NCBI RefSeq assembly: GCF_036507355.1 | Contig: NZ_AP027877.1 | Length of the DNA: 64,000 nucleotides | From: Escherichia coli | Lineage (GTDB): Bacteria; Pseudomonadota; Gammaproteobacteria; Enterobacterales; Enterobacteriaceae | Strand: one strand, 5' to 3' | Shown: positions 1 through 64,000 of the stretch, in pieces | How the letters are laid out: each line of letters starts with the position of its first letter | How positions within the stretch are numbered: the first letter of the stretch is position 1 | Notes under the pieces: generated by a model | Seen by the model: only the letters and a program-made list of their open reading frames with translations | Databases searched by the model: none | What the model was told of the DNA's origin: nothing | Program-made: the position numbers and the translations under genes

Positions 1-358
1 CTTCGGCCTGCTCCATCAACCAGGCATCAAATTTACTGCGCAAAACGGAGTAAGAACGCTGGGATGGCGAGGTTTCGTCACCGTTGCAGTAGTCCATAGT
101 CATCGCTGACTTTTCCGTCATAAACGCGAGTTTTTCATGGGTGATCAGGCGTTCTACGGGGGCGGATTCGGCGAAACCTGGAATAATGTGTTCCAGACTG
201 TGGGCATAGAGACGCCCGCCAGTAACGTTCTTGGCACCTGCGGAATTGCCACGCTCGATAACTAACACTTGCGCCCCTTCGCGGGCGAGCACCAGTGCGG
301 CAACCGAACCGGCAAGCCCTGCACCGACGATGATGGCGTCAAAGATATCTTCGGACAT
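1..358 (-). CDS. fixC: FixC FAD-dependent oxidoreductase, N-terminal part only (gene runs off the window start)
   Basis: Reverse-strand translation from ATG at 358 gives MSEDIFDAIIVGAGLAGS..., a GxGxxG FAD/Rossmann motif; lies downstream of fixAB as in the fix operon. Confidence 0.8.
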   Translation of the reverse strand, partial: MSEDIFDAIIVGAGLAGSVAALVLAREGAQVLVIERGNSAGAKNVTGGRLYAHSLEHIIPGFAESAPVERLITHEKLAFMTEKSAMTMDYCNGDETSPSQRSYSVLRSKFDAWLMEQAE

Positions 359-408
359 AAGAGCTCCCTGTCAGCGGCAGAGCCGTAATGCAGCCCTGCC
401 AGAGTGGA

Positions 409-1350
409 TCAACGCGCTAAAGCTGCGGTCAGTGCCGGAAGGATCTTCACGGCATCGCCAACAATGCCGTAATCCGCGTACTGGAAGATCGGCGCATTTT
501 TATCTTTATTGATGGCGAAAATGGTTTGCGATGCATTAGCACCAACCATGTGCTGGATCTGCCCGGAGATCCCCACCGCCAGATACAATTCAGGTTTCAG
601 CATCAGGTTGGAGATACCGACATAGCGTTCGTGCTCCATCCATTTTTCGTTTTCCGCCACCGGACGAGAACAGGCCAACTCCGCACCTATCGCCTTGCAA
701 AGCTGTTCTGCCAGCGCAATGTTCTCTTTGCTGCCAATGCCGCGACCGACGCTGACCACCAGACGGGCTTTGTCGAGATCGACGCTGTTGCTCTGGCGCG
801 CCTGGGTTGCCGTGCGGGTAATCGCCACAGCCGGAGCCTGCCACTCCACGGTGTGCGTTTCGCCAGTGCGTGACGCGTCTGGCTGAGCCGCATCGAACGT
901 GCCACTGCTGATGGTCAGTACCGCATACGGCGTGGCAATGCGTTCTTCGCCAATCGCCAGGCCGCCGTAAACCATGTGTTTCACTGTTGCTTTACCGTCC
1001 TGTACGCTGACGGTGCTGGCATCGTTAGACACCGCCGCTTTAAGGCGATAACCCAGTTTTGCCGCCAGTAATTTGCCGCGACGGGTGTTTGGCAACAACA
1101 CCAGGCCGTCTGCGCCGTGCTGGCGAATAGTGTCAGCCATGACACTGGCGTAATCTTCGATCATCCGATCGTCCGGTTTGCCGTTTAATTTCCAGACATG
1201 ATTAGCGCCGAGCTGGATTGCCTGTGCGCCGTCGGCATCATTGAGGACAAAGGTGTTGATTTGATTAGCTAAAGCCTGCGCACCGTTCATCAGTTCCGGC
1301 AGACGAGAAGGGGTATCGCTGAATACCCAGACTTGAGAAAACGTGTTCAT
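409..1350 (-). CDS. fixB: electron transfer flavoprotein alpha-subunit homolog FixB
   Basis: 313-aa ORF, ETF-alpha-like, directly downstream of fixA. Confidence 0.9.
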
Positions 1351-1364
1351 AGCATCCCCTGTAA

Positions 1365-2135
1365 TTAAATGACTTTGCGAAGATTTTCAGCAAATGCGGC
1401 GATCTGTTCTTCGCCGTCGCCTTCAATCACGATGCGCTGACGCTCGCGCTGTTTCGGCGCGGCAACCTGTTGTTCTGACCAGGCTGCCTCTGCGTTAAAA
1501 CCGATATCCGCCGCCGACCATACCTGGACTGGCTTTTTCGCCGCGCCGAGAATGGCTTTCATCGAAGGTATTTGTGGGGAGTTGATATCAGTGGAAACAG
1601 CAACAACCGCAGGCAGCGGAATGCTTAAGGTTTCGGTTTCATCTTCCAGTTCGCGCTCAACGGTGAGGGTATCTGCCGTCAGGGAGATAATTTTGCTGAC
1701 GCCGTTAACTGCCGGAATATTGAGGATTTCGCCCACCAGCAGACCAACCTGCTGGGCATAAAGGTCGGAAGAACCATCGCCACAGAGGATCAGATCAAAG
1801 CCTGCTTTCTGGGCGGCTGCAGCCAGTGCGCTCGCCGTTTGTTGCGGCAGTGCCTGCTCGAACTGGTCATCAATCACCACAATCAGTTCATCCGGGCCGC
1901 GCGATAGCACATCTTTACGCCCTTTGGCGTTGGTCAGGGCTTTACCGCCCACACTTAAGGCTGTCACCTGCGCCTCTGCTGCCTGTTGCTTTAGCTGGCA
2001 AGCCGCTTCAATAGCGTTGAGATCGTATTGGCTTATTTTGGCATCGGCTTTGCTGAAGTCTAATGAACCATCAGCATTATTGACCGCAATATCCTGTTCA
2101 TCAGGCACGCACTTATAGCAAGTAATAATCTTCAT
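1365..2135 (-). CDS. fixA: electron transfer flavoprotein beta-subunit homolog FixA
   Basis: ORF track gives 277 aa; the conserved protein starts at the internal [14 protein letters not shown] (ATG at 2135), giving 256 aa. Confidence 0.85.
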
Positions 2136-4122
<1,987 letters not shown>

Positions 4123-4152
4123 TTAACCCCCAAAATATCAAGAGGTTGAAAG

Positions 4153-5295
4153 ATGGATTTTAATTTAAATGATGAGCAGGAACTGTTTGTCGCCGGTATC
4201 CGCGAACTGATGGCCAGCGAAAACTGGGAGGCCTATTTTGCCGAGTGCGACCGTGACAGCGTCTACCCGGAACGTTTTGTCAAAGCACTGGCGGATATGG
4301 GTATCGACAGTCTGCTGATCCCTGAAGAGCACGGTGGTCTGGACGCGGGGTTTGTTACTCTCGCCGCCGTGTGGATGGAGCTGGGACGTCTGGGGGCACC
4401 AACCTATGTACTGTACCAGTTGCCGGGCGGATTCAACACCTTCCTGCGCGAAGGCACACAAGAGCAGATCGACAAGATTATGGCTTTCCGCGGCACCGGT
4501 AAGCAGATGTGGAACTCAGCGATTACCGAACCGGGCGCGGGCTCCGACGTGGGTAGCCTGAAAACGACTTATACCCGTAGAAATGGTAAGATTTATCTTA
4601 ATGGTAGTAAGTGTTTTATTACCAGCAGCGCCTACACCCCGTACATCGTGGTGATGGCGCGCGACGGGGCTTCTCCGGACAAACCTGTCTACACCGAATG
4701 GTTTGTTGATATGAGCAAACCGGGCATCAAAGTGACCAAACTTGAAAAGCTCGGTCTGCGTATGGATAGCTGCTGTGAAATCACCTTTGACGACGTGGAA
4801 CTGGACGAGAAAGACATGTTCGGTCGGGAAGGTAACGGCTTTAACCGCGTCAAAGAAGAGTTCGACCATGAACGTTTCCTGGTAGCCCTGACCAACTACG
4901 GTACGGCGATGTGCGCCTTTGAAGATGCGGCGCGCTACGCCAACCAGCGCGTGCAGTTTGGCGAGGCTATTGGTCGTTTCCAGTTGATTCAGGAAAAATT
5001 CGCCCACATGGCGATCAAATTAAACTCCATGAAAAACATGCTGTATGAAGCAGCGTGGAAAGCAGACAACGGCACCATCACCTCTGGCGATGCAGCGATG
5101 TGCAAATACTTCTGCGCCAATGCGGCATTTGAAGTTGTGGATAGCGCAATGCAGGTGCTGGGCGGTGTCGGGATTGCGGGCAACCACCGCATCAGCCGCT
5201 TCTGGCGTGACCTGCGTGTAGACCGCGTCTCCGGGGGATCTGACGAAATGCAGATTCTGACGCTGGGTCGCGCGGTGCTGAAGCAATACCGCTAA
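4153..5295 (+). CDS. caiA: crotonobetainyl-CoA reductase (acyl-CoA dehydrogenase family)
   Basis: 380-aa ORF with acyl-CoA dehydrogenase features. Confidence 0.95.
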
Positions 5296-5306
5296 GTCAA
5301 TGCGCT

Positions 5307-5390
<84 letters not shown>

Positions 5391-5405
5391 TCATGCGCTA
5401 CATAA

Positions 5406-6641
<1,236 letters not shown>

Positions 6642-6699
6642 ACGCGTGGCGTCAGTCGGCTTGCCTGACTAGCGCCCGCCCAATAACAAACGAACAAAA

Positions 6700-8268
6700 A
6701 TGGATAGAGGTGCAATGGATATCATTGGCGGACAACATCTACGTCAAATGTGGGACGATCTTGCGGACGTTTACGGTCATAAAACGGCGCTGATTTGTGA
6801 ATCCAGCGGCGGAGTCGTTAACCGGTATAGTTATCTTGAGTTAAATCAGGAGATTAACCGCACGGCAAACCTGTTTTATACGCTGGGGATTCGCAAAGGC
6901 GACAAGGTTGCACTACATCTCGACAACTGCCCGGAATTTATCTTTTGCTGGTTCGGGCTGGCAAAAATTGGCGCGATTATGGTGCCGATTAACGCCCGCC
7001 TGTTACGCGAGGAAAGTGCGTGGATCCTGCAAAATAGCCAGGCGTGCCTGCTGGTGACCAGTGCGCAATTCTATCCTATGTATCAACAGATTCAGCAGGA
7101 AGATGCCACTCAATTGCGGCACATTTGCCTGACAGATGTGGCACTTCCCGCTGATGATGGCGTGAGTTCGTTTACTCAACTGAAAAATCAACAACCTGCC
7201 ACCTTGTGCTATGCACCGCCGCTATCGACTGACGATACGGCGGAAATTCTCTTCACCTCCGGCACCACCTCCCGACCGAAAGGTGTGGTGATTACCCATT
7301 ACAACCTGCGCTTCGCTGGATATTACTCCGCCTGGCAGTGTGCACTGCGTGACGATGACGTCTACCTGACGGTAATGCCTGCGTTTCATATCGATTGCCA
7401 GTGTACTGCGGCGATGGCGGCGTTTTCTGCCGGGGCCACCTTTGTGCTGGTCGAGAAATACAGCGCCCGCGCCTTCTGGGGACAGGTGCAGAAGTACCGC
7501 GCCACCATTACCGAATGTATTCCGATGATGATCCGTACGTTGATGGTACAGCCGCCTTCAGCGAACGATCGGCAACACCGCCTGCGGGAAGTGATGTTTT
7601 ATCTCAACTTGTCGGAGCAGGAAAAAGATGCGTTTTGTGAACGCTTCGGCGTTCGCTTGCTGACGTCTTATGGGATGACGGAAACCATTGTGGGCATTAT
7701 CGGCGATCGTCCTGGCGATAAACGACGCTGGCCGTCGATTGGTCGGGCGGGGTTTTGCTACGAAGCGGAGATCCGCGACGATCACAATCGCCCGCTCCCG
7801 GCAGGTGAGATCGGTGAAATCTGTATTAAAGGCGCACCAGGGAAAACCATCTTCAAAGAGTATTTTCTCAACCCGAAAGCCACTGCAAAAGTGCTGGAAG
7901 CTGATGGCTGGCTGCATACCGGCGATACCGGATACCGCGACGAAGAGGGCTTTTTTTATTTCGTCGATCGCCGCTGCAATATGATCAAACGCGGTGGCGA
8001 GAATGTCTCCTGCGTGGAGCTCGAAAATATCATCGCCACCCATCCAAAAATTCAGGATATCGTGGTTGTGGGTATTAAAGATTCGATTCGCGATGAAGCC
8101 ATCAAAGCATTTGTGGTGCTGAATGAAGGTGAAACATTGAGCGAAGAGGAATTTTTCCGCTTCTGCGAACAAAATATGGCGAAATTTAAAGTGCCCTCTT
8201 ATCTGGAGATCAGAAAAGATCTGCCACGTAATTGCTCGGGGAAAATAATTAGAAAGAATCTGAAATAA
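6700..8268 (+). CDS. caiC: crotonobetaine/carnitine-CoA ligase (adenylate-forming enzyme)
   Basis: 522-aa ORF with the [13 protein letters not shown]-binding motif; an alternative start at ATG 6715 (MDIIGG...) is possible. Confidence 0.9.
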
Positions 8269-8376
8269 ATGAAACGGCAGGGAACTACCCTGCCAGCTAA
8301 TAATCACGCTCTAAAACAATATGCATTTTTTGCAGGGATGTTGTCGTCCCTGAAAAAGCAAAAATGGAGAAAAGGA

Positions 8377-9162
8377 ATGAGTGAATCATTACATCTGACC
8401 CGCAATGGATCAATTCTGGAAATTACCCTTGATCGCCCAAAAGCGAATGCTATTGATGCAAAAACCAGCTTTGAAATGGGCGAAGTATTTCTAAATTTCC
8501 GTGACGATCCGCAATTACGTGTCGCCATTATTACCGGTGCCGGAGAGAAATTCTTTTCCGCGGGCTGGGATTTAAAAGCGGCAGCAGAAGGCGAAGCACC
8601 GGATGCTGACTTTGGCCCGGGTGGTTTTGCGGGATTAACTGAAATTTTCAATCTCGACAAACCGGTTATCGCAGCTGTGAACGGCTACGCCTTTGGCGGC
8701 GGTTTCGAACTGGCGCTGGCGGCAGATTTTATTGTTTGTGCCGATAACGCCAGCTTCGCCCTGCCGGAAGCCAAACTGGGCATCGTTCCTGACAGCGGCG
8801 GTGTGCTGCGTCTGCCGAAGATCCTGCCGCCTGCCATCGTCAATGAAATGGTGATGACCGGCAGACGAATGGGCGCAGAAGAGGCGCTGCGTTGGGGGAT
8901 AGTCAACCGCGTGGTTAGCCAGGCGGAACTGATGGATAACGCCCGCGAACTGGCTCAGCAGCTGGTTAACAGCGCCCCGCTGGCGATTGCGGCGCTGAAA
9001 GAGATCTACCGCACCACCAGCGAAATGCCGGTAGAAGAAGCGTATCGCTATATTCGCAGCGGCGTGTTGAAACACTATCCGTCGGTTCTGCATTCGGAGG
9101 ATGCCATTGAAGGGCCGCTGGCGTTTGCCGAGAAGCGCGATCCGGTGTGGAAAGGACGTTAA
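8377..9162 (+). CDS. caiD: carnitinyl-CoA dehydratase (crotonase family)
   Basis: Likely start is the internal [12 protein letters not shown] (ATG at 8377) giving 261 aa; the ORF track extends upstream to 8269. Confidence 0.85.
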
Positions 9163-9167
9163 CAACC

Positions 9168-9758
9168 GTGAGCTATTACGCCTTTGAGGGGTTAATTCCG
9201 GTGGTTCACCCGACGGCGTTTGTCCATCCCAGTGCCGTCTTGATTGGCGATGTGATTGTGGGAGCCGGTGTCTACATCGGCCCACTCGCCTCACTGCGTG
9301 GTGACTACGGGCGGTTGATCGTGCAAGCGGGAGCCAATATTCAGGATGGCTGCATTATGCATGGCTACTGCGACACTGACACCATCGTTGGGGAAAACGG
9401 CCATATCGGGCATGGAGCGATCCTGCATGGTTGTGTGATTGGTCGCGATGCATTGGTCGGGATGAACAGCGTGATTATGGATGGCGCGGTCATTGGCGAA
9501 GAGAGCATTGTTGCCGCAATGAGCTTTGTCAAAGCAGGCTTTCACGGCGAGAAACGTCAGTTGTTGATGGGTACGCCAGCCCGCGCGGTACGCACTGTTA
9601 GTGACGACGAGTTACACTGGAAACGGTTGAATACCAAAGAGTATCAGGATCTTGTCGGGCGCTGTCATGCATCGTTACATGAAACACAGCCACTGAGGCA
9701 AATGGAGGAAAATCGCCCCCGTTTGCAGGGGACGACGGATGTGACGCCTAAACGGTGA
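9168..9758 (+). CDS. caiE: carnitine operon protein CaiE (hexapeptide-repeat transferase-like)
   Basis: Probable GTG start at 9168 ([11 protein letters not shown]...); left-handed beta-helix hexapeptide-like repeats. Confidence 0.8.
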
Positions 9759-9843
9759 TCTTGCCGGATGCGACCTGGTTGCTGGATAAGATGCTACAAC
9801 ATCGTATCTGGCAAGCAGGACGCCCGGTATCAACGAGATAAAA

Positions 9844-10239
9844 TCAACGACGCATACTCTTTGACAACATCATCTGCCACTTCTGCTCGCGGTTAAGTTC
9901 CGTGAGCGGAACGGCAGGAATACGCGGTGTCTTTCTTACGCCGACTAATTTTTCCCGACTGTTATTGCGCAGGCGCGCGTAAATTTGCTCATCGATATCG
10001 ACCACTTTAACCAGTCGCTGACACTGGCATCCCCGCCCTTCCAGCTTATTAGGGATCATCTTAACTTCGCAGCTTATTTCTGTGACTTCCGACAGAATAT
10101 AAGTCAGGGTATTAACCGCCTTGCTGTGTTCAATATCGAAATGAATAGAGATCTCTCTTGCTATCACCCACCGATTTTCAGCCATCATCCATTCGGCGAT
10201 TAACAAGTAGAGTGGTTTTTCAACATATCCTTCACACAT
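9844..10239 (-). CDS. caiF: transcriptional activator of the cai/fix operons
   Basis: 131-aa protein from ATG at 10239 (MCEGYVEKPLYLLIAEW...); the ORF track extends further upstream. Confidence 0.85.
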   Translation of the reverse strand: MCEGYVEKPLYLLIAEWMMAENRWVIAREISIHFDIEHSKAVNTLTYILSEVTEISCEVKMIPNKLEGRGCQCQRLVKVVDIDEQIYARLRNNSREKLVGVRKTPRIPAVPLTELNREQKWQMMLSKSMRR

Positions 10240-10499
10240 ACGAACTCCAGTTTCACAAATTAAAAGTCTGGCTATGACTCGTTTTGAAGCAATTAAACAA
10301 GGCCATATTAAAATTGTGGATATATCGATAGTATGCAACTTCACCGTCGATAAGTGTGAGCTAAATCCTGCTTATGTCATCAAAAATATCGATTCCCCAA
10401 AAGATTTACTTAATGGGCAAAAAAAACGGTCCTCATCAGAGAACCGTATTAGTTATTCGATCAAATTAGCGGATGAAAAATATCCGCCATGACACGCTA

Positions 10500-13721
<3,222 letters not shown>

Positions 13722-13738
13722 GGCTCTTTTACTCCTGA

Positions 13739-14887
13739 TTACTTAGCGGTTTTACGGTACTGCTCAATTAACTCGATAAAGTGGTCGAACAACGGCGCGG
13801 CGTCGTGTGGACCTGGGCTGGCTTCCGGGTGCCCCTGGAAGCTGAACGCCGGTTTATCGGTGCGATGAATGCCCTGTAACGTACCGTCGAACAGGGATTT
13901 ATGCGTGACACGCAGGTTTGCAGGTAATGTTGCTTCGTCCACCGCAAAACCGTGGTTCTGGGCGGTGATCATCACCACGTTTTTCTCCACATCTTTAACC
14001 GGATGGTTGCCGCCGTGGTGACCAAATTTCATTTTGACAGTCTTCGCACCGCTCGCCAGCGCCAGCAGCTGATGACCGAGACAGATGCCGAATACCGGAA
14101 TATCGGTTTCGAGGAATTTCTGGATGGCGGTAATGGCGTAATCGCACGGGGCCGGGTCGCCAGGACCGTTGGAGAGGAAGATGCCGTCTGGATTCATTTT
14201 CAGCACATCTTCCGCAGAAGTTTGCGCCGGAACGATGGTCAGGCGACAGCCTCTATCCACCAGCATCCGCAGGATGTTGCGCTTGGCACCAAAATCATAA
14301 GCCACGACGTGGAACGGCAGCTCGTCTTCTTTTTTCGCTTCTGGCAGGCCGCCGGTCAACGTCCAGCTCCCTTGTGTCCAGCTATAGGCTTCTGCGGTGG
14401 TCACTTCTTTTGCCAGATCCATGCCGTTCAGACCTGGGAACGCGCGGGCTTTTTCTAACGCCAGCGCCGCATCCGGGTTATCGCCCGCGATAATGCAGCC
14501 ATTCTGTGCGCCTTTCTCGCGCAGTAAACGCGTCAGCTTACGGGTATCGATATCGGCAATCGCCACGATGTTATGGCGTTTCAGGTAAGAAGAGAGGTCT
14601 TCGGTATTACGGAAGTTGCTGGCAATCAGCGGCAGGTCGCGAATCACCAGACCTTGTGCATGTACCTGAGAAGATTCTTCATCGGCGTCATTAGTGCCGA
14701 CATTGCCAATATGGGGATAAGTAAGAGTAACGATTTGACGAGAATAGGAAGGATCAGTGAGGATTTCTTGATAACCGGTCATTGAAGTATTGAAAACGAC
14801 TTCCCCAACCGCCGAACCTGTTGCCCCTATGGCCCGACCGTGAAACTGGGTTCCGTCTTCCAGAACCAATAGCGCTGACTTAATCAA
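13739..14887 (-). CDS. carA: carbamoyl-phosphate synthase small (glutamine amidotransferase) subunit
   Basis: 382 aa from a TTG start at 14887 ([17 protein letters not shown]...); E. coli carA is known to use UUG; the ORF track's upstream ATG at 14914 is probably not the real start. Confidence 0.9.
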
Positions 14888-14892
14888 AACAC

Positions 14893-14940
14893 CCTCCAGA
14901 GAATATTCACTCACTTTATTTGCATATTAATTCACAATGA
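14893..14940 (-). promoter_or_regulatory. carAB P2 promoter region with overlapping ARG boxes (ArgR operator)
   Basis: Reverse strand reads TGAATTAATATGCAAATAAAGTGAGTGAATATTCTCTGGAGGG just upstream of the carA UUG start; two TGAAT...ATTCA-like ARG-box halves. Confidence 0.55.
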
Positions 14941-15341
14941 TGACGTAAATCAATGCAAATCTGCTTACCGACGAATTTCTGGCAAACGGCGGCATTCTGG
15001 AGATATGGGCGCTAAAAGTCAACTTAATGGCAGGATTTTTATATTATTTTGTGGCTCATGCATGTTTTACAGGCATTAAGCGACAAAAAGATCATCTAAC
15101 CTGTTCTGGAAAACGCTTGCGCAGCAAGAAGATTGCATGAAGTAAAAACGAGTAGAAAAAAGTGGACCAAATGGTCAAAATTTACATTAAAACAACAAAA
15201 ATAGAAGACAAAACATGTGATTTTTAGCGTTTGCATAAAATTTAAAAACATAACACAAAAAATAAAAGGGCTAAAAATTAAAGCCCTTTATATTCAATAA
15301 ATTAAATGCGTTACTTTTGCATCACTATAAACACTTTGTGG

Positions 15342-16178
<837 letters not shown>

Positions 16179-16329
16179 TTAATTTGCATAGACCGTTTTC
16201 AGAGTAACCAGCGCATCGCTACGCCGCCAGCCAAAAACGCTGATAATTAGAAATTAATGATAAACAGGGAGGGATATCAGTGAAAGGCATGAGTCGATGA
16301 ATGACTGCATGCCGATAACATGTGACAGG

Positions 16330-17244
16330 TTACGGCACCAGAGCCAGCACCTCAGCCACCCACTGTTGGAAGCCTTTTACATTCAGATCCAATGCCACCT
16401 GTACATTGGCTGGTTTGCCCAGGCAACCGTCGATATCAACCACCGTCGTGCCTGAGGTAAATTCGCCTTGAGTTTCTACCGCGACAAAACACGGCTTGAG
16501 GGTGAATAAGTCCGGGCGCACCAGCCAGGCGATGGCGCAGAGATCGTGCATTCGCAGACCGCTTTGCATACTGCCGCTACGGTAGTGGCTAAACAGGGCG
16601 TGGAGCATTTTTCCGGTGCGATTCAACTCCGGCAAAGTAGCGAGATAGTCAGGGGTTAATATTGCCTGATTGGTGACATCCAGACCGCACATGACGATTT
16701 CGATGCCGCTACGGAAGACACAGGCTGCCGCTTCTGGATCGGCAGCGATATTAAACTCGGCGTTTGGCGTGCAGTTGCCGCGACCGGCAGAGCCGCCCAT
16801 GATCACCAGACGACGAATATACGGTTTACATTCCGGGCATTGTGAAAGTAACAGCGCAATATTGGTTAACGGGCCGATGGCCACCAGGGTAACGGGCTCT
16901 GGTGCACGCATCAGGGCATCCCGAATCGCCAGAAACGCCGGTATCCCGAGCGGCTTTCGGTTGTGCTCAACAAAGTCGTAGCCAGCCATTCCCGATTCGC
17001 CGTGCACAGATGCCGCATCACGCGGTGCGCGTACCAGCGGCACAGCGGCCCCCTGGGCGAGCGGAATCTCCGCATTCCAGAAATGCAGCAGTTGCAGGGC
17101 ATTGCGGGTAGTTTTCTCAACCGAGACATTACCCGCGACGGTGGTCATCAGTTGCAGGTCGAGTTCGGGGGCAAAAATCGCGGCGGCAATGGCGACGGCA
17201 TCGTCAATGCCGGGGTCAGTATCGAGGAAGATAGGTAAACGCAT
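16330..17244 (-). CDS. rihC: non-specific ribonucleoside hydrolase
   Basis: 304-aa ORF with the N-terminal DTDPGIDD nucleoside-hydrolase motif. Confidence 0.9.
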
Positions 17245-17309
17245 GTTTTCTCCATAAAAAATGCCGGTAACAAGACCGGCATTTTCGCATAACTTAGGCT
17301 GCTAATGAC

Positions 17310-18260
17310 TTAATCGACTTCACGAATATCGACACGCAGCTCTTTCGGCACTTCGAAAACAATGTTTTCTTCACGGCCTTCCAGCGGAATGGCTTCACCA
17401 CCGCCCAGCTGTTGCAAACGTGCCACAACATTCTGCACCAGAATATCCGGAGCCGATGCGCCCGCAGTCACGCCGACGCATTTAACCTCTTTCACCCACT
17501 CTTCCTGGATATCTTTCGCATCGTCAATCAAAAACGCGCGTTTGCCCATACGCTGGGCCAGCTCCGCCAGACGGTTGGAGTTGGAGGAGTTTTTCGAACC
17601 GACCACCAACACAACTTCCGCCTGTTCTGCCAGGGCGCGTACCGCTTCCTGACGGTTAGTCGTGGCGTAGCAGATGTCATCTTTGCGCGGACCGACAATT
17701 TTCGGGAAGCGTTTACGCAGCGCGTCGATCACATCAGACGTGTCATCCACCGACAGCGTGGTTTGGGTCATAAAGGAGAGTTTCTCTTCGTTTTTGACCG
17801 TCAGTTTCCACACATCGTCCGGCGATTCGACCAGATACATTCCCCCTTCCGGGTTACTGTACTGGCCCATCGTACCTTCCACTTCCGGATGCCCGGCGTG
17901 GCCGATGAGAATCGACTCTTCGCCACGACGGCTGGCGCGGGCGACTTCCATATGCACTTTGGTCACCAGCGGACAGGTGGCATCAAACACCGTCAAATCG
18001 CGGCTTTTTGCTTCGTTACGTACCGCCTGAGAAACACCGTGTGCGGAGAAAATCAGGATCGCGCCGTCCGGTACTTCGCTAATCTGCTCAATAAAGATAG
18101 CCCCACGCTCGCGCAGGCTATCGACCACGTAGCGGTTATGCACCACTTCGTGACGGACATATATCGGTGCGCCGTAAATGGCCAGCGCGTTTTCAACAAT
18201 GCTGATAGCGCGGTCTACCCCGGCACAAAAACCACGCGGGTTGGCCAACAGGATCTGCAT
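17310..18260 (-). CDS. ispH: 4-hydroxy-3-methylbut-2-enyl diphosphate reductase
   Basis: 316 aa from ATG at 18260 ([19 protein letters not shown]...); the ORF track's upstream extension overlaps fkpB. Confidence 0.9.
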
Positions 18261-18261
18261 G

Positions 18262-18711
18262 TTACGCCTCCAGTGCCGGATCGATTTCCAGCACTTCAAT
18301 ATCAAAATGAACGGTCTGCCCGGCCAGCGGATGGTTGAAATCAACGGTAATGGAGTCGCCGTTAATTTCGCGGATCACGCCAGGCATCTCACTGCCATCC
18401 ATTGCGGTAAAAAGCATAATTGCGCCAATTTCTGGCTCGCCTGCATCCATAAATTCACGGCGGGAGAAGTACTGAATCAGGTCCGGTGACGGCACGCCAA
18501 ACGCCGCATCGGGCTCCAGCGAGAAGGTGGTTTTATCGCCCACTTTCAGCCCCAACAGGTGTTGCTCCAGCCCTTCAGAAAGAGAAGCATCGCCCAGGCG
18601 GAACAGCGCCGGTTTACCGTTGTTGCGGGTAGACTCGGCAGTGGTGCCATCGTCGAGTTTTAGCGTGAAGTGCACCAGGACGGCGCTATTGCTCTGTACA
18701 GATTCAGACAT
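18262..18711 (-). CDS. fkpB: FKBP-type peptidyl-prolyl cis-trans isomerase
   Basis: 149-aa ORF. Confidence 0.9.
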
Positions 18712-18798
18712 GCAGGTTTGCTCTTATATTTTGAGGATTTTTGCCGGATGCGGCCTACGATTTCGCAGCAATCTGTAGGCCTTATCCGGCAGGGTTTA

Positions 18799-19293
18799 TT
18801 ATTGTTTTTTCGCTTTAGAAGGCAAAAAACCTTCCAGCACAATCAGTGCCGCACCGACACAAATGGCAGTATCGGCAAGGTTGAAGGTGGCGAAGTGCCA
18901 GTCGCCGACGTAGAAGTCGATCATATCGACAACGAAGCCGTGCCACAGGCGGTCGAACAGGTTGCCCAGCGCGCCGCCAATAATCAGCGCATAAGCGATA
19001 TTGTTTAGCTTCTGCGTGGCCTTCGAGCGATACATCATCACTGCCAGGATCACGCTAATACCAATCGCAATACCGGCAAAGAACCAACGCTGCCAGCCGC
19101 CGCTATCGGCAAGGAAACTAAACGCCGCGCCATAGTTACGCGCATAATGCAGATTAAGCGACGGGAACAGCGGGACCGTATCCCCCAGAGCAAAGTTCTG
19201 GAGGATCAGGTATTTGCTGCCCAGATCGATAATCAGCACGACTACCACCAGCCACAGCCAGCGTAGCCCTGTTGAACAGATCGATTGACTCAT
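18799..19293 (-). CDS. lspA: lipoprotein signal peptidase (signal peptidase II)
   Basis: 164-aa membrane protein; overlaps the ileS stop as in the ileS-lspA operon. Confidence 0.9.
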
Positions 19294-29926: not shown

Positions 29927-31093
29927 TCAAACTGATGGACGCAAACGAACGCGTAACCAGCTGTATCCAATTACCGCCGAAGAGATAGAACCGACCAGGA
30001 TACCGAGTTTCGCCCAGTTAATCAGTTCTGGATCTACGCTACCAAAGGCCAGGCTGGCAATAAAGATAGACATAGTAAAACCGATACCGCACAGGATCCC
30101 CACCGCCATAATTTGCTGATAAGTCGTTCCCTCAGGCAGATGCGCCAGTTTCAAACGCAGCGCCAACCAGCAGAACAGACTAATCCCCAGCGGTTTGCCA
30201 ATCAGCAAGCCAGCGATGATCCCCAATGGCAGAATGGAGGTCAAGCCATCCAGCGTGACGCCTTGCAGTGAAACGCCAGCATTAGCAAATGCAAACAGCG
30301 GTAAAATCAGATACGCCACCCACGGGTGCAATACATGCTCCAGTCGCTTCGCTGGAGAACGCCCATGCTTCTCTTTCAAAGGAATAAAGAAGCCGACAAT
30401 TACCCCCGCCAGGGTTGCGTGAACCCCCGATTTCAACACCGCAGTCCACAACACCACGCCAACAAGAATATAGACGCCCGTGCGGCGTACACCACACAGA
30501 TTCAATACCGCGAGTACCGCAATTGCTACAGCCGCGACGCCAAGAGAGGCCATCGATAAGTCATTAGTGTAGAACAATGCGATGATAATGATGGCCCCAA
30601 GATCGTCGATAATAGCCAGAGCCATCAAAAAGATCTTCAGTGCTAACGGAACACGACTTCCCAACAGCGCCAGCACACCAAGTGCAAAGGCAATGTCAGT
30701 AGCCGCCGGGATCGCCCACCCTTCGCGGGTAATCGGATCGGCATAGTTAAAGGCCAGATAGAGTAATGCCGGAACAATCATCCCACCAATAGCGGCGATA
30801 ACCGGAAATGCGGCCTGGCGTAAGCTGGCTAGCGATCCTTGCATCAGTTCACGTTTAACTTCCAGACCGACTAACAGGAAAAATACCGCCATCAGCGCGT
30901 CATTTATCCATAACAGCATGTTTTTGTTGATTTCGAGTGAACCAACCCGGAGCTGAACCGGCGTCTCCAGAAAGTCGTGATACCATCCACTGGTTGCGCC
31001 GCTGTTGGCCATCATCATCGCCAGGATAGCGGCAATGATAAGAATAATGCCTCCCGAGGCATCACTGCTAAAGAATCGATGCAGATGTTTCAC
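29927..31093 (-). CDS. nhaA: Na+/H+ antiporter NhaA
   Basis: 388-aa polytopic membrane protein. Confidence 0.95.
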
Positions 31094-31575
31094 TTTTTAT
31101 TTCTCTTTCAGGTGAATAGATCGTTTTTACTATTTTACTCCGCACAAATCATCGTTAAAATCAGATTATAGTGTAGGAATAACTCGTTTTTTACGAGCAA
31201 TTAAAGGATTTGCGCCATCAGCGGTGAGATGAGTTTTTGACGGCTGTAAGCGCTAACGGGTGACCCTAAGCCCTGATAATCATAGCTTAAGGTCAGGATT
31301 TCTGAGGGATTAATTAGGAAAAGTAATAATTAATTTCTTGTCAGTCGGCGTTATTTGTTAGGACAATATTTCAAAAATAATCCAGCTTGTCGTCAATAAT
31401 TGCGATAAATAGATAAATTAAAGTTAAATAATTAAATCATTAAAAAATTACGCCACAAAAATGCGAGGCGTCTTCAGGATTAGAATCGATAAAACAGAAT
31501 GGGTTAAAGAGAGCGATATAATAGCGGCGGGTGCTTGAGGCTATCTGTCTCAGGCATTAGCTGAACGGCAGATAG

Positions 31576-31630
31576 AGAAAAGCCCCGAGTGATATTTTAC
31601 TATCAACCCGAGGCCCCCTATATGCTGAAC
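31576..31630 (-). ncRNA. sokC: SokC antisense RNA of the hokC/mokC type I toxin-antitoxin locus (position inferred)
   Basis: Placed by the known hok/sok architecture, antisense to the mokC start region; boundaries not demonstrated from sequence. Confidence 0.4.
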
Positions 31631-31831
31631 ACATGTAGAGTGCCTCTTACTGACCGTAAGGTCAAGGAGAAGAGAGCAATGAAGCAGCATAAGGCGATGA
31701 TTGTCGCCCTGATCGTCATCTGTATCACCGCCGTAGTGGCGGCGCTGGTAACGAGAAAAGACCTCTGTGAGGTTCACATCCGAACTGGCCAGACGGAGGT
31801 TGCTGTTTTCACGGCTTACGAATCCGAGTAA
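31622..31831 (+). CDS. mokC: MokC, translational-coupling reading frame overlapping hokC
   Basis: ATG at 31622 (MLNTCRVPLTDRKVKEKRAMKQHK...), same frame and stop as hokC. Confidence 0.7.
   Translation: MLNTCRVPLTDRKVKEKRAMKQHKAMIVALIVICITAVVAALVTRKDLCEVHIRTGQTEVAVFTAYESE
31679..31831 (+). CDS. hokC: Hok-family small membrane toxin
   Basis: 50-aa ORF MKQHKAMIVALIVICITAVVAALVTRKDLCEVHIRTGQTEVAVFTAYESE. Confidence 0.85.
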   Translation: MKQHKAMIVALIVICITAVVAALVTRKDLCEVHIRTGQTEVAVFTAYESE

Positions 31832-31934
31832 GAGCAACGGCGGGGAGTGATCCCCGCCACTTTTCAGGTGCTCGCATATCTTCAACGCACCCTAATTTTA
31901 CCCAAGCCTGCCCACGGGCAGGCTTTTGGGGAGG

Positions 31935-33065
31935 TTAGCGGGTCAGGTCGTCAAAAAACTTCTTCACACCATCAAAGAAGCTCTTTGAGCGCGGGCTGTT
32001 GTGCTCACCGGTTGGGCCACCGAAGCTTTCTTGCAGCTCTTGCAGCAACTGTTTCTGCTTCTCGTTCAGGCCTACCGGTGTTTCGACGACAACGCGGCAC
32101 AGCAAATCACCCTGTGCGCCACCGCGGACAGACTTGACGCCTTTACCGCGCATACGGAAAAGCTTACCGGTCTGGGTTTCGCCAGGCACTTTCAGTTTGA
32201 CGCGACCATCAAGGGTCGGTACTTCGATTTCGCCACCCAGCGCCGCCATAGCGAAGTTGATCGGGACTTCGCAATAGAGGTTGTTGCCTTCACGCTCGAA
32301 AATCGGGTGCTGTTTAACCTGAACCTGAACGTACAGATCGCCTGCCGGTGCGCCATGCTCGCCCGCTTCACCTTCGCCCGCAAGACGGATGCGGTCTCCA
32401 GTGTCCACCCCTGCCGGGATTTTAACGGACAGCGTTTTGCTGCGCTCAACACGACCATGACCATGACATTTGTTGCACGGATCTTTGATCAGCGTACCGC
32501 GGCCCTGACAGTGTGGACAGGTCTGCTGTACAGCGAAGAATCCCTGGCGCATCTGCACCTGACCAGAACCATGACAGGTCGGACAGGTCTGCGGCTGTGT
32601 ACCTGGTTTTGCACCGCTACCGTGGCAAACGTCACACTCTTCCAGAGTCGGAATGCGGATCTCTTTGGTCACGCCACGTACAGCTTCTTCGAGGGTGAGC
32701 TCCATGTTATAGCGTAAATCAGCACCGCGCGCCGCACGTTGACGACCACGTCCGCCGCCAAAAATATCGCCGAAAACGTCACCAAAAATATCGCTGAAGT
32801 CTGCGCCGCCGCCAAAACCGCCGCCGCCCATGCCACCTTGCTCAAACGCAGCATGACCATACTGATCGTATGCCGCACGTTTTTGCGAGTCGGTCAGAAC
32901 TTCATAAGCTTCCTTGATCTCTTTAAATTTCGCCTCGGCCTCTTTGTCACCCTGGTTACGGTCCGGGTGGTATTTCATGGCCAGGCGTTTGTAGGCCTTT
33001 TTGATTTCACGCTCTTCCGCTGTTTTGGAAACGCCTAAAATCTCGTAATAATCTTGCTTAGCCAT
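31935..33065 (-). CDS. dnaJ: chaperone DnaJ (Hsp40)
   Basis: 376 aa from ATG at 33065 ([12 protein letters not shown]...), J-domain, G/F region, four CxxCxGxG zinc motifs. Confidence 0.97.
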
Positions 33066-33153
33066 CTTTTTTAAATTGCCCCTAGATGAATGCACGGGCG
33101 GAGAGGAAATTCCCCTTCGCCCGTGTCAGTATAATTACCCGTTTATAGGGCGA

Positions 33154-35070
33154 TTATTTTTTGTCTTTGACTTCTTCAAATTCAGCGTCGACAACATCGT
33201 CATCTTTCGCGTTGTTTGCAGAAGCATCAGCACCGGCAGTCTGCTGCTGGGCATGTTGCTGCTGGGCGATTTCCATCAGTTTCTGGGAAACCTGTGCCAG
33301 TTCCTGCATTTTCGCTTCGATAGCGGCTTTGTCTTCACCTTTCAGAGCAGTTTCCAGTGCAGTCAGTGCAGACTCGATAGCAGTTTTGTCGTCAGCCGGC
33401 AGTTTGTCGCCTGCTTCTTCAACCTGCTTACGGGTGCTGTGCAGCAGATGGTCGCCCTGGTTGCGAGTCTGTACCAGCTCTTCAAACTTACGGTCAGCTT
33501 CGGCGTTAGCTTCTGCGTCGCGTACCATTTTCTGGATTTCATCTTCGTTCAGACCAGAAGAAGCCTTGATGGTGATCTTCTGCTCTTTACCGCTGTTTTT
33601 ATCTTTCGCGGAAACGTGCAGGATACCGTCAGCATCGATATCGAAGGTAACTTCGATCTGCGGCATGCCGCGCGGTGCCGGGTTGATACCATCCAGGTTG
33701 AACTGACCCAGAGATTTGTTATCAGCCGCACGTTTACGTTCACCCTGCAGCACATGGATGGTTACCGCAGACTGGTTGTCTTCAGCGGTAGAGAACACCT
33801 GGCTGTGCTTGGTCGGGATAGTGGTGTTTTTCGCGATCAGCGTCGTCATCACACCGCCCATGGTTTCGATACCCAGAGACAGCGGGGTAACGTCCAGCAG
33901 CAGTACGTCTTTCACGTCACCAGTCAGAACACCACCCTGAACAGCAGCACCGATTGCTACAGCTTCGTCCGGGTTAACGTCTTTACGCGGCTCTTTACCA
34001 AAGAACTCAGCAACTTTCTTCTGAACCATTGGCATACGAGTCTGACCACCAACGAGGATAACGTCGTCGATATCAGATACGGACAGGCCAGCGTCCTGCA
34101 GTGCAACTTTCAGCGGCTCAATGGAACGGTTTACCAGATCTTCAACCAGGCTTTCCAGTTTCGCACGAGTCACTTTGATGTTCATGTGTTTCGGACCGGT
34201 CGCATCTGCAGTGATGTACGGCAGGTTAACGTCGGTCTGCTGAGCGGAAGACAGTTCGATTTTCGCTTTTTCTGCCGCTTCTTTCAGGCGCTGCATTGCC
34301 AGCGGATCGTTGCGCAGGTCAATGCCCTGATCTTTCTTGAATTCTTCAACCAGGTAGTTGATCAGACGGCTGTCGAAGTCTTCACCACCCAGGTGGGTAT
34401 CACCGTTGGTAGCCAGAACTTCGAAGGTTTTTTCGCCGTCAACTTCGTCGATTTCGATAATAGAAATATCGAAAGTACCACCACCCAGGTCATAAACCGC
34501 GATAGTACGGTTGCCAGTACCTTTGTCCAGACCGTAAGCCAGCGCAGCTGCGGTCGGTTCGTTGATGATACGTTTTACTTCCAGACCAGCGATACGGCCT
34601 GCGTCTTTGGTTGCCTGACGCTGAGCATCGTTAAAGTATGCCGGTACGGTGATAACAGCTTCAGTTACCGGTTCACCCAAGTAATCTTCAGCGGTTTTCT
34701 TCATTTTTTTCAGCACTTCAGCAGAAATCTGCGGCGGTGCCATTTTCTGGCCTTTAACTTCGACCCATGCGTCGCCGTTATCAGCAGCAATAATTTTGAA
34801 CGGCATGATGGAAACATCACGCTGTACTTCTTCGTCCTGGAAGCGGCGGCCAATCAGGCGTTTAATCGCAAACAGGGTGTTTTGCGGGTTCGTCACTGCC
34901 TGACGTTTAGCCGGCTGACCAACCAGAGTTTCACCATCCTGGGTATAGGCAATAATAGAAGGCGTGGTGCGATCGCCTTCGGCGTTCTCCAGCACGCGAG
35001 GAGTGGTGCCATCCATAATCGCTACACAAGAGTTGGTAGTACCCAGGTCGATACCAATTATTTTACCCAT
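33154..35070 (-). CDS. dnaK: chaperone DnaK (Hsp70)
   Basis: 638-aa [24 protein letters not shown]... Confidence 0.98.
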
Positions 35071-35190
35071 CTAAACGTCTCCACTATATATTCGGTCATC
35101 ATGTGGTTGTGAGTCTGTAATAGGGGCGAAACGTCTGGTTTCAACTGCCCAATTTCATTTTTTTGCAGACTCACTCACTGCGGTTGACTA

Positions 35191-35226
35191 CTAAATGGGG
35201 TCGTAACCCACGTCATCAAGGGGGAG
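35191..35226 (-). promoter_or_regulatory. sigma-32 heat-shock promoter of dnaK (P1-like)
   Basis: Reverse strand reads cccCTTGATGAcgtgggttacgaCCCCATTTAg, matching the sigma-32 -35 (CTTGAAA-like) and -10 (CCCCATNT) consensus. Confidence 0.6.
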
Positions 35227-35446
35227 ATGCAAAAATTTTTTGTGCTTTTGCGCAGAAATTTCGCGATATGGCAGGACAAGACGTAAAATTGACAGCAATT
35301 TTATTCATATAAAGAATGAATCGCAGCCAAGGCATTCATCAAAAAATTGTAATAAAAAGAAAAGATTACGTACCTGAATCTTCTCTTTATCAGCAGTAAA
35401 CTAGTGGGTATTCATCCCTCTACCTCTTCCCACTAAGAGAATCCTT

Positions 35447-35851
35447 ATGAAATCCGTTTTTACGATTTCCGCCAGCCTGGCGATTAGCCTGATGCTGTGC
35501 TGCACGGCGCAGGCAAACGACCATAAACTCCTCGGCGTCATTGCAATGCCGCGTAACGAAACCAACGATCTGGCGCTGAAACTTCCTGTTTGTCGCATTG
35601 TGAAACGCATACAACTCTCTGCCGACCATGGCGATTTACAGTTAAGCGGTGCATCGGTTTATTTCAAAGCCGCCCGTAGCGCCAGTCAGAGTCTGAATAT
35701 TCCTTCAGAAATAAAAGAAGGGCAAACCACTGACTGGATCAACATTAACAGTGATAACGACAATAAACGCTGCGTCTCAAAAATCACCTTTTCCGGTCAT
35801 ACGGTGAACTCATCGGATATGGCCACGCTGAAAATTATCGGCGACGACTAA
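35447..35851 (+). CDS. yaaI: secreted protein of unknown function
   Basis: 134-aa ORF with signal peptide. Confidence 0.8.
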
Positions 35852-35876
35852 CGCCAGAATATAGAAACCACAAAAA

Positions 35877-36590
35877 ATGAATGTTAATTACCTGAATGAT
35901 TCAGATCTGGATTTTCTTCAGCATTGTAGTGAGGAACAGTTGGCAAATTTCGCCCGATTGCTCACCCATAATGAAAAAGGCAAAACTCGCCTCTCCAGCG
36001 TACTGATGCGCAACGAACTGTTTAAATCGATGGAAGGGCATCCCGAGCAACATCGCCGCAACTGGCAGCTGATTGCTGGAGAATTACAGCATTTTGGTGG
36101 CGATAGTATCGCCAACAAACTGCGCGGACACGGTAAATTGTATCGGGCCATTTTGCTCGATGTTTCAAAACGATTGAAGCTGAAAGCCGACAAAGAGATG
36201 TCTACGTTTGAGATTGAGCAACAGTTACTGGAACAATTTCTGCGTAACACCTGGAAGAATATGGACGAGGAACATAAGCAGGAGTTTCTGCACGCGGTCG
36301 ATGCCAGGGTGAATGAGCTGGAAGAGCTGCTGCCGCTGCTGATGAAAGACAAATTATTGGCAAAAGGCGTGTCGCATTTGCTTTCCAGCCAATTGACCCG
36401 CATTTTACGCACCCACGCAGCAATGAGCGTGCTTGGGCATGGTTTGCTGCGCGGCGCGGGTCTGGGAGGCCCTGTGGGCGCAGCATTAAATGGGGTTAAA
36501 GCGGTCAGCGGCAGTGCCTATCGCGTGACAATTCCAGCCGTAATACAAATCGCCTGCCTGCGCCGGATGGTTAGCGCCACTCAGGTCTGA
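35877..36590 (+). CDS. yaaW: conserved protein of unknown function
   Basis: 237-aa ORF. Confidence 0.8.
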   Translation: MNVNYLNDSDLDFLQHCSEEQLANFARLLTHNEKGKTRLSSVLMRNELFKSMEGHPEQHRRNWQLIAGELQHFGGDSIANKLRGHGKLYRAILLDVSKRLKLKADKEMSTFEIEQQLLEQFLRNTWKNMDEEHKQEFLHAVDARVNELEELLPLLMKDKLLAKGVSHLLSSQLTRILRTHAAMSVLGHGLLRGAGLGGPVGAALNGVKAVSGSAYRVTIPAVIQIACLRRMVSATQV

Positions 36591-36738
36591 CACCGTAAAC
36601 CGGGGAAAATTTTCATTTTCCCCTCAAAAGATCGTAGACACTGCCCCACTGGCTGATTATTATGCCGCGCCCTGAAAACACTACTGTTATTCAGGGAAAT
36701 TATTTCACCATTCATTCGATGATGATTTTTGAGGAATT

Positions 36739-37305
36739 ATGGGCAACACTAAGTTGGCTAATCCGGCACCGCTGGGCCTGATGGGCTTCGGCATGACCAC
36801 CATTCTGCTTAACCTGCACAACGTGGGTTATTTCGCTCTGGACGGTATTATTCTTGCCATGGGCATTTTCTACGGCGGCATCGCGCAAATTTTTGCCGGT
36901 CTGCTGGAGTACAAAAAAGGCAACACTTTCGGTTTAACCGCATTCACCTCTTACGGTTCTTTCTGGTTGACGCTGGTTGCGATTCTGCTGATGCCGAAAC
37001 TGGGTCTGACCGATGCGCCAAATGCACAGTTCCTTGGTGTCTACCTGGGTCTGTGGGGCGTATTTACGCTGTTTATGTTCTTCGGCACGCTGAAAGGCGC
37101 ACGCGTTCTGCAATTCGTTTTCTTTAGCCTGACTGTGCTGTTTGCCCTGCTGGCGATCGGTAACATTGCCGGTAACGCCGCAATCATCCACTTTGCCGGC
37201 TGGATTGGTCTGATCTGTGGTGCCAGTGCAATCTATCTGGCGATGGGTGAAGTACTGAACGAGCAGTTTGGTCGCACCGTTCTGCCGATTGGTGAATCCC
37301 ACTAA
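36739..37305 (+). CDS. satP: acetate/succinate:H+ symporter (GPR1/FUN34/YaaH family)
   Basis: 188-aa 6-TM protein. Confidence 0.9.
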   Translation: MGNTKLANPAPLGLMGFGMTTILLNLHNVGYFALDGIILAMGIFYGGIAQIFAGLLEYKKGNTFGLTAFTSYGSFWLTLVAILLMPKLGLTDAPNAQFLGVYLGLWGVFTLFMFFGTLKGARVLQFVFFSLTVLFALLAIGNIAGNAAIIHFAGWIGLICGASAIYLAMGEVLNEQFGRTVLPIGESH

Positions 37306-37314
37306 TTGTTTTGA

Positions 37315-37341
37315 GATCCCCCCGCTCGGGGGGATTTTTTT
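37315..37341. terminator. bidirectional rho-independent terminator between satP and mog
   Basis: gatccccccgctcggggggattttttt hairpin with flanking T-run; overlaps the mog stop. Confidence 0.7.
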
Positions 37342-37930
37342 ATTCGCTAACGTCGCGTCTTGCACTCTTCGGTCTGAATGCAGCAACCACTTCTGGTGCC
37401 GTTTCAACGTATGGCCCTTCCAGCAACTGAATGCAGTACGGTACGCTGGCAAAAATACCGTGTACCACAACGTTACCCGCAGCGTCCTTCACACCTTCCA
37501 GCGTCTCTTTAATAGACTTCGGCTGACCGGGTAAGTTAAGGATCAGCGCCTGTTTGCGAATCACACCAACCTGACGCGAAAGGATCGCAGTTGGTACAAA
37601 ATGCAGGCTTATCTGGCGCATCTGTTCACCAAAGCCAGGCATCTCGCGGTCCGCTACTGCCAGCGTCGCATCGGGCGTTACGTCACGACGCGCCGGGCCA
37701 GTTCCGCCCGTGGTGAGCACCAGATGGCAACTCATTTCATCCACTAGCTCACACAACGTTTGCTCGATGATCGCCTGCTCATCGGGGATTAAGCGGGTTT
37801 CCAGTTCAAACGGCGTGGTTAGCGCCGATGTCAGCCATTCTTCCAGCGCAGGGATGCCTTTATCCTGATAAACGCCGCTGGATGCGCGATCAGAGATGGA
37901 AACTAAGCCAATACGTAAAGTATTCATCAA
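37340..37930 (-). CDS. mog: molybdopterin adenylyltransferase
   Basis: 196-aa ORF MNTLRIGLVSISDRAS... Confidence 0.9.
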   Translation of the reverse strand: MMNTLRIGLVSISDRASSGVYQDKGIPALEEWLTSALTTPFELETRLIPDEQAIIEQTLCELVDEMSCHLVLTTGGTGPARRDVTPDATLAVADREMPGFGEQMRQISLHFVPTAILSRQVGVIRKQALILNLPGQPKSIKETLEGVKDAAGNVVVHGIFASVPYCIQLLEGPYVETAPEVVAAFRPKSARRDVSE

Positions 37931-38041
37931 GATTTTTCCGTTTAAACAGTCTCGTTAAACAGAATGATACACTGCGAAGGGAGTGACAGACAGGCTTCAG
38001 AAGAGGTAGCGTGACCGACTTCCCGGTCACGCTAAGAATGA

Positions 38042-38995
38042 TTACAGCAGATCGCCGATCATTTTTTCCAGTTTTTCCTGGTCAATAGCAAACTTACGGA
38101 TACCTTCCGCCAGTTTATCTACTGCCATTGGATCCTGGTTGTGCTGCCACAGGAACTCGGACTCAGTGATACGCGCCGGACGCGCTTTCACTTCGCCGCT
38201 GTAAGACAGTTTACGTTCGATAGCCCCTTCGCTCTCAGCCAGCTCTTTCAGCAGTGCCGGTGCGATGGTAAGACGGTCGCAGCCTGCCAGTTCCAGAATT
38301 TCGCCGATGTTACGGAAGCTTGCGCCCATAACCACGGTTTCATAACCGTGCTCTTTGTAGTACTGGTAGATTTCAGATACAGAAACCACGCCCGGATCTT
38401 CTGCCGGAGCGTACTCTTTCTTATCAGTATTCGCTTTGTACCAGTCAAGAATACGGCCAACAAATGGCGAGATCAGGAACACGCCTGCTTCCGCACAAGC
38501 ACGAGCCTGAGCGAAGGAGAACAGCAGGGTCAGGTTACAGTTGATGCCTTCTTTTTCCAGCTGTTCTGCAGCACGGATACCCTGCCAGGTAGAAGCCAGT
38601 TTGATCAGAATACGATCGTTGCTAATACCAGCATCGTTGTAGAGTTTGATCAGGCGTTTTGCTTTCGCAATTGACGCTTCGGTGTCATAGGAAAGACGCG
38701 CATCAACTTCAGTTGAGATACGGCCCGGAACCAGTTTCAGGATTTCCAGACCAATATTTACTGCCAGTTTGTCGGTCGCGTCCACGATCTGCTGCGCGCG
38801 ATCGTTGCTCTGCTGTTTCGCCCAGGCGACAGCATCATCAATCAACTTACGGTATTCCGGAATCTGCGCTGCGTTAAGAATGAGAGAAGGGTTGGTTGTG
38901 GCATCCTGCGGTTGATACAGCTTCATTGCCGCGATGTCCCCAGTGTCGGCCACTACGGTGGTGTACTGACGAAGGGAGGTCAATTTGTCCGTCAT
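38042..38995 (-). CDS. talB: transaldolase B
   Basis: 317 aa from ATG at 38995 ([20 protein letters not shown]...); the ORF track's upstream extension is not used. Confidence 0.95.
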
Positions 38996-39273
38996 GATAG
39001 TATTTCTCTTTAAACAGCTTGTTAGGGGGATGTAACCGGTCTGCCCTGATGATATCACGACGCAACGTCAGCGCAACCGCCGACAAGACGGTTATCGCCA
39101 GGCGAGACTGTTTCGGATTTCTGACACTGCGTTGATATCGCCCGCCATTTTTATACAAAACCTCATGTATGCTACGCAGAAGTTATCAAGTACCTCGTAG
39201 CGTATATACTTCTTAAACAATTGGTAACGTTTACACAGGAAAGTCATCGCGACCGGCAATAAGAGGGATATGC

Positions 39274-40704
39274 ATGCCAGATTTTTTCTCCTTTATTAAC
39301 AGCGTCCTTTGGGGATCGGTAATGATTTACCTGCTCTTCGGCGCAGGTTGTTGGTTCACTTTTCGCACCGGATTTGTGCAGTTTCGCTACATCCGCCAGT
39401 TTGGCAAAAGTCTTAAAAATAGCATTCATCCACAGCCAGGCGATTTAACCTCATTTCAGTCATTGTGTACCAGTCTTGCGGCGCGCGTGGGTAGCGGCAA
39501 CCTGGCCGGCGTTGCGCTGGCTATTACCGCCGGTGGACCTGGAGCCGTCTTTTGGATGTGGGTTGCCGCGTTTATCGGCATGGCGACCTCGTTTGCCGAA
39601 TGTTCCCTTGCACAACTTTATAAAGAACGTGACGTCAATGGACAGTTTCGTGGAGGACCGGCATGGTATATGGCGCGCGGGCTGGGGATGCGTTGGATGG
39701 GCGTTCTGTTCGCCGTCTTTTTGCTCATCGCCTACGGCATAATTTTCAGCGGAGTTCAGGCGAACGCCGTTGCCCGAGCCCTGAGTTTTTCTTTTGATTT
39801 TCCCCCGCTGGTGACAGGCATTATTCTCGCTGTCTTTGCTCTGCTGGCAATCACTCGCGGTCTTCATGGCGTCGCCCGGCTCATGCAGGGGTTTGTCCCG
39901 TTGATGGCGATAATCTGGGTGCTGACCAGCATGGTGATTTGCGTAATAAATATCGGGCAACTTCCCCACGTCATTTGGTCTATTTTTGAGAGTGCTTTTG
40001 GCTGGCAGGAAGCGGCAGGCGGCGCGGCGGGATATACCTTAAGCCAGGCGATTACTAACGGTTTTCAGCGCAGTATGTTTTCCAATGAGGCGGGAATGGG
40101 TTCGACGCCAAACGCGGCAGCGGCAGCGGCGTCCTGGCCTCCGCATCCGGCAGCGCAAGGGATTGTCCAGATGATTGGCATTTTTATCGACACCCTGGTC
40201 ATCTGTACGGCAAGCGCCATGCTGATATTACTGGCGGGTAACGACACAACCTACATGCCGCTGGAAGGTATTCAGCTTATCCAGAAGGCGATGCGGGTGC
40301 TAATGGGTTCCTGGGGTGCTGAGTTTGTTACCCTCGTGGTTATTCTGTTTGCCTTCAGCTCCATCGTTGCCAACTACATTTATGCCGAAAACAATCTCTT
40401 CTTTTTACGCCTGAACAACCCTAAAGCGATCTGGTGTTTGCGGATCTGCACCTTCGCAACGGTCATCGGCGGCACCTTGCTAAGTCTTCCGCTGATGTGG
40501 CAACTGGCAGATATCATAATGGCCTGCATGGCTATTACCAATTTGACCGCCATTTTACTGCTCTCGCCTGTGGTTCATACCATTGCCAGTGATTATCTAC
40601 GCCAGCGTAAACTCGGCGTGCGCCCGGTGTTTGATCCGTTGCGTTATCCGGATATCGGTCGCCAGCTTTCTCCGGACGCGTGGGATGATGTTTCGCAGGA
40701 GTAA
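39274..40704 (+). CDS. yaaJ: sodium:alanine symporter family transporter
   Basis: 476-aa polytopic membrane protein. Confidence 0.9.
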   Translation: MPDFFSFINSVLWGSVMIYLLFGAGCWFTFRTGFVQFRYIRQFGKSLKNSIHPQPGDLTSFQSLCTSLAARVGSGNLAGVALAITAGGPGAVFWMWVAAFIGMATSFAECSLAQLYKERDVNGQFRGGPAWYMARGLGMRWMGVLFAVFLLIAYGIIFSGVQANAVARALSFSFDFPPLVTGIILAVFALLAITRGLHGVARLMQGFVPLMAIIWVLTSMVICVINIGQLPHVIWSIFESAFGWQEAAGGAAGYTLSQAITNGFQRSMFSNEAGMGSTPNAAAAAASWPPHPAAQGIVQMIGIFIDTLVICTASAMLILLAGNDTTYMPLEGIQLIQKAMRVLMGSWGAEFVTLVVILFAFSSIVANYIYAENNLFFLRLNNPKAIWCLRICTFATVIGGTLLSLPLMWQLADIIMACMAITNLTAILLLSPVVHTIASDYLRQRKLGVRPVFDPLRYPDIGRQLSPDAWDDVSQE

Positions 40705-40773
40705 TCACAACTATCGATCAACTCATTCTCTTTTTTTGCTAAAGTCGGCATAAATTTCCTGCAAGGACTGGAT

Positions 40774-41550
40774 ATGCTGATTCTTATTTCACCTGCGAAA
40801 ACGCTTGATTACCAAAGCCCGTTGACCACCACGCGATATACACTGCCGGAGCTGTTAGACAATTCCCAGCAGTTGATCCATGAAGCGCGGAAACTGACGC
40901 CTCCGCAGATTAGCACGCTGATGCGCATCAGCGACAAACTGGCGGGTATCAACGCCGCTCGCTTTCATGACTGGCAGCCAGATTTCACGCCGGAGAATGC
41001 CCGCCAGGCTATTTTGGCGTTTAAAGGTGATGTCTACACCGGCTTGCAGGCCGAAACTTTCAGCGAAGACGATTTCGATTTTGCCCAACAGCATTTGCGA
41101 ATGCTTTCCGGCTTGTATGGCGTACTGCGCCCGCTCGATTTAATGCAGCCTTATCGTCTGGAAATGGGGATCCGTCTTGAGAATGCCCGAGGGAAAGATC
41201 TGTATCAATTCTGGGGAGATATCATCACCAACAAGCTGAACGAGGCGCTCGCAGCACAAGGCGATAATGTGGTGATTAATCTGGCGTCAGATGAGTATTT
41301 TAAATCGGTGAAGCCGAAGAAATTGAATGCCGAGATTATCAAGCCGGTGTTCCTCGATGAGAAGAACGGCAAATTTAAGATAATCAGCTTCTACGCTAAG
41401 AAAGCACGCGGTCTGATGAGTCGTTTCATTATTGAAAATCGGCTGACCAAACCAGAGCAACTGACTGGTTTTAATAGCGAAGGTTACTTCTTTGATGAAG
41501 CTTCCTCCAGCAATGGCGAACTGGTGTTTAAACGCTACGAGCAGCGTTAA
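40774..41550 (+). CDS. yaaA: peroxide stress resistance protein (UPF0246 family)
   Basis: 258-aa ORF. Confidence 0.9.
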
Positions 41551-41563
41551 GTTTGCAGTCAAT

Positions 41564-41669
41564 GCCGGATGCGGCGTGAACGCCTTATCCGGCCTACAAA
41601 AGCATGCAGATTCAATATATTGCAGAATTCACGTAGGCCTGATAAGACGCGCCAGCGTCGCATCAGGCG
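41564..41669. repeat. REP/BIME palindromic units
   Basis: gccggatgcggcgtgaacgccttatccggcctac ... gtaggcctgataagacgcgccagcgtcgcatcaggc. Confidence 0.7.
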
Positions 41670-41702
41670 CTGAATGCCGGATTGTTACCCGGCATTTGTC
41701 AT

Positions 41703-41999
41703 TTAGCGGTGATGTTTGCCTGGACCATGACCGCCGTGATGATCATGAGGAGCTTTCTTATGGTGGCGCGGCGGTGGCGGCGGTCCGTGTGGGTGCCAGC
41801 GATTGCCTCGCCATTCATAATGTTGTTTCCACCAGCCGTGGTCGCGCCAGTGACCTCCATCCCAGTAATAGCCACGATTATCACGATCGCCTATCTGTAA
41901 TTTTACTGACGGGACTAACGTAATTTCCGCAGCCTGTGCTGCCATGGGAGCGACCAGAACCAGGGAAAGTGCGAGTACGATAGATTGCATCTTTTTCAC
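41703..41999 (-). CDS. yaaX: small secreted His/Pro/Trp-rich protein of unknown function
   Basis: 98-aa ORF with signal peptide and a low-complexity [28 protein letters not shown] tail. Confidence 0.8.
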
Positions 42000-42212
42000 A
42001 GGTTACTCCTTTTATCATTGCCCGTTATGGGTCGATATCCGGAGATTACGCGATGAGAACGACGGTTGTTATTCTCCGCAATCCTAATCTCTAAGTTACC
42101 GCATTTATTGAGAATTTCTCCTTTTTCCCTGTCGTTTTTCTCCATAATTTCTTCATAAAAAAGCCGGGCTGCATAAAAGCAAACCCGGCCTGATTGAGAT
42201 AATGAATAGATT

Positions 42213-43499
42213 TTACTGATGATTCATCATCAATTTACGCAACGCAGCAAAATCGGCGGGCAGATTATGTGAAAGCAAGGGTAAATCAGCACGTTCTGCC
42301 AGCTCTTTTGGCAGATCCAACGTTTCACCGAGAATCGCTTCCACGCTCTCTTTAAATTTCGCCGGATGCGCGGTGCCGAGGAACAAGCCATATTCGCCTG
42401 GATTCAACTGGTCACGCAGCGCACGATACGCTACGGCAGCGTGCGGCTCCGAGGTGTAGCCCAGTTCTTTTAACTCACGCATTGTCTGTTGCGTGGTTTC
42501 ATCATCCACGGCTGCATAACCCAGCTCTTTCAGTTGCCAGATTTTGCGGCGGAACAACTCTTCCACACGCGGCCAGTTGTTCGGCTGACTCACGTCCATC
42601 GCGTTGGATAACGTCGCCTGAGTCGCTTTGGGTGACCACTGACCGTCGTGCAGGAAACGTGGCACGGTATCGTTCACGTTGGTCGCAGCAATAAAACGTT
42701 TCACCGGCAGACCGAGTGACTTCGCCAGCAGACCCGCCGTCAAATCGCCGAAGTTTCCGCTTGGCACCGAGACAACCAGCTGGTTGCGCGCTTCCTGCGG
42801 CAGCTGCGCAACTGCTTCAAAGTAGTAGCAAATCTGCGCCAGCAAACGGCTGATGTTAATCGAGTTAGCCGAGTTTAACCCCAGCGCCACTTTCAGTTCT
42901 TCATCATCAAACGCCTGCTTCACCAGCGCCTGACAGGCATCGAAATCGCCGTCGATGGCAACAGTTTCGATATTGCCGCCCAACGTACAGAACAGTTTTT
43001 CTTGCAGTGGACTGATTTTGCCTCGTGGATAGAGGATAACCACTTTCACATTCGGCAAACCGTAGAAAGCATGAGCCACTGCCGCTCCGGTATCACCGGA
43101 GGTCGCGGTCAGAATGGTCACTGGCTTATCGCCCGCAATATGGGTCAGCATTTGTGCCATAAAGCGACCGCCGAAATCTTTAAATGCCAGCGTTGGCCCG
43201 TGGAACAATTCCAGACAACCGACATCGCTTTCAACATTGGCGACCGGAGCCGGGAAGGCAAACGCCGCGCGCACGCGCTCTTCCAGGATTTCCTGCGGGA
43301 TTTCATCACCAATAAACGCCGAGAGGATCTTCGCACTGCGGGTGACAAAATCCAGCTTCAGCATCTCATCAATTTCAGTCAGGCTGAATTCCGGCAGGTC
43401 ATGCGGAAAAAACAGCCCCTGATTTTTGCCCAACCCCTGGGTTACGGCTTGCGCAAAGCTGACCTGCTCGTTGTGATCTTTCAGATTGTAGAGTTTCAT
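42213..43499 (-). CDS. thrC: threonine synthase
   Basis: 428-aa ORF. Confidence 0.97.
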   Translation of the reverse strand: MKLYNLKDHNEQVSFAQAVTQGLGKNQGLFFPHDLPEFSLTEIDEMLKLDFVTRSAKILSAFIGDEIPQEILEERVRAAFAFPAPVANVESDVGCLELFHGPTLAFKDFGGRFMAQMLTHIAGDKPVTILTATSGDTGAAVAHAFYGLPNVKVVILYPRGKISPLQEKLFCTLGGNIETVAIDGDFDACQALVKQAFDDEELKVALGLNSANSINISRLLAQICYYFEAVAQLPQEARNQLVVSVPSGNFGDLTAGLLAKSLGLPVKRFIAATNVNDTVPRFLHDGQWSPKATQATLSNAMDVSQPNNWPRVEELFRRKIWQLKELGYAAVDDETTQQTMRELKELGYTSEPHAAVAYRALRDQLNPGEYGLFLGTAHPAKFKESVEAILGETLDLPKELAERADLPLLSHNLPADFAALRKLMMNHQ

Positions 43500-44432
43500 T
43501 TAGTTTTCCAGTACTCGTGCGCCCGCCGTATCCAGCCGGCAAATATGAACAAAACCTTCCTGATTTTGCAGGTAGTTCTTACCCAACCAGTCGGCAACGC
43601 GCTGGGCGGTATCCGGCTTGTCACATAGAGCGAACAAGGTCGGGCCGGAGCCGGAGATACCGCTCGCTACCGCGCCGATTTCCGCGACCGCCTGCCGCGC
43701 CTGCCGGAAGCCAGGCAGTAACCGTTCACGGTAGGGTTCAGCGATAACATCTTTCATCAGCTTCGCGGCAAGCTCAGGCTGACGGGAATAGCAGGCGTGA
43801 ATGAAGCCAGCCAGATGTCGCCCGTGCGCAATGCAATCCTGGCGACGATACTGCGCCGGTAAAATAGCCCGGGCTTCTGCCGTCGAGACTTTAATTCCCG
43901 GATACGCCAGCACCCACAGCCACTCATCAAACCCTGGCACTTGCTGGCTGATGATGTCGTTTTCTTCGATCATCAACTGCATACCACCAAGAAAACACGG
44001 TGCCACGTTGTCGTAATGAATGCTGCCGGAGATACGTCCTTCCAGCTCGCCCATCAAAGCCAGCAAACGGGTGTCATTAAGTGGCTTGCCGCAGTGTTCA
44101 TTCATCGCCATCAGCGCCGCGACCACCGAACAGGCGCTGGAGCCTAAGCCCGAGCCGATCGGCATATTCTTTTCCAGAGTCATCGCCACTGGAATTTGCT
44201 TGCCCAGCTCCAGGCAAAAACGCTCCCAGCACTGATAAACGATATTTTCCCGTGGTTCTGACGGCAGCTTATCGGCAAAGCGTCCGAGGTTGTTGAGACT
44301 GAATGTCTCTGCCGCCTCAACCGTGACTACATCTCCGAGCAATGCACCATCAACGGGTGTCACCGCCGCCCCGAGCACATCAAACCCGACGCTCATATTG
44401 GCACTGGAAGCCGGGGCATAAACTTTAACCAT
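43500..44432 (-). CDS. thrB: homoserine kinase
   Basis: 310-aa ORF, GHMP kinase motif [10 protein letters not shown]. Confidence 0.97.
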
Positions 44433-44433
44433 G

Positions 44434-46896
44434 TCAGACTCCTAACTTCCATGAGAGGGTACGTAGCAGATCGGCAAAGACACCAGCAGCGGTAACGTCA
44501 TTGCCCGCACCATATCCGCGCAGCACCAACGGCAGCGGCTGATAATAATGGCTATAGAAGGCCAGGGCGTTTTCGCCATTTTTCACTTTGAACAGCGGAT
44601 CATTACCATCCACTTCGGCAATCTTCACGCGGCAGACGCCATCTTCATCAATATTGCCAACATAGCGCAAAACTTTTCCTTCATCACGGGCCTTCGCCAC
44701 GCGCGCGGCAAAGAGATCGTCGAGCTGTGACAGATTCGCCATAAAAGCTGCAACATCACCCTCGGCGTTAAACTCTGCGGGCAGCACAGGTTCAATTTCA
44801 ATATCCGCCAGCTCCAGTTCACGTCCCGTTTCACGAGCGAGAATCAATAGTTTACGCGCCACATCCATACCAGAAAGATCATCTCGCGGATCCGGTTCGG
44901 TATAACCCATTTCCCGCGCCAGCGTGGTCGCCTCGGAGAAACTCATGCCTTCGTCTAACTTGCCGAAGATATAAGAAAGCGAACCTGAAAGAATGCCGGA
45001 GAACTTCATCAATTCATCACCTGCATTGAGCAGATTTTGCAGGTTCTCAATAACCGGTAATCCAGCCCCAACGTTGGTGTCATAGAGGAATTTACGCCGC
45101 GATTTTTCCGCCGCATGACGCAACAGATGGTAGTAATCCATCGACGAGGTGTTGGCCTTTTTGTTCGGCGTGACAACGTGGAAACCTTCGCGCAGGAAGT
45201 CGGCATATTGATCCGCCACTGCCTGGCTGGAGGTGCAGTCAACAATGACCGGGTTCAGCAGATGATATTCTTTCACGAGGCGAATTAAGCGCCCGAGATT
45301 AAACGGCTCTTTGGCTTGTGCAAGTTCTTCCTGCCAGTTTTCCAGATTAAGGCCATGCACACTAGTGAGCAGAGCCTTCGAGTTGGCAACGCCGCAGACA
45401 CGTAAGTCGATATGTTTATTCTTCAGCCAGCTTTGCTGACGCTTCAGTTGCTCCAGCAGCGCACCGCCAACGCCACCGACGCCAATCACAAACACTTCGA
45501 TAACCTGATCGGTATTGAACAGCATCTGATGAGTAACGCGCACGCCAGTGGTCGCATCATCGTTATTTACCACGACAGAGATTGAGCGTTCAGAAGATCC
45601 CTGAGCAATGGCGACAATGTTGATATTGGCGCGGGCCAGCGCGGCAAAGAATTTCGCCGAGATCCCACGCAAGGTGCGCATACCATCACCTACCACCGAG
45701 ATAATGGCCAGCCGTTCCGTCACCGCCAGCGGCTCCAGTAAGCCTTCTTTCAGTTCCAGGTAGAACTCTTCCTGCATTGCCCGTTCAGCCCGCACACAGT
45801 CGCTTTGCGGAACGCAGAAACTGATACTGTATTCGGAAGATGATTGCGTAATCAGCACCACGGAAATACGGGCGCGTGACATCGCGGCAAAGACGCGCGC
45901 CGCCATGCCGACCATTCCTTTCATCCCCGGGCCGGAAACGCTGAACATTGCCATGTTATTCAGATTGGAAATGCCCTTGACCGGTAATTCGTCTTCATCA
46001 CGACTGGCACCAATGAGCGTACCTGGTGCTTGAGGATTTCCGGTATTTTTAATCAGGCAAGGGATCTGGAACTGGGCGATGGGGGTAATGGTGCGGGGGT
46101 GAAGAACTTTAGCGCCGAAGTAGGAAAGCTCCATCGCTTCCTGGTAGGACATCGACTTCAACAACCTCGCATCGGGCACCTGACGCGGGTCGCAGGTATA
46201 GACCCCGTCAACGTCCGTCCAAATCTCGCAACAATCGGCGCGTAAACAGGCAGCCAGCACCGCCGCGGAGTAGTCGGAACCGTTGCGTCCAAGTACCACC
46301 AGTTCGCCTTTTTCATTACCGGCGGTGAAGCCTGCCATCAGCACCATGTGATCAGCCGGAATACGACTTGCCGCAATACGGCGGGTGGACTCAGCAATAT
46401 CGACGGTAGATTCGAGGTAATGCCCCACTGCCAGTAGTTTTTCGACCGGATCGATAACGGTAACGTTGTGACCACGCGCTTCTAACACGCCGGCCATAAT
46501 GGCGATCGACATTTTCTCGCCACGGCAAATCAGCGCAGCGTTAATGCTATCCGGGCACTGCCCTAACAAACTAATGCCATGCAGGACATGTTTTATTTGG
46601 GCAAATTCCTGGTCGACGAAAGTTTTCAATTGCGCCAGCGGGAATCCCGGCTGGGCGGCGGCGAGTCCCGTCAAAAGTTCGGCAAAAATACGTTCGGCAT
46701 CGCTGATATTGGGTAAAGCATCCTGGCCGCTAATGGTTTTTTCAATCATCGCCACCAGGTGGTTGGTGATTTTGGCGGGGGCAGAGAGGACGGTGGCCAC
46801 CTGCCCCTGCCTGGCATTGCTTTCCAGAATATCGGCAACCCGCAGAAAACGTTCTGCATTTGCCACTGATGTACCGCCGAACTTCAACACTCGCAT
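44434..46896 (-). CDS. thrA: bifunctional aspartokinase I / homoserine dehydrogenase I
   Basis: 820-aa [20 protein letters not shown]... Confidence 0.97.
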
Positions 46897-46920
46897 GGTT
46901 GTTACCTCGTTACCTTTGGT

Positions 46921-46960
46921 CGAAAAAAAAAGCCCGCACTGTCAGGTGCGGGCTTTTTTC
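46921..46960 (-). terminator. thr operon attenuator (leader terminator)
   Basis: GC-rich hairpin agcccgcac-tgtca-ggtgcgggct followed by a T8 run on the coding strand, between thrL and thrA. Confidence 0.85.
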
Positions 46961-46977
46961 TGTGTTTCCTGTACGCG

Positions 46978-47046
<69 letters not shown>

Positions 47047-47256
47047 TGTTGTGTACTCTGTAATTTTTATCTGTCTGTGCGCTATGCCTATATTGGTTAA
47101 AGTATTTAGTGACCTAAGTCAATAAAATTTTAATTTACTCACGGCAGGTAACCAGTTCAGAAGCTGCTGTCAGAGACTCTTTTTTTAATCCACACAGAGA
47201 CATATTGCCCATTGCAGTCAGAATGAAAAGCTGAAAAATACTTACTAAGGCGTTTT

Positions 47257-47943
47257 TTATTTGGTGATATTTTTTTCAATATCATGCAGCAAACGGTGCA
47301 ACATTGCCGTGTCTCGTTGCTCTAAAAGCCCCAGGCGTTGCTGTAACCAGTCGACCAGTTTTATGTCATCTGCCACTGCCAGAGTCGTCAGCAATGCCAT
47401 GACTCGTTCGCGTAAAGCTTGCAGTTGATGTTGGTCTGCCGTTGTGTCACTTTTCGTCGGTTGTTGTATTAATGTTGCTAATTGATAGCAATAGACCATC
47501 ACTGCCTGCCCCAGATTGAGCGAAGGATAATCCGCCACCATCGGCACACCAGTAAGAACGTCAGCCAACGCTAACTCTTCGTTAGTCAACCCGGAATCTT
47601 CGCGACCAAACACCAGCGCGGCATGGCTCATCCATGAAGATTTTTCCTCTAACAGCGGCACCAGTTCAACTGGCGTGGCGTAGTAATGATATTTCGCCCG
47701 ACTGCGCGCAGTGGTGGCGACAGTGAAATCGACATCGTGTAACGATTCAACCAGTGTCGGGAAAACTTTAATATTATCAATAATATCACCAGATCCATGT
47801 GCGACCCAGCGAGTGGCTGGCTCCAGATGTGCCTGACTATCGACAATCCGCAGTTCGCTAAACCCCATCGTTTTCATTGCCCGCGCCGCTGCCCCAATAT
47901 TTTCTGCTCTGGCGGGTGCGACCAGAATAATCGTTATACGCAT
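47257..47943 (-). CDS. lasT: SpoU/TrmH-family RNA methyltransferase
   Basis: 228 aa from ATG at 47943 (MRITIILVAPARAENIGAAARAMKTMGF...). Confidence 0.85.
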   Translation of the reverse strand: MRITIILVAPARAENIGAAARAMKTMGFSELRIVDSQAHLEPATRWVAHGSGDIIDNIKVFPTLVESLHDVDFTVATTARSRAKYHYYATPVELVPLLEEKSSWMSHAALVFGREDSGLTNEELALADVLTGVPMVADYPSLNLGQAVMVYCYQLATLIQQPTKSDTTADQHQLQALRERVMALLTTLAVADDIKLVDWLQQRLGLLEQRDTAMLHRLLHDIEKNITK

Positions 47944-48342
47944 ATTGCCACTCTTCTTGACCAAATGACCGCGAACAGGGTGATCACTGTCAACTTATTA
48001 CGCGGTGCGAATTTACAAATCCTTAACGTAAGTCGCAGAAAAAGCCCTTTACTTAGCTTAAAAAAGGCTAAACTATTTCCTGACTGTACTAACGGTTGAA
48101 TTGTTAAAAAATGCTACATATCCTTCTGTTTACTTAGGATAATTTTATAAAAAATAAATCTCGACAATTGGATTCACCACGTTTATTAGTTGTATGATGC
48201 AACTAGTTGGATTATTAAAATAATGTGACGAAAGCTAGCATTTAGATACGATGATTTCATCAAACTGTTAACGTGCTACAATTGAACTTGATATATGTCA
48301 ACGAAGCGTAGTTTTATTGGGTGTCCGGCCCCTCTTAGCCTG

Positions 48343-48483
48343 TTATGTTGCTGTTAAAATGGTTAGGATGACAGCCGTTTTTGACACTGTCGGGTCCTGA
48401 GGGAAAGTACCCACGACCAAGCTAATGATGTTGTTGACGTTGATGGAAAGTGCATCAAGAACGCAATTACGTACTTTAGTCAT
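48343..48483 (-). CDS. yjjY: small protein YjjY (46 aa)
   Basis: Reverse-strand ORF MTKVRNCVLDALSINVNNIISLVVGTFPQDPTVSKTAVILTILTAT, below the 60-aa ORF-track cutoff; sits in the arcA upstream region. Confidence 0.55.
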   Translation of the reverse strand: MTKVRNCVLDALSINVNNIISLVVGTFPQDPTVSKTAVILTILTAT

Positions 48484-48578
48484 GTTACGCCGATCATGTT
48501 AATTTGCAGCATGCATCAGGCAGGTCAGGGACTTTTGTACTTCCTGTTTCGATTTAGTTGGCAATTTAGGTAGCAAAC

Positions 48579-49295
48579 ATGCAGACCCCGCACATTCTTA
48601 TCGTTGAAGACGAGTTGGTAACACGCAACACGTTGAAAAGTATTTTCGAAGCGGAAGGCTATGATGTTTTCGAAGCGACAGATGGCGCGGAAATGCATCA
48701 GATCCTCTCTGAATATGACATCAACCTGGTGATCATGGATATCAATCTGCCGGGTAAGAACGGTCTTCTGTTAGCGCGTGAACTGCGCGAGCAGGCGAAT
48801 GTTGCGTTGATGTTCCTGACTGGCCGTGACAACGAAGTCGATAAAATTCTCGGCCTCGAAATCGGTGCAGATGACTACATCACCAAACCGTTCAACCCGC
48901 GTGAACTGACGATTCGTGCACGCAACCTGCTGTCCCGTACCATGAATCTGGGTACTGTCAGCGAAGAACGTCGTAGCGTTGAAAGCTACAAGTTCAATGG
49001 TTGGGAACTGGACATCAACAGCCGTTCGTTGATCGGCCCTGATGGCGAGCAGTACAAGCTGCCGCGCAGCGAGTTCCGCGCCATGCTTCACTTCTGTGAA
49101 AACCCAGGCAAAATTCAGTCCCGTGCTGAACTGCTGAAGAAAATGACCGGCCGTGAGCTGAAACCACACGACCGTACTGTAGACGTGACGATCCGCCGTA
49201 TTCGTAAACATTTCGAATCTACGCCGGATACGCCGGAAATCATCGCCACCATCCACGGTGAAGGTTATCGCTTCTGCGGTGATCTGGAAGATTAA
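48579..49295 (+). CDS. arcA: aerobic respiration control response regulator ArcA
   Basis: 238-aa OmpR-family response regulator [30 protein letters not shown]... Confidence 0.97.
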
Positions 49296-49315
49296 TCGGC
49301 GTTACCACCGTCAAA

Positions 49316-49345
49316 AAAAATGGCGCTTTTTAGCGCCGTTTTTAT
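49316..49345. terminator. bidirectional terminator between arcA and creD
   Basis: aaaaaaaatggcgctttttagcgccgtttttattttt: GC stem flanked by A- and T-runs. Confidence 0.6.
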
Positions 49346-49354
49346 TTTTCAACC

Positions 49355-50707
49355 TTATTTCCAGATACGTAATTGATCGTCCATTGTAACTTCTTTACTG
49401 GCTTTCATTTTCGGCAGTGAAAACGCATACCAGTCGATATTACGAGTCACAAACATCATGCCGGCCAGCGCCACCACCAGCACACTGGTTCCCAACAACA
49501 GCGCGCTATCGGCAGAGTTGAGCAGTCCCCACATCACACCATCCAGCAACAACAGCGCGAGGGTAAACAACATGCTGTTGCGCCAGCCTTTCAATACCGC
49601 CTGCAAATAAATACCGTTCATTAACGCCCCAATCAGACTGGCGATTATCCATGCCACGGTAAAACCGATATGTTCAGAAAGCGCCAGCAAGAGCAAATAA
49701 AACATCACCAATGAAAGCCCCACCAGCAAATATTGCATTGGGTGTAAACGTTGCGCGGTGAGCGTTTCAAAAACAAAGAACGCCATAAAAGTCAGTGCAA
49801 TCAGCAGAATGGCGTACTTAGTCGCCCGGTCCGTTAATTGGTATTGATCGGCTGGCGTCGTCACTGCGACGCTAAACGCGGGGAAGTTTTCCCAGCCGGT
49901 ATCATTGCCTGAAGCAAAACGCTCACCGAGATTATTAGCAAACCAGCTGCTTTGCCATTGCGCCTGAAAACCTGACTCGCTAACTTCCCGTTTGGCTGGC
50001 AAAAAATCACCTAAAAAACTGGGATGCGGCCAGTTGCTGGTTAAGGTCATTTCGCTATTACGCCCGGCAGGCACCACAGAAAGATCGCCGGTACCGCTTA
50101 AATTCAGGGCCATATTCAGCTTCAGGTTCTGCTTCCGCCAGTCCCCTTCGGGTAAAGGGATATGCACGCCCTGCCCGCCTTGCTCTAACCCGGTGCCGGG
50201 TTCAATGGTCAGCGCCGTTCCGTTAACTTCAGGCGCTTTCACCACACCAATACCACGCGCATCCCCGACGCTAATCACAATAAAGGGCTTGCCTAAGATG
50301 ATATTTGGCGCGTTGAGCTCGCTAAGACGCGAAACATCGAAATCGGCTTTTAGCGTTAAATCACTGTGCCAGACCTGACCGGTATAAATCCCTATCTTGC
50401 GTTCTTCCACGTTCTGATTGCCATCAACCATCAATGACTCAGGTAACCAAAAATGGATAAAACTTCGTTTCCGCTCCACGGTTTTATCCTCTTCCTGCAC
50501 CGTATAAAGCTCGGTCACAGGAATAGCGATAAGCGGCCCAACGAGTTTTTGCGGCCCGCTGGTACTTTGGCGAATCGCATCTTCCACATCGCTACGGTAA
50601 TCGGCACGTTCGACAATCACTTGCCGAATCAGCATTATCGGAATCAACAACAGCAATACTGCACCAAACAAGGTGGTCATTTTCCAGAACAGGGGGGATT
50701 TCAACAT
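49355..50707 (-). CDS. creD: inner membrane protein CreD
   Basis: 450-aa membrane protein. Confidence 0.9.
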   Translation of the reverse strand: MLKSPLFWKMTTLFGAVLLLLIPIMLIRQVIVERADYRSDVEDAIRQSTSGPQKLVGPLIAIPVTELYTVQEEDKTVERKRSFIHFWLPESLMVDGNQNVEERKIGIYTGQVWHSDLTLKADFDVSRLSELNAPNIILGKPFIVISVGDARGIGVVKAPEVNGTALTIEPGTGLEQGGQGVHIPLPEGDWRKQNLKLNMALNLSGTGDLSVVPAGRNSEMTLTSNWPHPSFLGDFLPAKREVSESGFQAQWQSSWFANNLGERFASGNDTGWENFPAFSVAVTTPADQYQLTDRATKYAILLIALTFMAFFVFETLTAQRLHPMQYLLVGLSLVMFYLLLLALSEHIGFTVAWIIASLIGALMNGIYLQAVLKGWRNSMLFTLALLLLDGVMWGLLNSADSALLLGTSVLVVALAGMMFVTRNIDWYAFSLPKMKASKEVTMDDQLRIWK

Positions 50708-50764
50708 AGTCTTCTCCTTTGCAATGGCAGCAGGATACGAAGGCTATGTGGGAAGAATTTGAAG

Positions 50765-52189
50765 CTATGTGAAGTGACGGTGAAGTCGAAGCGAGGCCAG
50801 CACGCCACCTTCCTGCACGTTGCGCAGCGTGACTTCGCCGTTAAACAAACGGGCGACCTCACTGACGAACGCCAACCCCAGACCGCTGCTTTTTTGCCCA
50901 TTTGCACGCGGCAAAGAGTAAAAGCGTTCAAAAATACGTGACAGCGCGTAGTCAGGAATACCACTACCGGTATCCAGCACCTTAAGGGCGACGTGTTCCT
51001 GATCCACTTCGGCGCTTAGCGTTATGCGACCGCTCTCGGGGGTAAAATCGATGGCGTTATCCAGTAAATTCCCCAGCGCCTGCTCCAGTAACGCCGGTTC
51101 AGCAGCAACATTAACCTCAGTGGGCATAACATGTAGAGTGATGTTTTTTTCTGCCAACTGCACGGTGCGCGCTTCGCTGACGCGGCGAAATAATGCCGCC
51201 ACATCAACAACAGTCAGAACGACTTCCTGACGATTCTCCAGTCTTGCCTGGCGTAGTAACGTTTCTACCAATGCCTGCATACGCGCATTTTGCGTCAGAA
51301 TGTTGTCGGTAAAACGAGCCACCACTTCCGGTGGCGGACCTTCGCGTAAAATTTCCGCCGCGCCACGAATCGCCGCCAGTGGGCTTTTTAGCTCATGGGT
51401 TAACGCATAAACATACTGCTCAATATAGTTTTTCCCTTCCAGCTTCACGCGCATACTTTCCAGCGCCTGCGCAAGCTTACGCAACTCGCTACTGCCGAGT
51501 TCAGGAAGAGGAACGGGCTTATTGTCAGTGACGGAATCGGCATAGCGAGTGAGCCGGGCAATGGAGCGGTTGATCCACCAAACCATGCCTGCGCCAATCA
51601 CCAGTGCAATCCCCAGCAAAATGGCGCTGGCCCATAAAATTCGCCGCTCGCTACGCTTAATGACCGGAGCCATCGCCGCGTTCGGTTTGCCTACGCTCAA
51701 AACGCCAATAAGCCGCGAGCCGTCCATAATCGGCGCGGCAACATACATCACCGAACTTTCGGGATCGGCAGGATTTTGCAACGTGCTGCGCGCACCATAC
51801 TGACCACGCAACGTTAGCCAGACGTCATTCCAGCGCGAATAATCCTGCCCAACGGCTTTATTTGCCGAATCGAACAATACTTTACCCTGCGAATCGGTCA
51901 TATAGACATGATATTCATTGCGCACTTTGTTAATGCCACCGATATTGGCGCGAAACGGGCGATGTTGTAGCTGATTAAACGCCTGCGCCAGTTGCCCATG
52001 CGTTGGGTCCCCAGAGAGCAAATCGGGACGCGCCAGCTCCGCCAGCAACGTTGCGGTATCGATTAACGTCCCCTCCGTTGCTCTTCGCACGCCCGGTTTA
52101 ACTTCTTTGACAAAAATAGCCAGTACGAACCAGGCCGCCACCGCCACCAGTAAAAAATAGCCCAGCAGCAACCGCATGCCGATACGCAT
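50765..52189 (-). CDS. creC: sensor histidine kinase CreC
   Basis: 474-aa ORF with HAMP and kinase domains. Confidence 0.9.
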   Translation of the reverse strand: MRIGMRLLLGYFLLVAVAAWFVLAIFVKEVKPGVRRATEGTLIDTATLLAELARPDLLSGDPTHGQLAQAFNQLQHRPFRANIGGINKVRNEYHVYMTDSQGKVLFDSANKAVGQDYSRWNDVWLTLRGQYGARSTLQNPADPESSVMYVAAPIMDGSRLIGVLSVGKPNAAMAPVIKRSERRILWASAILLGIALVIGAGMVWWINRSIARLTRYADSVTDNKPVPLPELGSSELRKLAQALESMRVKLEGKNYIEQYVYALTHELKSPLAAIRGAAEILREGPPPEVVARFTDNILTQNARMQALVETLLRQARLENRQEVVLTVVDVAALFRRVSEARTVQLAEKNITLHVMPTEVNVAAEPALLEQALGNLLDNAIDFTPESGRITLSAEVDQEHVALKVLDTGSGIPDYALSRIFERFYSLPRANGQKSSGLGLAFVSEVARLFNGEVTLRNVQEGGVLASLRLHRHFT

Positions 52190-52878
52190 TACAGACCCCT
52201 CAGGCTATATCCCATGCCGCGATGAGTATTAATCGGTGAAAGATCGGGGTTGATGGCGCGCAGCTTGGCACGCAACGTTTTAATGTGGGTATCAATGGTG
52301 CGATCGTAGGTGTCCTGCGCATCTTCCCACACGCTATCCATTAGTTGCTGGCGGGACCAGACGCGGCCTGGCGACTTGAGTAACGTCTTCAGCAATAAAA
52401 ACTCATACCGCGTCAGCGTTAATGGCGTGTCAAACCAGCTGATCTGCGCCGCGGGTTCATTCAATTCAAAATGACCAATACGGATGACGGGAGACGGCGA
52501 CGAGAACTTCTTCACCCGACGCAGTAAGGTGCGCACCCTGGCGCACACTTCGCGGGGTGAAAACGGTTTAGCCACATAGTCGTCAGCGCCAATTTCCAGC
52601 CCAAGCAGGCGATCGACCTCTTCACTTCGGGCCGTCAGGAACAGTACAGGTAACGCCGGATGGAGCGCCAGTAACTGGCGGCATAATTCAAAGCCGCTGA
52701 TATCAGGCAAACCAACATCGAGAATCATGACGTCGGGAGCCTGCTGGCGAGCTTTATCCAGCACCGGCAAGCCTCGCTCAAAGACCTCGACGGCAAAACC
52801 TTCCTGCTGCAACATGTAGACCAGCGTGTCGGCTATCCCTTGCTCATCTTCCACTAACCAGACCGTTTCCCGTTGCAT
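52189..52878 (-). CDS. creB: response regulator CreB
   Basis: 229-aa OmpR-family regulator. Confidence 0.9.
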   Translation of the reverse strand: MQRETVWLVEDEQGIADTLVYMLQQEGFAVEVFERGLPVLDKARQQAPDVMILDVGLPDISGFELCRQLLALHPALPVLFLTARSEEVDRLLGLEIGADDYVAKPFSPREVCARVRTLLRRVKKFSSPSPVIRIGHFELNEPAAQISWFDTPLTLTRYEFLLLKTLLKSPGRVWSRQQLMDSVWEDAQDTYDRTIDTHIKTLRAKLRAINPDLSPINTHRGMGYSLRGL

Positions 52879-52890
52879 AAATCGCCTCTG

Positions 52891-53364
52891 TTATTGCCGC
52901 CACGGCATGACAGGAACCGCGCTAATCGCGTTTTTCGGCGAACCTTCTACAACTTTGTCGGAGTAAGCCAGATAAGCGAGCGCGTTGCGTTTGGCGTCAT
53001 AAAAGCGCACGACCTGTAACGACTTAAAGACCAGGGACGTGCGTTTTTTGAATACTACCTCGCCCTGAGCTTTGCCGTTTTTAATACGATCCGACAGTTC
53101 AATCGGCCCGACTTGCTGACAAGAAATAGCCGCATCGGAGGTATCTTCCGCCAGACCCAATCCCCCTTTAATACCACCTGTTTTCGCCCGGCTCACATAA
53201 CAGGTGACATTTTTCACATCGGGATCGTCAAAGGCTTCCACAACAATTTTGTGATCCGGGCCGATCATTTTAAATACGGTGTCGACCGAACCAATCTCTT
53301 CTGCATGAGCCAATGGCCCCAGCATTATCAGGCTTAAAGACAGGATCAAATGCTTGTATTTCAT
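52891..53364 (-). CDS. creA: periplasmic protein CreA
   Basis: 157-aa ORF with signal peptide. Confidence 0.85.
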
Positions 53365-53574
53365 ATTGTTACCATTTTTATCTATTACACGAGCAATTAG
53401 TTCGTCACGGTAAATAACATATTGATTAAGAACAAAATCTCAATACTTTTATTTCCGTCAAGACCTAAAACATACTCTACTAAGAAAAAAACACTGAATG
53501 CTAAAACAGCAAAAAATGCTATTATCCAATTACCTGATGTCAGGTGCTCGTTGTTGAAAGGATGAGGATATTTT

Positions 53575-64000: not shown

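Follow-up and report, generated by a model that had tools for sequence, protein, structure and literature searches.

The window, meaning the whole stretch of 64,000 nucleotides of Escherichia coli DNA analysed here, corresponds to the E. coli thrL–carB region in an orientation reversed relative to K-12 numbering. The genes surrounding the locus of interest are arranged in the order nhaR (- strand), nhaA (29927-31093, - strand), a hok locus (+ strand), dnaJ (- strand) and dnaK (- strand), and the family identity of the locus is supported by this arrangement, as it is the nhaR-nhaA-hokC-dnaJ-dnaK order of E. coli. The toxin gene hokC (31679-31831, + strand; stop codon 31829-31831) encodes a protein of 50 aa and is preceded by the Shine-Dalgarno sequence AAGGAG (31664-31669, + strand). 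Its product matches Pfam family HOK_GEF (PF01848) with an E-value of 1.8e-24 and 85.5 bits (cut-off 22), covering the full 42-position profile, and is identical to HokC of K-12; the coding DNA is identical in the alignment also. A second reading frame, mokC (31622-31831, + strand; 69 aa; HOK_GEF E = 4.6e-24), is in frame with hokC and has equivalent coordinates in the K-12 annotation. A mok frame that starts 5' of hok, overlaps it and possesses its own Shine-Dalgarno sequence is present, and translational coupling of the two is predicted. The Rfam model for sok (RF01794) matches at 31529-31681 over model positions 1-157 of 157, with 122.4 bits (gathering score 59). With these Pfam and Rfam values and a z-score of -6.8 for the fold of the whole mRNA, the locus stands above chance, and its identification in the original prediction as a hokC/mokC/sokC type I toxin-antitoxin locus was borne out. 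The extent first proposed for it, 31560-31934, holds insofar as the locus is found there, but its start lies upstream of 31560, at ~31516-31529. The convergent neighbour dnaJ (31935-33065, - strand; stop codon 31935-31937) was assigned from its ORF and from the annotation of near-identical genomes. Its stop codon is separated from that of hokC by a gap of 103 bp (31832-31934), in agreement with the approximately 100 bp anticipated. Taken together with what follows, the locus between nhaA and dnaJ is very probably the chromosomal type I toxin-antitoxin system hokC (gef)/mokC/sokC, in the form without an IS that is the majority form in E. coli.

The naming of these genes differs among records. 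RefSeq/PGAP gives the 50-aa HokC product the name MokC (WP_000809168.1, 'type I toxin-antitoxin system toxin MokC'), a quirk that could mislead automated comparisons, and leaves sokC unannotated in the records examined. The K-12 record NC_000913.3 keeps the three genes apart, with hokC at 16751-16903, mokC at 16751-16960 and sokC at 16952-17010.

Several other features of the window were recorded. A fimbrial remnant adjoins nhaR (26031-28924), consisting of a C-terminal usher fragment (26031-27098; Pfam Usher/PapC_C), an IS1 transposase ORF (27326-27829) and an ORF of 319 aa with no Pfam match (27965-28924). In K-12 this place is taken by IS1A together with a truncated fimbrial gene. Strain AMSCJX02, whose genome is the nearest to the window at the hok locus, carries an usher pseudogene without this IS1. 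An intact ORF of 473 aa with no Pfam match (24169-25590) corresponds by position to the type III effector gene espX1, which is a frameshifted pseudogene in AMSCJX02. The latter genome also has an IS621 between yaaA and yaaX (30451-32393 of the retrieved locus) which is absent from the window at 41550-42213, so that the strain of the window is related to, but different from, AMSCJX02. Further matches to Rfam models that exceeded the gathering score were tpke11 (between dnaK and dnaJ), ES003, ES036, two copies of the REP-derived naRNA4 and the thr leader (in the order listed, 33066-33143, 14935-14987, 41598-41640, 55720-55797, 60115-60193 and 46923-47042), all of which are expected for this region of E. 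coli.

A full-length hokC mRNA of ~400 nt is predicted to span 31529-31928 (+ strand). Its start is that of the Rfam model, with a 5' end homologous to R1 GGCGCUUGAGG, and its 3' end is placed at the putative terminator formed by the second of two hairpins in the hokC-dnaJ gap. A putative -10 box of the hokC/mokC promoter, TATAAT (31516-31521, + strand), aligns with TATGAT located 5' of the R1-type hok mRNA start and ends 7 nt 5' of the presumed +1. The elements that govern translation of R1 hok mRNA have counterparts along this transcript, all on the + strand. The translational activator tac, GGGUGCUUGAGG, forms the extreme 5' end (31529-31540). It is followed by ucb, an anti-Shine-Dalgarno box (AGCCCCG, 31580-31587) that is identical to the R1-type sequence, by the mokC Shine-Dalgarno GAGG (31610-31613), conserved with that of R1 mok, for which this motif has been described (PMC9841398), and by dcb (GCCUC, 31642-31646), which overlaps the sokC promoter region. 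Beyond the coding sequence lies the fold-back inhibitory element fbi, CUUCAACGCACCC (31880-31892), directly preceded by GCAUAU (31874-31879).

The gene for the antisense RNA, sokC, was placed at 31572-31630 on the - strand by transferring the NC_000913.3 coordinates (16952-17010) through a gap-free alignment. A 55-nt core of SokC (31576-31630) is predicted to fold with a single-stranded 5' tail of 12 nt, a long hairpin and a U tail (z = -4.5). The putative sokC promoter region (31637-31665, - strand) is homologous in position to the Sok promoter of R1 and identical to that of K-12; it comprises a -35 box TTGACC (reverse complement of 31660-31665) and a weak -10 box CACTCT (reverse complement of 31637-31642). 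The sokC gene itself differs from that of K-12 by two SNPs (31601 and 31616). The consensus promoter scan called neither the sokC promoter nor the hokC promoter, the -35 of which is weak, and the terminator scan did not call the second hairpin, which is followed by only four T residues. These three assignments are therefore based on homology with R1 and identity with K-12 rather than on consensus matches.

Both hairpins that had been predicted in the gap between hokC and dnaJ were found, each with a fold more stable than those of shuffled controls, from which the z-scores derive. Hairpin 1, GGCGGGGAGTGATCCCCGCC (31839-31858, + strand), has an uninterrupted stem of 8 bp (MFE of -18.7 kcal/mol for 31832-31870, z = -3.3) and is homologous to the GC hairpin followed by UUUUCAGG of R1, so that the processed (truncated) hokC mRNA would end in this stem-loop. 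The same hairpin is a target for IS186, here unoccupied. Hairpin 2, GCCTGCCCACGGGCAGGC (31906-31923, + strand, then TTTT to 31927; MFE of -22.5 kcal/mol, z = -4.1), is located 7 bp from the dnaJ stop codon. An A run and a T run border it, and in strains that bear IS186 it is still found beside dnaJ; with its U run it likely terminates hokC and, on the other strand, the convergent dnaKJ operon. These properties of hairpin 2 would also suit the view that both hairpins are mere terminators of the convergent hokC and dnaKJ units, with no specific role in hok regulation. Such a view is very improbable, given that hairpin 1 is homologous by position as well as by sequence to the 3' stem-loop of the truncated hok mRNA of R1 (Tr-hok). 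This R1 counterpart shields Tr-hok from 3' exonucleases, and mutations destabilizing it abolish toxicity (PMC9841398). Moreover, between the two hairpins there is a 12-bp stretch complementary to the mRNA 5' end, which shows a compensatory change relative to R1 (GGGUGC/GCACCC in tac/fbi here, GGCGC/GCGCC in R1). A shared terminator at hairpin 2 can be accommodated by the main explanation, that of a complete hokC/mokC/sokC locus.

For R1 hok mRNA, a switch between a closed and an open form has been described (PMC9841398). In the full-length mRNA, tac at the 5' end and fbi at the 3' end close a stem while ucb holds the mok Shine-Dalgarno; the truncated mRNA is translatable and binds Sok; and in the nascent chain a metastable 5' hairpin conceals tac. 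The predicted folds of hokC mRNA reproduce this published switch. The full-length transcript (31529-31928) gave an MFE of -165.5 kcal/mol with its 5' and 3' ends paired, tac (31529-31540) forming twelve pairs with fbi (31880-31892). In the same MFE fold, GCCCC of ucb (31582-31586) pairs with the mokC Shine-Dalgarno (31610-31614), and the mokC AUG is paired within 31620-31625, which is matched with the GCAUAU 5' of fbi (31874-31879). Once truncated (31529 to 31859-31866), the mRNA is predicted to pair tac with ucb (31580-31586) and the mokC Shine-Dalgarno with dcb (31642-31646). The first 30 nt of the nascent chain are predicted to form a hairpin of -17.0 kcal/mol that buries tac (nt 2-13 with nt 19-30), the R1-type control giving -13.7 kcal/mol. 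The R1 comparator, an R1-type hok/sok locus from an IncFII plasmid, was folded by the same method and closes likewise by tac-fbi pairing, its duplex having an energy of -17.0 kcal/mol compared with -17.9 kcal/mol for hokC.

The comparison with R1 hok/sok that had been called for thus found tac, fbi and ucb all present, together with every other hok element. The order is shared throughout: tac, the 5' stem, ucb, the Sok target, the mok Shine-Dalgarno and dcb with the Sok promoter, then the hok Shine-Dalgarno, hok, the GC hairpin with its following sequence and fbi. There are also differences between the two systems. R1 hok/mok/sok (parB), the paradigm of type I toxin-antitoxin systems, is plasmid-borne whereas the hokC locus is chromosomal; the 5' stem is 18 nt shorter here; mokC, unlike mok of R1, reads in the frame of hokC and ends at the same stop codon; and Tyr47 (TACG) of hokC is an RNA-editing site.

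The corresponding locus of K-12, gef/sof (hokC/sokC; b4412, b0018, b4413), has the same HokC, MokC and nhaA and dnaJ neighbours. The record of MG1655 contains a transposase gene between hokC and dnaJ annotated as 'IS4-like IS421 family', the same element being annotated as IS186A in NC_000913.3. This annotation and the alignment support the statement that an IS186 copy occupies this gap in K-12 MG1655, while the alignment also substantiates the predicted absence of the element from the window, where the site is empty. IS186 of K-12 is inserted inside hairpin 1, 22 bp past the hokC stop codon, with a target duplication of GGAGTGATCC (~31844-31853 in window coordinates), and thereby separates fbi and the terminator from the body of the mRNA, a separation that does not exist in the window. 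The insertion would remove the protective stem-loop and shift fbi ~1.3 kb away, both of which are in place here. In K-12 gef/sof, IS186 is likewise reported, with reference to Pedersen & Gerdes (1999), to disrupt fbi and processing, and hokA, hokC and hokE of K-12 have been regarded as inactivated by insertion elements. Apart from the insertion, the window is identical to K-12 over 31617-31863, including the sokC promoter region, and differs from it at 31497, 31543, 31601, 31616, 31864, 31895 and 31905.

The integrity of the allele was assessed with an alignment of ten sequences, comprising the window, eight E. coli alleles free of an IS (identity of 93.6-99.8% across a 901-bp query including the locus) and the K-12 flanks with IS186 removed. 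The window is unchanged in tac, fbi, ucb, the mokC and hokC Shine-Dalgarno sequences, dcb, hairpin 1, the sokC promoter region and the coding sequence. Point mutations in the fold-back or processing elements or in the sokC promoter, which had been named as evidence that would count against a functional locus, were sought in this alignment and none was identified. The SNPs specific to the lineage of the window are at 31543, 31601, 31864, 31895 and 31905, none of them in a key element. Owing to these differences from most alleles, with those at 31497 and 31616 in addition when compared with K-12, it might be supposed that the locus is intact in appearance only and that a strain-specific regulatory point mutation silently disables it. 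This is extremely unlikely: the positions lie outside tac, fbi, ucb, both Shine-Dalgarno sequences, dcb, the sokC promoter and the coding sequence, the A at 31543 gives an A-U pair where other alleles have G-U, the T at 31601 gives a local hairpin one more A-U pair, and the T at 31864 results in an R1-like UUUU; 31895 and 31905 fall in the stretch separating fbi from hairpin 2. The allele is furthermore identical to that of strain AMSCJX02 over 31480-31940 and is found unchanged in two further genomes over a 201-bp junction. Disablement by strain-specific SNPs was rejected following the ten-sequence alignment.

The T at 31864 produces CCACUUUUCAGG after hairpin 1 (UUUU), as in R1, and is a minority variant that was also seen in AMSCJX02, MB56, CUVET20-416 and S163-2; the other eight alleles of the alignment, K-12 included, possess an A (UUUA). 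The longer U run might raise termination at hairpin 1. A different kind of variation was observed in strain GN03590, where C-to-T at the equivalent of 31685 turns codon 3 of hokC (CAG, Q3) into TAG and where the RefSeq annotation is of a 'Hok/Gef family protein' that starts further downstream and is shorter. It follows that some lineages carry a point-inactivated hokC without an IS.

When the junction between hokC and dnaJ was used as a 201-bp query, it was uninterrupted in 3,814 of 5,426 complete E. coli genomes (~70%, a percentage that describes the database and not the species, as RefSeq sampling is biased), the remainder breaking at 31843. According to right-junction queries extending into dnaJ, 681 of the 5,426 genomes carry IS186 at hokC oriented as in K-12, and 924 carry it at that same base but in reverse. 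The site is hence occupied by IS186 in 1,605 genomes (30% of those in this database), so that occupied and empty sites (3,814) together cover 5,419 of the 5,426. The occurrence of two orientations implies at least two independent insertions. Queries of the left junction (the hokC 3' end with an IS186 end) returned 1,270 and 1,380 genomes, exceeding the ~1,611 interrupted ones; these counts were discarded because of this excess and because hokE-IS186 junctions were matched as well. IS-free hokC is the normal, majority form in E. coli, already described in 1999, and the IS186-bearing form of K-12 is the exception.

Hairpin 1 is a recurrent target of IS186 (GGGG-N6-CCCC). The target consensus of this element reportedly put forward by SaiSree et al. 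in 2001 is (G)>=4 N3-6 (C)>=4, the lon promoter hot spot being an example. Like such hot spots, hairpin 1 presents a G run, a spacer and a C run, and in the window it is unoccupied; GGGGAGTGATCCCC at 31842-31855 (GGGG-AGTGAT-CCCC) is the only GGGG-N3-6-CCCC site in the 64 kb. A similar event was noted at hokE of strain LP50-1, where IS186 lies in the homologous hairpin after the stop codon, GCGGGG-AGCAAT-CCCCGC (1851-3190 of the retrieved locus), with a duplication of GGAGCAATCC whose register matches that at hokC. Two hokE genes are annotated in this strain, one on each side of the IS.

How the elements, folds, conservation and frequencies observed here would work together in this strain, in terms of transcription, processing, control by SokC and toxicity, is proposed by homology with plasmid R1 hok/sok, supported by folding. 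A weak promoter would give rise to a stable mRNA of ~365-400 nt, the 5' tac of which pairs with the 3' fbi. With ucb sequestering the mokC Shine-Dalgarno and the mokC AUG paired, neither mokC nor the coupled hokC would be translated from this closed form. Slow trimming of the 3' end to hairpin 1 would then remove fbi, allowing tac to capture ucb and the mokC Shine-Dalgarno to shift to the dcb stem, and the resulting mRNA would be translatable and could bind SokC. Pairing of SokC RNA (31572-31630, - strand) with the mokC start region would lead to decay of the mRNA. HokC, if made, would be an inner-membrane toxin of 50 aa, and editing of the TACG codon by TadA (Tyr47 to Cys) may tune its toxicity. 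TadA is known to recode Tyr to Cys by A-to-I editing in hokC, hokD and hokE, and the TACG motif is present at the Tyr47 codon of the window (31817-31820, + strand), the published editing site. A tRNA-like TadA stem-loop was not predicted around this motif in the fold of a 26-nt fragment (z = +0.8).

An IS-free hokC/sokC locus has been studied previously in strain ECOR24 (Pedersen & Gerdes 1999, Mol Microbiol 32:1090, PMID 10361310). It reportedly occupies the same chromosomal position as that of the window, is likewise free of an IS and possesses tac, fbi and the remaining elements; the window allele has a few SNPs of its own lineage, none of which touches a key element. The transcript reported for ECOR24, of ~330 nt, is of the length expected if hairpin 1 forms the 3' end (31529 to ~31860). 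The ECOR24 locus reportedly showed neither post-segregational killing nor activation by rifampicin, and no other functional test of IS-free hokC is known to have been published. In light of this negative result, R1-like behaviour in vivo is doubtful even where every element is present.

The locus might thus be structurally complete but physiologically inert, a relic that is transcribed and processed but never triggered naturally. This is a possibility to be taken seriously, albeit tentatively. Editing of hokC at the conserved Tyr is low, having been found at ~9% in K-12, and natural nonsense alleles such as the Q3 to TAG change of GN03590 occur, both of which are in keeping with an inert locus. 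Inertness is harder to reconcile with the very strong conservation of the whole mRNA, including its non-coding pairing elements, across divergent E. coli, which argues for purifying selection. The HokC peptide, moreover, is toxic upon expression, and a preprint reports that CRISPRi knock-down of sokC has a strongly deleterious effect in K-12 itself, which is aggravated in minimal medium. This suggests that the IS186-bearing locus of K-12 is still toxic upon sokC knock-down. That the undisturbed locus could be a functional toxin module, as suggested at the outset, may therefore hold or not: the ECOR24 test was negative for plasmid-type killing, and the indirect data from K-12 hint at residual toxicity. 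It could be envisaged that IS-free hokC is conditionally active, for example during nutrient limitation, and that IS186 insertions have been retained for an altered regulation of hok, beyond the target preference of the element. This is a rather unlikely proposal, on which bear the presence of both orientations at hokC, the proportion of genomes affected and the insertion in the homologous hokE hairpin.

The value of this locus as a discovery is small, since descriptions of it, of its regulatory elements and of the form without an IS date from 1999, and every E. coli genome in RefSeq has it annotated. Its meaning lies in how chromosomal hok loci are judged. K-12 is unrepresentative in this respect, the full hokC mRNA with its 3' stem-loop and fbi being present in the majority of the complete E. 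coli genomes, and conclusions drawn from K-12 that chromosomal hok loci are 'inactive' consequently need to be re-tested in IS-free strains.

Follow-up and report, generated by a model that had tools for sequence, protein, structure and literature searches.

YpeC, the paralog of YaaX, belongs like YaaX to the DUF2502 family. Both proteins have the same signal peptide and core and a His-rich C-terminal tail, and both are expressed in an Rcs-dependent manner. Unlike the YaaX tail, the tail of YpeC is Gly/Arg/His-rich, carries extra Y/W repeats, ends in GHGHRH and is devoid of a polyproline run. The two genes also differ in their surroundings, since ypeC lies beside mntH-nupC and has a promoter with a MarA/SoxS site; it is described as a MarA/SoxS target (PMC5684230). 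In E. coli, ypeC is convergent with the adjoining mntH, coding for an Mn/Fe transporter, and nupC. A distant two-repeat homolog (P0184) has Nramp-nupC neighbours like those of ypeC, an adjacency that is old and does not represent an operon.

Disordered metal-binding segments rich in His and Asp are found in the ZnuA loop, in the tails of SlyD and HypB and in Hpn-like proteins. The tails of YaaX and its orthologs resemble these segments in composition (about 30% His and about 20% Asp in most orthologs) and in predicted disorder. However, the comparators sit on proteins with proven metal roles and metal-responsive regulation, whereas YaaX has neither, and the E. coli YaaX tail has additionally lost nearly all of its Asp. 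ZraP, Spy and CpxP are, like YaaX, small periplasmic proteins induced by envelope stress, but they are helical and belong to a different family, while the YaaX core is modelled mostly as short strands and the protein matches none of their models beyond the signal peptide. Finally, the Ala/Lys-rich protein Asr shares with YaaX its small size, Sec export, basic charge, low complexity, induction by stress and disorder. Asr acts via its net charge, and the likeness is one of mode of action only: there is no sequence similarity, and Asr responds to acid and lacks a folded core rich in Trp, whereas YaaX is Rcs/RpoS-induced and His/Pro/Gly-rich.

The yaaX locus and its product

The window that we analyzed, a stretch of 64,000 nucleotides of E. 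coli DNA, holds the start-of-map region of the E. coli chromosome in reverse orientation. The yaaX gene and the parts of its product are located in it as follows.

41703..41999, minus strand: yaaX coding sequence, 98 codons plus stop, from the GTG start (41997-41999) to the TAA stop (41703-41705); 100% identity to annotated yaaX; Pfam DUF2502
41931..41999, minus strand: signal peptide, residues 1-23, predicted cleavage between AQA and AE; read from the sequence, with the n/h/c regions and A-x-A kept in the alignment
41796..41930, minus strand: DUF2502 core, residues 24-68 (45 aa), rich in Trp, Arg, Asp and Gly; 79% mean identity over 76 orthologs, pLDDT 86-94
41706..41795, minus strand: tail rich in His, Pro, Gly and Lys and modelled as disordered, residues 69-98; His at 10 of 30 positions, net charge (K+R-D-E) +4, pLDDT about 48-64
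41769..41783, minus strand: PPPPP run, residues 73-77 (CCG CCG CCA CCG CCG), a ribosome-pausing polyproline motif

The sequence-only reading had named this gene YaaX. This was confirmed with a 751-bp query comprising the ORF and its flanks, which was 100% identical to many complete E. coli genomes; the matching loci carry the annotation "yaaX: DUF2502 domain-containing protein". The ORF alone was present in 5424 of the 5426 complete E. coli genomes, and 571 of these 5424 align over less than 80% of its length. The only significant Pfam family was DUF2502 (PF10697, residues 25-73, E 8.4e-14), which scored 52 bits against a gathering threshold of 27, in agreement with the earlier statement that YaaX belongs to a family with no known function. 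NCBIfam returned only sub-threshold matches confined to the signal peptide, including the Spy model (E 0.2), and the PADLOC anti-phage defence models returned 0 families. Because it is an annotated gene and a DUF2502 member, the feature was already known: yaaX is a known gene of a known family.

Secretion had likewise been claimed. We assigned by eye a Sec-type signal consisting of a Lys-rich n-region (MKK), a hydrophobic core and an AXA site, which supports this claim. Cys is absent throughout YaaX, as is a lipobox, and without any Cys the protein would be soluble and periplasmic rather than a lipoprotein. YaaX is predicted to be a small soluble Sec-exported periplasmic protein of 75 aa once matured. 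This mature chain (H 13, G 11, P 9, R 7, W 6) has a pI of about 10, and the counts for W, H, G and R agree with the richness in these four residues reported before.

The surroundings of yaaX contain the following features.

44434-46896, minus strand: thrA
43500-44432, minus strand: thrB
42213-43499, minus strand: thrC, upstream neighbour of yaaX
42156..42191, minus strand: thr operon terminator, a hairpin plus U-run between thrC and yaaX; -20.6 kcal/mol, z -3.96; hairpin and T-run kept in most aligned genera
41673..41696, no strand assigned: GC-rich hairpin directly after the yaaX stop, followed on the plus strand by TTTGTCATTT
41529..41694, no strand assigned: REP element pair (BIME) between convergent yaaX and yaaA; naRNA4-like and ES036 matches, fold of -65 kcal/mol
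40774-41550, convergent with yaaX: yaaA, with yaaJ beyond

In the ORF map of the window, yaaX occupies the position of its orthologous group, with thrC on the same strand on one side and the convergent yaaA on the other. One or both of these genes adjoin 75/75 YaaX-type loci (both in nearly all) but 0/5 ypeC-type loci. Since the hairpin at 41673..41696 is followed by TTTGTCATTT on the plus strand, it probably serves the convergent yaaA too. The sequence of the REP pair occurs in tens of copies per genome, and because of it the 751-bp query met about 39 places per genome. Within the pair, Rfam gave two naRNA4-like matches below threshold (41529-41594 and 41636-41694) and an ES036/CssrF match just over the gathering score (41598-41640).

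Upstream, a 49-aa ORF (41996-42145, minus strand) ends by a GTGA overlap on the yaaX start, and its segment EIxNKCxxLEIRIAENN looks kept across genera. We considered this ORF as a coupled leader peptide and rejected it. Its conservation coincides with the block of promoter DNA and the rest contains indels, so that it is probably non-coding.

A conserved core and a variable His-rich tail

Alignments were made from 22 orthologs first and then from 76 syntenic orthologs taken from species-representative genomes. They show that YaaX splits into a core constrained in sequence and a tail constrained in composition. The 22-ortholog alignment contained 23 invariant columns, nearly all of them within the core, with G37, D38, D40, G43, W46, D47, G48, W51, R52 and W57 among the invariant residues. 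Over the 76 orthologs, the core, at the 79% mean identity to the window protein given above, was free of indels, whereas the tail reached a mean identity of about 40% and varied in length from 23 to 51 aa. The DUF2502 motif IGDRDxxGxYWDGxxWR, found in YaaX after the signal peptide, is also kept in distant members.

The composition of the tail was far more stable. When the 76 tails were pooled, they consisted of 28.9% His, 20.3% Asp, 13.3% Arg, 10.3% Pro and 9.2% Gly, while aliphatic residues, Phe and Cys together made up 1.5%. His represented 11-42% of each of the 76 tails. Many of them end in PGPDxKHH, and a short C-terminal motif, PGPDxKHH or GPGKHHR, recurs. Sequence and length thus drift while the His/Asp composition is kept, which points to selection on composition of the kind typical of cation-binding disordered segments. 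We found no tandem DNA repeat under the tail.

The His-rich tail described by the sequence-only reading is present in the translation, which ends in the string quoted there and has 10 His in its last 30 residues. The background frequency of His was 2.1% (binomial P 3e-10), as determined on 44 long ORFs of the same window, in which any stretch of 30 aa contained at most 4 His. Within the family, the E. coli tail stands out by its near lack of Asp, by its net charge of +4, which is the maximum (family mean -1.8), and by the PPPPP run. Outside Escherichia, this run was met in no more than a few very close relatives, and it is therefore not a family trait. A review lists a "proline-related pause in yaaX" detected by nascent-chain profiling and Ribo-seq (PMC13410324), indicating that the yaaX ORF is translated. 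The five consecutive Pro codons of yaaX exceed the minimum of three for a polyproline stalling motif, a class of motifs that depends on EF-P.

The tail also varies within the species. E. coli has at least two tail alleles, the second of which reads PPPSPRHNKHNDHRGDHRPGLDKHHR and has no PPPPP run. Public protein sets furthermore contain many YaaX variants whose C terminus is switched to a hydrophobic alternative frame (41699-41884 of the window, minus strand), often at or near the CCG-rich polyproline tract; one cluster of such variants has 141 members. These frame-switched C termini probably stem from errors in sequencing or assembly.

Only 119 clusters were recovered when 1.84 billion representative proteins were searched with a profile, and the family is therefore narrow. 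All 80 loci retained from the scan of species-representative genomes came from Enterobacteriaceae, as did every syntenic yaaX locus recovered. Distant members consist of one or two units IGDRDxRGYYWDGxxWRDxxWW followed by a low-complexity region rich in His, Asp, Gly and Pro, although a few end in CPPGQAKKGNC instead of a His/Asp-rich tail. The YaaX core contains one full and one degenerate copy of RGxYWDGxxWRDxxWW. In proteins with two units, the second is the one to which the sequence HYEWRGNRW of YaaX aligns, so that YaaX would correspond to about one and a half units. The neighbourhoods of distant homologs revealed no common functional partner (mntH-nupC; ihfA-btuC-arnBCA; HSP20/response-regulator), and because these genes are monocistronic in varied settings, they give no operon-level clue. 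A Pfam search of the 76 aligned relatives gave no domain besides DUF2502 and no known metal-binding domain.

Two AlphaFold runs were performed, one on the full-length protein with 22 sequences and one on the mature chain with 76. In both runs, the 10-residue blocks of the core reached pLDDT values of 86-94; the model shows short strands, a helix at residues 54-60 and a hairpin at residues 61-70. The tail stayed at about 48-64, as expected for disorder. Comparison of the core model with the PDB returned no match, but as the model is small and a prediction only, "no known fold" is a weak statement. Neither models nor solved structures of ZraP/Spy/CpxP, CusF, ZinT, RcnB and similar families matched YaaX significantly.

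The promoter region and expression of yaaX

A simple promoter and terminator scan gave nothing on the yaaX strand, and the promoter model therefore rests on phylogenetic footprinting, for which the thrC-yaaX spacers of 31 taxa were aligned. From thrC to yaaX, the spacer consists of the thr terminator, conserved blocks, a variable stretch of ~18 nt, TA..CT, a hairpin and the Shine-Dalgarno sequence. In this alignment, the strongest conserved block was TTAGAGATTAGGATTGCGGAGAATAACAAC, and TA..CT was invariant.

42073..42086, minus strand: most conserved upstream block, TAGGATTGCGGAGA; its left half TAGGA fits the RcsB half-site TN(G/A)GA, its right half fails TC(T/C)NA
42082-42086, minus strand: putative RcsB half-site TAGGA, its 14-bp position centred near -44
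42067..42072, minus strand: putative -35-like ATAACA (weak), 18 nt upstream of the -10-like hexamer
42043..42048, minus strand: putative -10-like TAATCT, of the RpoS-favoured TAnnCT form
42013..42037, minus strand: CCC-loop-GGG hairpin in the presumed 5' UTR, between the presumed -10 and the Shine-Dalgarno sequence; stem invariant and loop variable in 30 genera
42006..42011, minus strand: Shine-Dalgarno AAGGAG, 7 nt before GTG; kept in 30 genera

We infer from these elements a candidate yaaX promoter in which TAATCT would be the -10, ATAACA a weak -35 and TAGGA a half-site for RcsB. The consensus of the RcsB box is TN(G/A)GAN4TC(T/C)NA (PMC7913699). No canonical box with at most one mismatch was found in 42000-42212, and none with at most two in the intergenic region. 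As the full box is absent, control by Rcs could be indirect or dependent on a partner. The sequence TTAGGATT is presumably the left, RcsB-contacting end of a GAD box, which would fit RcsB acting with a partner.

The arrangement TNRGA-N33-TAnnnT was present in 73/76 yaaX-type and 5/6 ypeC-type upstream regions, and shuffling the E. coli spacer produced it in about 5% of cases. All 73 yaaX orthologs that fit it have TAnnCT. The ypeC promoters, which are otherwise unalignable with those of yaaX, harbor TAAGA or TAGGA exactly 38 nt before the -10-like hexamer TAATAT. Finding the half-site at the same distance in the promoters of the paralog lends independent support to the yaaX promoter model.

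Some further observations concern this region. The CCC/GGG hairpin (42013-42037) might be a stabilising stem at the 5' terminus or a binding site. Pairing of CUCC with GGAG, which would make the conserved element an anti-Shine-Dalgarno, was rejected, as the conserved bases are TA..CT and not CTCC. The 12-nt sequence GGAGAATAACAA of the yaaX -35 block (42064-42075, minus strand) is identical to the spacer between Shine-Dalgarno and start codon of E. coli ypeC (L092 2489-2500), which could be due to chance or be the trace of an ancient duplication. Perfect matches to the RcsB box consensus occur elsewhere in the window at 4587-4600, 28349-28362 and 40855-40868, one of them inside yaaA; since the window has 40 RcsB box matches where 59 are expected by chance, these three are probably meaningless.

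Published data document the expression of both paralogs. Induction of RcsB increased yaaX 1.9-fold (PMC2731931), colicin M led to a log2 change of 4.1, with yaaX placed among the Rcs genes (PMC3599342), and a LolCDE inhibitor raised it 8-12-fold, under the label "RpoS stress induced" (PMC5105897). Its expression follows damage to peptidoglycan, lipoproteins and the outer membrane alongside capsule genes (PMC3599342, PMC5105897, PMC2731931), and spy is co-induced with it both by colicin M (PMC3599342) and upon RcsB induction (PMC2731931). Similarly, ypeC was down 23.7-fold in an rcsB-disrupted O157 strain (PMC5343319) and, in published data, up 42-60-fold on Lol inhibition. For the Serratia homolog, activation of Rcs by mutation raised the promoter several orders of magnitude, and rcsB was required for this rise (PMC8470065). 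According to these transcriptomes, yaaX and ypeC belong to the Rcs/RpoS envelope-stress response and not to a metal regulon. In the literature that we searched, yaaX had no regulatory link to Zur, ZntR, CueR, NikR, RcnR or ZraR.

Two data sets co-list yaaX or a DUF2502 gene with zraP, which encodes a zinc-linked chaperone. In cusS (silver-adapted) mutants, yaaX appears together with zraP, and the lists also contain thrL, thrA, thrB and thrC (PMC10920338). As yaaX directly follows the thr terminator and shares its strand, this signal may plausibly be confounded by read-through. In published data on cold soil, a DUF2502 gene rises with zraP.

Overall, what our in silico analysis newly proposes is the core/tail split over 76 orthologs, the reading of the core as 1.5 repeats, its absent PDB match and the shared promoter layout of yaaX and ypeC.

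Possible roles of YaaX

We tentatively propose, at a probability of roughly 35%, that YaaX is an Rcs/RpoS-induced periplasmic protein whose core docks on the envelope while its His(/Asp) tail binds or buffers divalent metal ions and protons. Transcription would probably start from the RpoS-type promoter (TAATCT), helped by RcsB at the TAGGA half-site near -44, and YaaX would be exported upon envelope damage. The folded aromatic core would then dock onto an envelope component, a step proposed purely by inference, and the flexible His/Asp tail may bind or buffer divalent transition-metal ions and protons in the periplasm, with low affinity but high capacity.

The idea that the tail binds metal had been raised by the sequence-only reading, and it remains plausible judging from the residues involved. 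With ~30% His, such a tail is almost certain to bind Ni, Zn or Cu in vitro, its role in the cell being a separate question. The fact that distant family members likewise end in His/Asp/Gly-rich tails fits cation binding. On the other hand, the conserved folded part of the protein is the Trp-rich core and not the tail, which speaks against a metal role or at least limits the case for it. Furthermore, the E. coli tail, with almost no Asp, is the most cationic of the family, and a polycation fits it as well as a metal site does. The proposed metal/proton tail and the four alternatives below are not mutually exclusive.

It is possible, though unlikely, that YaaX is an Asr-like, charge-regulated disordered chaperone of the periplasm, in which the pH-dependent charge of the His tail would prevent the aggregation of envelope proteins under stress and metal binding would be incidental. 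YaaX is small, exported, largely disordered, basic and stress-induced, and the charge computed for it is about +6 at pH 7 but about +15 at pH 5.5. Asr itself is described as an intrinsically disordered periplasmic chaperone/aggregase acting via net charge in the part of PMC10746267 that cites Ren et al. 2022. However, YaaX is unrelated in sequence to Asr, Spy, CpxP and ZraP, and most ortholog tails are near-neutral or acidic at pH 7. Additionally, acid induction of yaaX was not found in the literature searched, in which the text of an acid Ribo-seq supplement has no yaaX row.

We consider it rather unlikely that the function resides in the Trp/Arg core, which would bind LPS core, peptidoglycan, colanic acid or phospholipid head groups as an anionic or glycan constituent of the envelope and thereby shield or stiffen sites of damage, the tail only adding charge. 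The core is indeed the conserved part and contains 6 Trp and 3 Tyr in 45 residues, along with Arg and Asp. Distant members carry its unit more than once, which resembles many cell-wall-binding repeats, and the expression of yaaX, which tracks envelope damage together with the capsule genes, would suit such a role. Nevertheless, YaaX bears no structural or sequence likeness to known carbohydrate- or lipid-binding modules, and the maintenance of His at 29% in the tail is left unexplained.

That the tail is a largely neutral low-complexity product of slippage and drift, with a core that functions alone and His residues without specific role, appears very unlikely. Its variable length (23-51 aa), its identity of about 40%, the two tail alleles within E. 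coli and the frequent frameshifted tails in public data would all be consistent with neutrality. This is hard to reconcile with a composition so tightly held, with 11-42% His in 76/76 tails and 1.5% aliphatic residues, with the recurring C-terminal motif and with the lack of a tandem DNA repeat beneath the tail.

Last, the PPPPP run might mainly pause translation late in a very short ORF, giving the exposed signal peptide time for Sec, so that the tail would serve expression and not function. The reported proline pause, the location of PPPPP 22-26 codons ahead of the stop in an ORF of 98 codons and the corresponding Pro-rich segments of Citrobacter, Kluyvera and Pseudocitrobacter could suggest this. 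It is scarcely credible, however, given that PP is missing from this position in most genera (Enterobacter, Leclercia, Buttiauxella and others), that one E. coli allele reads PPPSP and that the richness in His would not be explained.

A bolder version of our proposal, which we regard as distinctly unlikely, is that the DUF2502 core represents an unseen small Trp-rich repeat fold recognising a specific envelope polymer, that the His/Asp tail is a metal/proton switch and that YaaX and YpeC form a dedicated pair of Rcs effectors sensing or repairing damage to the outer envelope.

On the E. coli K-12 map, yaaX comes as the fifth gene, and essentially no E. coli genome is without it. The Rcs response, an envelope-stress response that affects antibiotic tolerance and capsule formation, consistently induces yaaX and ypeC, which are among its unexplained members. 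If YaaX were assigned a defined role, be it in metal/proton buffering, as a chaperone or in binding to the envelope, this would close a small gap in the Rcs response and give the DUF2502 family a function, an incremental gain and not a conceptual change.
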